Assembly (NCBI GenBank): GCA_913052265.1
Contig: CAJXDK010000002.1
Location: 33,241 to 97,240 of the forward strand
Reading direction: 5' to 3'
Origin: an uncultured Gammaproteobacteria bacterium
GTDB taxonomy: Bacteria > Pseudomonadota > Gammaproteobacteria > Pseudomonadales > Azotimanducaceae
Length of the DNA stretch: 64,000 nucleotides
The stretch's first letter is position 1; each line of letters opens with the position of its first letter. The translations under genes and the position numbers were made by a program. Positions 1-64,000 of this stretch are shown in pieces. The notes beneath the pieces were generated by a model that worked only from the letters and a program-made list of their open reading frames with translations, made no database searches and was not told the origin of the DNA.

Positions 1-435
1 GTTGAGCCTCTGTATTTACCCGGCACTGAAACCGAGTTGGCGCAGCTGATATTTCGTGCTGACTATGCGGCCTCTGCCCTACATGAAATTGCCCACTGGT
101 GTTTGGCTGGCTACGAGCGCCGGTTGCAAACCGATTTTGGATATCGCTATATCCAACCGCCTCGTTCCGTGCCAGAGCAGGCGCGCTTCTACCGGTTGGA
201 ATTGCGCAGCCAATCTCTGGAATGGCACTTCTCCCAAGCGGCTGGAGTGGCGTTCAATGTCAGTACAGATAACTTCGCCGATGATGGCAATGTTGCTGCA
301 GATATTTTAAGTCTGGAAAAAACGTTCTCGAAACAGTTATCCCAGCAACATGAGCACACCCGTAACTGGTTGCGCACGGATGGCGGTCGCCGTGCAGAGA
401 CCTTCATTACAGCGCTGGGTCAAGCGCGTGGATAA
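1..435 (+). CDS. epmC: Elongation factor P hydroxylase (5'-truncated by window edge)
   Basis: Frame 1 is open from base 1 (VEPLYLPG...). SALHEIAHWCLAG..R..DFGY and F.VS.DN motifs of the EpmC/YfcM family. Confidence 0.85.
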   Translation, partial: VEPLYLPGTETELAQLIFRADYAASALHEIAHWCLAGYERRLQTDFGYRYIQPPRSVPEQARFYRLELRSQSLEWHFSQAAGVAFNVSTDNFADDGNVAADILSLEKTFSKQLSQQHEHTRNWLRTDGGRRAETFITALGQARG

Positions 436-1504
436 GGTGGATTGCATTGTCATTGGCGCCGGCGTTGTCGGTTTGGCGGTTGCCGCCGCGTTGGCGAAAA
501 ATGGCCGAGAAGTGATTGTTTTAGAGCAACACGAACTGATTGGAAGTGAGACCAGTTCGCGAAATTCGGAAGTTATCCACGCCGGCATTTATTACCCGAC
601 GAACAGTTTGAAAGCGCGATTCTGTGTGCGCGGAAAGCAGTTGCTGTACGACTACTGCGCGAGTCACGGCATCGAGCATAGACGCTGCGGTAAAATCATC
701 GTTGCCGCCAACGAATCCCAGCGTTCGACAGTTGAGCAATATATCCCCAAAGCCGCGGCCAACGGCGTCACCGATTTGTACTGGATTGACGAGGCGGAAC
801 TAGCCGCGCTTGAGCCCGAAGTCCGGGGCATTGGTGCAGTGGTGTCGCCGTCCACCGGAATTGTAGATTCGCACGGGTTTATGTTGAGCCTCCAGGGGGA
901 AATGGAGGCCAGTGGAGGCGTGCTTGCGTTGGCGTCTGCGGTTAAGTCGATAGAGTCGTTGGGTACTGGCTCAGCTGTCCATGGGGACGGCTTTTCCATA
1001 GCTGCTGATTGGGTGATAAATTGCGCGGGTCTGACAGCGCCAGATCTTTCTGCAGGTCTGGCGGGCGTCCCTAAAGCGCATTTCGCAAAGGGACACTACT
1101 ATTCGTACACCGGCCCCCAACCATTTTCGCGGCTGGTTTATCCCGTTGCTGAAGCCGGTGGTTTAGGGGTCCACGTTACGCTGGATCTCGCCGGTCAGAT
1201 TAAATTTGGTCCGGATGTGCGCTGGTTGCCAGAGATTGATTACACCTTCGATGATTCACATAAGGAAGATTTTGCCGCGGCAATTCGAGCGTATTTCCCG
1301 GGGTTGGATCCGGCGCGTTTGCAACCCAGCTATACCGGTATCCGACCGAAGATCAGTGGTCCTAGCGAAACCGCAGCAGATTTTATGCTGCACGGGCCCA
1401 GGCAGCACGGCGCTGCAGGTCGCCTAAATCTTCTGGGAATAGAATCGCCCGGCCTTACCGCGTCACTGGCTCTGGCCGAAGCGGTCGTGCGGGAGCTGTC
1501 ATGA
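428..1504 (+). CDS. lhgO: FAD-dependent oxidoreductase, L-2-hydroxyglutarate oxidase (LhgO) family
   Basis: GAGVVG dinucleotide fold, ETSSRNSEVIHAGIYY, GVHVTLDL, GIRPK, GIESPGLTASLA. Start placed at GTG 428, overlapping the epmC stop. Confidence 0.8.
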   Translation: MDKVDCIVIGAGVVGLAVAAALAKNGREVIVLEQHELIGSETSSRNSEVIHAGIYYPTNSLKARFCVRGKQLLYDYCASHGIEHRRCGKIIVAANESQRSTVEQYIPKAAANGVTDLYWIDEAELAALEPEVRGIGAVVSPSTGIVDSHGFMLSLQGEMEASGGVLALASAVKSIESLGTGSAVHGDGFSIAADWVINCAGLTAPDLSAGLAGVPKAHFAKGHYYSYTGPQPFSRLVYPVAEAGGLGVHVTLDLAGQIKFGPDVRWLPEIDYTFDDSHKEDFAAAIRAYFPGLDPARLQPSYTGIRPKISGPSETAADFMLHGPRQHGAAGRLNLLGIESPGLTASLALAEAVVRELS

Positions 1505-2676
1505 AAGTTGCTTTATTAGTCAATCCCCTAGCTGGTCTTGGCGGTACGGTTGGATTGAAAGGCAGCGATGGTGCAGAGCTCCAGGCCGAGGCGCGTTCGC
1601 GAGCTGGGCAGGCGCGCGGTGCTGCGCGAGTGGCGGTTTTTCTGCAGCACTTGGGGGCATTTGCTGGCGATCAGCCAGACTCTTTTCTGGACCCCTCGGT
1701 GCGGCCGATTGAGTGGGTGACGTGGGGCGGACCTATGGGTGCGGATTGCCTACAAGAATCGGGCCTTGATTTCGAGCAATTAGGCGAGGCTGTTGCCCCA
1801 ACCACCGCCGATGACACGGTTCGTGCCACGTTAACGTTTGTCGACCATGGCGTAGATCTTATTGTGTTTGTCGGTGGCGACGGTACTGCTCGGGATGTGT
1901 TGAGCGCGGCTTCAGGCATGACTTCTTTCATCGGACTGCCGGCGGGGGTCAAAATGCACAGCGGCGTTTTCGCCATCTCGCCGCGAGCCGCAGCTCGGGT
2001 GGTCGCGGATTTAGCCAACGGCCGCTTGATTGAGCGGGTGGCCCGAGAAGTGCGCGACTATGTAGAGCCGGAAGCTGGGGCCATGGCGGTTGGCGATCGC
2101 ATAATTCGAACACGAAGTTACGGTGAGTTATGGGTGCCGGAGGTGAATGACTTGCTGCAGCAGACCAAGGTTGGCGGCAAAGAAACCGAGGCACTGGCTG
2201 TGACTGAGATTGCCAGTTATGTCACGGAACATTGGTTTGACGATGATCAGACCGCGTTAATCATAGGTCCTGGAAGCACGTGTCTGGAGATTAAACGAGG
2301 TCTCGGGATTTCTGGCACGCTGCTTGGTTTTGATGTGCGCCTGCCGGATCACTCTTTTATCATTGACGCTACTGCTCAGCAGTTACTTGCGGTGACGCAG
2401 CAGGGCTCTGCGCACGTGGTCTTAAGCTTTACGCGTCAACAAGCTTTTTTGCTTGGGCGCGGTAATCAGCAATTAACGCCAGCCGTATTGTCTAATCTTC
2501 GCTGGCCGCATGACTTTACAGTCGTGAGTTCGAGACACAAGTTGCTAGGGCTAGAACAGCGGCCGTTGCTGGTGGATTCTGACGATGAGGTGTTGGACGC
2601 AAGACTCTCTGGTCTAGTAGAAGTGCTTACGGGTTATGATGAGCGCTCTTTATACCGAGTTACGAGTCCGATTTAA
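1501..2676 (+). CDS. ATP-NAD kinase / AcoX family protein
   Basis: N-terminal NP.AGLGG.VGLKGSDG, GGDGTARD kinase motif, GVKMHSGVFA. ATGA overlap with the upstream gene. Confidence 0.8.
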   Translation: MKVALLVNPLAGLGGTVGLKGSDGAELQAEARSRAGQARGAARVAVFLQHLGAFAGDQPDSFLDPSVRPIEWVTWGGPMGADCLQESGLDFEQLGEAVAPTTADDTVRATLTFVDHGVDLIVFVGGDGTARDVLSAASGMTSFIGLPAGVKMHSGVFAISPRAAARVVADLANGRLIERVAREVRDYVEPEAGAMAVGDRIIRTRSYGELWVPEVNDLLQQTKVGGKETEALAVTEIASYVTEHWFDDDQTALIIGPGSTCLEIKRGLGISGTLLGFDVRLPDHSFIIDATAQQLLAVTQQGSAHVVLSFTRQQAFLLGRGNQQLTPAVLSNLRWPHDFTVVSSRHKLLGLEQRPLLVDSDDEVLDARLSGLVEVLTGYDERSLYRVTSPI

Positions 2677-2685
2677 CCGCGCGGG

Positions 2686-3927
2686 TTATTGTCGGTACGT
2701 TTCGAGAAAACTTTTCAGTCGACCGAGTGCGTCCTTTAATTGTTCGACGTGGGGCAAAAATACGACTCTAAAGTGGTCCGCGCGCGGCCAGTTAAAACCA
2801 CTGCCTTGCACCATAAGCACTTTCTCCTGCAGCAGTAGGTCGAGGACGAACTGCTCGTCATCATGAATATTAAATTTAGCGGTATCGATTTTGGGGAAGA
2901 GATACAACGCTCCTTTAGGTTTGACGCAAGAGATACCGTCGATGTCATTGAGTAATTGCCAAGCGACGTTGCGCTGTTCGTAGAGACGACCACCTGGTGA
3001 AGTGAGCTCGTAGATACTTTGGTAACCGCCAAGTGCGGTTTGAATAGCGTGCTGTGCCGGTACATTCGCGCACAAGCGAGTGGATGCAAGAATATCCAGT
3101 CCTTCGATATAGTCGCCTGCGCGCGGACGAGCACCGCTCACAACCATCCACCCGGAGCGAAAACCGGCCACCCGATAAGACTTCGACAAGCCGCTAAATG
3201 TCAACATGAGCAAGTCATCCGCAAGTGATGCCAATGGGGTATAGGGCTCCTCATCGAACAGAATTTTGTCGTAAATCTCGTCTGCAAACATCACGAGGTC
3301 GAACTCGCGACCAATCGCCACAAGCTGCTCCAGCATTTCGCGCTGATAAACCGCTCCCGTTGGGTTGTTCGGATTTATAACCACCAGAGCTTTAGTTCGC
3401 GGTGTGACTTTGCTGCGCAAATCGGCCAGATCCGGTTGCCAAGCGTTTTCTTCGTCGCATAGATAGTGGACCGCCTTGCCGCCACAAAGATTTACCGCAG
3501 CACTCCATAGCGGGAAATCGGGGCTTGGAATAAGCACTTCGTCGCCATCATTTATCAAGGCTTGCATGGACATAGCGACCAATTCGGAAACGCCGTTTCC
3601 GATATAAATGTCATCCACATCGACATCTGCAATACCTACTTGCTGACAATATTGCATAACGGCCTTGCGTGCCGAATACAGTCCTTTCGAATCGCAATAG
3701 CCCTGTGACTGCGGCACGTTGCGAATGACGTCACGCAATATCTCTTCGGGTGCGTTAAATCCCCAAGGGGCTGGGTTTCCGATGTTTAGTTTGAGTACAG
3801 TATGGCCATCGGTCTCGAGCTGGTCCGCTGCTTTAAGTACAGGCCCACGAATGTCGTAACATACATTTTCCAGTTTATCGGACTTTAAGATTGGCCCGGG
3901 CGTCCTTTGCGGTTTGGGGCTGTTCAT
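2686..3927 (-). CDS. alaA: PLP-dependent aminotransferase class I (glutamate-pyruvate aminotransferase AlaA)
   Basis: KS.KL.NVCYDIRGPV, LKLNIGNPAP, INPNNPTG, DEIYDK, GLSKSYRVAGFRSGW. Confidence 0.9.
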   Translation of the reverse strand: MNSPKPQRTPGPILKSDKLENVCYDIRGPVLKAADQLETDGHTVLKLNIGNPAPWGFNAPEEILRDVIRNVPQSQGYCDSKGLYSARKAVMQYCQQVGIADVDVDDIYIGNGVSELVAMSMQALINDGDEVLIPSPDFPLWSAAVNLCGGKAVHYLCDEENAWQPDLADLRSKVTPRTKALVVINPNNPTGAVYQREMLEQLVAIGREFDLVMFADEIYDKILFDEEPYTPLASLADDLLMLTFSGLSKSYRVAGFRSGWMVVSGARPRAGDYIEGLDILASTRLCANVPAQHAIQTALGGYQSIYELTSPGGRLYEQRNVAWQLLNDIDGISCVKPKGALYLFPKIDTAKFNIHDDEQFVLDLLLQEKVLMVQGSGFNWPRADHFRVVFLPHVEQLKDALGRLKSFLETYRQ

Positions 3928-4058
3928 AGCGGTTCCTGTTTGTTGGCTGCCGGGGCACGGGCAAGCGCTAGAATATCAACAGCGCTAAATTAGTTTTTGC
4001 TAGTCTAAAGGCGGTGTTAGCGCTTAGCATCCTTAAAGTCATGGTTTTGGAGAAAAAA

Positions 4059-4466
4059 ATGACGCTTGAAGTGAACAAAATAGTAAAAACAGATGCTGAA
4101 TGGAGGGCCCAGCTTTCAGCAGAAGAGTATGCGGTTGCGCGACAAGCGGGCACGGAAAGACCTTTTACCGGCATGTATTGGGATGAGACACGTCCCGGCA
4201 CCTATCATTGCAAGTGTTGCGACTGCAAACTGTTCGACGCCGAAACTAAGTTCGACGCCGGTTGTGGTTGGCCAAGTTTTTATGCGCCGCTGTCCGCTGA
4301 TGCCCTGACTACACGAGAGGATTTAAGTCTGGGTATGCGCCGAATCGAGGTGTTGTGTGCGCGTTGCGACGCCCATCTGGGGCATGTGTTTCCGGATGGC
4401 CCGCAGCCCACGGGGCTGCGGTATTGTATGAACTCGGTGTCATTGACCTTGGAAGCGGGCCAATAG
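4059..4466 (+). CDS. msrB: Peptide-methionine (R)-S-oxide reductase
   Basis: GTERPFTG, CxxC zinc pairs, [30 protein letters not shown] before ATG 4059. Confidence 0.95.
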
Positions 4467-4533
4467 CCTGAACGTTAAGGGGTTTATATAACGACCGATA
4501 ACGGTTGGTTTTTGGAAGATTAAAGGGGGAATA

Positions 4534-6060
4534 ATGAGTCCAGCAGAGATAGCCGCGAAAGACCCACAGCGGGCCGCATACATAGTCGCAGAGACCGGTC
4601 AGGTCGTTACTTATGCTGAGTTAGAAGCCGATGCAAACAGAGGCGCGCAGTTTTTTCGCTCGCTTGGTTTGCAGCGTGGCGACCACATTGCGCTGCTGCT
4701 GGAGAATCATCCCGATTTTTTTAAGATTTGTTGGGCGGCGCAGCGCTCAGGCTTGTATTTCACAGCGATTAGTTGGCGCTTACAGCAGGCGGAAGTTGAG
4801 TACATTGTTAATAATTGCGAGGCTCGAGTGTTTATCACGTCTGGGGATAGGCGTGCGGTTGTGGAGCCGTTGCAGGGTCGCATGGCCCATGTTGAAGCGT
4901 GCTTTACGGTGGAAGGGGACATTCCCGGATATAAGTCGTGGCAAGAAACGCTGGCGTCGATGCCGGCAGAACCGATTGCCGACCAGTGCGAGGGCGCAGC
5001 AATGCTCTACTCCTCTGGCACCACGGGTTACCCGAAGGGGGTCAAGCGGCCGTTGCCTGAGCACCCATACGGTGAAGGCGACGAAATAAACCTGGCCGAG
5101 GTACTGTACGGCTGTAATGAGGACTCGATTTATCTATCGCCCGCACCGCTGTATCACGCGGCGCCACTCGCGTTCACCATGGGCTGCCTGCGTAATGGCA
5201 CTACGGTTGTCATGATGCAGCATTTCGAGGCCGAATATGCATTGGAATGCATAGAGAGATATCAAATCACCCACAGTCAATGGGTGCCAACGATGTTTGT
5301 TCGTATGCTTAAGCTACCCGATGAGGTTCGCGCCAAATATAACGTCAGCACCATGCAGGCCGCGATTCATGCGGCGGCGCCGTGCCCGATTCCAATTAAA
5401 GAAAAAATGATCGAATGGTGGGGGCCGGTAATTTTTGAGTACTACGCGGGAACTGAGGGAAACGGTTTTGTGCAGTTAAACTCCGAGGAATGGCTTGCTC
5501 ATAAGGGGTCGGTGGGCAGGCCGTTGAACTGCGAGTTGCATATCTGTAACGACGCGGGGGATGAGGTGCCGGTCGGGGAGTCAGGAACTATATTTTTTGC
5601 TGGTGGTGGCACGTTTGAATATTACAAAGACACCGAAAAAACTCAGGGCTCACTGCATGCGAAAGGTTGGTCTACCCTTGGGGATGTTGGCTATTTGGAT
5701 GAAGACGGCTTTCTCTATCTAACCGACCGCAAGCATTTCATGATTATTTCTGGTGGCGTCAATATATACCCTCAGGAAGCAGAAAACGTCTTGATCAATC
5801 ATGACAAGGTGCTGGATGTAGCGGTTTTCGGTGTACCTAATGCTGATTTTGGCGAAGAGGTGAAAGGCGTAGTGCAGTTGCGCAACCCAGAAGAAGCGAG
5901 CGCGCTACTTGAGGTCGAATTGATTGACTATTGCCGGGAGCACCTATCCGCGATCAAATGTCCGCGTAGTATCGATTTTCGAGACGAATTGCCGCGTCAT
6001 CCAACCGGGAAGCTGTATAAGCGCCTGTTGAAAGATGAATATTGGAATAACGCTGGCTGA
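4534..6060 (+). CDS. Acyl-CoA synthetase (AMP-binding, long-chain fatty acid-CoA ligase-like)
   Basis: YSSGTTGYPKG AMP-binding motif, EYYAGTEG, TLGDVGYLD, IISGGVNIYPQE, PTGKLYKR. Confidence 0.9.
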   Translation: MSPAEIAAKDPQRAAYIVAETGQVVTYAELEADANRGAQFFRSLGLQRGDHIALLLENHPDFFKICWAAQRSGLYFTAISWRLQQAEVEYIVNNCEARVFITSGDRRAVVEPLQGRMAHVEACFTVEGDIPGYKSWQETLASMPAEPIADQCEGAAMLYSSGTTGYPKGVKRPLPEHPYGEGDEINLAEVLYGCNEDSIYLSPAPLYHAAPLAFTMGCLRNGTTVVMMQHFEAEYALECIERYQITHSQWVPTMFVRMLKLPDEVRAKYNVSTMQAAIHAAAPCPIPIKEKMIEWWGPVIFEYYAGTEGNGFVQLNSEEWLAHKGSVGRPLNCELHICNDAGDEVPVGESGTIFFAGGGTFEYYKDTEKTQGSLHAKGWSTLGDVGYLDEDGFLYLTDRKHFMIISGGVNIYPQEAENVLINHDKVLDVAVFGVPNADFGEEVKGVVQLRNPEEASALLEVELIDYCREHLSAIKCPRSIDFRDELPRHPTGKLYKRLLKDEYWNNAG

Positions 6061-6065
6061 GCCTC

Positions 6066-6995
6066 TCAGAGTTTACGCAACAGGTTGGCCGGCGAATATT
6101 GATCGCTGAGCGGGCGTTTACGCAGGTTCCAGTCAGGCCGAGCGCCATCGGCTAAAGCGACTTCTTTAGCGATGCGGATAATCGACACATCGAAGGGGCG
6201 AAGACCCGCCTCCAAAGTTTCGGCGCGTGCCAACAGCTCTTCTCTGGTGTACGTTGTGCGCATTTCCGAACTGCGTTGAGCTTGCGGGATTAAAATGACG
6301 CGATTGCCGGTATCTTTGCGTCGATAGTTAATAAAGTCTCCAAACACTTGTCGATAGCTGTTGGATTCGTGATGATAAAGATTGCTCGACGAGAAGGTGT
6401 TGGCCACTAAAGTACCATCGGCCGTCAATAAATCGCGCATCTCTCGAAGGTATTCCACGGTCATTAAATGTTCTGGAATATAGTCACCATTGAATGCGTC
6501 TAAGACGATGAGGTCGTAACGTTGCCCTCTGATTTTGGCCCGTTTGCCAAACACTCTAGCGTCTTCGGTAAAGACACGATTCTGATCATCTGTGCGGTAG
6601 CCAAAGTAGTCGGTGGCTACTCGAACAACTGCGGGATCGATTTCTACGGTATCTATAACGGCTGCTGGGACGAGCTCGCGAAGTGCCATAGGCAGAGTGC
6701 CACCGCCGAGTCCAACAATAAGTATGCTCTTGGGCGATGGGTTGAAGAGCAGCGCAGCCATGCTCATCTGGGCATAGGTAAACACCATTCTCTTGGGTTG
6801 CGCCAGGTCCTTACAGCTCTGGTTGCTGTCCGATCGGACCAACGTAAACTTTAAGCACAGAAGATTTTTATTCTGATGCACTAGGATTCGAGTATACAGC
6901 GAGCGTTCTTCGTGCAGCACGCCGTAGCGGTCTGGCGCCGCATTTATTTGGGCGGCCCAAAACAGTGACAGTAAAAAACACAGCCGAAGGCTCAT
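6066..6995 (-). CDS. Spermidine-synthase-like SAM-binding protein with N-terminal signal peptide (soluble half of the fused MFS/spermidine synthase family)
   Basis: LIVGLGGGTL, VEIDPAV, EDAR, YDLIVLDAF, HL.T.EY motifs. Hydrophobic N-terminus MSLRLCFLLSLFWAAQINA-A. Confidence 0.75.
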   Translation of the reverse strand: MSLRLCFLLSLFWAAQINAAPDRYGVLHEERSLYTRILVHQNKNLLCLKFTLVRSDSNQSCKDLAQPKRMVFTYAQMSMAALLFNPSPKSILIVGLGGGTLPMALRELVPAAVIDTVEIDPAVVRVATDYFGYRTDDQNRVFTEDARVFGKRAKIRGQRYDLIVLDAFNGDYIPEHLMTVEYLREMRDLLTADGTLVANTFSSSNLYHHESNSYRQVFGDFINYRRKDTGNRVILIPQAQRSSEMRTTYTREELLARAETLEAGLRPFDVSIIRIAKEVALADGARPDWNLRKRPLSDQYSPANLLRKL

Positions 6996-7027
6996 ATGAT
7001 CATAACTTTAGACGCAGCGTTCATGGC

Positions 7028-7621
7028 CTATTTCTCTAGGAATCGGTCTGCGGTAAACGCCAACAGCGCCAGCAGCACCAAGCAACTGATCAGCAACGTA
7101 ATAATGGTATTCACCTCAAACCACAACACAAAGTAAAACGAGGTCATTAACGTGCCGATCGCGCTGCCGAGCGTGGAAACAAAATAAAGCGCACCAGCCA
7201 CACGACCGGATTCTGCAACGTTGTCAACTAACAGTCGAACGGAATAAGGCGAAATCATGCCAAGAATCACGGTGGGCAGGCCAAATAGGACGATGGAGGT
7301 GACCAGTGACCCATAGCGCGGGTCTTCCACGCGAAGAAAGACGAATTCCATTAACGCTGGGGCATAAACTGTAAGAGGGAGTAGCAGCAGTGCGGCGACC
7401 GCAAAAATTGCAGCAAACCTGCTTGAAGACGGATTGTGCACAGATAGCCTGCCGCCAAGCAGGTAGCCGATTGATAGCGACAACATAAAAATAGTGATGA
7501 TGCTGCCCCAAACATAAATGCCGCTGCCGAAATAGGGCGCGAGAATACGCCCTCCCAGCAGCTCGAGAGACATGATCACGAAGCCGCCACTGAAGGCGAG
7601 CAAGTAAATGACCGCGATCAA
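7028..7621 (-). CDS. 6-TM membrane protein (membrane half of the fused MFS/spermidine synthase family)
   Basis: GF..M.LELLGGRILAPYFGS.IYVWGSII, SIGYLLGGR, G.LYFVSTLGSAIGT. About six hydrophobic segments. Confidence 0.8.
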   Translation of the reverse strand: MIAVIYLLAFSGGFVIMSLELLGGRILAPYFGSGIYVWGSIITIFMLSLSIGYLLGGRLSVHNPSSSRFAAIFAVAALLLLPLTVYAPALMEFVFLRVEDPRYGSLVTSIVLFGLPTVILGMISPYSVRLLVDNVAESGRVAGALYFVSTLGSAIGTLMTSFYFVLWFEVNTIITLLISCLVLLALLAFTADRFLEK

Positions 7622-7651
7622 TGGGTTCTCGCGATGTTGGTTGACATCGGT

Positions 7652-8041
7652 TTAGTTCTGGTCTTCGGTGGGCGCGCCACTGTCTTTCCAGCCCCGATAG
7701 CCATCGCCAATGTGGCAGACGTTTTCAAGGCCCATATCTTGGACCGTTTTCGTCGATAAAGCTGAGCGCCAGCCGCTTTGGCAATAAAACACGAGTTTTT
7801 TACCCGACGCGAAAACCTCTTTGTGATACGGCGAAGATGGGTCGACCCAGAATTCCAGCATACCGCGAGGGGCATGGAAGGCGTTGGGAATTTTGCCTTC
7901 CCGCTGCAACTCACGCGGATCGCGTAAGTCGACAAATAGCGTGTTGCCGTCTTCGAGCATTGCCTCGGCTTGGTCGATATCTAGGGTTTCAATTTCAGCC
8001 AGCGCCTGATCAATCAGATCGCGATGCGTCACTTTAAGCAT
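7652..8041 (-). CDS. Rhodanese-like domain protein
   Basis: FVDLRDPRE, RGMLEFWVDP, YCQSGWRS active-site loop. Start at ATG 8041. Confidence 0.85.
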   Translation of the reverse strand: MLKVTHRDLIDQALAEIETLDIDQAEAMLEDGNTLFVDLRDPRELQREGKIPNAFHAPRGMLEFWVDPSSPYHKEVFASGKKLVFYCQSGWRSALSTKTVQDMGLENVCHIGDGYRGWKDSGAPTEDQN

Positions 8042-8055
8042 AGGAGTCCCCTCGA

Positions 8056-8826
8056 TTATTTGCCCTGCCAATTGGGTGGGCGCTTTTCGGCAAAGGCTTT
8101 TGGCCCTTCGATAAAATCGGTGCTGCCGACCATGGCTTGCACGCTTGCATATTTAGCTTCCATGGCGTCTTGCAGTGAGGCGCTGTCGAGGCTTTTATAG
8201 ACAACATCCTTGCTGGCCCGAATAGACAGCGGTGCGCATGCAATAATCTGTTGCGCCCAGTTCATTGCCGCGGACATAAGTTGCTCGTGCGGTACGACTT
8301 CGTTGACGAAGCCCAGTTGTACGCCTTCTTCGGCACTGACGTGACGCCCCGTCAAAATCATTCCCAGCGCTCGCTTGGGGCCAATCTGCCTTGGTAATCT
8401 GTTCAATCCGCCGGCCAGTGCAGCGAGGCCTACCTTAGGTTCCGGGAGAGCGAACTTGGCCTGATCCGACGCAATGATCAGATCACAAGCCAGTGCGATT
8501 TCGAATCCGCCGCCCATGGCGACACCATTGACGGCGGCGATCACGGGCTTATGCATATCAAAGCGCGAGGTCAAGCCACCAAAGCCACGAGGCATGGGAA
8601 CTCGCTCGCCACCTTCGGCTTGATAGCGCAGGTCATTGCCCGCGCTAAAGCCGCGACCTTCGCCGGTAATTATAGCCACCCAGAGGTCATCGTCTGCGGC
8701 AAACTCGTCGAATACCTTACCCAACTCGGCGTTACCAGGGGGGTGTAGCGCGTTCAACCGATCGGGCCGATTGATCCGTACAGTCATGATGTGATCGGCT
8801 TTCTCTACTATGCAATATTCGCCCAT
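8056..8826 (-). CDS. Enoyl-CoA hydratase/crotonase (CaiD-like)
   Basis: FSAGNDL, KPVIAAVNGVAMGGGFE, FALPEPKVGL, EGPKAFAEKR.P.W.GK. Confidence 0.9.
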   Translation of the reverse strand: MGEYCIVEKADHIMTVRINRPDRLNALHPPGNAELGKVFDEFAADDDLWVAIITGEGRGFSAGNDLRYQAEGGERVPMPRGFGGLTSRFDMHKPVIAAVNGVAMGGGFEIALACDLIIASDQAKFALPEPKVGLAALAGGLNRLPRQIGPKRALGMILTGRHVSAEEGVQLGFVNEVVPHEQLMSAAMNWAQQIIACAPLSIRASKDVVYKSLDSASLQDAMEAKYASVQAMVGSTDFIEGPKAFAEKRPPNWQGK

Positions 8827-8868
8827 ATTCCCTCTCCCTTCCTGATGTAAACGATAGTTTCTGTAACC

Positions 8869-9483
8869 TTAACCGAACATGCCCAAGTGTGAACAGTCGT
8901 CGAAGCCGCCAAGAGAGGGTTTATCGTTGAAAGTAAGCTCTGTTAAGCCGCAATTGTGGAAATGGTAGTTGCCCCAGCGGCTGGGGTCATCATCTAAGAA
9001 AGTCGCTAAAGCGATGGCCATGGCGGCACCATGACTGACCACAAGCACGGTGCTGCCGTCGCTGTGACATCGGACGATTTGCTCAATGCTATGACGCATG
9101 CGTAGCGCAACGTCGGCGAGGCTTTCGCCGTTTGGTGGTCGCCATTGCGGATCTTGAGTGCATCGCTCATTTAATTGGTGGTCGATTTGTAACTGTCGAT
9201 ATTTTTTGCCTTCCCAGTCCCCGATGGACATTTCAGCAAGCCCATCAATGATCTTGGGTTGCTGAGACAGGTGGACAGTAGCCAACCTGCTGGTGTGCCT
9301 GCAGCGCTGCAGCGGACTCGTGTACACAGCATCGATCTCTCGATTTTTGCGCAGTGCGCTGGACGTTAAGACAGCTTGGATACGGCCTTTGAGGGTCAGC
9401 GCGCTGTCGGTAGAGCCATGCCACCGGCCTTGTCTATTGGCGCGTATCTGGCCGTGGCGCAACAAAAGTAGGGTTATGCTCAT
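8869..9483 (-). CDS. Histidine phosphatase (phosphoglycerate mutase family)
   Basis: LLRHGQ catalytic motif, SPLQRC, GES, VVSHG. Confidence 0.9.
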   Translation of the reverse strand: MSITLLLLRHGQIRANRQGRWHGSTDSALTLKGRIQAVLTSSALRKNREIDAVYTSPLQRCRHTSRLATVHLSQQPKIIDGLAEMSIGDWEGKKYRQLQIDHQLNERCTQDPQWRPPNGESLADVALRMRHSIEQIVRCHSDGSTVLVVSHGAAMAIALATFLDDDPSRWGNYHFHNCGLTELTFNDKPSLGGFDDCSHLGMFG

Positions 9484-10736
9484 GGCGTTGCCGCCTCGCC
9501 GGTGTGGCCGAATCTTTCGGCCACCAAACAGCCGACCAAATCGCCTTCGACATTTACTGCGGTGCGGAATGTATCCAGTGGGCGCTCGATGATTAGTAGT
9601 AGCCCGATGGCCTCTAAGGGAATGCCCGCGGCAATTAAAACCAACTGCATGCCGGCCATTGACCCCGACGGCATGCCCGGTGCCCCCACGGACGACAGCA
9701 TGGCAACGATGAAGACAGCAACTATGCCCACCGTGCCGAGTTCCACACCAAACATGTAGGCGAGAAACACCGCAGCGACGCCTTCAAACAAAGCCGTTCC
9801 GTCCATGTTAGCAGTAGCGCCCAGCGGCAGGACAAAAGCGCTGCGCGCGCGTTGCACCTGCAGCTGCTGCTCGGCGGTGGTCATTGAAAGCGGCAGGGTG
9901 GCGGCGCTGGATGAGGTTGCGAGCGCTGTGATTAATGGCTGCAGGATCAGGCGCAGGAAGCGCCAGGGTGCAATCCCGGATACCCACCAAGCCAGGATCG
10001 GTAATATCAGTAGGCCATGGACCATGGTTGCGCCCAATACCACGCCGGCGAATTGTGCAAGGGCGGAAACGGTATCCAAATTAATCTGTGCAGAAAGCTG
10101 ATAGGTCACTGCGAATAAACCCAGTGGTAGCGCTGTTAGTACCCAGCCGGCAAGACGGTATACACCCTGAGTAATATCCGACAGTAGCCGCGGCAATGGC
10201 GAGTCATCTTGTATGGTCAGGGCGGTGGCTGTGCCGAACAGTATCGCGACCACAAGGATGCCAAGAATATTCATTTCACCGAGTGCGGTGAACGGGTTGC
10301 TGAGCATTCTTTGCAATAACGAGTTAGCTAATGCAAATAAGGAGCCGTCGCCGGGGTCGATCAGGCGTGGAGCTGTTGCGCCGACGCTGGCATAGGCGCC
10401 AGGATCTTCAACCAGCGGCGCGAAGGCAGTCCAGGGGTGAATAAAAAACACCACGATCAGGCCTATGGTCACAGCGATTGCAGTGGTAAAGAGATAATAG
10501 CCAAGGGTGACTGCGCCGAGGCGCCCCATGCTGCGGGTATTGCGCAATTCCATAACGCCGCTGATCAGCGAGAAGAAAATCAACGGGGCGATAAGCATTT
10601 TCAGAGCCGCAAAAAAAGCGCTGCGTAGCAGCTCGGTGAGCTGTTGTAACCACTCCATGGGCGGCAAAAATTGCGCGCATAGCCAGCCAAGGAGGGCCGC
10701 ACCAACAACCAGAAACGCAAATTTTGGTGAATTCAT
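9480..10736 (-). CDS. Dicarboxylate/amino acid:cation symporter (DAACS)
   Basis: TALATSSSAATLP, VLPLGATANMDGTALFE, DTFRTAVNVEGD. Confidence 0.9.
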   Translation of the reverse strand: MNSPKFAFLVVGAALLGWLCAQFLPPMEWLQQLTELLRSAFFAALKMLIAPLIFFSLISGVMELRNTRSMGRLGAVTLGYYLFTTAIAVTIGLIVVFFIHPWTAFAPLVEDPGAYASVGATAPRLIDPGDGSLFALANSLLQRMLSNPFTALGEMNILGILVVAILFGTATALTIQDDSPLPRLLSDITQGVYRLAGWVLTALPLGLFAVTYQLSAQINLDTVSALAQFAGVVLGATMVHGLLILPILAWWVSGIAPWRFLRLILQPLITALATSSSAATLPLSMTTAEQQLQVQRARSAFVLPLGATANMDGTALFEGVAAVFLAYMFGVELGTVGIVAVFIVAMLSSVGAPGMPSGSMAGMQLVLIAAGIPLEAIGLLLIIERPLDTFRTAVNVEGDLVGCLVAERFGHTGEAATP

Positions 10737-10856
10737 GTGAGTCCGTCACTCCGATTTCCAAGCGCGCCAGTGTAATCGGCTGCTGCCCTGAGTTGCCAGT
10801 CGGTGGCGCAATTTTGTTATGGTGCCGTATCTGATGATATCGACGATGGGAGCCGT

Positions 10857-11894
10857 ATGAACGGGTTGCAGTGGCCACGATATGGTCGAATCTGGCTATT
10901 GCTCGCGGCAACACTGAGCGGTTGCGGCGGATCGCAATGGCCGGTTTACGAAGCTATGCAGGGCTCGACCATGGGCACTTATTACCGTGTCCAATATGCG
11001 CTGTCGGAGGCCTGCCGACCGAGCCAATTTGCCGTAGAGCAGCAGTTGATAAGATTCAACCAAAGTCTGTCGACGTACATAGAGGACTCGGAGCTGAGTC
11101 TGCTAAACCGGGCGCCAGCACAGCAAGTTAGCCCCATCAGTGAACGCCTCGATCTGGCCCTGACCGCTGCACTGGAACTTTGGCGAGATACGGGCGGAGC
11201 ATTTGATGTCACAGTAGGCCCGCTGGTTAATCTTTGGGGCTTTGGGCCAGATCAGCCAAAGCAGTGGCCGCCCAGCGACTTATTACAAGCCGAGGCCGCC
11301 GCAAGCGTTGGAATGCAGCATATCCAACTGCTGCCAGACGGGAAGATTCGTAAAAGTTTTGCCGCAACCTATATCGATTTGTCCGCTATCGCCAAGGGGC
11401 AAGCCGTTGACGAGGTTAGCCAAGTGCTCGCCGGTCTCGGGTGTAAGCATTTTCTGGTGGATATAGGCGGCGAGGTTAGAGCGACGGGATTGAACAACAA
11501 AGGCCGTGCATGGCGCGTTGGCATAGAAGCGCCAATGCCAGGACGGCAGGGTACTGTGCAAAGAGTACTTAGTGTGTCTGATCAAAGTGTTGCGACCTCG
11601 GGTGACTACCGTAATTTTCGTCGGGTTGACGGGTTGCGGGTGGATCATGTCATCGACCCGAGAAGCGGCGTTCCTGCATCCAATAACGTGGTTTCTGTGA
11701 CTGTAGTGCATCCAAGTGCTATGTGGGCTGATGCTTACGCAACGGCCCTGATGGTACTTGGTGTTGAGGAGGGGCTTGCCTTCGCGGAGGCGCGTGACCT
11801 TGCGGTACTAATCCTGACAAAAAGTGCCGACGCTACAGTCGCTGAGCGGTATACTGCGCCCATGCAACCCTATCTGTTAAGTAGTGCGGAGTAA
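10857..11894 (+). CDS. apbE: FAD:protein FMN transferase (lipoprotein)
   Basis: Lipobox LSGC, GSTMGT, GAFDVTVGPLV.LWGFG, DLSAIAKG, DIGGE, ATSGDYR, DAYATAL. Confidence 0.92.
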   Translation: MNGLQWPRYGRIWLLLAATLSGCGGSQWPVYEAMQGSTMGTYYRVQYALSEACRPSQFAVEQQLIRFNQSLSTYIEDSELSLLNRAPAQQVSPISERLDLALTAALELWRDTGGAFDVTVGPLVNLWGFGPDQPKQWPPSDLLQAEAAASVGMQHIQLLPDGKIRKSFAATYIDLSAIAKGQAVDEVSQVLAGLGCKHFLVDIGGEVRATGLNNKGRAWRVGIEAPMPGRQGTVQRVLSVSDQSVATSGDYRNFRRVDGLRVDHVIDPRSGVPASNNVVSVTVVHPSAMWADAYATALMVLGVEEGLAFAEARDLAVLILTKSADATVAERYTAPMQPYLLSSAE

Positions 11895-11902
11895 GCCAAG
11901 TA

Positions 11903-12118
11903 ATGACCACTTTGTTTTTCGCGTTCGGATTTATGCTGTTAATGGTCGCTTTGATGGCCGTGGGCGTAGTCTTTGGCCGCAAGCCGATTGCGGGAAGTTG
12001 CGGCGGCATGAAAGCGCTGGGCATGGAAATGGAATGCGAGATCTGCGGTGGCGACCCTCAGCAATGCGACACTGGGCTAGAGACTATTGATCGGCTGGCT
12101 ACCCGCCGCGGGGACTAG
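11903..12118 (+). CDS. nqrM: Na(+)-NQR maturation factor
   Basis: N-terminal TM, MAVGV.FGRKPI.GSCGG, then C..C and a fourth Cys. Directly follows apbE. Confidence 0.9.
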   Translation: MTTLFFAFGFMLLMVALMAVGVVFGRKPIAGSCGGMKALGMEMECEICGGDPQQCDTGLETIDRLATRRGD

Positions 12119-12145
12119 ATTGCCAACGCCTATCGGACCACGCGC

Positions 12146-13402
12146 ATGAGCAGTTTGAGCTGGGTTCTTGCGCTCAGGTTTGTGCTCAGTCCGATCAGCA
12201 GTTTTTCCTACGTCAGTAAGCTCGCGTTTGCGGGCCTGATCGTAAGCACCGGCGTGCTGCTGCTGGTGCTCTCTGTGGTCAATGGTTTTGACCGGGAACT
12301 GCGTGATCGGGTGCTCGCGGTAAATCCGCATTTCGTGGTATCTCTGCCCGGCGGAATTGCACCGGCCGATACCCGAGTAGACGCGGAAACATTGGCAGCA
12401 AACGGCATCCAGCATCTGGTACCCGTAGTTCACGCAACGGTGGTATTGGCAGCCAATAAAAAACTCGCCACGGCGCAATTGAAGGGCGTGAATCCGCAGG
12501 ATTATTCGCGAGTGAGTAACGTTGGTTCCTTTTTAACGGTTGATGCTCTAGGAGCTGGACCGGCTGCCGGCACGCTTGCGATTCTGGAGCAGCAGCGTTT
12601 TGCAATTGCGTTAGGCCAATCCATCGCTAAACGCCTCGGAGTAAGCGTGGGCGACCGTATCGTGGTCATGCTCGCTGAACCTAAAGCGTCCATTGCTGGC
12701 CCGATCGTTCGCCAAAAGCGCTTTGAAGTCGTCGATGTGTTCGACAGCGGTTCTCAGCTCGATGGCCAAGGCGTTTTTGTCGGTATGCGCAGTGCGCAAG
12801 GATTGTTGCAGTTAGGTAATCGCATAAATGGCCTTGATGGTCGCTTAGTGGGATTGTTTGATTTCGCAACAGCCCAGCGATTTATGCGCGCCCAATTTCC
12901 CAGCGCAACCGGTGTGCGCAGTTGGATGTCCACCTACGGTAATCTGTACCAAGCCATTGCCGTCCAGAAGGTCACGATGTTCGCGCTGTTTTCATTGCTG
13001 ATCGGCGTTGCCGCCTTCAATCTGGTGTCTAGTCTGATGATGATGGTCGAGCGGCATACAGCGGATATTGCGGTTCTTCGAAGCATGGGCGCGACGGGCG
13101 CTCAAATTGTTGGACTGTTTTGTTCTTTGGGGATGTTGTTGGGCGCCGGTGGTATCGGGCTGGGCTTGTTAATAGGCTGGCTTGCGGCGCTCGGATTGGA
13201 GCAGTTTTTTCCGTTCCTGCAATGGATCCTAGGTTTTGATTTGATGAGCCAGTATTTTATTTCTTATTTGCCCGTGGATGTGCAGCTGACGGATATGCTG
13301 AACATATTTGTATTTGCGATCGGCTTAGCATTTTTGGCGAGCGTCTATCCCGCTTGGCGTGCGGCTAAACTTTTACCCTCCAGAGTGCTCGCCTATGAAT
13401 GA
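12146..13402 (+). CDS. lolC: Lipoprotein-releasing ABC transporter permease (LolC/E family)
   Basis: LSVVNGFDREL..RVL, VAAFNLVSSLMMMV, DIAVLRSMGA, ASVYPAWRAA. Confidence 0.85.
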   Translation: MSSLSWVLALRFVLSPISSFSYVSKLAFAGLIVSTGVLLLVLSVVNGFDRELRDRVLAVNPHFVVSLPGGIAPADTRVDAETLAANGIQHLVPVVHATVVLAANKKLATAQLKGVNPQDYSRVSNVGSFLTVDALGAGPAAGTLAILEQQRFAIALGQSIAKRLGVSVGDRIVVMLAEPKASIAGPIVRQKRFEVVDVFDSGSQLDGQGVFVGMRSAQGLLQLGNRINGLDGRLVGLFDFATAQRFMRAQFPSATGVRSWMSTYGNLYQAIAVQKVTMFALFSLLIGVAAFNLVSSLMMMVERHTADIAVLRSMGATGAQIVGLFCSLGMLLGAGGIGLGLLIGWLAALGLEQFFPFLQWILGFDLMSQYFISYLPVDVQLTDMLNIFVFAIGLAFLASVYPAWRAAKLLPSRVLAYE

Positions 13403-14093
13403 CGGCGTTATGTTGACGGCCCAAGGACTGCATAAAAGCTTCTGGCAAAACTCTCTGGAAGTGCCGGTGCTCAAGGGCGTGGATCTGCAGTTGGTGAAAG
13501 GGGAACATTTAGCCGTGGTCGGCCGCTCCGGTTCGGGTAAGAGCAGTCTGTTGCATTTGCTGGCTGGATTGGATTCTGCCGATAGCGGCACTGTAGAAAT
13601 CGATGGGGTCGACTTGCTGGCCGCTGATGCTAATGGTCGAGCTCGGATACGCCGCGAGAAAATGGGTTTTGTGTATCAGCAACATCATTTGCTGGCCGAG
13701 TTTTCGGCCGAGGAAAACGTTGCGCTGCCGCAGCGACTGCTGGGTATCGGCGAATCGTCAGCGCGAAAGGCAGCCCGCGAGATGCTGGCGTTAGTGGGGT
13801 TGGAGGATCGCTTGAGTCATCTACCTAGTGCGTTGTCAGGCGGCGAGCGACAGCGCGTCGCTGTTGCGAGAGCACTGGTGAACAAACCCCAAGTGGTTTT
13901 GGCAGATGAACCCACCGGCAGTCTAGATCGAGCCAGTGCGGAGATTTTGATGGATTTGCTGTCTAACCTCAGCAGGGCTCAGGGTACGTCTTTTGTGGTG
14001 GTCACTCATGATGTCTCCATGTTGCAACGGTTTGATCGAGTAGAGTCCTTGGATGCAGGAAAATTACTGCCCCTGCATTCCGCGGTGAGGTAG
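13395..14093 (+). CDS. lolD: Lipoprotein-releasing ABC transporter ATPase
   Basis: GRSGSGKS Walker A, GFVYQ.HHLLAEFSA.ENV, LSGGERQR, LADEPTGSLD. Confidence 0.93.
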   Translation: MNDGVMLTAQGLHKSFWQNSLEVPVLKGVDLQLVKGEHLAVVGRSGSGKSSLLHLLAGLDSADSGTVEIDGVDLLAADANGRARIRREKMGFVYQQHHLLAEFSAEENVALPQRLLGIGESSARKAAREMLALVGLEDRLSHLPSALSGGERQRVAVARALVNKPQVVLADEPTGSLDRASAEILMDLLSNLSRAQGTSFVVVTHDVSMLQRFDRVESLDAGKLLPLHSAVR

Positions 14094-15329
14094 ATGGCCG
14101 CCGCGGTGCCTTTAAGTTTGTCGATGGCAACACGACTGATCGCTCGCGGTGGACGCGGTTTTTCGCGATTTGTAAGTTGGATTTCAGTGATTGGACTCAC
14201 CCTAGGTGTCATGTCCCTGACTGCGGTAATGGCAGTCATGAATGGCTTTGATCAGGAGCTTAAACAGCGCTTGTTAGGTGCCATTCCCCACATCACCATA
14301 GCGGACGCCCGAATGACGCCGCAGCTGCTGGAATTTGCCGAGACAGATTCCAGGATTCGACAAATCGCACCGTATTTTCGCGGCTTTGGCGTGATCACGC
14401 ACAACGGCAGGGTTCAGCCAGTGACTGCGGTTGCATTGGATGAGAGCGGATTCAAAGCGCAACCACAATTACTTGAGGCGCTATCAAACCAGGCGCTTGA
14501 GGCACTAAGCGAGGCGCCTAATGGTGTATTGGTCGGTAGACCCCTCGCGCGCGCTTTGGGTTTGCTACAGGGCGATAATTTGAGCCTGTTATTGAGTGTT
14601 CCAAAGGGCGAGAGCCTCGGTTCCCGGTTGTTACGGCTGCAGGTTGTTGGGACATTCGAACTTGGTGCCGACCCGGATTACGGGCTGCTGCTGCTAAATC
14701 TTGGCGCCAGATCCCCTGAGGTTTGGCGCGGATTTGGAGAGACAGGGTTGCGCCTTCAGTTACATAACGCGTTAGACGCTGAAACGTTAGTGGCAGATTT
14801 AACTGCCCCAACGGATCTTTGGGCAGAGCAATCTGAGATTACGGTCAGTAGCTGGGTGGAGGAGTACGGCGAATTGTTTCAAGCAGTGGCTTTGGAAAAG
14901 ACCCTGATGGCCACGCTGCTGCTGTTGGTCATTGCCATTGCTGGTTTCAATATCGTGTCTGGGCAGATCATGATGGTCAATGATAAGCGTGCAGATATCG
15001 CAATTTTGCGCACTATGGGTGCTGATCAATCCTTGGTGCGGAGGGTTTTTCTATTGCAGGGGTCTCTGGTGGGCTTGGTAGGTACCGCAACTGGACTTAT
15101 CGCTGGGGTGCTGCTCGCCCAGCAGATCAATCAGATAGTCGACGCGCTTGAATGGTTGACGGGCCGCCATCTTCTGGACGGATCTTATTTTGTTGAAGTT
15201 CCAAGCCGGATCAGCGGAGCTGATCTGCTGCTAACTGGGCTGGTAGCCGCAGGTCTAGCGGTGTGGGCGGCCTGGTTGCCGGCGCATCGCGCGAGTCAAA
15301 TGAACCCGGTGGCAAATCTGAAGGTATAA
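14094..15329 (+). CDS. lolE: Lipoprotein-releasing ABC transporter permease (LolC/E family)
   Basis: FSRFVSWIS.IGL.LGV, VMNGFDQEL..RLLG, IAGFNIVS, DIAILRTMGA. Confidence 0.85.
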   Translation: MAAAVPLSLSMATRLIARGGRGFSRFVSWISVIGLTLGVMSLTAVMAVMNGFDQELKQRLLGAIPHITIADARMTPQLLEFAETDSRIRQIAPYFRGFGVITHNGRVQPVTAVALDESGFKAQPQLLEALSNQALEALSEAPNGVLVGRPLARALGLLQGDNLSLLLSVPKGESLGSRLLRLQVVGTFELGADPDYGLLLLNLGARSPEVWRGFGETGLRLQLHNALDAETLVADLTAPTDLWAEQSEITVSSWVEEYGELFQAVALEKTLMATLLLLVIAIAGFNIVSGQIMMVNDKRADIAILRTMGADQSLVRRVFLLQGSLVGLVGTATGLIAGVLLAQQINQIVDALEWLTGRHLLDGSYFVEVPSRISGADLLLTGLVAAGLAVWAAWLPAHRASQMNPVANLKV

Positions 15330-15352
15330 CTGTGGTCGCAGCCGCTGTGCGG

Positions 15353-15859
15353 TTAATTGTTGCGGTTGCGCCATTTTGCGACGGTGTGCGCACGCCAGAC
15401 CAGTCGCGCCAAAACGAAACCACTAACTGCGCTTACCCATGAGCAAACCAAGCAACCCACCAAAAATGGGTAGCCGATTCGCGCTGCGTTGTCGAAAAAC
15501 CAGGTAAAGGTCCAACCAAAGTCGTCTATCGACGCCTCGACGCCTATTAACCATGCCCCTAATTTGTATGCAAAGTAAAACATTGGCCCGATAGTCACTG
15601 GGTTACTTACCCATACCAAAGCAACGCTGATAGGCAAATTGGCCTTGAGCCAGATTGCCGCCAGCGCGGCCAATAGCATCTGCGACGGGACCGGGAGAAA
15701 CGCACAAAATAGGCCGATGGAAACCGCGATAGAAACCGAGCGACGGTTTACATGCCAGAGCTGCGAATGTCCAAGCAAATGGGCGACGGGTTGAAGGGTC
15801 GAATTCCTACGAATCTTATCGGCAGTCGGTAGGTATTTTAGAATAATCTTTTTTGGCAT
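15353..15859 (-). CDS. DUF2062 domain membrane protein
   Basis: LWHVNRRSVS.AV.IGLF.AFLP.P.QM, ANLPISVALVWVSNP.T. Usual position between lolE and comEC. Confidence 0.88.
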   Translation of the reverse strand: MPKKIILKYLPTADKIRRNSTLQPVAHLLGHSQLWHVNRRSVSIAVSIGLFCAFLPVPSQMLLAALAAIWLKANLPISVALVWVSNPVTIGPMFYFAYKLGAWLIGVEASIDDFGWTFTWFFDNAARIGYPFLVGCLVCSWVSAVSGFVLARLVWRAHTVAKWRNRNN

Positions 15860-15959
15860 AACTGCATTGTTAGGTTGGCGTTCAATAGGATCGCCAAACA
15901 GATGACGGTGGAGTTAAAGCATTAGGCCTAATGTAAATCATATCCTGATCGCAGGCATT

Positions 15960-18050
15960 GTGATTGCTGTATTTCGTGTTGGCTTTACTTGGTATCAGGT
16001 GGTAACGAGCGTTCTGCCCGAGTGCGCCCTTCAGCAGAGTGTCCGATTGCGACTGACAGTCGACGAGTTGCAGCAGCACTCGCCAGAGCAAATTCAGGGT
16101 CGATTTGGTGTCGTCACCTTCATAAATGGCGATTGTGCAGCGTTAGAGGGGAACAGCCTGCGGCTGAGTTGGCGTAACCCGGTGGATGAGTTAGTCGCTG
16201 GCGACATTATTGTTGCGAGCGTGCGCTTAAAGCCGCCTTGGGGCAGCCTAAACGCCGGTGGCTTTGATTATCAGCAGTGGCTGCTCGCGTCGGGCTATAA
16301 CGCCACTGGGTACATAAAGTATGGACAGCTCGAGAGCTCGCAGCATCGCCCTAAAGTCGCGCAGTGGGTTCGTTCCGTTGTTACCAGCGCAGGGTTGGTT
16401 GAATCCGCTGCGCTTATGGCGCTCGCCTTGGGTGACAAGGGAGGCGTTGCCCCTGAGGATTGGCGGCGACTTCGGAATACCGGCACTGTTCATCTGTTTA
16501 TCGTGTCAGGGCTGCATGTTGGTCTAATTGGTGGCTGGCTGTATTTGTTCTGTTTGATGTCCGTGCGCTTGTTTGGCTGGTGCTTGCGAAAAGTAGTCCA
16601 TGGCCATCGTCTCGCCGTAATGGTCTCGCTGTTAGGGGTAGCGTGCTACGCGTGGCTTAGCGGGCTGCAACCCCCCGTGCTGCGGGCCTCATTGATGGCC
16701 GCAATTGTAGTGCTCGCGGATTTGACCCAGCGACGCTCTGTGCCTTTGCGACTGCTGCTACTGGCATTTATTGTGTCCGTGGTGCTGCAGCCCCTCGCGA
16801 TTTTTAAGCAGGGATTTTGGTTGTCTTATTTCGCCGTCGCCGGGTTGTGTTGGGCGGTTGTCGGATACCGCAGATTGCCGACCAAGGTGATCGCTTTTGT
16901 ACGCGTGCAATTTGTTCTCTTTGTTTTGATGGCACCGATTTTAGGTGTCTGGGTGGGCGCAATACCGTTGCTTAGTATCCCGGCAAACCTATGTGCAGTG
17001 CCAGCCATTACGCTCGTCGCATTGCCAAGTTTGCTACTGGGTATCCTGCTTGAGCCGTTGGCACCTACCGCGAGCAGTGGCTTGCTCGGTCTCGCCGATC
17101 TTAGCGTCATTACCACAAAGGCACTCTTGGATACATTGACTCGGGTCATGCCGTTGCGCTTGCAAAGTATTGGCTATTTCCCGCTCGCCACTGCGCTCGT
17201 CGGCGGCCTCTCTGCGTTGGCCTATTGCTTGCCTATGCCCAGAGCCGGTAAATGTGTCGCCCTACTTGGATTGTCATGCCTTTTACTTGCTAATCGAAGC
17301 GGCGTGAGCTTCGGTCAGGTTCGATTGCAGGTGCTGGACGTAGGACAGGGCAGTGCGGCGATTATAGATACTCGAACTCGGCGTTTGGTGGTTGATGCAG
17401 GTCCCAAATCCGAGAACCGATTCGACGCCGGCGAGTCGATAGTCATTCCCGCTCTACGCAGTACTGGATTCGATCAGGTAGATTTGGTCATGCTCACGCA
17501 TATGGATAATGATCACGCTGGAGGGCGCGCGGCGTTGGAGCGGCGTTATCCAAATGCTGAACAGATGTTTGGTGCGAATGCGTGTGTGCATAATAAATCG
17601 TGGTTCTGGGACGGCGTGCGATTCACTGTTCTGCAGCATGTCAAAGGCGTTAGCCGGAACGATCGCTCGTGTACGCTGTTGGTGGAAAGTGGCTTCATAG
17701 GTGATCGTCCGACGCATGCGGTGTATCTGAGCGGGGATGTGTCTACTGCGGCGGAGGAGGTTTTGCTGAATTGGTTGCCGAGGGGGGTTGCGTTGCTGAT
17801 TACACCACATCACGGCAGCCGATCTTCATCGTCTTCGGCTTTCGTGCGGCACTTGGCGCCAATGTGGGCGGTGCATAGTGCGGGTCGGTTCAATCGCTAT
17901 GGTCACCCGCGCGACATCGTGGTTCAGCGATACGCATTGGAGGGCGCGGCTCAGGTGATTACTGGGGTGTCTGGAGGAATTACTTGGAGCAGTTTCTCCG
18001 CAGAGCACCTGTTTACTCAGCGTCAGCGTTGGTTTGATGCTCAGCGATGA
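15960..18050 (+). CDS. comEC: DNA internalization competence protein ComEC/Rec2
   Basis: NAGGFDY, TGTVHLFIVSGLHVG, LDVGQG, THMDNDHAGG metallo-beta-lactamase motif, PHHGSRSSSS, NRYGHP. Start uncertain. Confidence 0.9.
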   Translation: MIAVFRVGFTWYQVVTSVLPECALQQSVRLRLTVDELQQHSPEQIQGRFGVVTFINGDCAALEGNSLRLSWRNPVDELVAGDIIVASVRLKPPWGSLNAGGFDYQQWLLASGYNATGYIKYGQLESSQHRPKVAQWVRSVVTSAGLVESAALMALALGDKGGVAPEDWRRLRNTGTVHLFIVSGLHVGLIGGWLYLFCLMSVRLFGWCLRKVVHGHRLAVMVSLLGVACYAWLSGLQPPVLRASLMAAIVVLADLTQRRSVPLRLLLLAFIVSVVLQPLAIFKQGFWLSYFAVAGLCWAVVGYRRLPTKVIAFVRVQFVLFVLMAPILGVWVGAIPLLSIPANLCAVPAITLVALPSLLLGILLEPLAPTASSGLLGLADLSVITTKALLDTLTRVMPLRLQSIGYFPLATALVGGLSALAYCLPMPRAGKCVALLGLSCLLLANRSGVSFGQVRLQVLDVGQGSAAIIDTRTRRLVVDAGPKSENRFDAGESIVIPALRSTGFDQVDLVMLTHMDNDHAGGRAALERRYPNAEQMFGANACVHNKSWFWDGVRFTVLQHVKGVSRNDRSCTLLVESGFIGDRPTHAVYLSGDVSTAAEEVLLNWLPRGVALLITPHHGSRSSSSSAFVRHLAPMWAVHSAGRFNRYGHPRDIVVQRYALEGAAQVITGVSGGITWSSFSAEHLFTQRQRWFDAQR

Positions 18051-18555
18051 TCTGTGCCGCGTCTGCCTGGCGAATCAATTTTTTTAACGAATCCAGGAGT
18101 TCGGTTTGTTCTTCCGGGTTCAGAAAACGGCCGATTTCGAGCTCGGTACCTCTGTGTACAAGGGATACCTTTTTGCGGTACCAAGGATGGAGTGCCGGCT
18201 GCACCTGAATTTTGGTAAAGAAGCGCTGCCATTGATAGGTTTGTTGAGGCCGCTTGATGCCGACTTCGAGAGTAATCGTTTCGGGTGTCAGCGACAGTAC
18301 CTCCTGGAGGCTTGATCGCCGCAAGCACAGCCATAAACAGTAGCTCAGTACGGCCATCTCTAAAGCGGTAAAAGGCAGAACCACCCAATAACCCATAGCA
18401 GTGAAGGTCAGCGCAATGCTAAATGAAACGGTCATCATGAACATTAGGAAATATCCCAGTGCCTTCCAACTTAAAGAGTGATTTGGCTGCATGGTAATTG
18501 TGCCAATCACGGAATCAGAGCGTTCATTGGGCGCATGCGAAATGCAGGTAATCAT
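18013..18555 (-). CDS. DUF2244 domain membrane protein
   Basis: PN.SLSW, two TMs, GYWVVLPF..LE, E.GRFLN..E. Start placed at ATG 18555. Confidence 0.8.
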   Translation of the reverse strand: MITCISHAPNERSDSVIGTITMQPNHSLSWKALGYFLMFMMTVSFSIALTFTAMGYWVVLPFTALEMAVLSYCLWLCLRRSSLQEVLSLTPETITLEVGIKRPQQTYQWQRFFTKIQVQPALHPWYRKKVSLVHRGTELEIGRFLNPEEQTELLDSLKKLIRQADAAQIIAEHQTNADAE

Positions 18556-18645
18556 TGGCGTCGAGATGTTGAATAAACTAATTGCAGTTGAATAGATGTG
18601 TTGTCGAAATGCTGTGAAATCAGTCACCCACAATTGGTACAAGCG

Positions 18646-18673
18646 CTTGAAAATATCGATTATGGCCGCAGTT
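18646..18673 (+). promoter_or_regulatory. Sigma32 (RpoH)-type promoter for clpB
   Basis: CTTGAAA-N13-CCGCAGTT versus consensus CTTGAAA-N13/14-CCCCATNT, 55 nt upstream of a heat-shock chaperone gene. Confidence 0.65.
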
Positions 18674-18727
18674 TAGCTTTGAAGTAACCGAACGTGTAAG
18701 GCAGAAAAGCGCGCAGGCAGAGTATCG

Positions 18728-21298
18728 ATGGAGACATTTACCCACAGAGTTGAAGTTGCATTGAATGATGCACAGCAGTCGGCCCAGTCGCTGCAGCATC
18801 CAGAACTGAGACCAGTTCATGTGCTTGCGGCGTTTTTTAACATGCAGGAATCGCTTGCGGTGGATGTTGCTAATCAACTTGGCGTGCTGCCCGAGGTTCG
18901 TGAGCGACTTAAGTGCGCGGTCGCGGACCTGCCTACATTGAGGCATTCGGCAAGCGAGCTGCGCATCGGCAACGACTTAGCACAAGTGCTTGCGACTGCG
19001 CGAACAATGAGTGAAACGGCGGGCGATCGATTTGTGCCTGAAGAATGGGTTTTGTTAGCGCTGGTTGAGGAGCCAGCGCTGAGGCAGTTGCTGAAGCCGT
19101 TTGGTATTTCCCCTGAGCCGGTTAGAGCCGCCGCGAATACTCATCGTCAAGGAAAAAACGTGTTAGAAAAAAACGAAGAAGATCAACGTTTGGCGTTAGA
19201 AAAATACACCATCGATCTCACCGCGCGAGCCTTGGAAGGTAAGCTCGATCCGGTGATCGGCCGCGATGAGGAAATTCGACGTACGGTGCAGGTGTTGCAG
19301 CGACGGACTAAGAATAATCCGGTTCTTATCGGTGAGCCCGGCGTGGGGAAGACTGCAATCGTCGAGGGTTTGGCGCAACGGATCATTAACGGTGAAGTTG
19401 CCGAATCCTTGAAGGACAAGAAAGTATTGTCGCTGGATATGGGGGCTTTGATTGCTGGCGCGAAGTATCGGGGCGAATTTGAGGAGCGCCTCAAGGCCGT
19501 GCTGAATGATCTCAGTAAACAAGAAGGTCGAGTTATTTTGTTTATCGATGAATTACATACCATGGTTGGCGCGGGTAAAGCCGAGGGTGCCATGGATGCT
19601 GGCAATATGCTGAAGCCGGCTCTGGCGCGAGGTGATCTGCATTGTGTGGGTGCGACAACTCTGGATGAGTACCGTACTTATATAGAAAAAGACGCCGCTT
19701 TGGAGCGGCGCTTCCAGAAGGTGCAAGTTGACCAACCAGATCTGCAGAGCACCGTTGCCATTCTTCGTGGTCTTAAGGAGCGCTACGAAGTCCATCACGG
19801 CGTAAATATTACGGATCCTGCGATTGTCGCGGCGGCCACGCTGTCGCATCGCTACATAACGGATCGACAGTTACCCGACAAGGCGATCGACCTTATTGAC
19901 GAGGCTGCGAGTCGTATTCGTCTGGAAATAGATTCCAAGCCCGAGAGCATGGACTCGCTCGAGCGGCGTCTAATGCAGATCCGCATGGAAATTGAGGCGC
20001 TAAAGAAAGAACAGGATGAAGCCAGTCGAGCGCGTCTTGTGGAATTGCAAAACACCGCCACCGAGCTGGAGCAAGATTACAGTCGGCTCGATGAAGTGCT
20101 GCAACGGGAAAAGGCCTCGTTAAAGGGCGCTCAGAGCACTAAAGAAGCGCTGGAGTCCGCGCGTCGCGAGTTCACCGCTGCGCGAAGGGAGGGCGATTTA
20201 ACGCGGATGTCGGAGTTGCAGTACGGTGTTATTCCAGATTTGGAAAAACAGATCGCCGATGCACCGGAATCCACTGCAGGTAATCAGTTGCTGCGGGACA
20301 GGGTCACAGAGGAAGAAATAGCTGAGGTGGTTGCTAAGTGGACCGGTATTCCGGTCGCCCGGCTAATGTCTGCAGAAAAACAGCGTTTGCTGCAGTTGGA
20401 GGATGAGTTGTCGAAACGCGTTGTTGGTCAACAACAGGGCATTGAGGCGGTAAGCCAAGCGGTACGCAGAGCCCGTGCGGGACTCGCAGAGCGAGATCGT
20501 CCAAATGGCTCGTTTATGTTTCTTGGGCCTACGGGTGTCGGTAAAACCGAGCTTTGTAAAGCATTAGCTGAGGTGCTGTTCGACAGCGCTGACGCACTAT
20601 TGCGCATCGATATGTCCGAGTTTATGGAGAAGCATTCCGTTGCTCGGCTTATTGGTGCACCTCCGGGTTATGTTGGCTATGAAGAAGGAGGCTATCTGAC
20701 CGAGGCCGTGCGGCGAAAGCCTTACTCACTGATCCTGTTAGACGAGATCGAGAAAGCGCATTCCGATGTGTTCAATATTTTGCTACAGGTGCTAGATGAC
20801 GGTCGTTTAACCGACGGGCATGGCAGAACCGTCGACTTCACTAATTGTGTTCTTGTTATGACCTCTAACCTTGGTTCAGAAGCCATTCAGGCTCTCAGCG
20901 AAAATGGTAACGAGGCGCGCATAGACAGTACGGTTATGGGGATTGTTGCTCAGCACTTTCGCCCCGAGTTCATCAATCGAATCGACGATGTTGTAGTCTT
21001 CAAGCCCTTGGGTGAAGAGCAAATTGGGCAAATCGCGCAACTTCAGCTTGATGCACTGAATCGGCGCTTAGCCGAACAGGATTTGCAGCTGACGCTTAGC
21101 GAGGACGGGTTCAAGTCCGTAGCAGCAGCAGGATACGATGTCGTCTATGGCGCTCGGCCTTTGAAAAGAGCGATACAGCGTTTGGTGGAAAATCCACTGG
21201 CTAATCAGATCTTGACCGGAACGTTTGCCCCCGGGGCAAAAATTCTTGGTGAATGGCAGGGCGAGGGGCTAAATTTCAGCGAAATAGAGGCAGAATAA
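18728..21298 (+). CDS. clpB: ATP-dependent disaggregase ClpB
   Basis: [15 protein letters not shown], Walker A motifs GEPGVGKT and GPTGVGKT, coiled-coil M domain, [20 protein letters not shown]. Confidence 0.97.
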
Positions 21299-21300
21299 AA

Positions 21301-21320
21301 TATTGTATAAATATACAGTA
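21301..21320. promoter_or_regulatory. LexA (SOS) box-like palindrome overlapping a putative sigma70 promoter
   Basis: TATTGTATAAATATACAGTA matches 18/20 of TACTGTATATATATACAGTA. TTGTAT(21303)-N16-TAGACT(21325) overlaps it. Confidence 0.55.
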
Positions 21321-21337
21321 GCAGTAGACTGGTAACC

Positions 21338-21844
21338 GTGGAAATGCATAACCCAATACAGCAAGACTGGCTCCTAGAGTACAGAGTGGATAACTGTTGT
21401 GATGTCGAAAAAATCCAACTGCCCGCCAACGCGTCTGAGTCACAGACCCCGCTTGGCATCACGCTGCCTCTCTTTATCGAGTCGCATCAAACAGATAGCC
21501 CGGTGGTGAAGGGTGTCGATCGAAAGCAGCTGCAGCAGCTTCGAGGTCCCGCGGTAGCGGCTACACGCCCCCGCAAGGGCGCCAGCTTGGAGTCGTCGCA
21601 AGGCGGCGACACGTCGCGCAGCAAAGGCGAGCGTGGAGGGTTGTCAGGGTCCGCGGACCCAGTGCGTGAACACCTTGATTCCGCGATGCACTTGGCTGAA
21701 TCGTTGCGAGGGCCGGCAAAAAAATGCTCATATCGACAGAGGAAAACTACTGGGGTGTTGATCTGTCAGCACTTGTTGGCCGCGTTAAAGTTGGCAGACC
21801 ATGACGGTGATGATGCAAACAGTCAGCCGATACCCGGCGGTTAA
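21338..21844 (+). CDS. Hypothetical protein (orphan, largely low complexity)
   Basis: 168-codon ORF filling the clpB-galU gap behind a plausible promoter. No family recognised and no clear RBS. Confidence 0.45.
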   Translation: MEMHNPIQQDWLLEYRVDNCCDVEKIQLPANASESQTPLGITLPLFIESHQTDSPVVKGVDRKQLQQLRGPAVAATRPRKGASLESSQGGDTSRSKGERGGLSGSADPVREHLDSAMHLAESLRGPAKKCSYRQRKTTGVLICQHLLAALKLADHDGDDANSQPIPGG

Positions 21845-21907
21845 GTATCACACCTCGCGCTGCATTCCAGCTAACATAACCCTTCCTCAAACAAAGGCAG
21901 AGTTAAT

Positions 21908-22735
21908 GTGCTGAAAAAATGTCTATTCCCGGTAGCTGGGTACGGCACGCGGTTTCTGCCCGCAACCAAAGCTATGCCGAAAGAAATGCTGCCGATATTG
22001 GACAAGCCGTTGATCCAGTATGGGGTGGAGGAGGCGGCCGACGCTGGATTAAAAAACATTTGTTTTGTTACAGGACGAGGCAAGCGCGCGATCGAGGATC
22101 ATTTCGACGTTAATGTAGAGCTAGAAAGTTCTATTGCTGGAAGCGGCAAAGAGGCAGCTCTTGAAGGCATACGCGAACTGATTGAACAGTGTTCGTTTTC
22201 GTATACTCGACAACGCCAGATGCTGGGCTTGGGGCATGCGATTCTAACGGGACGACGAATCATCGGGGATGAGCCTTTCGGCGTTATTTTGGCGGACGAT
22301 CTGTGCCTAACGCCGGCAACCGAACCCGGTGTGATGGCGCAAATGTCAGCGCTTTATGAGCAGCATCGATGCAGTATTATTGCCATCGAGGAAGTCCCTG
22401 TCGATCAGGTGGACCGTTATGGGGTGATCGCCGGAGACGCGGTAGATAAAGATCTGTTAAAGGTTAAGGATATGGTGGAAAAACCAGCCCGTGACCAAGC
22501 GCCGAGTAATTTAGCCATCATCGGGCGCTACGTCCTGACCCCCGACATTTTCGACATTCTCGAAAACATTCCCGCCGGGCGTAATGGCGAAATTCAAATC
22601 ACCGATGCCCTATTGCAGCAGGCCCAACAGGGTGAGGTCATTGCTTATAAATTTAGGGGCCGTCGTATTGACTGCGGAACCGTTGACGGATTCGTGGAAG
22701 CCACCAATTACTGTTTCGAACAACTAGGCAGGTAA
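21908..22735 (+). CDS. galU: UTP-glucose-1-phosphate uridylyltransferase
   Basis: KCLFPVAGYGTRFLPATKAMPKEMLP, GLGHAI, VEKP, GEIQITDA. Confidence 0.96.
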   Translation: MLKKCLFPVAGYGTRFLPATKAMPKEMLPILDKPLIQYGVEEAADAGLKNICFVTGRGKRAIEDHFDVNVELESSIAGSGKEAALEGIRELIEQCSFSYTRQRQMLGLGHAILTGRRIIGDEPFGVILADDLCLTPATEPGVMAQMSALYEQHRCSIIAIEEVPVDQVDRYGVIAGDAVDKDLLKVKDMVEKPARDQAPSNLAIIGRYVLTPDIFDILENIPAGRNGEIQITDALLQQAQQGEVIAYKFRGRRIDCGTVDGFVEATNYCFEQLGR

Positions 22736-22738
22736 TAG

Positions 22739-23911
22739 ATGTCCATGGAATTCGCTCTTGGTCAGGCCGCTGCGCGTCCTAATGCCCCGATGAGCTTGGC
22801 CCAGCCCATTGGCTTGGAGGCTTTGCCCACACCTGCACTGGTGTTAGAGCGTGGGGCTATGGAGCGCAATATGCGCAAAATGGCCGATCATCTTCAGCGT
22901 TCAGACAAAGGTTTTCGTCCCCACAGCAAGACGCATAAGTGCCCTACGATTGCCGCCTTACAAATGGATATGGGCGCTGCCGGTGTATGTGCAGCGAAAA
23001 TCAGTGAAGCGGCGATTATGTTGGCCGCAGGAATTCCATCTGTGCTGATCACGTCGCCGATTGCCACTTTCGCAAAGGCGCGAGCGCTGAATGCTCTGCT
23101 CGCACAATACCCCGAGCATCAACTGCTTATGGTGATCGACTCCGATCAGGGATTGGCGGCACTGCAAAACGCTTTGGATGCAGAGAGTCGGCTGGGGCTG
23201 CTGGTTGACATAGACCTCAAAATGGGCAGAACCGGAACCCGGGAGGTCGAGACCATGCTGCGCCTGATTGACGCCATAGCAACTGATGATCGATTCGACT
23301 TTCGTGGTATTCAGCACTATGCCGGTCATCTGATGCACATAGAGGACTATGCAAAGCGGCGCGACAAGTCTCTTGCTTCTTGGGCACGACTAGATGAATT
23401 TTTCGCGGCCTTGGAGGAGCGTGGTATCCCTTGCGATATTGTCACCGGCGGAGGCACAGGCACCTACGATGTCGATGTTGCGGTGGAGCGGCTAACCGAT
23501 GTGCAGGTGGGCAGCTATATTTTTATGGATGAAGAGTATCGGGCTTTAGCGAGCGCGCGAGATAGCCGTTTCGAAGATTTTGAGCTCGCTCTGACCGTTG
23601 CCTGCAGTACCATTAGTCAGCCTCAATCAAAAACAATCACCGTAGACGGAGGCTACAAGGCATTTGCCTCCGACTCGGTAAATCCTGTTTGTGATGATTT
23701 GCCAGGCGTTGAGTATCGTTTTGCTGGTGACGAGCATGGCGTACTGCTGCTGGCTGACGGGCAACAAGAAGTGCAGCTCGGTCAGGTTTTAAGGTTCGCG
23801 GCACCGCACTGTGACCCGACCGTTAATTTGCACGACTACTATTGGGTGTTAGAAGAGGATGGTTTGGTGCACAGCGTGTGGCCGATCAGCGCGCGAGGGT
23901 GCAGTTGGTAG
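22739..23911 (+). CDS. DSD1-family PLP enzyme (D-serine dehydratase / D-threonine aldolase-like, alanine racemase fold)
   Basis: LPTPALV, RPHSKTHK PLP lysine, GGGTGTY, QVGSY.FMD, GDEHG, HCDPTVNLHD. Confidence 0.85.
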   Translation: MSMEFALGQAAARPNAPMSLAQPIGLEALPTPALVLERGAMERNMRKMADHLQRSDKGFRPHSKTHKCPTIAALQMDMGAAGVCAAKISEAAIMLAAGIPSVLITSPIATFAKARALNALLAQYPEHQLLMVIDSDQGLAALQNALDAESRLGLLVDIDLKMGRTGTREVETMLRLIDAIATDDRFDFRGIQHYAGHLMHIEDYAKRRDKSLASWARLDEFFAALEERGIPCDIVTGGGTGTYDVDVAVERLTDVQVGSYIFMDEEYRALASARDSRFEDFELALTVACSTISQPQSKTITVDGGYKAFASDSVNPVCDDLPGVEYRFAGDEHGVLLLADGQQEVQLGQVLRFAAPHCDPTVNLHDYYWVLEEDGLVHSVWPISARGCSW

Positions 23912-23939
23912 CCATCCTCATAAGGTGCCGAGGGTTGTC

Positions 23940-24539
23940 GTGATTGATCTCATAGTAGCGGGCGGATGGTTAATGCTGCCGATTCTAAGCTGTAGTGTTG
24001 TTGCTGCTGCAATTTGTTTAGAGCGTTACTGGTCGTTGCGAGAGGAGCTGGTTATGCCGCCCGAACTGCTGGCGTTGACGTTGCCGCAGTTGCAGCAGCT
24101 GCTGGAGGATTCGGCTTCTCGGGAACAGCTGCTACAGCACTCTCCGCTGGGTGCCGTGTTGGCAGTTTTAGGGCAGGCGGATGCAGCAGAAATGGAAGGC
24201 GCTCGAGAGGCGGCGCTGACCAGTGTTGCCCATGATCTTGAAACGTATCTCACGGCTTTGGGGATAATCGCTTTGATCAGTCCGCTATTGGGCATTTTGG
24301 GTACCGTTGTAGGTATGATCGACGTCTTCACCTCTGTGGTGTCAGCGTCCGGCGAGACCGCAGCGCTCGCCGGCGGCATTTCTACCGCTCTGGTGACTAC
24401 GGCCGCTGGTCTATCAATTGCGATCCCAACGTTGGTTGCTCATCGATTGTTGTTGCGCAAAGTAGACTCGTTGTTGGTGATGCTGGATGAGGCGAGTCAG
24501 CGCTGGCGGGTGCGGCTGTGCGCGGAGCTCCAGGGCTGA
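23940..24539 (+). CDS. exbB: MotA/TolQ/ExbB proton channel protein
   Basis: GGWLMLPI, SPLLGILGTVVGMI, GGISTALVTTAAGL. GTG 23940 follows a GAGGG RBS. Confidence 0.85.
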   Translation: MIDLIVAGGWLMLPILSCSVVAAAICLERYWSLREELVMPPELLALTLPQLQQLLEDSASREQLLQHSPLGAVLAVLGQADAAEMEGAREAALTSVAHDLETYLTALGIIALISPLLGILGTVVGMIDVFTSVVSASGETAALAGGISTALVTTAAGLSIAIPTLVAHRLLLRKVDSLLVMLDEASQRWRVRLCAELQG

Positions 24540-24961
24540 TGGCTATGGTGAGGAGGCGCCGTCGTCATGAATCAGCGTTAGAGCTAACGCCCTTGCTCGA
24601 TGTGATTTTTTTGCTGTTAATTTTTTTTATGGTGTCGACTTCGTTCGTTGTAAACCGGGAAATCCCTATCCAACTTCCGCAGTCGAGTAGCGCCAGTATA
24701 GATGCCAGCAATGACCGATTAATCATGGCGATAGATGCTGCTGGGAATTTCTCGCTTGATGGCGAGAAAGTGAGTGACGTAGAAATAGCTGAGCTCGCTG
24801 AAGCCCTCAAGCGCAAACTAGACCAAGCCGCAGCCGAAAAAGCTTCGATTCGGTTAGACGTCGATGAGGCCACGGATTATCGATTCGTAATCAAAGCAAT
24901 GGATATCTGCCGTCAGGTAGGTATCAGCGACGTGCGCTTGAATACTCTTAGCAAAGATTGA
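24539..24961 (+). CDS. exbD: ExbD/TolR biopolymer transport protein
   Basis: LTPLLDVIFLLLIFFMVSTSF with the conserved Asp. TGATG overlap with exbB. Confidence 0.88.
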   Translation: MAMVRRRRRHESALELTPLLDVIFLLLIFFMVSTSFVVNREIPIQLPQSSSASIDASNDRLIMAIDAAGNFSLDGEKVSDVEIAELAEALKRKLDQAAAEKASIRLDVDEATDYRFVIKAMDICRQVGISDVRLNTLSKD

Positions 24962-24971
24962 ATAAGTAGTA

Positions 24972-27833
24972 ATGGCCAATTCTTCCGATTGGGATACATA
25001 CAAGCGTTTGCTGAGTTATTTGGCACCTTATTGGTTTTTGTTTGCGATTTCCGTGGTTGGATTTTTGTTGGCGGCTGGCGCAGAGGGATATTTTGTTCGG
25101 TTGTTCGGCAATTTAATTGATGAATGGGACAATGAAGCAGCCAGAGCCGCCGCTACGATCCCATTAATGATGGCGGCGGCGGCAGGGCTGCGCGCGGTAG
25201 GTACCGTGATTGGAGAAAGCGTAATGGCTAAGGTCTCCTTCAATATGGTGTTCAACCTACGGCAGCAACTCTTCGACCAGTTAATGCGTTTACCGAATAA
25301 CTATTTCGACGCGAATGCACAGGGCCATATCGTTTCGCGCATTACTTTTACCGTCACTCAACTTCGCGACACAAGCACTGACGCAATTCGTGCGGTGGTT
25401 CAAGATGGCCTCAAAGTTATTGTGATCGTTGGCTTTATGTTGGCGCTGAATTGGCGCTTAACTCTTATCTTTATTGCCTCAGCGCCGCTTTTGGCGCTGG
25501 TTGTGGTGTTTGCCAGTGGCCGATTTCGCCGTATTGCCAAGCGCATTCAAAATTCAATGGGTGACGTCACCCATGTCGTCTCCGAGGCCGTAAACGGCTT
25601 TAAGGTCGTCAAGACCTTTGGCGGTGAGCGTTACGAACAGGGCCGCTTCGATCGGGCGAGTAAAGTTAATCGTCAGCAGAATTTAAAGATGGCGATGACG
25701 CGCGTTTTCAGCTCTCAGTTGAATGAAACGATTATAGCTGTGGCATTGTGCTCGTTGATTTTGCTGCTCTATAGACCAGATGTGGGCGGTTCGTTGAGCG
25801 GTGGCGAAGCCGTGATGTTCCTGAGTTGGGCGGGCATGCTAGGCCGGCCGATTCGAAAACTTTCGGAAATTAACGCAAAGCTGCAGCGCGGTATTGCGGC
25901 AGCTGAGGATGTCTTTGCACAACTTGATGCGGGGGTGGAGTGCGACAGCGGATCGCAGACGATTGCCCGAGCTGACGGCAGGTTGCATATCGAAAACGTA
26001 AGCTTCCGCTATCAAGACGACGGCCCCGATGTATTGCGAGAGATTAATTTAGACATTGCGGCGGGGCAGAAGGTGGCACTCGTCGGACGTTCGGGCAGTG
26101 GCAAGTCTACCTTGGCCAGTTTGTTGCCTCGCTTCTACGACGTGCATAGAGGTTCTATAAGTCTTGACGGCTGCAATATAAACGATCTGCAGCTCGCCTG
26201 TTTGCGACAGCAGATTGCTTTGGTTACCCAGCAAGTAACGCTTTTTAACGACACGCTTCGCAACAATATCGCTTATGGGGATTTGGCCGGTGTGGATGAG
26301 GCCGATCTTTTGCTGGCCATCCAACGCGCCCATGCGGATGAATTTATAGCGGCTTTGCCTCAAGGGTTAGACACCATGGTTGGTGACGATGGCGTATTGC
26401 TGTCGGGAGGGCAGCGCCAAAGAATCGCCATTGCCAGAGCCTTGTTGAAAGATGCGCCGGTGCTGATTATGGATGAAGCCACCTCTGCACTCGATAATGA
26501 ATCAGAGAAGCATATACAAGCCGCGTTGGTAGAGGTGATGCAGGGCCGCACGACATTGGTGATCGCCCACCGACTCTCAACGATCGAGTCGGCGGATAGG
26601 ATTGTGGTGCTTGAACGTGGCCGAATCGTGGAAGAGGGTACGCATCAGCAGCTGCTCGATTCGGGCGCGCAGTACGCGAGTCTTCACGCTGCCCAATTTC
26701 AAGAAACGCCAGAAGAAAATCAGGCATTAGACCCTGAGATAGAAACGGCAGCGCCAGCATCTAGATCTCAGGGGATGCCGTTTATGGGCGATTACGCAAC
26801 ACGTTCCGCGTCCGTCTTAACCGCTGCCTGGTACAGCGGCGCGCGCTGGCCCCTAGTGCTGCTGCCTTTGTCCTGGCTGTATGGTGTTGTCGCCGATCGC
26901 GTCAAGAGGTCGCAACAGCGGCGCGCTGCATCTACTGGCCGTGCTGCAGCACCCGTCATTGTTGTAGGCAACATAACCGCAGGAGGCACCGGCAAAACAC
27001 CGATGGTTATCTGGCTTGTTGAGCAGTTAAAGCAACGAGGCTTTATCCCTGGGGTCGCTATGCGCGGGTACAGGGGTAAAGCGAGTCGGACAGGTTCGTT
27101 GGTGCCTGTCGATGGTGGCGCGGCGACCTATGGTGATGAGGCGGTACTGATGCGCCGCCGGCTCCTATGTCCGGTAGCGGTGGCTGCAGATCGACCTAAG
27201 GCGGTGGCGATGCTCATCCAAGATGGCTGCGATGTGGTTGTGAGTGATGACGGTTTGCAGCATTACGCTATGGAGCGAGATATTGAAATTGCGGTCGTAG
27301 ACGGCGCTCGTGGTCTCGGTAATGGTCGTCTATTACCTGCTGGTCCATTAAGAGAGTCTCGGTTACGGCTCGACAGCGTTGATTGGGTTGTCAGTAATGG
27401 ATGCGCAAGTAGTCTGCGAGATAATGAAATCGTAATGCAAGCTCGAGCTCTCGACTTCGTCAATCTAAGCAACAATACGCGGCTTTCGATCGACGAGTTT
27501 GTGCGTGAGCATAGATTAGTGCACGCACTTTGTGGCATTGGTAATCCAAATCGGTTCTTAGAGACGTTACAAGCGCTCGGAGTGTCTGCGGACTTACACG
27601 AATACGCCGATCATCACGACTACTCCGGCTCAGAAGTAATGTTTTCAGACGGTCTGCCAGTGGTTTGTACAGAAAAAGATGCAGTGAAATTGCGCGAACT
27701 TGACCAAGACTTAAGCCATGTGTGGGCATTGCGGATTGAAATAAGTTTCACCAAGGACATCGGTATGACGCTGGACGCGCTGTTGTCCGACAAAGGGATT
27801 GCGCCACGAAAGTTAAGGGCCGAGGAGCGCTAG
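24972..27833 (+). CDS. msbA-lpxK: Fusion of lipid A flippase MsbA (aa ~1-577) and tetraacyldisaccharide 4'-kinase LpxK (aa ~614-953)
   Basis: MsbA: TMD, GRSGSGKST, LSGGQRQR, MDEATSALD. LpxK: AAWY, VIVVGNITAGGTGKTP, SDDGLQHY, LLPAGPLRE, TEKDAVK. No in-frame stop between them. Confidence 0.9.
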   Translation: MANSSDWDTYKRLLSYLAPYWFLFAISVVGFLLAAGAEGYFVRLFGNLIDEWDNEAARAAATIPLMMAAAAGLRAVGTVIGESVMAKVSFNMVFNLRQQLFDQLMRLPNNYFDANAQGHIVSRITFTVTQLRDTSTDAIRAVVQDGLKVIVIVGFMLALNWRLTLIFIASAPLLALVVVFASGRFRRIAKRIQNSMGDVTHVVSEAVNGFKVVKTFGGERYEQGRFDRASKVNRQQNLKMAMTRVFSSQLNETIIAVALCSLILLLYRPDVGGSLSGGEAVMFLSWAGMLGRPIRKLSEINAKLQRGIAAAEDVFAQLDAGVECDSGSQTIARADGRLHIENVSFRYQDDGPDVLREINLDIAAGQKVALVGRSGSGKSTLASLLPRFYDVHRGSISLDGCNINDLQLACLRQQIALVTQQVTLFNDTLRNNIAYGDLAGVDEADLLLAIQRAHADEFIAALPQGLDTMVGDDGVLLSGGQRQRIAIARALLKDAPVLIMDEATSALDNESEKHIQAALVEVMQGRTTLVIAHRLSTIESADRIVVLERGRIVEEGTHQQLLDSGAQYASLHAAQFQETPEENQALDPEIETAAPASRSQGMPFMGDYATRSASVLTAAWYSGARWPLVLLPLSWLYGVVADRVKRSQQRRAASTGRAAAPVIVVGNITAGGTGKTPMVIWLVEQLKQRGFIPGVAMRGYRGKASRTGSLVPVDGGAATYGDEAVLMRRRLLCPVAVAADRPKAVAMLIQDGCDVVVSDDGLQHYAMERDIEIAVVDGARGLGNGRLLPAGPLRESRLRLDSVDWVVSNGCASSLRDNEIVMQARALDFVNLSNNTRLSIDEFVREHRLVHALCGIGNPNRFLETLQALGVSADLHEYADHHDYSGSEVMFSDGLPVVCTEKDAVKLRELDQDLSHVWALRIEISFTKDIGMTLDALLSDKGIAPRKLRAEER

Positions 27834-27837
27834 TCGT

Positions 27838-28617
27838 ATGTTGGTTCACGTTGTAATTCCGGCGCGATATGCCTCCACCCGATTGCCAGGAAAGCCTTTG
27901 GCGGATATCGCTGGGCGGCCAATGGTTGTGCGCGTCGCAGAGAGAGCGACCGCGTCAATCGCCGATGATGTCATGGTGGCTGTGGATGACCTGAAGGTTG
28001 CGCACGCGGTGCAGGCTGCCGGGTTTGAGGCGGTCAGCACCGACGAGGCGCATTCGTCGGGCTCGGATAGGAGCATGGAAGTTGCCCGCATAAAAGAATG
28101 GGCAGATGAAGATATTGTCGTGAATGTTCAAGGAGACGAGCCGTTGATTCCCGTTGCCATTATCGATCGTTTGATCGATAGCATGCGCAGCGCCCGCGAT
28201 CTGCAGATGGCAACCGTTGCTGAGCCTCTCGAAACGTTAGCCGACTTTTTGGATCCAAATGTGGTTAAGGTGGTAACGGATGATCGGGCCTGTGCGATGT
28301 ATTTTTCCAGAGCGAGCATTCCCTATCCTCGCGACGCGCAGAAAAATATGACCGAGCGGGCGTGGCTTGAATTTTCGCAGGATAAAAAAATACGGCGTCA
28401 TGTCGGTATTTACGCTTTCCGAGTCAGCGGCCTACGCCGATTTGTTGAACTGGGTCCGAGCTCATTGGAGCAAGTGGAAATGTTGGAGCAGTTGCGCTGG
28501 CTGCAGGCAGGATACGAGTTGCTGGTTGTGGACGCGGATGAACGCGTTCCTGGCGGCGTTGATACGCCAGCCGACCTAGAGCGTGTAAGAGCGCTCTGGT
28601 CGGAGGCTGGAGGTTAG
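27838..28617 (+). CDS. kdsB: 3-deoxy-manno-octulosonate cytidylyltransferase
   Basis: VIPARYASTRLPGKPLADI, VNVQGDEP, YFSRA.IP, RHVGIYA, LEQLRWL, GVDTP.DL. Confidence 0.95.
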   Translation: MLVHVVIPARYASTRLPGKPLADIAGRPMVVRVAERATASIADDVMVAVDDLKVAHAVQAAGFEAVSTDEAHSSGSDRSMEVARIKEWADEDIVVNVQGDEPLIPVAIIDRLIDSMRSARDLQMATVAEPLETLADFLDPNVVKVVTDDRACAMYFSRASIPYPRDAQKNMTERAWLEFSQDKKIRRHVGIYAFRVSGLRRFVELGPSSLEQVEMLEQLRWLQAGYELLVVDADERVPGGVDTPADLERVRALWSEAGG

Positions 28618-28623
28618 CGAGGA

Positions 28624-29391
28624 CTATTTAGGCGCCATGCGGATTCCGCCGTCAAGGCGTATGGTTTCGCCATTCAGATAGGCGTTTTCAACGATTTGTT
28701 TGCTCAAGGACGCGAATTCAGGTGGCAAACCAAGTCGCTTCGGATATTGAACCATTTCGATCAACGGATCCCGTACCTGATCAGGTGCGCCGGCCATCAT
28801 GGGCGTATTGAAAATGCCTGGCGCAATGGTGCAAATACGTACACCTTGACGCGATAAATCGCGTGCGATTGGCAGCGTCATACCTGCGACGCCGGCCTTG
28901 CTGGCGGAATAGGCTGCTTGGCCGATCTGGCCGTCGAAGGCGGCAACCGATGCGGTATTTATGACGACTCCGCGCTCTAATGCCTCGCCCTCTGGCTCGT
29001 TCATTTGCATGATTGCCGCGCACTTACTTAACACCGAGAAGGTGCCAATAAGATTAACCTGAATGATGAAATTAAACTTAGCGATGTCCAGCGCGCCCTC
29101 GCGTCCGACAGTGCGCGCCGCCGCGCCAATGCCCGCGCAGTTGACGTTGATATGAATCGCGCCGTGATCCGCGTGAATTTTTTCTATGGCTGCGGTGACT
29201 GACGCTTCGTCGGTGACGTTGACCTGATAGGCCGACGCATTACCAATTTCTTCGGCCGTTGCGTTTGCTAGGTCCTCGTTAAGGTCAAGGATTGCAACCT
29301 TGCCGCCATGGGCAACGATCATTTCCGCGGTTGCTCGACCCAAGCCGGATGCGCCGCCAGTGATGACCGCCAGTTTTCCTTCAATGTTCAA
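28624..29391 (-). CDS. Short-chain dehydrogenase, 3-hydroxyacyl-CoA dehydrogenase type-2-like
   Basis: [61 protein letters not shown]. Confidence 0.9.
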
Positions 29392-29454
29392 TGGTTTTCC
29401 CCGTTAGTTTCGTAGCGCAAGCTAGTATACATTACGACTATTGTTCTGCGGCTT

Positions 29455-29997
29455 TTGAGCGTGCTTTATAAGCGAGATTTTTTAACCTGCAAAGAAGCCG
29501 ATGACTGGCTGCGCTGGCTCTGTGAGGCAGGTAACGTATCATGGCGCCAAGAATCATTCCGTATTTTTGGCCGCGATGTTATGGCCCCGCGGCGCTTGGC
29601 TTGGTGCGGGGATCGAGGTCTCAATTATCGCTATACCGGTATCGACCACCCAGCGGAGGGTTGGCCGAGCGAGTTGGCAGCTCTGCGCGAGCGTATCCAG
29701 ACATTCGCCTCTCAACAATTTAATTTTTTACTGCTCAACCGCTATGCCGATGGTCGGGATTACATGGGTTGGCATCGCGATGACGAAGTGGGTTGCGCGG
29801 GGAATATCGCCTCTCTAAGCCTGGGCGCGCGTCGGAGGTTTCGTTTCGAATCCGAGTCGAGTGGCTCGCGCCAGCACATAGATCTTGAGCACGGTTCTTT
29901 ATTGCTTTTCGACGGTCGCCAAAAACATTGCCTTGCAAAAACCGCCCGTCCTACTCGGGAGCGTATAAACCTCACATTTAGGTTGCTGAATCTGTAA
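29455..29997 (+). CDS. 2OG-Fe(II) dioxygenase, AlkB family (ALKBH2/3-like)
   Basis: PRRLAW.GD, N.Y.DG.D.MGWHRDDE (HxD), IASLSLG, distal His, RINLTFR. Confidence 0.88.
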   Translation: MSVLYKRDFLTCKEADDWLRWLCEAGNVSWRQESFRIFGRDVMAPRRLAWCGDRGLNYRYTGIDHPAEGWPSELAALRERIQTFASQQFNFLLLNRYADGRDYMGWHRDDEVGCAGNIASLSLGARRRFRFESESSGSRQHIDLEHGSLLLFDGRQKHCLAKTARPTRERINLTFRLLNL

Positions 29998-30986
29998 TGA
30001 ACCTCATAAGAAATATGGCGCTGCCGAACACTATGGGGCTAGAAAGTTTTGCGGAATTTGGCTGTGTTCTTAAATGCAGTAACGATGTTGTGATGGCGCA
30101 GCAGCTCGCTCGCGAACGTAATTTACCTTTTCGCGTCATAGGCGCAGGTTCAAATATTTTGCCTATGCCAACGGTTAGCGGTGTTGTGGGTGTCATGGCA
30201 ATCGAAAGGCTTCGCGTCGTTCGGAAGTACGCTGCTGAGCTCCAGCTAGAGGTAGGTGCGGGCCAAAACTGGCACGAATTGGTGCTTCACTGCACAGAGC
30301 GGGGCTGGTCTGGAATTGAGAACTTAGCCTTAATTCCGGGTACCGTAGGCGCTGCGCCAGTACAGAATATTGGCGCCTATGGCGTTGAACTTGGCGATGT
30401 CGTTGATGCGGTACAGGTGATCGACGCAGCCGGCAAAGTGTTTTGGTTGTCTCGAGATGAGTGTGCTTTCGCGTATCGTCGCAGTCGTTTTCAGCATAGC
30501 CCCGAAGAGATCATTATCGCTGTGCGGCTCAACCTTTCCACAGCATTGCAGGTGAATATCGACTACCCGGATCTAGCCGATTATCTGCAAGGGCATGCGG
30601 ATTTGACTCCGCAGCAGATCGCAGCTGCGGTGATTGCTATTCGGTCGGCGAAATTGCCTGACCCCAGGGTATTTCCCAACGTCGGAAGTTTCTTTAAAAA
30701 TCCAATCATTCAAGAATCACAAATAGCGTATTTCGAAGAGCTGGGCCTGACGGTTTTCCATACGCAAGCCGGTGCCAAACTTTCAGCCGCACAACTTATT
30801 GACAAGTGTGGCTGGAAAGAGCAACAGATTGGAGATGTTCGATGTTGGCCTAAACAACCGCTAGTGCTGGTAAATCATGGCGCTAGAGAGGCAGCGCACA
30901 TCTTTGAGTTTGCCTCTGATGTGCGCGCCAGCGTCGCGAAGGCTTTTGCTGTCCAGCTCGAAACAGAACCGTCGATATTGTCTTAA
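29997..30986 (+). CDS. murB: UDP-N-acetylmuramate dehydrogenase
   Basis: [60 protein letters not shown]. Confidence 0.95.
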
Positions 30987-33697
30987 TCGCTACCGTTTTG
31001 ATCTTGGTTGGGTACTTTTACCCCTTGGGATCGAAGCTCGGCCTCGCGTTCGCGACGACGAACTTCTCGCGGATCGTTCGCAGCGCGTATCGTTTTCTCG
31101 GGGTTTTCAGATCGGCCGCTTTTCTCCGCGGCACCGTCCGGAGCGGCATCTGCTGCTGCGGGGGGAGCTTGGTCGCCTTCAATCTGCCCGGTGTTGGCGG
31201 CAGCTTTGGGTGTATCTTCTGAGGTTAACAGATCCGCATGGTCGCTGGCCTCTGGCTCGATTGCGGCGTCTTTTTCATCCGTTGTAGATTTGATCGATGA
31301 GGACTCCGGTGACTGTTGCGTCGGTTCTTCGATCGCCGTATCTACGGCAGCAACTGAGATCTCTGTTTTTGGGGCTGCCGTTTGTTGTGACGCTGCGGCA
31401 TCATCGCTATTCAGTGCAGCTGGCTGGCTGGGCGTTGCCGCCACTTCATCGCCCCGATTTCTTGGGTCGTTGCCGGCTCTAACAGGCGATGTGGTCGATA
31501 TATTGGGCATACCAGCGGCCTCACTTGGCACTGGAGCTGAGTCTGCAACGTCTGCGTTAGCTGCGCTTTCGGCTGGCTTGGCGTCGGTCTCAACGTCGGC
31601 CTGAGTCTGAACGGATGGCGCTTGCTCGCGTCGCGGAGCGCTGCGATCTCGTTTTGGTTGACGCTTGCTTTTCGCTAGGTCTTCGGCACTGGGTTGTCGT
31701 TCGTCCGCTGATGCGGCAATAAATTCCTCTTGCTGTTCCGGTCGCGTCGACCTGTTCCTGCCGCGACTCTTGGCCTCGCTGCGTTCCGGCGTCCCGGTAT
31801 TTTGTTTACCAGGACCCTTTCGATCTTCGTGAGCCTGTTTAATCTTAGGCTTCTGGTCACGCTCTTGGTTGTCGCCACGACTTTGTTCCGAGCGATTGTT
31901 GTTACGTTCACGCTTATGATTGTTTTCCCCGCGGCCATTGCCGTCATCGCGGCGTCTGCGCGAGTTACGCGTGGTGTTCGAACGGGTTGATTTTTTTTGT
32001 TCGCGACTTTTTTTGTTGTCTGGCTCGGTTACCTCATCTGAGAACAAACTTTTAAAAATCTTGCTTAGAAGCCCCGGCTGTTTATCTGTTTTCGGCGCCG
32101 GCATAGGTGCAGTTTCAGGTCGTTCGATCTGTGCTTTTACCGCGGCCTGCGGGTGCTGTGGCAGCGAAGTCTCTTCGGGTATTTCCTGCGCTGCAGCCTG
32201 ATTTGCCAGCTCTGAGAGCTTATAGCTGGGAACCTCACCTTCCTCTTCTACGTGGTCGTCGCGTAGTCGTTCAACCAAGTAATGTGGAGTCTGTAAGTTA
32301 GAATTCGGAATGATGACGATATGCGTGCTGCTGTGTTTCTCAATCTCTGCAAGGTCGCTGCGTTTCTCGTTAAGTAGGAACGCGCCGATAGCGAGGGGTA
32401 CTTGCACGCGAATCACCGCGCTGCGCTCTTTTAGCGACTCCTCCTCCATAACCCGCAGGATCGCTAATGCCAGAGAGCGGGTGTCGCGAATTCGGCCTTG
32501 GCCGTTGCACCGTGGGCACAGTTCCGTGCTGATTTCTTCAAGCGAGGGGCGCAGACGTTGCCGGCTCATTTCCATTAAGCCAAAGCGCGAAATGCGTCCG
32601 GTTTGGATGCGTGCTCGATCTGCCTCTAAAGCATTGCGCATCCGGTTTTCGACTGCGCGCTGGTTTTTGCTGTTCATCATATCGATGAAATCGATAACGA
32701 CCAGGCCACCTATGTCTCTGATTTTTAGCTGTCGAGCGATTTCATCCGCGGCCTCTAAATTAGTATTAAGTGCCGTTTCTTCGATATCGGAGCCCTTGGT
32801 TGCGCGTGCGGAGTTGATGTCAATCGACACCAAAGCCTCGGTGGGGTCAATAACTATGCTACCGCCCGATGGGAGCTTAACCGTATGCTCATAGGCCGTT
32901 TCAATCTGACTCTCGATTTGATAACGACTGAATAGCGGAATAGGGTCATCGTAAGCCTTAACTTTGTCAGAGTAGTTAGGCATCACTTGAGCAATAAATG
33001 CCGAAGCCTCTTCGAACGCTGATTCGCCTTCGATCAGGACTTCGCCAATATCCGGGCGCAAATTGTCCCTAACGGCGCGGAGTACCGCACTGTTTTCTTG
33101 GTAGAGCAGCGATGGCGTCTGCTCGGTCGCCGCCGCCGTGTTTATCGCTTGCCAGAGTTGCAGTAAGTATGACAAATCCCAGTTTAGTTCTTCACTGCTT
33201 CTACCGACTCCGGCGGTGCGCACAATGACACCCATCCCCTCTGGAATTTCTAGTTGCGCCATCGCCTCTCTTAATTCGTCACGGTCGTCACCTTCAATGC
33301 GCCGGGATATGCCTCCAGCCCTCGGGTTGTTTGGCATCAAAACCATGTATCTACCGGCCAGACTCAGATAGGAGGTAAGCGCTGCGCCTTTGTTGCCGCG
33401 CTCCTCTTTTTCTACCTGCACAATTATTTCGGTCCCTTCGCGAATTCCATCCCCACCTTTCTGCTGGTATTCGCGAGCTATTTCTTTCAGTGGCAAGAAG
33501 CCGTGACGTTCGGCTCCAAAGTCAACGAATGCAGCTTCTAAGCTTTGCTCGACACGAGTGATTTTCGCTTTATAGATGCTGGACTTTTTTTGCTCTCTCG
33601 AGCGGTTTTCTATGTCTAAGTCATAGAGTTTTTGTCCATCGACCAGCGCTATCCGAACTTCTTCTGGCTGACGCGCATTGATTAGCATTCTTTTCAT
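30983..33697 (-). CDS. rne: Ribonuclease E
   Basis: [44 protein letters not shown] Zn link, membrane-targeting helix [12 protein letters not shown], disordered C-terminal scaffold. Confidence 0.97.
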
Positions 33698-34417
33698 AAT
33701 GTACTCCGTCCAATGCACTGACGCGCATCGGTTTTGTTTACGAAGTAGATATGAAAGGCTCCGCCTGGTCGTAGCATTCACAGCCCAAGGACAAATCATT
33801 ATCCTTGACCGAAAAGAAAGCCTATTGATTCGACAATAAACTTTTATGTTTTGCCCAGCGCTTTTGGCACCAGTACAAGCTAGGCCTAGACACAAAGTTT
33901 CGTTACAAACCTCACGCTATACGCTTAGCGATTTAACAAATTCTTTTTTCTACGGCGGATTAGATCCGCGACCAAAAAGAGGGCAGGCAACAGGGCTAGT
34001 GGGAGCAGCTAACGCTTGCGCCCCAACGGCGGTCTAGAAACAGACCACGTCTTCTAAATTGTCCTTTTATGCTCTTACGCCGTCATCCATATGCGTCCAA
34101 TCACGTTTAGACCGGCACGCACCATTAGCGGTTTCTCTGTTACGCTACTTCGCTATTAATCTTTACCCGGCACACTTGGTGCCGCATTACTCGTTGAAAC
34201 ACGGGTCATCGACACCGCCGCTTCCTATTAACCTGATTTTGCCTAGAAAGTTAGAATTTACGCCCTAACTGCTACAATAGCGCCAGCGCCTTCGAGGATC
34301 TCTTGCAGACAAATTGCACTGGGTCCTCATGACGCCGTTCTAGCGAAAACGCGCGAAGTCTAACAGTGATTGCTAACTCCTTCAAACAATTAAATTTTTT
34401 TGCTCGGGTGTAGAACG
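33698..34417 (-). promoter_or_regulatory. Long rne leader / divergent rne-rluC promoter region
   Basis: 720 bp without a credible CDS. rne genes of gammaproteobacteria have long autoregulatory 5' UTRs. Boundaries not determined. Confidence 0.5.
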
Positions 34418-35317
34418 ATGCCGGTAGAGTACGTAGACATCAGTGACGCCGAGGATGTCGGGCAGCGCATTGATAACTTCCTTATGCGCTCGCTAAAAGG
34501 GTTGCCCAGACAACGCTTCTACAAAATATTGCGCTCTGGTGAGGTGCGCGTTAACGGTGGCAGGATAAAGCCTAGTTACCGCTTGCAACTTGGTGATCGT
34601 ATTCGCATACCGCCAGTGACTGTGAAGGCCGAGGTGCCTGTGCAAATGGCAGACGCTACGATAGCAATTCTCGAAGCGGCGATCCTCTACGAAGACGAGG
34701 ATCTGATCGCTTTGAATAAGCCCTCTGGTTTTGCGGTGCACGGAGGCAGTTCTATTGCTAACGGGGTCGTCGAATTGTTTCGCGTGCTTAGGCAAGCCCC
34801 GAGATTGGAGCTTGCACATCGCATAGATCGTGATACCTCAGGGTGTTTGTTGTTGTGTAAACGGCGCTCGATACTGACAGAGGTGCAAGCCGCGTTCAGA
34901 GAGCGCAGGGTGAAAAAGAAATACGAACTATATGTCTCGGGGCAATGGCCAAAGTCGACCCGAACCGTTTCGTTACGGTTACAGCGATACGCAACGGCCT
35001 CGGGGGAGCGGCGCGTACGGACTTCCTCCTCCGGCCAACTGGCACGGACGGATTTTGCGATCGCAGAACAAAAGCAGAGCGCAACGCACCTTTCTGCGAC
35101 ACTGCATACGGGGCGCACGCATCAGATTCGCGTGCATGCGCAATCGCAGCAGCATCCGATTTTAGGCGATGCCAAGTACGCCAATTCCAGTTCGTTTGCA
35201 GCTCCCCGTCTGTGCCTGCATGCAAGTCGTCTTGTGGTGCCGCTGGGCAGTGATCGGTTCGATTTTCAAGCCCCAATTGCGGATGATATGACTTCGTTTT
35301 GGAGCTCGCTCAGTTAA
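34418..35317 (+). CDS. rluC: 23S rRNA pseudouridine(955/2504/2580) synthase
   Basis: GQRIDNFL, S4 domain GEVRVNG, NKPSGFAVHGGS, HRIDRDTSG, TGRTHQIRVH. Divergent from rne. Confidence 0.93.
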   Translation: MPVEYVDISDAEDVGQRIDNFLMRSLKGLPRQRFYKILRSGEVRVNGGRIKPSYRLQLGDRIRIPPVTVKAEVPVQMADATIAILEAAILYEDEDLIALNKPSGFAVHGGSSIANGVVELFRVLRQAPRLELAHRIDRDTSGCLLLCKRRSILTEVQAAFRERRVKKKYELYVSGQWPKSTRTVSLRLQRYATASGERRVRTSSSGQLARTDFAIAEQKQSATHLSATLHTGRTHQIRVHAQSQQHPILGDAKYANSSSFAAPRLCLHASRLVVPLGSDRFDFQAPIADDMTSFWSSLS

Positions 35318-35321
35318 CCGT

Positions 35322-35918
35322 TCAAGTCGCTCCAAGGCGAATCCCTAGATCTTTCAAACGAGAGGTCAATTGAATCAGTGATATGCCCTCCAGCGCGCTG
35401 GGATCCGAGGTTGCAACTTCGCTAAACAGAGTGATACCTAAAGATTCAATTTTAAACGACCCCGCGCAATCGATCGGCTGCTCGGTTGCGACATAGTCGG
35501 CTATTTCGAGAGTGGTCAAAGGGCGCAGTTTTAGCCGAGTTGTATCCAGATCATGGCTGATCCTCTGAACCTCAGCGTTTTCAGTAACGATCATTGTCAT
35601 CGCGGTATAGAAGAAGGCCTCCTGGCCGCTCATCCGAGTCAGCTGGTGTTTGGCCATTTCTAAGTTGCCAGGTTTATGTAAAAGCATTCCGTTGCAGCTC
35701 CCCGATTGGTCGCACCCTATGATCACTGAATTCGGGTGGGCAGCAACTAAGCTCTGGGCTTTCTCGCGAGCGAGGCGCGAGGCGAGTTCGGCTGCGTTCT
35801 CTTGTGAATCCGGGGTTTCGTCTATCGCGGCAGGGTGCTGCGTGAATTTTAAGCCGATACGTCGCAACGATGCGGCTCGATACTTTGAGGCGGAAGCTAG
35901 GACGATTTGAGTCTTCAT
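35322..35918 (-). CDS. yceF: Maf-family nucleotide pyrophosphatase (YceF type)
   Basis: LASASKYR, IDETP, IIGCDQ, KPG, DCAGSFKIESLGI.LF. Confidence 0.88.
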   Translation of the reverse strand: MKTQIVLASASKYRAASLRRIGLKFTQHPAAIDETPDSQENAAELASRLAREKAQSLVAAHPNSVIIGCDQSGSCNGMLLHKPGNLEMAKHQLTRMSGQEAFFYTAMTMIVTENAEVQRISHDLDTTRLKLRPLTTLEIADYVATEQPIDCAGSFKIESLGITLFSEVATSDPSALEGISLIQLTSRLKDLGIRLGAT

Positions 35919-35929
35919 ATCACAGCCAC

Positions 35930-35958
35930 TTTACACAACGTTTTCAGATACCTATGAT
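35930..35958 (+). promoter_or_regulatory. Sigma70 promoter of yceD-rpmF with GC-rich discriminator
   Basis: TTTACA-N17-TATGAT followed by GGCGCCCGC. Confidence 0.7.
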
Positions 35959-35991
35959 GGCGCCCGCTTTGGGCTGGCTCGAAGGCATTCA

Positions 35992-36567
35992 TTGGCAGAC
36001 TCAAGTTACAGGGACCTCGGGCAAAAAAACAGCACGCTGACCCGAGTCGTAAGCCGGCAGCAACTGCCTCGTCTAGCGGAGGTTTGTGGGCTGGAAGACG
36101 ATGTCGATGTCGAAGCGAGTTTTCGTATCGACGATCGCGGTAGGGTTAACGTTTCTGTTCGGCTAGATGGGACGGTTAGTCTAGATTGTTATCGGTGTAA
36201 CGAAACTGTGGTGCAGCGATTGCAAATGGCCTTTGATGCTGTGGTGGCTTTCGACGAGACCCGGGCCAGCGAATGGGCTGCTTGGTCCGCAGCAAATGAC
36301 ATCGAGCTTGAGCACATCATCGTGGCCTCGAGTCAAACCCTTGATGTTGCGGAGTTGATTGAGGATGAACTCATGCTCGGTTTGCCGCTGCAGGTGCTTT
36401 GTGAAGAGGGGTGCACGACAGGCCGTGGAGCCCACGCTGAAGATGGACACGTGAGGGCTGCGTCGACGGACCGGCAGATGCCCTTTGAAGGGCTGCGTGA
36501 GTTAATCGCGGAGCGTGCGATCACAAATAGCGACGCAACGAGCAATAGAGATAAAGGTGGAAGTTAA
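35992..36567 (+). CDS. yceD: DUF177/YceD family protein
   Basis: L.CYRC, ELIEDELMLGLP..VLC, PF.GL. Conserved position between maf and rpmF. Confidence 0.8.
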   Translation: MADSSYRDLGQKNSTLTRVVSRQQLPRLAEVCGLEDDVDVEASFRIDDRGRVNVSVRLDGTVSLDCYRCNETVVQRLQMAFDAVVAFDETRASEWAAWSAANDIELEHIIVASSQTLDVAELIEDELMLGLPLQVLCEEGCTTGRGAHAEDGHVRAASTDRQMPFEGLRELIAERAITNSDATSNRDKGGS

Positions 36568-36640
36568 AGTATTCGTGGCTCCTGACGTTCGAATGCGATG
36601 GGTAAACAGATCAACCAGTAAATTTATAAGGTAAGCAATC

Positions 36641-36817
36641 ATGGCGGTTCAAAAAAGCAAGGTCACGCGTTCACGCAGGGGCCAGCGGCGTTCACACGAC
36701 GCGTTGGCAGCCCCGACATTGTCGGTGGAGCCTACTTCTGGCGAAACTCACCGACGTCACCATGTCAGTGCGGATGGGTTTTATCGCGGACGTCAGGTAA
36801 TGCCTGACAAAAAGTAG
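36641..36817 (+). CDS. rpmF: 50S ribosomal protein L32 (not in the ORF track)
   Basis: Translates as [58 protein letters not shown]. Confidence 0.97.
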
Positions 36818-37049
36818 ATTTTCGGGTGTCGTTTACGCCGACCGCCGCTTCTCCCAGTACGCGGCAGTCTATAGTGCCGCATTCTCGGCTTTGACCGTTT
36901 GATAACGATTCACGAACGTTACGTGAGGAGCGACCTTCGGTGCTGTAGGCGATTAAAGAAGGCTCATTACCCCTCCAGCGCTCTGCCTCAGCGCAGGGCT
37001 TCGCTAGATTACCAGTCTGACAAAAGCTCAACGGCTTGAGGAGCAGAAT

Positions 37050-37976
37050 ATGAATATAGCCGCTATATTTCCCGGTCAGGGTTCACAATCCGTTGGGATG
37101 CTCGCGGAAGTGGCGCAGCGCAGTCCTGTTGTTCGGGAGCGGTTTGCTGAAGCCTCTGACGCCTTGTCCTTCGATTTATGGCAGTTGACACAACAGGGCC
37201 CGGCCGAGATTTTAGGACAAACAGAAAATACTCAACCGGCTTTGCTGACAGCGAGCGTAGCGTTGTGGGAGGCGTTGCAAGCACTCCGCAGCGAACCGCT
37301 GCAGGTCGAAGCCATGGCAGGCCACAGCTTAGGCGAATATTCTGCGCTGGTATGCGCGGGTGCCATATCATTTGTGGACGGTGTTGGTTTGGTGCGCAAA
37401 CGGGGTGAACTGATGCAGCAAGCTGTACCCGGCGGTCAGGGTGGTATGGCGGCTGTTTTGGGCTTAGAGGACTCAAAAGTAAGGGCGTGTTGTGCAGCGG
37501 TGGAAGGGGTTGTAACAGCGGCGAATTTTAACGCGCCAGGTCAAGTGGTCATTGCAGGTGCAAAAGCGGCGGTAGACTTGGCGATCCAGGCCTGTAAGGA
37601 CGCCGGTGCTAAGCGCGCTGTAGCACTCGACGTCAGCGGGCCTTTCCATTCGCCGCTGATGGCCCCCGCTGCCGAGGAGTTTTCCAAGATATTAGATGCA
37701 ACCGCGGTGCAAATGCCGAGAATCACTGTGGTGCAGAATGTTGAGGCAAAGCCTGCGGGGAATGAGCATCAAATTCGTGCCAATTTGGTGGCGCAACTTT
37801 CGGCACCGGTCAGATGGACAGAAACTATTGAACGATTGGTCAACGATGGTGCTCAACAGTTTATAGAATCAGGCCCAGGCAATGTGCTCAGCGGCTTAGT
37901 CAAGCGTATAGCTCGCGGCACGCCTACAGTAGCGCTGTCATCGAACGAAGGTTTGGAAAGCGCGATTGGGTTATGA
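37050..37976 (+). CDS. fabD: Malonyl-CoA:ACP transacylase
   Basis: FPGQGSQ, TQPALL, GHSLGEYSAL, NFNAPGQVV, SGPFHS. Confidence 0.96.
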   Translation: MNIAAIFPGQGSQSVGMLAEVAQRSPVVRERFAEASDALSFDLWQLTQQGPAEILGQTENTQPALLTASVALWEALQALRSEPLQVEAMAGHSLGEYSALVCAGAISFVDGVGLVRKRGELMQQAVPGGQGGMAAVLGLEDSKVRACCAAVEGVVTAANFNAPGQVVIAGAKAAVDLAIQACKDAGAKRAVALDVSGPFHSPLMAPAAEEFSKILDATAVQMPRITVVQNVEAKPAGNEHQIRANLVAQLSAPVRWTETIERLVNDGAQQFIESGPGNVLSGLVKRIARGTPTVALSSNEGLESAIGL

Positions 37977-37999
37977 ACACGTAACAGCGAGGGTACGCA

Positions 38000-38728
38000 G
38001 TGGATTCGAATACGGCCTTGGTCACCGGCGCTAGTCGCGGTATCGGCGCAGCAATTGCTGACGAGCTCGCTCGTCTGGGTTATTTTGTATTTGGTACTGC
38101 GACTTCAGAAGCCGGTGCCGAAAACATCTCTAACCAGTTACAGTCGCAAGGTCGTGGGCTGGTGTTGCGAGTGCAAGATCAAACGTCTGTGGACAATGCG
38201 TTCAGAGAAATGCTCGACGGTGCGCCAGCGCCGTTGATCGTCGTTAACAACGCCGGTGTCACGCGCGATAATTTAATGCTGCGAATGTCAGCAGACGAAT
38301 GGCAAGAAGTTTTAGATACAAATCTTAATGGCGCGTTTCGTGTAACCAAGGCTGCCCTGCGCGGCATGATCAAAGCTCGATGGGGTCGAGTAATTAATGT
38401 TGGCTCGGTGGTAGCGAGGCTGGGTAATCCTGGTCAAGCTAACTATGTGGCGAGTAAAGCGGGTCTTGAGGGATTTACCCGGTCTTTGGCTTTAGAGGTT
38501 GGTTCGCGGGGGATCACCGTTAATTTGCTGGCCCCCGGGTTCATCGAAACAGACATGACCGCAGCGCTGAGCAGTGAGCAAACGGCTGCTATGTTAACTA
38601 GAATTCCACTAGGCAGGATGGGCACAGCCAAAGAGGTGGCTGCGTTAGCTGGCTTTTTGAGCGGTGATGATGCGGCTTACATAACCGGGCAAACGATTCA
38701 CGTGAACGGCGGAATGTTTCTTAATTAG
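38000..38728 (+). CDS. fabG: 3-oxoacyl-ACP reductase
   Basis: TGASRGIG, NNAGVTRDNL, GNPGQANYVASK, APGFIETDMT, ITGQTIHVNGGM. Confidence 0.96.
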   Translation: MDSNTALVTGASRGIGAAIADELARLGYFVFGTATSEAGAENISNQLQSQGRGLVLRVQDQTSVDNAFREMLDGAPAPLIVVNNAGVTRDNLMLRMSADEWQEVLDTNLNGAFRVTKAALRGMIKARWGRVINVGSVVARLGNPGQANYVASKAGLEGFTRSLALEVGSRGITVNLLAPGFIETDMTAALSSEQTAAMLTRIPLGRMGTAKEVAALAGFLSGDDAAYITGQTIHVNGGMFLN

Positions 38729-38776
38729 TCTTCGATAAGTTGACGTTGAGAACGGATTTTTCCCTTAAATTGTTTA

Positions 38777-38805
38777 TTGAATTGCCAAAACCGCCTCTAT
38801 AGACT
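38777..38805 (+). promoter_or_regulatory. Putative sigma70 promoter for acpP
   Basis: TTGAAT-N17-TAGACT, 44 nt upstream of the acpP ATG. Confidence 0.5.
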
Positions 38806-38848
38806 CCCCCACCCTTGAACCTTGGAACCATCAGGAGATGTCTTTAGC

Positions 38849-39082
38849 ATGAGTACTGTTGAGGAAAGAGTAAAAAAGCTTATCAGCGAGCAACTCGGCG
38901 TTAAGGAAGAGGAGGTAGGCAGCGAAGCTTCCTTCGTCGAAGACTTGGGCGCTGATTCCTTGGATACTGTTGAGCTTGTTATGGCTTTGGAAGAGGAATT
39001 CGAAACCGAAATTCCCGACGAAGAAGCTGAAAAAATTACCACAGTAAAAGAAGCCATAGACTACATACTGGCTAATCAATAA
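38849..39082 (+). CDS. acpP: Acyl carrier protein
   Basis: [43 protein letters not shown]. Confidence 0.98.
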
Positions 39083-39294
39083 TTGATCAGGGCGCTAGAT
39101 TAAAGAGCGCCGCGGTATCTTGCTGGGCCTGCCGGATCCCACCTTTTTAAATCTTATTTTGCGGAACTCGGCGTCCGAGGCGCACCGGTGCGTCCGACCT
39201 TTTCGAAGGCATGGAGAGACAGGCGGCATGCAGACAGGTCGATTAATATGTGGTTTATTTGGAAATCCAATGCGCTTGGAGCGGGAGCGAATCA

Positions 39295-40530
39295 ATGAGC
39301 AGACGTAGGGTGGTTGTTACCGGTATGGGAATGGTGTCTCCGATAGGCCACACCGTTGAGAGTTCCTGGCAAGCAGCAATAGCCGGCCAAAGCGGTATTC
39401 GTGCTAACGAAGGCTTCGACACAGAGGCTTTTGGGGTAAAAATCTGTGGCAGCATCGTGGATTTCGACATCAGCAACTATATGCACCCTAAAGAAGCTCG
39501 GCGAATGGATTCGTTCATTCAACTGGGAGTAGCTGCGGCAACCCAAGCCATCAAAGATGCAGGTTTAACCGCACATCCAGACGATGCCGATCGCATAGGC
39601 GTCGCGATTGGTTCAGGGATTGGCGGTATTGAAACCATCGAAAATACCCACGCAACGTTGGTTAATAGTGGGCCGCGGAGGGTGTCTCCCTTTTTTATAC
39701 CCGGCGTAGTCATCAACATGATCTCTGGGAATGTCTCCATTGAATGGGGGTTTAAAGGCCCGAACTTTGCTGTGGTTACAGCCTGTACAACGGGCACGCA
39801 TAACATTGGGTTTGGTGCTCGAATGATCCAATACGGTGAAGCGGACGTTATGGTCGTTGGTGGTGCCGAATCTGCGACTTCGCCAATTACTGTTGCCGGA
39901 TTTCACTCTATGAAAGCGCTGTCAACGCGTAATGATGACCCCGCTGCGGCGAGCCGACCCTGGGATGCTGACCGTGATGGCTTTGTTCTTGGCGAGGGTG
40001 CCGGCGTGCTGGTCATTGAAGAATATGAACGAGCAAAAGCGCGGGGTGCGCACATCTATGCAGAGCTTACCGGGTTCGGGATGAGTGGTGATGCGTTCCA
40101 TATCACCGGTCCGTCGGAATCTGGCGAAGGTGGTGCAAAAGCCATGCAAAACGCCTTAAACGACGCCGGTTTGAATCCTCATGAGCTTGGGTATTTAAAT
40201 GCGCATGGTACGTCTACCCCATTGGGTGATGTGGCAGAGACCGAGGGTGTTAAGTCAGTTTTTGGATCCGAGACCAAATTGTGTGTCAGTTCGACGAAGT
40301 CGATGATAGGACACCTGTTGGGAGCGGCCGGATCGGTAGAAGCGATCTTCACGATCAAGGCGTTGACCGACCAAGTATTGCCACCGACTATCAATCTAGA
40401 AAACCCTGGAGAGGGTTGCGACTTGGATTATGTGCCTAACGAGGCGCGCCAAACCACGCTGGAAAACGCGGCAACCAATTCCTTTGGGTTTGGCGGTACC
40501 AACGGTACCTTGATCTTCAGCCGTATCTGA
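39295..40530 (+). CDS. fabF: 3-oxoacyl-ACP synthase II
   Basis: RRVVVTGMG, TACTTGTH, SRPWDADRDGFVLGEG, NAHGTSTP, KSMIGHLLGAAG, NSFGFGG.N. Confidence 0.96.
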   Translation: MSRRRVVVTGMGMVSPIGHTVESSWQAAIAGQSGIRANEGFDTEAFGVKICGSIVDFDISNYMHPKEARRMDSFIQLGVAAATQAIKDAGLTAHPDDADRIGVAIGSGIGGIETIENTHATLVNSGPRRVSPFFIPGVVINMISGNVSIEWGFKGPNFAVVTACTTGTHNIGFGARMIQYGEADVMVVGGAESATSPITVAGFHSMKALSTRNDDPAAASRPWDADRDGFVLGEGAGVLVIEEYERAKARGAHIYAELTGFGMSGDAFHITGPSESGEGGAKAMQNALNDAGLNPHELGYLNAHGTSTPLGDVAETEGVKSVFGSETKLCVSSTKSMIGHLLGAAGSVEAIFTIKALTDQVLPPTINLENPGEGCDLDYVPNEARQTTLENAATNSFGFGGTNGTLIFSRI

Positions 40531-40535
40531 AGCTA

Positions 40536-41594
40536 TTGAATGCCCCGCAGGTAGATAACGACGATACTCGTTCGCCATATCTGGTCAGCATTGTTGCTGG
40601 TATTGCGAGCATCGCGTTACTCATGATGGGGTTGTATTTTGGCTTTTTAGGCTGGGCAGAACGTCCGGGCAACCTTGAAAACCCAGTTCGGTACGACCTT
40701 CGGCCAGGGCAATCTTTTGCCCAAGTTGCAGCGGACCTGCAAGAGCAAGGGGTCCTAGAGAGCCCCCGATTGTTTTCTTTGTATGCGCGCATGACATCAT
40801 TGGATGTGTCGGTCCAGGCGGGCGAATACGACCTTCCCAGAAACATCTCTCCACTCGGCTTGTTGAACCTGTTTTCCACTGGCCAAGTGGTATTGCACCC
40901 GGTACAGCTGGCCGAAGGCGCCACATTGAAGCAGGTGCTCACGGCGTTGCGGAAAAGCACGTTTCTCGTCGATGACCTTGGTGTTGGCCTAACCAATAGC
41001 GATTTCGAGCTGTTGTTAAAACGGCTCCGGTTGCCTATACAGTTCGCCGAAGGTTATTTCTTTCCCGACACCTACATGGTGGTCAGAGGAACGAAGGTCA
41101 GCGATGTCTTGGTTATGGCGCATAAAGCGATGCAGACTAAGCTCGATGCGGCGTGGCAGCAGAGGAATGCGCGGCTGGCGGTGAGGGACCCCGATCAACT
41201 GCTCATTCTTGCTTCGATTATTGAAAAAGAAAGTGGCGAGGGCGGTGATCGCCGCACCATCAGTCAGGTTTTTCACAATCGCTTGCAGCTCAATATGCGT
41301 CTGCAGACAGATCCGACGGTGATATACGCCCTAGGCGATGCATTTGACGGCGACATCCGCTCTCGTGACTTGCGCGTGGATTCGCCGTTCAACACCTATA
41401 GAGTAAAAGGCTTGCCACCGACACCCATCGCGCTACCTTCTTTCGATTCTTTATTGGCTGCGGCTCAGCCGACAAAAGGGGACTATCTATATTTTGTGGC
41501 GCGCGGTGACGGTACTTCCGAATTTTCTCGTACGCTGAATGAACACAATGCCGCAGTGCGGAAATTTCTGATGCAAGGCTCAAAGCCTAATTGA
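40536..41594 (+). CDS. mltG: Endolytic transglycosylase (YceG)
   Basis: N-terminal TM, AGEY, EGYFFPDTY, LASIIEKE, RLQTDPTVIY, SPFNTY...GLPPTPI, YFVARGDG. Confidence 0.93.
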   Translation: MNAPQVDNDDTRSPYLVSIVAGIASIALLMMGLYFGFLGWAERPGNLENPVRYDLRPGQSFAQVAADLQEQGVLESPRLFSLYARMTSLDVSVQAGEYDLPRNISPLGLLNLFSTGQVVLHPVQLAEGATLKQVLTALRKSTFLVDDLGVGLTNSDFELLLKRLRLPIQFAEGYFFPDTYMVVRGTKVSDVLVMAHKAMQTKLDAAWQQRNARLAVRDPDQLLILASIIEKESGEGGDRRTISQVFHNRLQLNMRLQTDPTVIYALGDAFDGDIRSRDLRVDSPFNTYRVKGLPPTPIALPSFDSLLAAAQPTKGDYLYFVARGDGTSEFSRTLNEHNAAVRKFLMQGSKPN

Positions 41595-41615
41595 AATCTT
41601 TACTAAGGCGCAGCT

Positions 41616-42254
41616 ATGACTCGTAATTTCGGTAAATTTATTACGCTTGAGGGCTCGGAGGGCGTCGGTAAAACCACCAACATCGATTTTGTTTGTCAGC
41701 TGTTGGAAACTAACAACGTGCCCTACATCCGGACCCGCGAGCCCGGTGGTACGCCGTTGGCTGAAGCCTTGCGCGACGCTATGTTGGCAGTGCGCGAAGA
41801 GCAGGTCAGCGGTATGACTGAGTTATTATTGGTATTTGCCGCTCGCATGCAGCACTTGGATTGTGTTATTCGTCCCGCTTTGGCGCAGGGCATGTGGGTG
41901 GTCTGCGATCGTTTTACAGACGCATCGTATGCCTACCAAGGTTACGGCCGGGGTCTGAAGTTAGAGCGTATAGCGGCGCTAGAGCAGTGGGTGCAGGATG
42001 GGCTGCAACCGGACTTAACGCTGCTTCTCGATCTTGCTCCAGACCTTGCGCAACAGCGTATGCTCGAGCGTACTAAGGACCGCATGGAGTCCGAGCAACT
42101 GGAATTCTATCAACGGGTGCGGGCCGGCTATCTAACCCGTGCTGCCGCTGATGAGGGGCGTTTTCGCGTCATCGATGCGCAGAAAACAATTGATCAAGTG
42201 GCAGCAGCGATCGAAACCCACATCGCTGACCTGATCCGGCGCTGGCACAACTAA
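41616..42254 (+). CDS. tmk: Thymidylate kinase
   Basis: FITLEGSEGVGKTT, TREPGGTP, CDRFTDASYAYQG, DRMESE. Confidence 0.96.
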   Translation: MTRNFGKFITLEGSEGVGKTTNIDFVCQLLETNNVPYIRTREPGGTPLAEALRDAMLAVREEQVSGMTELLLVFAARMQHLDCVIRPALAQGMWVVCDRFTDASYAYQGYGRGLKLERIAALEQWVQDGLQPDLTLLLDLAPDLAQQRMLERTKDRMESEQLEFYQRVRAGYLTRAAADEGRFRVIDAQKTIDQVAAAIETHIADLIRRWHN

Positions 42255-42262
42255 GTAGTGTT

Positions 42263-43120
42263 ATGTACTCGGTATTTCCTTGGCATGATCAAATCGTAGC
42301 GCGTGTGGCCGGCTTGGCGAGCTCGGAGCGACTGCCTTCGGCGATGGTCCTAAGCTGCGGTGAAGGTTGGGGCGGTGAGGCATTATTGGCTCGATGTGCC
42401 GCCGAATTAGTCGGTATCGTCAGCGATTTACCTCCCTACGAGGTCGCACATCCAGATTTCTGCTGGGTTCGCCCGGATGGTGCTGTAATTAAGATAGACG
42501 CCATTAGAAAGCTAACGCAATTTGCTGTGCAGACGCCGCAGATAAGTGCGCGCAAGGTGGCCTGTATAGTTGACGCCCATACGATGAACAAAAATTCGGC
42601 GAACGCGCTGCTGAAAGTGTTGGAAGAGCCGCCACCGAATACACATATTTTGCTCGCCACACCTTATTGGGGGCGTCTTATGGCGACGGTTCGGAGCCGC
42701 TGTCAGCGATTTGCCATGGCCAAAGATCTCGGTGTTGCCGAGCATTGGCTGCAGCAGCAGGGTCTAGCGTATACCGAAGAGGATTTAGCAGAGGTCGACA
42801 ATGCGCCCCTGGCGCTTGTCGCGGCTAAAAATTTCAACCTTCGCAGTTGGCTCGCCGAGGTAGAGCGTACCTCGGATCCTGCCGCCGCTGCTGCGGCGAT
42901 TATGCAAACAGATGTGGTCGAGGCCTTGGCGCGCTGGGTGCGTTTACTGCTGTCGGAGCAAAAGCGCTTGGCAGATAGGCAAACTTTGGTCTTTATAAAT
43001 GAGATTAATCAGGTCAGATTCGCGCTGCAGTCATCAAACTCGGCTAATGCTCAATTGTTGCTTGAAAAGTTGCTCGCGCAGTGGACCGCTCTTCTGCACT
43101 TCAAAAACAAAACACGTTAA
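42263..43120 (+). CDS. holB: DNA polymerase III delta' subunit (short, divergent)
   Basis: FPW, HPD, IKIDAIR, A..MN.N.ANALLK.LEEPP, TVRSRC. Position between tmk and tatD. Confidence 0.85.
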   Translation: MYSVFPWHDQIVARVAGLASSERLPSAMVLSCGEGWGGEALLARCAAELVGIVSDLPPYEVAHPDFCWVRPDGAVIKIDAIRKLTQFAVQTPQISARKVACIVDAHTMNKNSANALLKVLEEPPPNTHILLATPYWGRLMATVRSRCQRFAMAKDLGVAEHWLQQQGLAYTEEDLAEVDNAPLALVAAKNFNLRSWLAEVERTSDPAAAAAAIMQTDVVEALARWVRLLLSEQKRLADRQTLVFINEINQVRFALQSSNSANAQLLLEKLLAQWTALLHFKNKTR

Positions 43121-43141
43121 ATCTGCAAACTTTGAAACGTT

Positions 43142-43918
43142 GTGTTTATTGATTCCCATTGCCATCTTAACTACTTGAACTCTGCCGGCGACGCCTTGAA
43201 TAGGGCACGTCAAAACGGCGTCGGCGGTGTGCTTTGCGTTGGGGTAGACGAATCAGGTATAGAGGAAGTTTTGGCGCTGGCGCAAGCGCATGATGATGTT
43301 TGGGCCAGTGTGGGTACGCATCCGCAAAGCGTAGAGGACGGGATAGCCTGGATAGAGGGCAAGCTAGCTCGACCGAGCGTGGTGGCCGTGGGTGAAACAG
43401 GCCTGGATTACACAACAGCTGGCAACGCTGAAATGCGGCGCTTGCAACTGTACTCGTTTGAACATCAGATGAATTTGGCAGAGCGTTACGGTTTGCCAGT
43501 GATCATTCACACGCGCGGCGCCGAGTCGGATACGTTAACGATGCTCGAGAATTTTCCTAGGGTTCAAGGCGTGTTGCATTGCTTCACCGAGTCATGGGCG
43601 ATGGCCGAGAGAGCGATGGATCTGGGTTATTTCATATCCATCTCCGGCATCGTGACGTTCGCCAAAGCGGAAAATGTAAGAGCGGTGGCGGCCGACGTGC
43701 CGCTCGATCGACTACTGATAGAGACAGACGCGCCGTGGCTGGCGCCAGTGCCCTATAGGGGTAAGGAAAATGAACCTGCGTTTGTGTCGCAGACGGCGGA
43801 GTTTTTGGCGCAACTCAGGGGTTTGGAGGTGAGCGCATTGGCGAGAGCAACCAGTGCTAATTTTCGCCGTTTGTTTCTGTCTGCAGATGCCGGGAAAAGA
43901 AATCCAGTATCGCTGTAA
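43142..43918 (+). CDS. tatD: TatD family DNase
   Basis: IDSHCHL, VG.HP, VGETGLDY, IIHTR, LHCFT, ISISGIVTF, IETDAP. Confidence 0.94.
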   Translation: MFIDSHCHLNYLNSAGDALNRARQNGVGGVLCVGVDESGIEEVLALAQAHDDVWASVGTHPQSVEDGIAWIEGKLARPSVVAVGETGLDYTTAGNAEMRRLQLYSFEHQMNLAERYGLPVIIHTRGAESDTLTMLENFPRVQGVLHCFTESWAMAERAMDLGYFISISGIVTFAKAENVRAVAADVPLDRLLIETDAPWLAPVPYRGKENEPAFVSQTAEFLAQLRGLEVSALARATSANFRRLFLSADAGKRNPVSL

Positions 43919-46019
43919 ATCGATGAATGGAAACGTGAGTTTCCTGCATGGAGTGCTTGGCGCCGGGGTAAGTCATTAGCTCAAACTGTTTCCCGAGTTT
44001 TTGCAGCTCCGCCATGATCAACGTGCTGTGTGTGAATAGAACATTATCATCAGCCATACCGTGAATAAGCATCAACGCGCTTTCGAGTTGGTGTAGGTGA
44101 GCTATCACACCGCTGTTTCTGTAGGCGTCGGGTTGTTCCTGAGGTAAGCCCATGTAGCGCTCGGTGTAGTGGCTGTCGTAAAGCGCCCAGTCGCTCACAG
44201 GCGCTACTGCTGCCCCCGCTTTAAAGACGTCTGGCGCGCTGCACAACGACATTAAGGTCATATATCCGCCGTAGCTGTGACCAAAAATTCCGATATTATT
44301 GGTATCTGCCCACGGCACAGATTTAAGTAATTCCACGCCACGTAACTGGTCCTCGACTTCCACACTACCCATCGCACGGTAGATAGGCGCTTCAAATCCT
44401 CGCCCACGGTTGCTCGAGCCGCGGTTATCAAGTTCCAGTACACCAAATCCATTGTGAGCGAACAGCTGCTGCAGTAGCGGACTCCATTCTTTGCGCACTT
44501 TCTGTGCGCCGGGACCGCCGTAGACGTAAACGATGACTGGATGTTTGCCTGTTTTAGACAGCGGTGGGGTTAATCTGAAGTACAGGTTTTCTTGTTCCGA
44601 CGTCAGTACGGAGCCAAATTCGCTGGGGACATGGTTCGCCAGAAAAGGCTGGTAAGGATGGTTGGCGTTTATTTGCTCCTCGAATAATGTGTGCTCCACG
44701 CGCTTTGCGACCGCGCTATTCAAGCTAACTTTTAGAGGCGTGAGATCATTAGTAAAGCGATCTACGAATAGGCACTGGCGTGGATTTAGGACGAAGTCAT
44801 GCCAGCCGGCATCTTCGGTAATTCGGGTAAACGCGCTGCCATCTAGTGGTATCGTGAATAAGTGATTCTCCAGCGGCGTATCTTGCCAACCACAGGCGTA
44901 AATCTTTTCAGTATCGGCGCCAAGCAGTTGGTTGAGATGCGTCGGGCAGGCTAGGCGCTCCGGCGCGTTCGGCCTGTTGAGAAGAATCGCTTGACGTCGT
45001 CCGCTAGATTCAGAGGTAAACGCGTGGCCGCCGCCTTGCAGCTCGGTAAAATCGTCAGTGAGGTTTATCCAGGTTGCAGAGCGTTCTACGTGATACGTTT
45101 GCCATTTTTTTTCCGCGTATCCCTTGCGCAATACAGTCAGAGTCTGCTGCAGACGATCCTGGCACTGGATGTAGAGGCCATCTGTGCAGGGGTCGACTCT
45201 GGCTAAATAGGCTTGTTCTTCGCTGTCGCGCCAAAGCTCTAGCAGTTCGCCAGTTGCGATGGAGTACTGCCAGAGCGAAACACTGGGATTCACTGCGCCG
45301 GCATAGGGGTACCGCTGTGCGATAGAGCGACTGCCGTTGGCGTCTACTTCCAACCGATTGCTTACGGTTACTCGGCTTTCGTCAACTTTGCTGAAAAACA
45401 GTAACGTTTCATCTGCCGACCACCAGTGACCCTTAAAACGGTGCATTTCTTCCGCGGCGAGGAAATCTGCGGCACCGTTTGAAAGGGTTGCCGTTGCATC
45501 AGTGGTAACTCGTTGTTCAACCTCTAGGTCTTCGTTAATGCGGCGATAGTAGAGATCGCCGTCTCGCACATAGCTGAGGAATTGGCCGTTGGCACTGAGA
45601 CTAAACGCCGCTTGACGAGTGTTACGGTTGGTCAACTGGCTCGGTGTCGATAACTCGACGTCAGTTAGGTAAGCCTGCCCATCGATGCAGGCGACCAGTG
45701 ACGTCGTGTTGGGGCGCCAGAAATACTCGGTTATACCTTGGGTGAATTGGCGACGACGTTCGCGCTCAGCGCGTTCTCTGGCGGTTAAGGCGCTGACGTC
45801 TTCTTTTGCCTCCTTTGCGATGCTGGATGCGGCGAGCAGGCAAAAACGCTGTTGGGTTGCGCAGACGAATACCCACAGGTCCAGAATGCTGTTGCTGACT
45901 GCGCTCGCCTGCAGAAAGCTTACGTATTGTCCGCAGGATGAGATTTTAAATTGAGAGGGCTGTGCGACCCGCAAGCCGGGTTCGGCAAATACTCGCTCGG
46001 GTGTCAGCGTGGCCTTCAT
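43857..46019 (-). CDS. S9-family dipeptidyl peptidase IV
   Basis: Beta-propeller with AAEEM, YPYAG. Catalytic VYGGPG, GHSYGG (Ser), HGMADDNV (Asp), YPG.KH (His). Confidence 0.92.
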   Translation of the reverse strand: MKATLTPERVFAEPGLRVAQPSQFKISSCGQYVSFLQASAVSNSILDLWVFVCATQQRFCLLAASSIAKEAKEDVSALTARERAERERRRQFTQGITEYFWRPNTTSLVACIDGQAYLTDVELSTPSQLTNRNTRQAAFSLSANGQFLSYVRDGDLYYRRINEDLEVEQRVTTDATATLSNGAADFLAAEEMHRFKGHWWSADETLLFFSKVDESRVTVSNRLEVDANGSRSIAQRYPYAGAVNPSVSLWQYSIATGELLELWRDSEEQAYLARVDPCTDGLYIQCQDRLQQTLTVLRKGYAEKKWQTYHVERSATWINLTDDFTELQGGGHAFTSESSGRRQAILLNRPNAPERLACPTHLNQLLGADTEKIYACGWQDTPLENHLFTIPLDGSAFTRITEDAGWHDFVLNPRQCLFVDRFTNDLTPLKVSLNSAVAKRVEHTLFEEQINANHPYQPFLANHVPSEFGSVLTSEQENLYFRLTPPLSKTGKHPVIVYVYGGPGAQKVRKEWSPLLQQLFAHNGFGVLELDNRGSSNRGRGFEAPIYRAMGSVEVEDQLRGVELLKSVPWADTNNIGIFGHSYGGYMTLMSLCSAPDVFKAGAAVAPVSDWALYDSHYTERYMGLPQEQPDAYRNSGVIAHLHQLESALMLIHGMADDNVLFTHSTLIMAELQKLGKQFELMTYPGAKHSMQETHVSIHRFTAILDFFSRHLQTETNGEN

Positions 46020-47428
46020 CGTTCGTTGCCCAAGGGCTGCAACGCGCTAAATGCGTCTCGTGTGAGGTTTTCTACACCGTGGTCGAGCACCCTAACATTG
46101 TCCTCGATGCGGATTCCGCCGTAGGGTATTAGCGACTCGACTAAACGCCAATTTATACGTTGATCGTTTTGTTGGTGCGCGCTTAGCAATGCCGGAATAA
46201 AGTACACGCCTGGCTCTACCGTCAGCACCATTTCCTCTTTAATGGACCGTGTAAATCGCAAGCTAGGGTAATTCTCTGGCGGCGGACTCATATCCCCGGC
46301 CGCATTAATTTGTTGCCCGCCCACGTCGTGAACCTGTAGTCCCAACAAGTGACCGAGTCCATGCGGACAAAAAGTTTCGGTTAGATGAGTGTCGAAAGCC
46401 TCTGCCGCAGAGCAACGCAGTATTTCTGTGTCAGTTAATAGTTCAGCGAGTTGTTGGTGCATGAGTCTTTGCAGAGCGACGTAGTTTTGCTCCGGTGCGA
46501 TAGCTTCGATTAATGCGTCTTGGTGTGCCTGCATCCGTGTGAGCAAGTCCGAAAACACCGAATCCGTGATGTTGGAAGCAGTGGAACCAGTTTTTAAGTG
46601 TGTGCGGGTGATATCGCTCGCGTAGCCCCGGAACGCGCCGCCGGCGTCAATCAAAAGGGTGCTGGGTATGCTCGCGCTGCTGCGTTGTTGGAACTGATAG
46701 TGGAGATAAGCGGCATGCTCATTCTGGGCAACGATATTGCCGTAAGGCAGTGTGGTTTCGTTTTGTCCGCTCGCCGCCAAATAAGCCATATGTACTTCAA
46801 ATTCACTGCCACCACCCATGAAGCAATCGGCCGCAGCGTTATGGCCGAGTGCGCCCACGATGGAAGCATTACGCATAGCGGCGAGCTCGTATTGAGTCTT
46901 GCTCGCGCGCGCAAAGTCTATGCGCCGGATAAATTGTACTGGGTTGGTTTGCCAGTCCGCTTCGAGTTGCCCTTGATCCGGGAGCTCGCCGATAAATGCA
47001 ATGCAGCCCGAGTCATTCGAGCATTGCCGCGCGCGCTCGTCGCGATGTTGCATCAAGCCGCTAAGGTCTGGGAAAACCTTAATGTCGAAATAACGTGCGA
47101 GATGTTCTGGGGCTGGAGGCGTTGCGTGCCAGTAATCTTCTGGCTGATAAAACAGTAAACAGGCTTTGCGGCCAGGCTCTATCAGCATGCAGCTTCCAGC
47201 AACGGCGTATTCCGGCGGCAACCATTGCAGTAAGTGAGGGTTAGCGCGGAATTCCGGCCCTTGGTCGTCGGCGAAAAAAAAACGAGTTTCCCCGGCATGC
47301 AGAATGGCTAGATCAAGTTCGCATTGCGTAAGCGCCTGCCACCATCGGTCTTGGATGGTTGTATAGTGGTCTTTCAACAGTTCGGGCGTGTCAATGTCGA
47401 CGTAGGGGTAAGTGGCGTTGCGGTGCAT
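46016..47428 (-). CDS. pepQ: Xaa-Pro dipeptidase (prolidase)
   Basis: PYGNIVAQNEHAAYLHY, IDAG...GYASDITR, PHGLGHLLGLQVHDVGG, TVEPG, GGIRIEDNV. Start estimated at ATG 47428. Confidence 0.9.
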   Translation of the reverse strand: MHRNATYPYVDIDTPELLKDHYTTIQDRWWQALTQCELDLAILHAGETRFFFADDQGPEFRANPHLLQWLPPEYAVAGSCMLIEPGRKACLLFYQPEDYWHATPPAPEHLARYFDIKVFPDLSGLMQHRDERARQCSNDSGCIAFIGELPDQGQLEADWQTNPVQFIRRIDFARASKTQYELAAMRNASIVGALGHNAAADCFMGGGSEFEVHMAYLAASGQNETTLPYGNIVAQNEHAAYLHYQFQQRSSASIPSTLLIDAGGAFRGYASDITRTHLKTGSTASNITDSVFSDLLTRMQAHQDALIEAIAPEQNYVALQRLMHQQLAELLTDTEILRCSAAEAFDTHLTETFCPHGLGHLLGLQVHDVGGQQINAAGDMSPPPENYPSLRFTRSIKEEMVLTVEPGVYFIPALLSAHQQNDQRINWRLVESLIPYGGIRIEDNVRVLDHGVENLTRDAFSALQPLGNER

Positions 47429-47575
47429 AACTTCGGAGTGGCTCCAGAGCATTAAAGGCCAGATCATAGCAGCCAACAAAGCGCATACGCAGTCAAATTG
47501 CCAAGATTGCAAGGAGTACTGCGCGAAATGCGAGACTCATGTTAGATTCCGAAAAACTGAGATGATCTTGGAGAG

Positions 47576-48454
47576 ATGATGAGTGCATATGCGTACGTCG
47601 CGCCCACCTCAATAAGCGAGGTATTGACGTTGCTCGATGACCATGTCCGTAGCGGACGAGGTACACAGATTTTGGCGGGGGGCACCGATGTGATGGTGCA
47701 GATGCGTAGCGTTAATCGCGAGCCTCGCACTTTCATCGACATTAAGCGGCTTGAAGAAACGAACCGTTTACACGTAGGCGCTGAAGAAGTTTACATAGGC
47801 TCAGCCATTCCAAGCGCGCGCATGCAGGAGCACGCTGAGCTGAAAACGCTTTATCCAGGGTTACTGGAGGCAGCAGACTTAATTGGATCGACGCAAGTTC
47901 AGGGCCGAGCGACCATTTGCGGAAATCTGTGTAACGCGTCGCCCGCGGGAGATAGCATTCCGGCGTTGATCGCTGCGGGAGCGGTGTGTGACATCGCGAC
48001 GCCCGACGGATCACGAGAGCTCGCGGTAGAAGATTTTGTGGTGGGAGTGGGCCAGAACGCGCTAGCCGACGGTGAGTTTTTGCTGGGAGTAATGCTGCGA
48101 CGACCGCAAGCATCGACGAAAGACGCCTATTTGCGCTTTACGCCGCGCACAGAAATGGATATCGCTGTTGCCGGCGTCGGTGTTTCGGTGACCTTAGACG
48201 GGCCTAATTGCATCGCTGCAAGGGTGGCGATAGGCGCCGTGGCCACCAAGGCATTGCTGGTAGTGGATGCCGCCGAGGCGCTGATAGGTACCACCTTAGA
48301 TGATGCGGCGTTGCAGCTCGCCGGCATGGCCTGTCAGGCTGCCGCGCAGCCGATATCGGATAAACGTGGCTCCGCCGGCTATCGCAAGAAGGTGGTAGCG
48401 GTGTTGTGCCGACGAGCACTGGCGATCGCACGAGATAGGGCCTTAGGACGCTAA
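47576..48454 (+). CDS. Molybdo-hydroxylase FAD-binding medium subunit (CoxM/XdhB family)
   Basis: LAGGTDV, QVQGRATICGNLCNASPAGDS, RTEMDIAVAG, PISDKRGSA.YR. Confidence 0.88.
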   Translation: MMSAYAYVAPTSISEVLTLLDDHVRSGRGTQILAGGTDVMVQMRSVNREPRTFIDIKRLEETNRLHVGAEEVYIGSAIPSARMQEHAELKTLYPGLLEAADLIGSTQVQGRATICGNLCNASPAGDSIPALIAAGAVCDIATPDGSRELAVEDFVVGVGQNALADGEFLLGVMLRRPQASTKDAYLRFTPRTEMDIAVAGVGVSVTLDGPNCIAARVAIGAVATKALLVVDAAEALIGTTLDDAALQLAGMACQAAAQPISDKRGSAGYRKKVVAVLCRRALAIARDRALGR

Positions 48455-48455
48455 T

Positions 48456-48935
48456 ATGACGAAACTACATGTATCGACGACGATCAATAACGAGGCCCGA
48501 GAGTATCTTTGTGAACCAAATCAATCGATGTTGGACGTGCTGCGAGATGAACTTGGACTCACTGGAACCAAGGAAGGATGCGGTACCGGAGATTGCGGGG
48601 CTTGCTCTATTTTAGTTGATGATCGCCTAGTGTGTGCTTGTTTAATGCTTGGCGCAGAAGCTCAGGACGCACAGATCGAAACCATCGAAGGCGTCGCCGG
48701 TGAATCTGGCTTGCATCTTTTACAAAGCAAATTTCTAGAGCACGCAGCGCTGCAGTGCGGCATCTGTACCCCTGGTTTTATTATGGCTTCTAAGGCACTC
48801 CTAGCTAAGAACCCTAATCCGGATGAAACCACAATTCGTTATTGGCTTGCCGGCAACCTGTGCCGATGTACCGGCTACGACAAAATTGTCAGAGCCGTTC
48901 AGGATGCTGCCGCGGAACTCTCCCATCCTGCCTAG
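48456..48935 (+). CDS. Molybdo-hydroxylase 2x[2Fe-2S] small subunit (CoxS/XdhC family)
   Basis: GTKEGCGTGDCGACS, ACL, QCGICTPG, GNLCRCTGY. Confidence 0.92.
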   Translation: MTKLHVSTTINNEAREYLCEPNQSMLDVLRDELGLTGTKEGCGTGDCGACSILVDDRLVCACLMLGAEAQDAQIETIEGVAGESGLHLLQSKFLEHAALQCGICTPGFIMASKALLAKNPNPDETTIRYWLAGNLCRCTGYDKIVRAVQDAAAELSHPA

Positions 48936-48963
48936 TGCAAGTCCTTCTTGGTGATCGTTACTT

Positions 48964-49893
48964 ATGTCGAGACTGATAAATTTTGGTTCTCTTTGTGTTG
49001 ATTGGGTGTATCAGGTGCCTAATTTGGTGGCGGCGGGGGAGACGATCGCGAGCGTCGGTCGCGCCGTTCATCCCGGAGGAAAAGGTTTAAATCAATCAAT
49101 TGCAGCCGCGTTGGCCGGGGCTGAGGTAGCGCATTTTGGGGCCGTCGGGGATGACGGGGCAGCATTGATAGAGGCTCTCGTTAACGCGGGAGTCGATACT
49201 CGCGGGATACTGCAGCTTCAGGACGGGTCGGGTCATGCGGTTATTCAGGTGGACACCGATGGCCGCAACGCCATTGTGATTTATCCCGGCGCAAACCGAT
49301 CGATTCCGCAAAGCCACTGGCGTTTCATGCTTGATTCGATGGCGGTGGGCGATTGGTTATTAGTGCAAAACGAAACCAACGACGTTGGCGAGGTTTTATC
49401 GCAGGCTCGACAGCGCGGGATTAAAATTGCGGCAAACCTAGCGCCCGCAGACGACCGGATTGCCGAGTACCCGATAGAGCATGTGGCGCTTTTAATCGTT
49501 AACGAAGTCGAGGCGATGGCTTTGGCGCAACGATCGGATGTGCAATCCGCATTCGCGGAATTACGGCAACGCTACCCCCATATCGATGTTGTTTTGACCC
49601 TTGGGGGAGACGGGCTTTGGTATGCAATGGCAGATCAACCCTCAGCGTTTTATCTCGAATCGCACAAGGTCGATGCGGTGGATGAAACAGCCGCGGGAGA
49701 TGCATTTATCGGGTATCTGATGGCTGCGCTGCTGGCGCATACATCACTACCGGAGGCGCTCGTGCTGGCAAGCGCGGCTGGCGCGCTGGCCGTCACGCAG
49801 GCGGGCGCTGCCAGTTCGCTACCCGCTCGAGACGATGTGGAGGCCATGCGTCGTCGCACCCCGCTATCGTTAAAACCGCTCGAGTTCGACTAA
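48964..49893 (+). CDS. rbsK: Ribokinase (PfkB family)
   Basis: GGKGLNQS.AAA.AG, LLVQNE, IVNEVE, VDETAAGDAF.G. Confidence 0.85.
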   Translation: MSRLINFGSLCVDWVYQVPNLVAAGETIASVGRAVHPGGKGLNQSIAAALAGAEVAHFGAVGDDGAALIEALVNAGVDTRGILQLQDGSGHAVIQVDTDGRNAIVIYPGANRSIPQSHWRFMLDSMAVGDWLLVQNETNDVGEVLSQARQRGIKIAANLAPADDRIAEYPIEHVALLIVNEVEAMALAQRSDVQSAFAELRQRYPHIDVVLTLGGDGLWYAMADQPSAFYLESHKVDAVDETAAGDAFIGYLMAALLAHTSLPEALVLASAAGALAVTQAGAASSLPARDDVEAMRRRTPLSLKPLEFD

Positions 49894-49894
49894 C

Positions 49895-50560
49895 TCATTC
49901 ACTGAACGACAGCTGGGTCATGGCCGCAAGGTCATCTATGGCTTGGTGTTCCGAAACCACTTTGATAGTGCGCATCCCGAGCGCACGGGCCGGTTTTAGA
50001 TTGATGCCAAGGTCGTCTAGGAATACCGCATTTTTGGGATTAACTCCGATCCGCTCGCAGGTGCTTAGGTAGATTCTCGGGTCGGGTTTGCGGATTCCTT
50101 CCTTACTTGATTCCACGACCAAGTCAAACAGCGCCATGACTTCAGCGACCGCGTCCGCCTTGTTTTGATCTTTGGTCATGCTTGGTCCGTGACCTGCTTT
50201 TACGTTGTTGGTGATACAGGCCACTTTGAAGTGTTGCTTGCATGTTTTCAGTACGCTCACCATGCGCGGGCGTAAACTGCCGCTGAGCACGGCGACAACA
50301 TCTTTGCCGTTAATTCGGTGCCCAAGAGCGGCACTTTCGGTCGCAAATAGGGTGTCGAATTCCTCCAAGGATACGCTGTTGGATTCGAATTTGGCCCAGG
50401 CGTTGCCGGTGGGATTAGTCGCGTTGACGCTTCGAATAAAATCTGCGGGGACCCCGAGTTTTGCCTCTAACGCGTTGAAGGCGTCGAAAGGACTGCTGGT
50501 AAAGACGCCTCCGAAATCCCAGAGTATTGCCTTAATCTCACTTTCGGTCGTTTGGGACAC
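49895..50560 (-). CDS. HAD-IA family hydrolase
   Basis: ILWDFGGV, ACITNN, GIRKPDPRIY, VFLDDLG.NLKPA..LGM.TIKV. Confidence 0.87.
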   Translation of the reverse strand: MSQTTESEIKAILWDFGGVFTSSPFDAFNALEAKLGVPADFIRSVNATNPTGNAWAKFESNSVSLEEFDTLFATESAALGHRINGKDVVAVLSGSLRPRMVSVLKTCKQHFKVACITNNVKAGHGPSMTKDQNKADAVAEVMALFDLVVESSKEGIRKPDPRIYLSTCERIGVNPKNAVFLDDLGINLKPARALGMRTIKVVSEHQAIDDLAAMTQLSFSE

Positions 50561-50715
50561 TGAATTTCCTCTAATACACTAGAGCGCTGATGATAGGCAC
50601 AATTCGAATTGGAGCAATAAGTGTTTGAGAGGGCTTTCGGCTAAAATTTGTTTGTATGGCGGTCGGTGCGCTTATATCGTGTCTATGTCACAACAAAACC
50701 GTAGGAGAGAGATCG

Positions 50716-51402
50716 ATGTCGAAACAAATTTCCATCCGCTGTACGGATGATTTTGCGATGGGATGCTATCGCGCTGAGCCCGTTGACGCGGCCTCGGGAG
50801 CTATTGTGGTGATTCAGGAAATCTTTGGCGTTAATACTCATATTCGAGAGGTCGCCGATGGATATGCTGCAAGTGGTTATAGCGTCTACGCGCCTAAATT
50901 ATTTGACCGAATTCGTCCCGATATTGAACTGGGGTATAGCGAGTCCGATATGGCGCAGGGTATTGACTTAGCATTCAATAAGCTCGATCTGGCACAAGTC
51001 ATAAATGATGTGCAGGCCACTGTCGATCGCATCATTGCGGACGGGGAGCAGAAGATCGGATTGGTTGGATTTTGCTTTGGTGGTCTGGTTTCCTGGTTGA
51101 GCGCTGCCCAAGTAAGCGGGCTCTCAGCCGTTGTCGGTTACTATGGAGGCGGCATTGCAGGTCAGTTGGATCAGTCTCCGCGCTGTGCCGCAATGTTGCA
51201 CTTTGGTGAGCTTGACGCGCATATCCCATTAACCGACGTCGATAAAATTAAGCAAGCCAACCCTGAGTTGCCGGTGCATGTTTATGCCGCTGATCATGGT
51301 TTTAACTGCGATCATCGCGGCAGTTATGATGCCAATGCCGCGGAATTGGCACGGTCGCGAAGCTTGGAATTTTTTGCTCGACAACTCCGTGACGCTGGTT
51401 GA
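50716..51402 (+). CDS. Dienelactone hydrolase family protein
   Basis: VIQEIFGVN.HIR, GFCFGG nucleophile motif, HFGELD, Y.ADHGFNCD. AGGAG RBS before ATG 50716. Confidence 0.92.
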   Translation: MSKQISIRCTDDFAMGCYRAEPVDAASGAIVVIQEIFGVNTHIREVADGYAASGYSVYAPKLFDRIRPDIELGYSESDMAQGIDLAFNKLDLAQVINDVQATVDRIIADGEQKIGLVGFCFGGLVSWLSAAQVSGLSAVVGYYGGGIAGQLDQSPRCAAMLHFGELDAHIPLTDVDKIKQANPELPVHVYAADHGFNCDHRGSYDANAAELARSRSLEFFARQLRDAG

Positions 51403-51504
51403 GTTGCCAATTTTGAGGCGCGTGGCGCAGGGTCAGAGAAGCGGCTCGGGGCACGAGCTCAGAGTCACTCGAAAGGAGCTACTAGAATAGCAAAGTGTGC
51501 ACTA

Positions 51505-51533
51505 TTGACATCCAATGGGCGTTTGTTGATGCT
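51505..51533 (+). promoter_or_regulatory. Putative sigma70 promoter upstream of the TonB2-type operon
   Basis: Perfect TTGACA, 17-nt spacer, GATGCT. Confidence 0.5.
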
Positions 51534-51780
51534 TCGGCCTGCGATCGGCGGTGGGGGGCAGCCAGCGTTGAGGAATAGCGGCTCGCAGAGCGACGCGCCG
51601 TTAAGGAGAGAGAGTCCCCAGACAGTCTTTACTCGGCAGTCTTCACTGCAGGGTAGGGTTGCTAAAAACTATTTGCACGGTTGGCTAGTAGGTTGAAAGA
51701 AATACTTTCGATTTAGGGTTGATGCGACCTAACACAAGCTGGCTTTGCAAATTCCATAGATTTTCCAGTAGGAAGTTGTA

Positions 51781-52557
51781 ATGAAAAAACATATACGAAG
51801 GCTATCGATTATGGTTTTGGCTGCGGCCTCAACTATTTTGGGCGCCTCAGTTTATGCAACCACGCTGAATGATATTTTTCAGGTTGCAGAACGTATGAAT
51901 GTAAACGCGAAAAAATCACAGGCAAAAATCGATGCTCTCAATGAGGACACTCGAAAGCTGCTGAGCGATTACAAGATTGTCTTGAAGGAGATCGAAGGCC
52001 TTAGGGTTTACAACCGTCAGCTGGAAAAGCAGATCGCTAACCAAGAACGTGAAATGGCGCAACTTTCATCGTCTATCGATGAAGTAACCGTTATCGAGCG
52101 GCAGATCACGCCGCTGATGTTGCGCATGATCGATGGCATAGAGCAGTTTGTAGAACTCGACGTGCCGTTTTTGCTCGATGAGCGTCGAGCTCGGATTGAA
52201 CGTCTGCGCGAGATTATGGACCGTGCCGATGTCGCTGTGTCTGAGAAATTCTCTCAAGTGTTGCGAGCGTTCCAAATCGAAAACGAATATGGCCGGACCA
52301 TGGAGACCTATGGCACAACGATCATGCTGGATGGTGTTGAGCGACAGGTCGATATGCTCAAAGTTGGTCGTATAGCACTCGTGTATCAAACCCCAGACGG
52401 AGAGGAAACCGGTATGTGGAACGTTGACGCGGGTCGATACCAAGCGGTTGACGACAGCTACGAAGGCTCGGTTCGACAAGGCATTCGCATGGCACGACAA
52501 CAGGCATCTATCGATATGTTGAGCCTTCCGATTAGCGGCGCGGAGGCAGCACAATGA
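51781..52557 (+). CDS. DUF3450 family periplasmic protein (TtpB-like)
   Basis: Signal peptide, long coiled coil, PF...ER..R, SEKF.QVL.A.QIE.EYGR, LK.GR.AL.YQT.DG. Confidence 0.85.
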   Translation: MKKHIRRLSIMVLAAASTILGASVYATTLNDIFQVAERMNVNAKKSQAKIDALNEDTRKLLSDYKIVLKEIEGLRVYNRQLEKQIANQEREMAQLSSSIDEVTVIERQITPLMLRMIDGIEQFVELDVPFLLDERRARIERLREIMDRADVAVSEKFSQVLRAFQIENEYGRTMETYGTTIMLDGVERQVDMLKVGRIALVYQTPDGEETGMWNVDAGRYQAVDDSYEGSVRQGIRMARQQASIDMLSLPISGAEAAQ

Positions 52558-53999
52558 GAACTATGCTAATGAAATATAAGATCGCGCTGGTCGCACTACT
52601 CACCCTGTTCGCGCAGCCCTTGGTTGCTGAAGAAGCAGCCCCTGCTGCAGGTGACCTTGAAGTAGTAAAGGCTAGCAGTCTCGATGAGTTGCTGGACAAT
52701 GTAGAACAGCGTCGTGTGGTGGAGTCGAGGGAACATACAGCACGTGAGCGCAGGTTTGCCGCTGAGAAGGCTAACCAGGCAAAAATGCTGCAGGACGCAA
52801 AAGATGAGCGCAGAAGAGAACAGCGGCGCTCGGATCGTCTAGAAACGACATTTGAAGAAAACGAAATTCGCATTGGGGACCTGCAAGAGCAATTAGACAA
52901 GCGCCTTGGCAGCCTGCGAGAGTTATTTGGCGTACTGCAACAGGTCGCCGGAGACACGCGAGGCCTATTCGAGGGGTCATTAATCTCCAGCCAATATCCG
53001 AATCGCGGCGAGTTCCTTGGTGACCTTGCTAAAAAGATGGGTACTTCGAGTCAGTTGGCCAGCATCGATGAGATGGAGTCACTTTGGTTCGAACTGCAAC
53101 GGGAGATGACGGAGTCTGGAAAGATATCGCGCTATCCTGGAACCATTACGCGATTGTCCGGAGACAAGGACAACACCGATATTGTTCGAGTTGGATCTTT
53201 TGCCCTTTTGGGTGGAGGAGAGTACTTGCAGTGGAATGTGGATACACAGACGATCACCGAAATTGCCCGTCAACCTTCGGGTCGACACACGAGTACCGCG
53301 GCTGATCTGCAAAACGCTCAACCGGGCGAGATCGTCGAATTTTCGGTGGATCCAACGCGAGGCTCACTGCTGGCGCTGCTTATTCAGGCGGCAACGCTGG
53401 GAGAGCGTGTAGGCTCGATCACTTCCGGTTTTACGGATGGCCAAGGCGGAATCATTGGTGCCATCATTATCTGGGTTGGTATCATTGCCCTGCTAGTTGC
53501 CCTCGAAAGAGTATTCACGTTGTTTACGACGACGAAAAAGGTCAACGCACAGCGAGGCTCGTCTAGTCCTAGCCGAGATAACCCACTTGGACGAGTTCTT
53601 AGCGTATACGAAGAGAATAAAGACGTAGACGTCGAGACATTAGAACTCAAGATGGGCGAAGCGATATTGGGCGAAACCCCGGAATTAACCAAGCGCATAT
53701 CATTTATTCAGGTGATATCCGTTGTTGCCCCGCTTGCTGGATTACTCGGGACAGTAATAGGCATGATCGAGACATTCCAAGCGATCACACTGTTCGGTAC
53801 AGGTGATCCAAAAACCATGGCAGGCGGTATATCTACTGCGTTGATGACCACGGTGCTCGGGATTACTGTAGCCATACCTACTACGCTGCTTCACCAATTC
53901 GTGCAGGGCTTATCGAAGGATGTGTTACACATAATCGAGGAACAGAGTGCGGGGCTTATCGCTGAGCATGCTGAAAAGTCTGGCAACCCAATCGGGTAG
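52554..53999 (+). CDS. Large MotA/TolQ/ExbB family protein (TtpC-like)
   Basis: Signal peptide, periplasmic coiled coil, VRVGSF, DPTRG.LL. C-terminal PLAGLLGTVIGMI..F, GGIS.ALMTT.LG. Confidence 0.87.
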   Translation: MRTMLMKYKIALVALLTLFAQPLVAEEAAPAAGDLEVVKASSLDELLDNVEQRRVVESREHTARERRFAAEKANQAKMLQDAKDERRREQRRSDRLETTFEENEIRIGDLQEQLDKRLGSLRELFGVLQQVAGDTRGLFEGSLISSQYPNRGEFLGDLAKKMGTSSQLASIDEMESLWFELQREMTESGKISRYPGTITRLSGDKDNTDIVRVGSFALLGGGEYLQWNVDTQTITEIARQPSGRHTSTAADLQNAQPGEIVEFSVDPTRGSLLALLIQAATLGERVGSITSGFTDGQGGIIGAIIIWVGIIALLVALERVFTLFTTTKKVNAQRGSSSPSRDNPLGRVLSVYEENKDVDVETLELKMGEAILGETPELTKRISFIQVISVVAPLAGLLGTVIGMIETFQAITLFGTGDPKTMAGGISTALMTTVLGITVAIPTTLLHQFVQGLSKDVLHIIEEQSAGLIAEHAEKSGNPIG

Positions 54000-54020
54000 C
54001 TAAGGTAGGAGGCCGTAACA

Positions 54021-54539
54021 ATGTTTACTGAGGCTTACCTCGACATCATTCGCTACATGGAAATGGGTGGCAACGTCCTGTGGTACATCGCTGCACTCGT
54101 TTGTTTTATGTGGACGCTGATTTTCGAACGCATATGGTATTTCCAAGTCGAACATAAGAACTTGCTTTTTGAGGCGACGTCAAAGTGGGAAGGTCGATCA
54201 GAACGAAGCTCTTGGAGTGCGCATCAGGTGCGAGACGGTATTGTCTCGGAGGGCGCCGGCAAGATCGCTGGCAGCCTTTCGATGATAGAAACCTGCGTGG
54301 CGCTTTGCCCATTGTTTGGCTTGCTGGGAACTGTAACCGGGATGATTGAGGTGTTTAACGCAATGGCGGTTCAGGGCGGTAATGCCAGATCTATGGCTGC
54401 TGGGGTCTCCATGGCAACAATACCGACCATGTCGGGCATGATCGCGGCACTGTCAGGAATGGTTGGGACCACCTACTTGAAGCGAAAAGTCGAGGGCGAA
54501 ACTCGACGGCTAGAAGCCAGTTTATTGCTCGACCACTAG
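54021..54539 (+). CDS. exbB: Small MotA/TolQ/ExbB protein (ExbB2-like)
   Basis: GG.VLW, LIFER.WY, CPLFGLLGTVTGMI.VF, MAAGVSMATIPTMSGM. Confidence 0.87.
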   Translation: MFTEAYLDIIRYMEMGGNVLWYIAALVCFMWTLIFERIWYFQVEHKNLLFEATSKWEGRSERSSWSAHQVRDGIVSEGAGKIAGSLSMIETCVALCPLFGLLGTVTGMIEVFNAMAVQGGNARSMAAGVSMATIPTMSGMIAALSGMVGTTYLKRKVEGETRRLEASLLLDH

Positions 54540-54587
54540 ATAATGGTATCGATGAACCGGTAGCACAAAACTCAGAGGATTTACGAT

Positions 54588-55004
54588 ATGGCCAGACGTG
54601 GGCGCGGGGGCGCTGTTGCAACTAACGATGACGTCAACATCAATGATTCTTTAACGCCGATGCTCGACGTCGTGTTTATTATGTTGATCTTTTTCATCGT
54701 TACGGCGACCTTTATCAAACAAGCGGGCATTGAAGTTCTGCGACCAGATGCAATGACAGCAGAGCAAAAGCCTACAGTCGCAATTTTGATCGCCGTTGGT
54801 CCGACGGGTGAAATCTGGATAGATAAAAAGCGTGTTGATCCGACCTCGGTCCGCGCGCACATTGAACGCTTACACTCAGAAAACCCAAAAGGTGGATTGG
54901 TGGTGCAGGCGGACCGAAAGTCAACGAATGAGAAGTTAATGGCAGTGCTGAACGCTGCGCGTGCGGCGGGCATGCGCGAAGTCGCCATTTCGACCGAGAA
55001 ATAA
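54588..55004 (+). CDS. exbD: ExbD/TolR family protein
   Basis: LTPMLDVVFIMLIFFIVTATF, VVQADRKS. Confidence 0.9.
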   Translation: MARRGRGGAVATNDDVNINDSLTPMLDVVFIMLIFFIVTATFIKQAGIEVLRPDAMTAEQKPTVAILIAVGPTGEIWIDKKRVDPTSVRAHIERLHSENPKGGLVVQADRKSTNEKLMAVLNAARAAGMREVAISTEK

Positions 55005-55016
55005 ACGAGAAAAATA

Positions 55017-55616
55017 ATGGCCACACGCTACTTTGCCAGCTTCGGTTTAGGACTCGTCATAACGTTCGTTTTGTTCTTTTTGATGCAAGCGGTAATTGCT
55101 ACCGACGAAGCCAGATTGGACGAGGGCGCCAAGGGTAAACTGCTGGATTTTGTTCGTCTTGAAGAAGATCAAGAGTTGCAGACTAAACAACGTAAACCTA
55201 AGCCGCCGCCACCGCCGGACGAACCGCCACCGGACATGCCGAAGCCCGACTTTGAGTCATCGGATATTTCCCAAGGTGTTGATGTCGGCGCTGTTGACGT
55301 AGATGTTAATTTGAACGTGGAAGGCGGCGGATTTAGTTCTGACGGTGAGTATCTGCCGATTGTAAAGGTAAATCCGCAATATCCGCGCCGCGCGCAAACG
55401 CGCGGGATCGAGGGCTATGTACTGCTTGAGTATATTGTCACCAAGACCGGCGCGGTTCGCGACCCAGTTGTCATCGAAGCCAAACCACCTGGGATATTTA
55501 ACCGTGCCGCGATAAACGCTGCGTTAAAGTACAAGTACAAGCCGAAGGTGGTTAACGGAGAGCCTATAGACGTTGCGGGTGTAAAAACTCGCATCACGTT
55601 CGAGATGGCCGACTAA
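55017..55616 (+). CDS. tonB: Energy transducer TonB (short form)
   Basis: N-terminal TM, Pro-rich KPKPPPPPDEPPP, PQYPRRA..RGIEGYV, KYKYKP. Confidence 0.92.
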   Translation: MATRYFASFGLGLVITFVLFFLMQAVIATDEARLDEGAKGKLLDFVRLEEDQELQTKQRKPKPPPPPDEPPPDMPKPDFESSDISQGVDVGAVDVDVNLNVEGGGFSSDGEYLPIVKVNPQYPRRAQTRGIEGYVLLEYIVTKTGAVRDPVVIEAKPPGIFNRAAINAALKYKYKPKVVNGEPIDVAGVKTRITFEMAD

Positions 55617-55628
55617 TTAGGAGGAACA

Positions 55629-56969
55629 GTGGGTATAAGTGCGATGAAACGCTTAAACATTGGCTTGTTAGCGCTATTGTTCGCTATCTTGGCGCCGATC
55701 GGCCAAGACGCCTCGTTGGGCTTTGCGCAGGCGGCCGCTGAAGAAGCGCCCAAGAAAAAACAAAAGACGCGCCGAGTACCGTCGCTTAGTGAGTCCGTAT
55801 ACAAGAAGTTAGGCGAAGGGCAGGAAGCGATTGACGCTAAAGAATATGACGTTGCTTTAGAACTCATTCAAGCCGCTCTGAATCGCTCGCGCCGATACAA
55901 CGAGAATGAAATTGCCAACCTGCATAATATGTTGGGGTATATCTACTACCTCAAAGACGATTACGATGGTGCGCTGCGCGAGTACAAGATTGTCGTCGAA
56001 CAGGGCGAAAAGATTCCTGAAGGATTAGAGGTAACGACCCTCTACACGGTGGCGCAACTCAGTTATGTTCAAGAGAACTATGAGGATGCTCTGTATTACA
56101 TGGAAGTCTGGATAACCAAGGCCACTAATCCTTCGGCCGCACCACGATTTTTCATGGCGACGGTTTATTATCAAATGAAGGACTACGATAAAGCCGTTGA
56201 GCAAATGGAGCTTGGGGTCAGCATTGCGCAGGAGCGAGGCACTGATATTACCGAGCAGAATTGGAGTTTGCTGACCTTCCTTTACTTCGAGAAGGAAGAC
56301 TGGCCTAACGTCATTAGAGTGCTGAAGGTTTTAGTCGAGGAATTCCCCAAGCGAGAGCACTGGGTGCGTCTGGCCGGTGTTTATGGTCAGGAAGGTTACG
56401 AAAAAGAACAACTTTATACGCTGGAAGCCGCATACACGGCAGATTTGCTAGAGAAGCAAACGGATTTCACCAATCTTGCAGGGCTGCTGATGCAGGAAGA
56501 AGTGCCAATACGCGCGGCGAAGGTTTTGGAGGACGGGCTAAACCGCAAAGCTGTCGAACGCGACGCTAAAAATTTGCAGTCCCTCGGGCAGGCCTGGCAA
56601 TTGGCTCAGGAAGTTGATAAAGCGATTACGGTCTTTGAGGAAGCGGCTGAATTGGCCGATGATGGAAAAATTTATGAGCGTTTGTCCTATCTTTATCTGG
56701 AGTCGGATCAGTACGATAAATGCGTAGACTCTGCTACGGGCGCTATAGACAAAGGCGGGCTGCGCAAGACTCAGAGCGTCTATGTGGTCAAGGGTATGTG
56801 CCTGTTCAACCAAAACAAGCTGAATACCGCACGCACAGCGTTTGTTTCGTGTCGCCGAGTGGCGCGCAATGATAAGGATAAAGTCAACCAGCGTATTTGT
56901 GGGCAATGGATTACCTATATCGATCGCGAAAGCAAACGCCAAGCTCAGTTGGCAGCATCCTCTGGTTAA
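55629..56969 (+). CDS. Exported TPR-repeat protein (TtpD-like)
   Basis: Signal peptide, tandem helical TPR-like repeats, last gene of the TonB2-type operon. Confidence 0.78.
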   Translation: MGISAMKRLNIGLLALLFAILAPIGQDASLGFAQAAAEEAPKKKQKTRRVPSLSESVYKKLGEGQEAIDAKEYDVALELIQAALNRSRRYNENEIANLHNMLGYIYYLKDDYDGALREYKIVVEQGEKIPEGLEVTTLYTVAQLSYVQENYEDALYYMEVWITKATNPSAAPRFFMATVYYQMKDYDKAVEQMELGVSIAQERGTDITEQNWSLLTFLYFEKEDWPNVIRVLKVLVEEFPKREHWVRLAGVYGQEGYEKEQLYTLEAAYTADLLEKQTDFTNLAGLLMQEEVPIRAAKVLEDGLNRKAVERDAKNLQSLGQAWQLAQEVDKAITVFEEAAELADDGKIYERLSYLYLESDQYDKCVDSATGAIDKGGLRKTQSVYVVKGMCLFNQNKLNTARTAFVSCRRVARNDKDKVNQRICGQWITYIDRESKRQAQLAASSG

Positions 56970-56986
56970 CTTAGGCTTGCTCAAGC

Positions 56987-57021
56987 AAAATAAAGCCGGT
57001 CTCAGACCGGCTTTTTTATTT
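56987..57021 (+). terminator. Intrinsic terminator, probably bidirectional
   Basis: AAAATAAAGCCGGTC-TCA-GACCGGCTTTTTTATTT: 10-bp stem flanked by A- and T-tracts. Confidence 0.9.
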
Positions 57022-57032
57022 ATGGAGTTGTG

Positions 57033-57665
57033 ATGTTTACCGGAATTGTTCAAGAGCTGATGGCTGTCAAGGCAATAGAGCACGGGCCCGATCTTAGCCG
57101 GCTGGCTTTGCAAATGGGCGCGCTCGGCCACGGGTTACAGCTGGGTGCCTCTGTTGCGGTGAACGGCACGTGTCTTACCGTTACTCAACATGATGATGAC
57201 GTTACCTATTTTGACATCATCAAAGAAACCCTAGAAACGACGAATCTTGGTCGGTTGGATACTTCCTCTAAGGTCAATGTTGAGCGTTCGTTTAAGGTTG
57301 GCGATGAGGTGGGTGGACATGTGGTCTCCGGTCACGTGTCCACAACCGCCGAGCTGGTGGGTTTGCACGATCAAGGAAATGACCGTGTGCTGACATTTAA
57401 AGTAGAGCCGAAGTGGCAAAATTACATCTTTCATAAGGGTTATGTGGCGCTCGACGGCGCCAGCCTGACGGTGTCCTCGGTTGACCGAGATAATGCCGAT
57501 TTCAGCGTCAGCCTCATTCCTGAGACGATCGAGAGAACCACTCTAGGAACACTTGGCTTGGGCGACTCAGTTAATGTGGAGATCGACAGTCAAACTCAAG
57601 CCATCGTCGATACTGTCGAGCGAGTCTTGGCAGAGCGTTATGAAAACCACACAGGCAAAGTGTAA
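57033..57665 (+). CDS. ribC: Riboflavin synthase (alpha chain)
   Basis: MFTGIVQ, GASVAVNGTCLTV, VNVERS, GGHVVSGHV, G.SLTV, LIPET. Confidence 0.93.
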   Translation: MFTGIVQELMAVKAIEHGPDLSRLALQMGALGHGLQLGASVAVNGTCLTVTQHDDDVTYFDIIKETLETTNLGRLDTSSKVNVERSFKVGDEVGGHVVSGHVSTTAELVGLHDQGNDRVLTFKVEPKWQNYIFHKGYVALDGASLTVSSVDRDNADFSVSLIPETIERTTLGTLGLGDSVNVEIDSQTQAIVDTVERVLAERYENHTGKV

Positions 57666-57667
57666 TC

Positions 57668-58480
57668 ATGCAGAGCTTCCACGAAAAACTGCGCTGCAGC
57701 TGGCAGAAGAGCGGTTCGCTGCTTTGTGTGGGTATCGATCCCGACCTCGAGCGTTTACCGCGCGGGTTAGCGGCAGCTAAGAAACCGTTTCTTGATTTTG
57801 GTAGGGCGATTGTCGAGGCGACGGCACCCTATGTGTGTGCATTCAAACCTCAGGCAGCCCACTTTGCGGCAGTGGGTAAGGAAAATGAACTCGCCGAGTT
57901 GATCGCGTTTGCGAAGGCTCATTTTCCGGATATCCCGGTTATTCTCGACGCAAAGCGCGGTGATGTGGGCAGTACTGCTAGGCTGTATGCCAGGGAAGCG
58001 TTCGAGAGGTATAACGCCGACGCGGTTACCGTCAGCCCCTATCTTGGGAAAGACAGCTTAGAGCCTTACTTCGCTTTTAGGGAGCGAGGTATTGTGGTGT
58101 TGTGCCGAACCAGTAATCCAGGCAGCAATTGGCTGCAAAACCGTACTGAGGACGGGCAACCGACCTATTTGCGAGTCGCTGAGAAGGTCAGAGAATGGGA
58201 TACCGCTGAGCAATGCATGTTGGTCACTGGCGCGACTTATCCGGATGAATTGGCTAAGGTGCGAGCAGTGGTTGGGAGCTTGCCACTGCTGGTACCGGGC
58301 ATAGGCGCTCAGGGCGGCAGTATTCAACAGGTATTGAAAAGTGGCTTGGACTCGGACGGGGTCGGTTTAGTGATCTCCAGCTCGCGAGCGATTATATTTG
58401 CTGATTCTGGTCCGGAATACGCTAATGCTGCGGCTTCCGCCGCTCACCTAGCCATGCAAGAGATAAATAAATATCGTTAA
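57668..58480 (+). CDS. pyrF: Orotidine-5'-phosphate decarboxylase (long subfamily)
   Basis: LCVGIDP, FKPQ.A.F, ILDAKRGDVG.TA..YA, CRTSNPG, LLVPGIGAQGG. Confidence 0.93.
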   Translation: MQSFHEKLRCSWQKSGSLLCVGIDPDLERLPRGLAAAKKPFLDFGRAIVEATAPYVCAFKPQAAHFAAVGKENELAELIAFAKAHFPDIPVILDAKRGDVGSTARLYAREAFERYNADAVTVSPYLGKDSLEPYFAFRERGIVVLCRTSNPGSNWLQNRTEDGQPTYLRVAEKVREWDTAEQCMLVTGATYPDELAKVRAVVGSLPLLVPGIGAQGGSIQQVLKSGLDSDGVGLVISSSRAIIFADSGPEYANAAASAAHLAMQEINKYR

Positions 58481-58515
58481 ATTTCAGTAAATTAGATTTT
58501 AAAGATAAATTATTT

Positions 58516-59703
58516 CTAGTTTTTAGCGTCACGCAGCAAGTTGCGAGCAATAATACCCTGCTGAATCTGGCTGGTCCCTTCGTAGATTCTAAAAAGCCGT
58601 ACGTCGCGATAAAAGCGTGCAACCGCATATTCTTCGATGTAGCCGGCACCGCCATGATATTGAACGGCTCTATCGGCGACGCGTCCGACCATCTCTGTGG
58701 CAAAGAGCTTGCAGCAAGAGGCCAGAGTGTTAACGTTTTCGCCTCTGTCGCGACGTTGCGCGGTGTCTAAAACCATACATTCGGCTGCGTAACTCTCTGC
58801 TTTGCTGTCCGCAATCATGCCTTGGAGCAGTTGAAATTCAGCGATCGGCTGTCCGAATTGGGTGCGCTCTTGCCCATAGCTAAGGCAAAGCTCAATCAGT
58901 CGATCAGCACAGCCCACAGACAGGGCGCTGATGTGTATACGGCCGCGATCGAGCGTCTTCATTGCAGTTTGAAAACCCTTATGCAGCATTGCGGTGCCGC
59001 CCACCATTTGCGTGGCTGGAACGCGGCAGTTGTCAAAGATGACATCGCAAACGTGGGCACCCTGTTGACCCATCTTACGGTAGGGTTTTCCAAGGGAAAT
59101 ACCGGGTGTACTGGCATCGACAAGAAAGGCGCTGACCCCTTTGGCGCCGGTTTGGTTCGGGTCGGTACGCGCAAAAACGGTAAACAACTGAGCGCTTGGT
59201 GCGTTAGTGATGTAGCGTTTGGTGCCGCTGATCAGATAATCGTCGCCGTCTTTTATGGCCTTGGTCTGCAGTGCGCCGGCATCAGAACCCGCGTCGGGCT
59301 CGGTAAGCGCGAATGAACCAATGATCTCACCGCTGGCAAGCTTGGGCAGGTAATAGGCACGCTGGTCGTCAGTACCGTCCATCACCAGTCCCTGAGAGCC
59401 GATTCCATTGTTGGTGCCAAATATTGATCGAAAAGCTGGAGATGTGCGCCCCAGTTCCATGACCACTTTGCATTCCTCATAAGTGTTTAAGCCTATCCCT
59501 CCGAATTCTTGGGGTATGGTAAGGCCGAAAAGCCCCAACTCGCGCATCTCCTGGATGACCTCCTCGGGAATAGCATCGTCTTCTGATACCTGCGCTTCCA
59601 AGGGAATCAGCCGTTCATCGACAAATTTTCGAATCGTCAAAATAAGCTGATTTAAGGTGTCTTGGTCCAAAGCGGTGGTGGGCGTTGGTGCTGCAGAGTT
59701 CAT
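58516..59703 (-). CDS. Acyl-CoA dehydrogenase
   Basis: GLFGLTIP..FGG.G, FALTEP.AGSD, GTKRYITNA, R.QFGQPI, Q.HGGAGY, RIYEGTSQIQ. Confidence 0.93.
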   Translation of the reverse strand: MNSAAPTPTTALDQDTLNQLILTIRKFVDERLIPLEAQVSEDDAIPEEVIQEMRELGLFGLTIPQEFGGIGLNTYEECKVVMELGRTSPAFRSIFGTNNGIGSQGLVMDGTDDQRAYYLPKLASGEIIGSFALTEPDAGSDAGALQTKAIKDGDDYLISGTKRYITNAPSAQLFTVFARTDPNQTGAKGVSAFLVDASTPGISLGKPYRKMGQQGAHVCDVIFDNCRVPATQMVGGTAMLHKGFQTAMKTLDRGRIHISALSVGCADRLIELCLSYGQERTQFGQPIAEFQLLQGMIADSKAESYAAECMVLDTAQRRDRGENVNTLASCCKLFATEMVGRVADRAVQYHGGAGYIEEYAVARFYRDVRLFRIYEGTSQIQQGIIARNLLRDAKN

Positions 59704-59831
59704 TTTTTTATCCGGTTAATGCGCTTAGTTATTATACGTAAGCGGGACCCGAGTTTCGCCGCTTTGTTCGCGCATTGCAGTTCTTGCATGGCTCATTTAG
59801 CCTGTCGCGCTTTGGTCAAAGAGATTCCGTG

Positions 59832-61016
59832 ATGAGTAATGATAAAGCGCCTTTTTCTTGGGACGACCCTTTCCTGACGCGCACGCAGTTCTCGGAGGAG
59901 GAGCGTCTAATCCTCGATAGCGCTAACGAGTACGCACAAGAAAAGTTGTTGCCGCGAGTTCAGCATGCCTTTCGACATGAGACGTTTGATCGCGAAATTA
60001 TGAATGAGTTTGGCGCGCTCGGCATGCTGGGCGCCACATTGCCCGAAAAGTACGGCTGCGCAAATGTCAATTATGTTGCCTACGGCATTATGGCGCGCGA
60101 GGTAGAGCGAGTTGACTCAGGCTATCGTTCAGCCATGAGCGTGCAGTCTTCTCTGGTTATGCACCCGATCCATGCTTTCGGCGATGAAGCGCAACGTGAA
60201 CGGTACCTGCCCAAACTGGCGACGGGCGAATGGGTGGGCTGCTTTGGTCTTACGGAGCCTGATCACGGCTCTGATCCCAGCAGTATGGTGACCAACGCTA
60301 AACCGGTTGACGGCGGCTATATTCTTAACGGCGCAAAAATGTGGATCACCAATTCACCGATAGCCGATCTCGCCGTAGTCTGGGCGAAACTCGACGGAGA
60401 CATTCGTGGATTTATAGTAGAGCGCGCATTCGAGGGTTTCAGTACGCCAAAAATCGAGGGCAAACTCAGTCTCCGGGCCTCGGTCACCGGCCAAATTGTT
60501 CTGGAAGACGTTTTCGTACCCGGCGAAAATCTTTTACCCAACGTACGCGGTTTAGCTGGCCCCTTTGGCTGTTTGAATCGGGCTCGTTACGGTATTGCGT
60601 GGGGCGCTATGGGCGCTGCAGAGGCGTGTTGGCATGCTGCGCGCAGTTACACATTAGATCGCCAACAGTTCGGTCGGCCCTTGGCTGCAAATCAACTTGT
60701 GCAGAAGAAACTGGCCGATATGCAAACAGAAATCTCCCTTGGGCTCCAAGGGTGCTTACGCATGGGCAGAATGTTCGACGACGGTACGTTGCCGATAGAA
60801 AATATTTCGCTGATGAAACGCAACAATTGTGGAAAGGCCTTAGAAATTGCTCGGGTTGCTCGTGATATGCACGGTGGCAACGGTATTTCCGATGAATATC
60901 CGGTTATGCGCCATTTGATGAACCTAGAAACGGTTAATACCTACGAGGGCACACACGATGTGCACGCGCTGATTCTGGGTCGAGCGCAGACCGGTATTCA
61001 GGCGTTCACGGGCTGA
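59832..61016 (+). CDS. gcdH: Glutaryl-CoA dehydrogenase
   Basis: [68 protein letters not shown]. Confidence 0.93.
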
Positions 61017-61141
61017 AAAACGGAACTGGTCTACACTTCTGAAAAAAAGTGCTGAAAATGCCGTGAGTTTTTGCCCTAACGGGTTGTTAAAGCGGCGCTT
61101 TATATCTAGCTTTGGCCTCTGAGTGCAACATAGGGTGGGCT

Positions 61142-61882
61142 ATGATTAAGGTGGCGATAGCCGAGGGTCAGCGGCTGATTCGGGAAAGCCTGGCGACACT
61201 TGTCAACGGGTTGAAAGGTTGTGAGGTGGTGGGCGTTAGCGCAACCGGCGAGAGCGCTATTAAGCTGGTTAAAGAGCATCAGCCACACGTTTTGTTGATG
61301 GATATGCTGTTGCCAGGGTTCGGCGGTCTGGAAGTGCTGCAGCGAATTGCGGCCGCGGATTTAAGAACCGAGACAATTGTTCTTGGCAGCGTGACAAAAG
61401 CGGTGATGCCAACACAGATGCTCCAGGCGGGGGCAAAATCCTTTCTAACAAAGGGTGTTTCCTCAGAGGAACTTGGCCACGCCATTCGTAAGGTCTTCGC
61501 TGGTCAGCGTTATGTTTCCGAGTTCATCGCCCAACGCATCTTAAACGCCTCGCTGGGATACAGCGAAAGCAATCTTATTGCCAAACTTACGCGGCGCGAA
61601 TTTCAAGTTTTACTAATGCTGTTGGATTGCCAGAAGGTTAACGAGATCGCAAGGTCGCTGCATTTGTCGCCGAAAACGGTGAACAGTTATCGTTATCGCT
61701 TGTTCGAAAAGCTGGATGTAAAGAGTAACGTTGAACTTGTTTTGTTTGCCGTGAAGAACGGCATTCCAACACCGGGTTTCGATACCGAGGAAGTATCGCG
61801 ACGGCGGCGTCCGCTCAAAAATACTCCAACTATGGCCGTTGCTGAGGAAGATAAGGTTTTCCTTGTAAGCGACTCTGAATGA
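61142..61882 (+). CDS. uvrY: UvrY/GacA-family response regulator (atypical receiver, C-terminal extension)
   Basis: LMD54, LTK104, GQRYVS..IAQ, LuxR HTH LSPKTVNSYRYRLFEKL. Position upstream of uvrC-pgsA. Confidence 0.85.
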   Translation: MIKVAIAEGQRLIRESLATLVNGLKGCEVVGVSATGESAIKLVKEHQPHVLLMDMLLPGFGGLEVLQRIAAADLRTETIVLGSVTKAVMPTQMLQAGAKSFLTKGVSSEELGHAIRKVFAGQRYVSEFIAQRILNASLGYSESNLIAKLTRREFQVLLMLLDCQKVNEIARSLHLSPKTVNSYRYRLFEKLDVKSNVELVLFAVKNGIPTPGFDTEEVSRRRRPLKNTPTMAVAEEDKVFLVSDSE

Positions 61883-62094
61883 CGGTTGATTTGTTGGGTC
61901 AAAGATTAAATTCGACAAGTTGCAGCGTCTTTGGCTGCCGAGTTAGTGGGAACGATTTGGGACCTCTGTTGAATCGAAGAAATTAGAGCCTTAAGTCAGA
62001 CTGCATTAAGTATTTACCAGTGCAGTGGCCGGGCGCTGAGAAATCCCAGCGTGGTTACGTTAATCTAGCCACCGAAGGCGCTGGCTCCGGAACC

Positions 62095-63906
62095 ATGGCA
62101 TTTGACTCCGAAGAATTCCTCAAAAACTTGACGACGAAACCAGGGGTTTATCGTATGCACGATGCTGCAGGTAAAACCCTGTACGTCGGTAAGGCGAAAA
62201 ACCTGCGGAATCGAGTGACCAGCTATTTCCGCGCTAAAGGTTTGCAGACCAAGACCATGGCAATGGTCGCTAAAATCGAAAGTATCGAGATCACCGTTAC
62301 CGCCAGCGAGACCGAGGCGTTGCTGTTGGAACAAAATCTGATAAAGGCTCAGCGACCTCCATACAACATCACACTTCGAGACGATAAGTCTTATCCATTT
62401 GTGCATATTTCCGCGGATCATGAGTTTCCGCAACTTCGCTTTCACAGAGGCAGCAAAGGTAAAACCGGCCAGTACTTTGGTCCGTATCCGTCAGCTTCCT
62501 CGGTAAGGGACAGCCTAAATCTGCTGCAGAAGCTTTTTCGCGTGCGCCAGTGCGATGATAATTTTTTTCGCAACCGTTCCAGGCCATGTTTGCAGTACCA
62601 AATCCAGCGCTGCAGTGCGCCGTGCGTGGGTAAAATTTCTGCCGCAGATTATCAACAGGATGTGGACCTAGCCGCTCTGTTCTTACAGGGCAAGAGCGCT
62701 AATGTAATGAAGGTCTTCCAGGACAAGATGGAGCAATCCTCGGGGCGGATGGATTACGAGAAGGCGGCTCAGTATCGCGATCAGATCAGTCATTTGCGCA
62801 GAATTCAGGAGCGCCAGTACGTTCACGGAGAAAAAGGTGACGTGGATGTTTTCGCGCTTGCGGAAGATGCCGGTCGCTGTTGCATTCAAGTGCTGTTTGT
62901 TCGAAACGGGCAGTTGCTGGGCCAGAAGAGCCACCACATTAGCAACGATCTGGGACTCGATACGGCGGCGCTGCTACAGGCCTTTTTATCGCAATATTAC
63001 TTGGGCGGCGAGCAGTACGAACTGCCTCAAACCATAATTGTTTCCGATCACAGCGCCGAATTCGATATTTTATGCAAAGCTTTAGAGCAACGCGCAGAAC
63101 GCAAAATCCAGCTGTCGAAAGCATTCCGCGGCCAACGCGCGCGATGGTTGGCGCTGGCGGCCGACAATGCCGCAGTGAATTTGCAGGCAAGGGTCGCGGC
63201 TCGAAGCCAAATGAAAGCTCGATTTGGCGATCTCCAAAGTGTGCTTTCGTTACCTCATAGTCCGCAACGGCTCGAGTGTTTTGATATCAGTCATACCATG
63301 GGAGAGGCGACGGTAGCCTCCTGTGTAGTATTTGACGACAGTGGGCCCCTGAGTTCCGACTATCGGCGTTTTAATATAGAAGGCGTTATCGGTGGCGATG
63401 ATTACGCCGCCATGGAACAGGCACTCACCCGTCGGTATGAACGATTGAAAGATAGCCAGGCGCAACTTCCAGATCTTTTAGTGATCGATGGTGGCATGGG
63501 GCAGGTTAGACGAGCTCTGCAGGTGCTGGCCACATTAGACCTGGATCAAGAAATTAATGTGTTAGGCATTGCCAAAGGTCCCGACAGAAAGTCCGGTCTG
63601 GAACGGTTCTTTTTGGGGACAACGGCTGTCCCTATTGACGGACGTTCTCCCGCTGCGCATCTCTTGCAGCATATTCGCGACGAAGCACATCGATTTGCAA
63701 TCACCGGTCATCGGCAGCGTCGGGCCAAAGCGCGCAATCAATCCCAGCTGGAGGGCGTGGCAGGAGTGGGTGCAAAAAAACGTCGCCAACTGCTGCTGCA
63801 CTTTGGCAGTATTGGCGCTATCAAAGGAGCGAGCATTGAGGAGCTTTGCAAGGTCAAAGGCATAAGCAACTCGATCGCGTCTGAAATTTATAAGCACTTT
63901 CATTGA
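62095..63906 (+). CDS. uvrC: Excinuclease ABC subunit C
   Basis: GIY-YIG PGVYRM/YVGKAKNL, LRDDKSYP, ECFDISH, DLLVIDGG, IRDEAHRFAI, HhH GVGAKKR. Start at ATG 62095. Confidence 0.97.
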   Translation: MAFDSEEFLKNLTTKPGVYRMHDAAGKTLYVGKAKNLRNRVTSYFRAKGLQTKTMAMVAKIESIEITVTASETEALLLEQNLIKAQRPPYNITLRDDKSYPFVHISADHEFPQLRFHRGSKGKTGQYFGPYPSASSVRDSLNLLQKLFRVRQCDDNFFRNRSRPCLQYQIQRCSAPCVGKISAADYQQDVDLAALFLQGKSANVMKVFQDKMEQSSGRMDYEKAAQYRDQISHLRRIQERQYVHGEKGDVDVFALAEDAGRCCIQVLFVRNGQLLGQKSHHISNDLGLDTAALLQAFLSQYYLGGEQYELPQTIIVSDHSAEFDILCKALEQRAERKIQLSKAFRGQRARWLALAADNAAVNLQARVAARSQMKARFGDLQSVLSLPHSPQRLECFDISHTMGEATVASCVVFDDSGPLSSDYRRFNIEGVIGGDDYAAMEQALTRRYERLKDSQAQLPDLLVIDGGMGQVRRALQVLATLDLDQEINVLGIAKGPDRKSGLERFFLGTTAVPIDGRSPAAHLLQHIRDEAHRFAITGHRQRRAKARNQSQLEGVAGVGAKKRRQLLLHFGSIGAIKGASIEELCKVKGISNSIASEIYKHFH

Positions 63907-63918
63907 GACAGGGAAAGA

Positions 63919-64000
63919 GTGAATCTACCAAATATAATTACCTTGGCGCGTATCTTATTGGTACCTATTTTTGTGCTGATTTACCTCTTGCCGGGTAGCG
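63919..64000 (+). CDS. pgsA: Phosphatidylglycerophosphate synthase (3'-truncated by window edge)
   Basis: MNLPNIITLARILLVPIFV... directly after uvrC, the conserved uvrY-uvrC-pgsA order. Confidence 0.85.
   Translation, partial: MNLPNIITLARILLVPIFVLIYLLPGS

Follow-up and report, generated by a model that had tools for sequence, protein, structure and literature searches.

MsbA and LpxK, the lipid A flippase and the lipid A 4′-kinase, are essential proteins that both serve as antibiotic targets, and WaaA, LpxL, and LpxM act between the LpxK step and flipping by MsbA. The locus described here raises the question of whether the two can be one polypeptide and, if so, what their joining means. The window, i.e., the whole stretch of 64,000 nucleotides that was analyzed, comes from an uncultured marine gammaproteobacterium whose 74-contig draft genome is 96% complete and belongs to the family OM182/HTCC2089 (Ca. 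Azotimanducaceae in GTDB). In the ORF listing of the window, a single open frame of 953 codons plus stop, with no internal stop codon, occupies positions 24972–27833 of the + strand. The locus is composed of the following features:

23859..24539, + strand: exbB-like gene (MotA/TolQ/ExbB proton channel; PF01618, E 1.6e-25), the first gene of the apparent operon
24518..24961, + strand: exbD-like gene (PF02472, E 3.9e-29)
24972..27833, + strand: msbA::lpxK fusion gene (both equivalog models above cut-off; single frame kept in relatives)
24972..26702, + strand: MsbA module, residues 1–577 (TIGR02203, match to 9bd6, alignment to E. coli MsbA)
26703..26801, + strand: linker, residues 578–610 (pLDDT <50, without secondary structure in the AlphaFold2 model)
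26784..26786, + strand: in-frame ATG (Met605), candidate internal start for a free LpxK (sequence)
26802..27830, + strand: LpxK module, residues 611–953 (PF02606, TIGR00682, alignment to 4EHW/4EHX, AlphaFold2)
27838..28617, + strand: kdsB (CMP-Kdo synthetase; PF02348, E 2e-50)

Judged from this layout, exbB-exbD-msbA::lpxK-kdsB is an apparent operon. The exbB-like ORF overlaps the gene before it, and its true start is perhaps downstream of 23859. Only 10 nt separate the exbD-like stop codon from the ATG of the fusion gene, whose own stop codon lies 4 nt before the start of kdsB. No terminator-like sites were found on the + strand from 24300 to 29150, and a promoter/terminator scan of the locus gave a signal no higher than the shuffled expectation.

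The MsbA module is built from a six-helix ABC_membrane domain (residues ~25–318) and a nucleotide-binding domain (~330–577), in which Pfam recognizes ABC_membrane (PF00664) at 25–291 and ABC_tran (PF00005) at 355–505. The MsbA equivalog model TIGR02203 (NCBIfam) matches residues 9–578 with 686 bits (cut-off 602). The module shares 43% identity with E. coli MsbA and keeps the catalytic residues: Walker A K378, signature S478, Walker B E502, and H533 align with E. coli K382, S482, E506, and H537 and are invariant or nearly so across 117 aligned fusions. In published MsbA-LPS structures, the phosphates of lipid A are bound by the basic residues R78, R148, and K299 of E. coli MsbA. At these positions, R74 and R295 are kept in the fusion, whereas E. 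coli R148 is replaced by Q144, which is nearly invariant in Ca. Azotimanducaceae. Among solved MsbA structures, the best matches (9bd6/9bd7, “ATP-dependent lipid A-core flippase”) cover residues 7–578 with an E of 3e-172. The solved structures, including E. coli 5TV4 and 6BPL, share the domain order of the module, but none of their chains carries an LpxK domain and all stop where the linker of the fusion starts. Other ABC exporters in the genome are at most 34% identical, which leaves the fusion as the sole close MsbA in a genome that is 96% complete. As this sole close homolog, located in a lipid A/Kdo operon, the module is predicted to be the lipid A flippase.

The LpxK module matches PF02606 with 314 bits (cut-off 27; residues 628–937, profile positions 3–326 of 328) and the LpxK equivalog TIGR00682 (NCBIfam) with 246 bits (cut-off 92; residues 633–924). 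It is 47% identical to E. coli LpxK and aligns with Aquifex aeolicus LpxK (4EHW/4EHX) with an E of 8e-22. The P-loop GGTGKTP (671–677), the GDE motif with D722/E723, DDGLQH (759–764), and DH (880–881) all align to 4EHW and are invariant or nearly so across the 117 aligned fusions. Among them are the acidic and histidine residues that have catalytic roles in the published structures of A. aeolicus LpxK. In the AlphaFold2 model, the LpxK core mostly exceeds a pLDDT of 90 and is preceded by N-terminal membrane-interface helices at ~608–654 (608–621 and 626–654). A W620/Y621/W626/P632 motif in this region is common to E. coli LpxK (W13, P18) and unfused relatives. No other LpxK-like sequence was found in the genome, where, at 96% completeness, a copy on the missing DNA is possible; the module is predicted to be the 4′-kinase. 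The uninterrupted 953-aa frame of the preliminary description is borne out as one ORF, the Pfam and NCBIfam matches agree with its reading as a real in-frame fusion of two whole modules, and the LpxK is complete with all catalytic motifs, as had been claimed. That a homodimer would have two kinases along with four ATP sites, as had been expected, follows logically from the intact modules.

A. aeolicus LpxK resembles the fused module in its P-loop, GDE, DDGxQH, and DH motifs and in the N-terminal helix before the core, but its N-terminus is free, whereas that of the fused LpxK is tied to a cytoplasmic domain. The LpxK helix must therefore insert into the membrane from its cytoplasmic face, which would imply that it works even with the N-terminus kept in the cytoplasm. 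Helix hydropathy is a little lower in fused LpxK (0.02) than in separate LpxK (0.32; p=0.005), but the samples are phylogenetically non-independent and no conclusion is drawn from the difference.

The linker lies where it had been placed before (~26700–26810). Its acidity, which had been noted as a feature, is limited to the genus of the window; across Ca. Azotimanducaceae, net charges from −6 to +10 occur. In the 117 fusions, the linkers span 20–45 aa, are rich in Pro/Ser/Glu/Lys, and share a pairwise identity of 0.14. Differences in linker length are by whole codons only. The spacer of fused genes is never below 29 codons, whereas it is shorter in 13 of 24 separate pairs. This floor hints at a geometric constraint, and the tether is perhaps not wholly neutral. 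The ATG of Met605 follows an AGGGG (26770–26774) by 9 nt, a weak Shine-Dalgarno-like arrangement found only in the genus of the window, within which a PFMGDY motif is kept. The 85 fused loci that were scanned do not share any internal start preceded by a Shine-Dalgarno sequence that would be conserved across Ca. Azotimanducaceae. The AlphaFold2 monomer has good domains and a pTM of 0.56, and is uninformative on whether LpxK docks onto MsbA.

An indel in the metagenome assembly could have merged two separate genes. The 74-contig draft source may be counted in favor of such an artefact, as may the stop codons that the linker contains in each of the other two frames (TAG at 26728, TGA at 26735), which are present as previously reported. 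These same stops mean, however, that a +/−1 indel would truncate the protein rather than create a fusion. The family comprises 121 genomes, and LpxK is found in 107 of them. About 98 of these 107 are fused or are cut by a contig end within the fused frame, so that the outcome named beforehand as refuting, with separate genes in all relatives, does not apply. Separate msbA and lpxK occur in the remaining 9, namely in the genera g190 and g193 and in two of the four g4 genomes, and the fusion is fixed in at least 37 of the 40 genera. On genome contigs, 74 of 80 loci are fused, closed chromosomes among them. Relatives at 80–99% identity were obtained in identical fused form from numerous assemblies made independently. 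Together with linker lengths that change by whole codons, the recurrence of the same continuous frame makes an artefact scarcely credible, and this reading is effectively refuted.

The fusion is not confined to this family. Public databases hold at least 504 fused protein clusters at 90% identity, named only “MsbA”. In a class sample of 400 gammaproteobacterial genomes, 11 (~3%), from nine other families, are fused, and at least 10 gammaproteobacterial families contain the fusion altogether. In SAR86 and further marine Gammaproteobacteria, the fusions have the same domains in the same order, joined by a disordered linker of 20–45 residues, but they belong to different lineages and form no single clade with the Ca. 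Azotimanducaceae fusion on the gene tree. A pre-fusion state, in which msbA and lpxK share a frame and exactly one stop codon lies between them, was found in 8 genomes that represent six further families of the order, and 14 genomes of the class sample also show it, e.g., Oceanospirillum sanctuarii. Full-length matches from O. sanctuarii, an Oceanospirillum MAG, Oleiphilus, and one further MAG were rejected as fusions, since each consists of two same-frame genes with a stop between them. A 968-aa open frame in another family (genome G138) was also rejected; there, the LpxK frame is merely open across msbA, which is read in another frame. E. coli K-12 (b0914-b0915) shares both functions and the gene order with the fusion and has kdsB nearby, but its msbA and lpxK are separate genes that overlap by 4 bp in different frames, as opposed to one frame with a 33-residue linker. 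The E. coli genes are co-transcribed neighbors (PMC4412817). Gene trees require at least 8 fusion/fission events, including reversions within Ca. Azotimanducaceae, whose unfused genera are nested within the fused clade; reversion to separate genes is seen even inside one genus. Whether an ancestral fusion was followed by fissions or several fusions took place is judged by parsimony, on a gene tree in which some backbone branches are weak. As a separate observation, three Ca. Azotimanducaceae genera, g166, g171, and g192, are apparently devoid of the lipid A pathway and retain LptD.

The search for waaA and lpxL/M that had been suggested returned one waaA and two lpxL/M-type acyltransferase genes, and lpxB is also present. 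The earlier idea that a minimal lipid A is exported is contradicted by waaA, the two lpxL/M-family genes, and kdsB directly downstream, and it was rejected.

The protein is most probably a bifunctional inner-membrane polypeptide that arose by loss of the msbA stop codon and in which the tether is flexible and passive. One chain would combine an MsbA half-transporter, a disordered tether of ~33 residues, and an LpxK with its own membrane-interface helix. Dimerization through MsbA would place two LpxK domains per flippase at the cytoplasmic membrane face. The LpxK part would convert tetraacyl-disaccharide-1-phosphate to lipid IVA, separate WaaA and LpxL/M would then complete Kdo2-lipid A, and the MsbA part would flip Kdo2-lipid A. 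The comparative data suggest that the stop codon was lost in an operon that had msbA and lpxK as same-frame neighbors, and that the fusion was present in an early Ca. Azotimanducaceae ancestor, with a few reversions since. The linker may act as a passive leash that fixes a 1:1 ratio and holds the modules together. lpxK seems to have no start of its own, so that translation of the essential LpxK would depend on read-through from msbA, and this reliance may be the main reason why the frame has stayed open.

The tether could instead be selected for, setting LpxK at the cytoplasmic-leaflet entrance of MsbA and coupling the kinase step to flipping by channeling, a checkpoint, or co-regulation. In this reading's favor, at least 10 families have gained or retained the fusion, and a spacer below 29 codons, frequent among separate pairs, never occurs in fused genes, as would be expected of a tether that has to extend to the membrane. 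Such an adaptive synthesis-export assembly is nonetheless rather unlikely: WaaA, LpxL, and LpxM intervene and are encoded separately here, the linker is without conserved sequence, charge, or length, the low pTM gives no hint of a fixed interface, and the fused state reverts readily. The dependence of LpxK on upstream translation explains the maintenance of the frame equally well. In favor of coupling, LpxK is the flux-controlling step in E. coli models, and its substrate is toxic and a feedback signal (PMC4412817). An unconserved, disordered linker of variable length and repeated reversions favor a passive tether over a specialized machine. Tethering may be adaptive, or it may be no more than a ratchet.

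A wider “Rosetta stone” reading, in which the recurrent fusion would show that MsbA and LpxK are physically associated as a unit among Gram-negatives generally, with the flux-controlling kinase at the flippase's cytoplasmic-leaflet entrance and the link made covalent in Ca. Azotimanducaceae, is quite unlikely. If true, the minimum tether of ~29 residues would correspond to how far the membrane lies from the point where the nucleotide-binding domain ends. It is very unlikely that a real frame yields mostly separate proteins in the cell, with LpxK freed by internal initiation at the ATG at 26784 or by proteolysis of the linker. The in-frame ATG past the AGGGG, the PFMGDY motif conserved within the genus, and the protease accessibility that disorder brings are compatible with it, but the AGGGG is a weak match, the 85 fused loci conserve no such start, and a linker identity of 0.14 gives no sign of a conserved cleavage site. 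Some free LpxK is possible in the genus that carries the AGGGG and ATG.

The fusion is real and recurrent, and it joins neighbors already placed in one pathway; it reveals neither a new pathway nor a new mechanism. The preliminary description had proposed a new system without a characterized example. The first part does not hold for a fusion that is fixed in most of the family and occurs well beyond it; the second stands, as no description of a natural MsbA-LpxK fusion was found in the literature searched, which mentions the operon only. Of the refuting outcome named beforehand, that such fusions are common and described, the first half therefore applies, and the second does not in the literature searched. 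Hundreds of “MsbA” entries conceal a sole LpxK, and pathway reconstructions would wrongly call LpxK missing as a result. Co-translated neighbors in the same frame fuse and split easily, with one stop codon between the two states in many lineages. The natural single-chain MsbA-LpxK is a ready construct for asking whether the flippase and the kinase interact.

The fused msbA::lpxK gene and its neighbours are arranged as follows:

23859-24539: exbB, neighbour of the fusion gene
24518-24961: exbD, neighbour, ending 10 nt before the fusion gene
24972-27833, + strand: msbA::lpxK, a stop-free frame of 953 codons in the ORF listing
fusion residues 25-291: ABC_membrane domain (Pfam)
fusion residues 355-505: ABC_tran domain (Pfam)
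fusion residues 628-937: LpxK domain (Pfam)
27838-28617: kdsB, neighbour, following the fusion gene after a gap of 4 nt

No terminator-like sites were found on the + strand between 24300 and 29150, and exbB, exbD, msbA::lpxK, and kdsB look like a single operon. The exbB-like frame, listed from the ATG at 23859, shares 53 nt (23859-23911) with the end of the 390-aa ORF before it (22739-23911); the true exbB start probably lies downstream of this ATG. Both modules of the fusion are recognized by curated NCBI equivalog models, TIGR02203 for MsbA (686 bits versus a cut-off of 602, fusion residues 9-578) and TIGR00682 for LpxK (246 bits versus 92, residues 633-924). Little or no variation is seen at the ATPase residues of MsbA or in LpxK's P-loop, GDE, DDGLQH, and DH motifs. 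In the alignment, R78 and K299 of Escherichia coli MsbA correspond to R74 and R295 of the fusion, and R148, a lipid A phosphate contact, aligns to Q144 (window 25401-25403), a glutamine that is nearly invariant in the organism's family.

The preliminary description had placed MsbA and LpxK in a single uninterrupted frame, which is borne out by the 953 codons, by both equivalog models scoring above cut-off, and by conservation in relatives. The stops that it reported in both other frames are likewise seen in the sequence (TAG at 26728 and TGA at 26735). The search for proteins with both domain sets that it proposed, limited to lengths able to hold MsbA and LpxK, yielded at least 504 clusters at 90% identity; the best 120 of these are almost all 930-1000 aa long, carry PF00664, PF00005, and PF02606, and are named, where any name is given, solely "MsbA." Clusters near the window's protein contain identical proteins of 952, 961, and 963 residues from many independent assemblies. 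LpxK was found in 107 of the 121 genomes of the GTDB family and lies within an open frame of 939-1050 aa in about 92; several shorter LpxK frames are cut by a contig end yet are continuations of the MsbA frame. Separate msbA and lpxK genes occur in only nine genomes. In named genome records, 74 of 80 loci are fused, closed chromosomes among them; the record titles point to Ca. Azotimanducaceae, Ca. Azophilus, OM182, and the K189A clade as the lineage. With the same frame in relatives, in closed chromosomes, and in independent assemblies, an assembly indel as the source of the fusion can be regarded as excluded for practical purposes.

Apart from the fused gene, no LpxK match and no close MsbA turned up in the genome, which is 96% complete; the remaining ABC exporters reach 34% identity at most. 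The proposed check for waaA and lpxL/M detected one waaA and two lpxL/M-family genes, and lpxB is also present. The usual late steps are therefore in place, and the earlier suggestion that a minimal lipid A is exported is unsupported. Ten genomes of the family, from genera g166 (G409, G445, G475, and G499, three of them closed), g171 (G414, G448, G478, and G501), and g192 (G435 and G467), gave no six-frame match to LpxK, LpxB, or WaaA in searches in which positive controls gave matches. LpxC was detected in G435 only, the best MsbA-like proteins are 33-37% identical, and LptD is kept in all ten (130-306 bits). Judged from these genomes, the three genera may be free-living Gammaproteobacteria that have naturally lost lipid A synthesis while keeping the Lpt translocon.

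A 230-residue query across the junction was run against genomes from other families of the same order (order sample) and against 400 gammaproteobacterial genomes (class sample). True fusions, verified on DNA, occur in 11 of the 400 class-sample genomes, from nine further families. In eight order-sample genomes of six other families and in 14 class-sample genomes, msbA and lpxK share a frame with exactly one stop, most often TGA, between them; this layout, which is spread over many gammaproteobacterial families, was confirmed at loci of Oceanospirillum, Oleiphilus, and others. In some unfused MsbA proteins, a tail of 22-29 residues extends as far as the lpxK start (one-stop or tailed-MsbA loci: L092, L101, L087, L099, L114, L119-L122, and L141-L149). 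A single base change or stop read-through would turn the one-stop state into a fusion.

In a tree built by maximum likelihood from the concatenated modules, with the linker left out, the fused and unfused genes of the organism's family form a single clade, and the unfused genera g190 and g193 together with two g4 genomes fall inside it. This nesting requires four changes, at least three of them forced by well-supported branches; when other families are added, at least eight are required and at least five forced. Given these changes and the fused/unfused sisters inside family f143 and inside genus g4, fusion and fission are recurrent. For the organism's own family, the more parsimonious course is an early fusion and then about three fissions, although some backbone branches are weak. 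The unfused g4 genomes G443 and G497 (loci L107 and L108) are sisters of the fused congeners G330 and G473. Their stem branch is long (0.47-0.88 changes per column) and their msbA-lpxK spacer is the longest (about 61 codon equivalents), which suggests fast change following a recent split.

The AlphaFold2 model, for which 117 fusions were used, averages a pLDDT of 82 and mostly exceeds 90 in the nucleotide-binding domain of MsbA and the core of LpxK; its pTM of 0.56 is uninformative on the domains' relative placement. The pLDDT drops below 50 over residues 578-610 (nt 26703-26801), which are without secondary structure. Across the 117 fusions, this linker measures 20-45 residues (median 29), has a mean pairwise identity of 0.14 versus 0.54-0.67 in the domains, and is enriched in Pro, Ser, Glu, and Lys; its net charge ranges from -6 to +10. 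The acidic character first ascribed to it holds in the window's genus but not elsewhere. Past the linker, helices are predicted at 608-621 and 626-654, harboring a W620/Y621/W626/P632 motif that is common to separate LpxK proteins, including that of E. coli (W13, P18). Measured from the MsbA "AQFQ" motif to the LpxK Trp, the spacer spans 29 codons or more in all 87 fusions examined (median 37); of 24 separate gene pairs, 13 have a shorter one. This floor fits a tether that has to span from the nucleotide-binding domain to the membrane, though most fusions share ancestry, which weakens the test.

Of the systems already described, the msbA-lpxK operon of E. coli comes closest; there, msbA and lpxK lie in different frames with a 4-bp overlap, whereas the window's pair occupies one frame. 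Among solved structures, the nearest are MsbA 9bd6 (E 3e-172) and the Aquifex LpxK 4EHW (E 8e-22); none of the matched structures has a chain with both modules, and no paper describing a natural MsbA-LpxK fusion was found in the literature searched. The architecture is undescribed yet widespread, and its parts are two well-known, already linked proteins.

MsbA is known to work as a homodimer, and LpxK is a monotopic kinase of the cytoplasmic leaflet. On that basis, an MsbA dimer would carry two tethered kinases; LpxK would produce lipid IVA, separate WaaA and LpxL/M would finish the molecule, and MsbA would flip the completed lipid A. Because the C terminus of MsbA is cytoplasmic, the LpxK helix must enter from the cytoplasmic side. 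Across 85 fused loci, the linker shows no conserved internal start preceded by a Shine-Dalgarno sequence. In the window's genus, an in-frame ATG at 26784 (Met605) lies in the linker 9 nt after AGGGG (site 26770-26786) and could possibly be a minor internal start yielding free LpxK; the surrounding PFMGDY motif is conserved within this genus only. As fused lpxK is without a start of its own, translation of the essential LpxK depends on read-through from msbA. The fusion comprises two intact modules, both sole genome copies, with a disordered linker between them and a single frame kept in relatives, and this open frame would be kept even if tethering brings no benefit. In E. coli, msbA and lpxK are co-transcribed, a kinetic model identifies LpxK as the flux-controlling step under regulation, and the LpxK substrate is toxic (PMC4412817). 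Given this flux control and toxicity, one may speculate that the fixed 1:1 ratio of MsbA to LpxK could matter.
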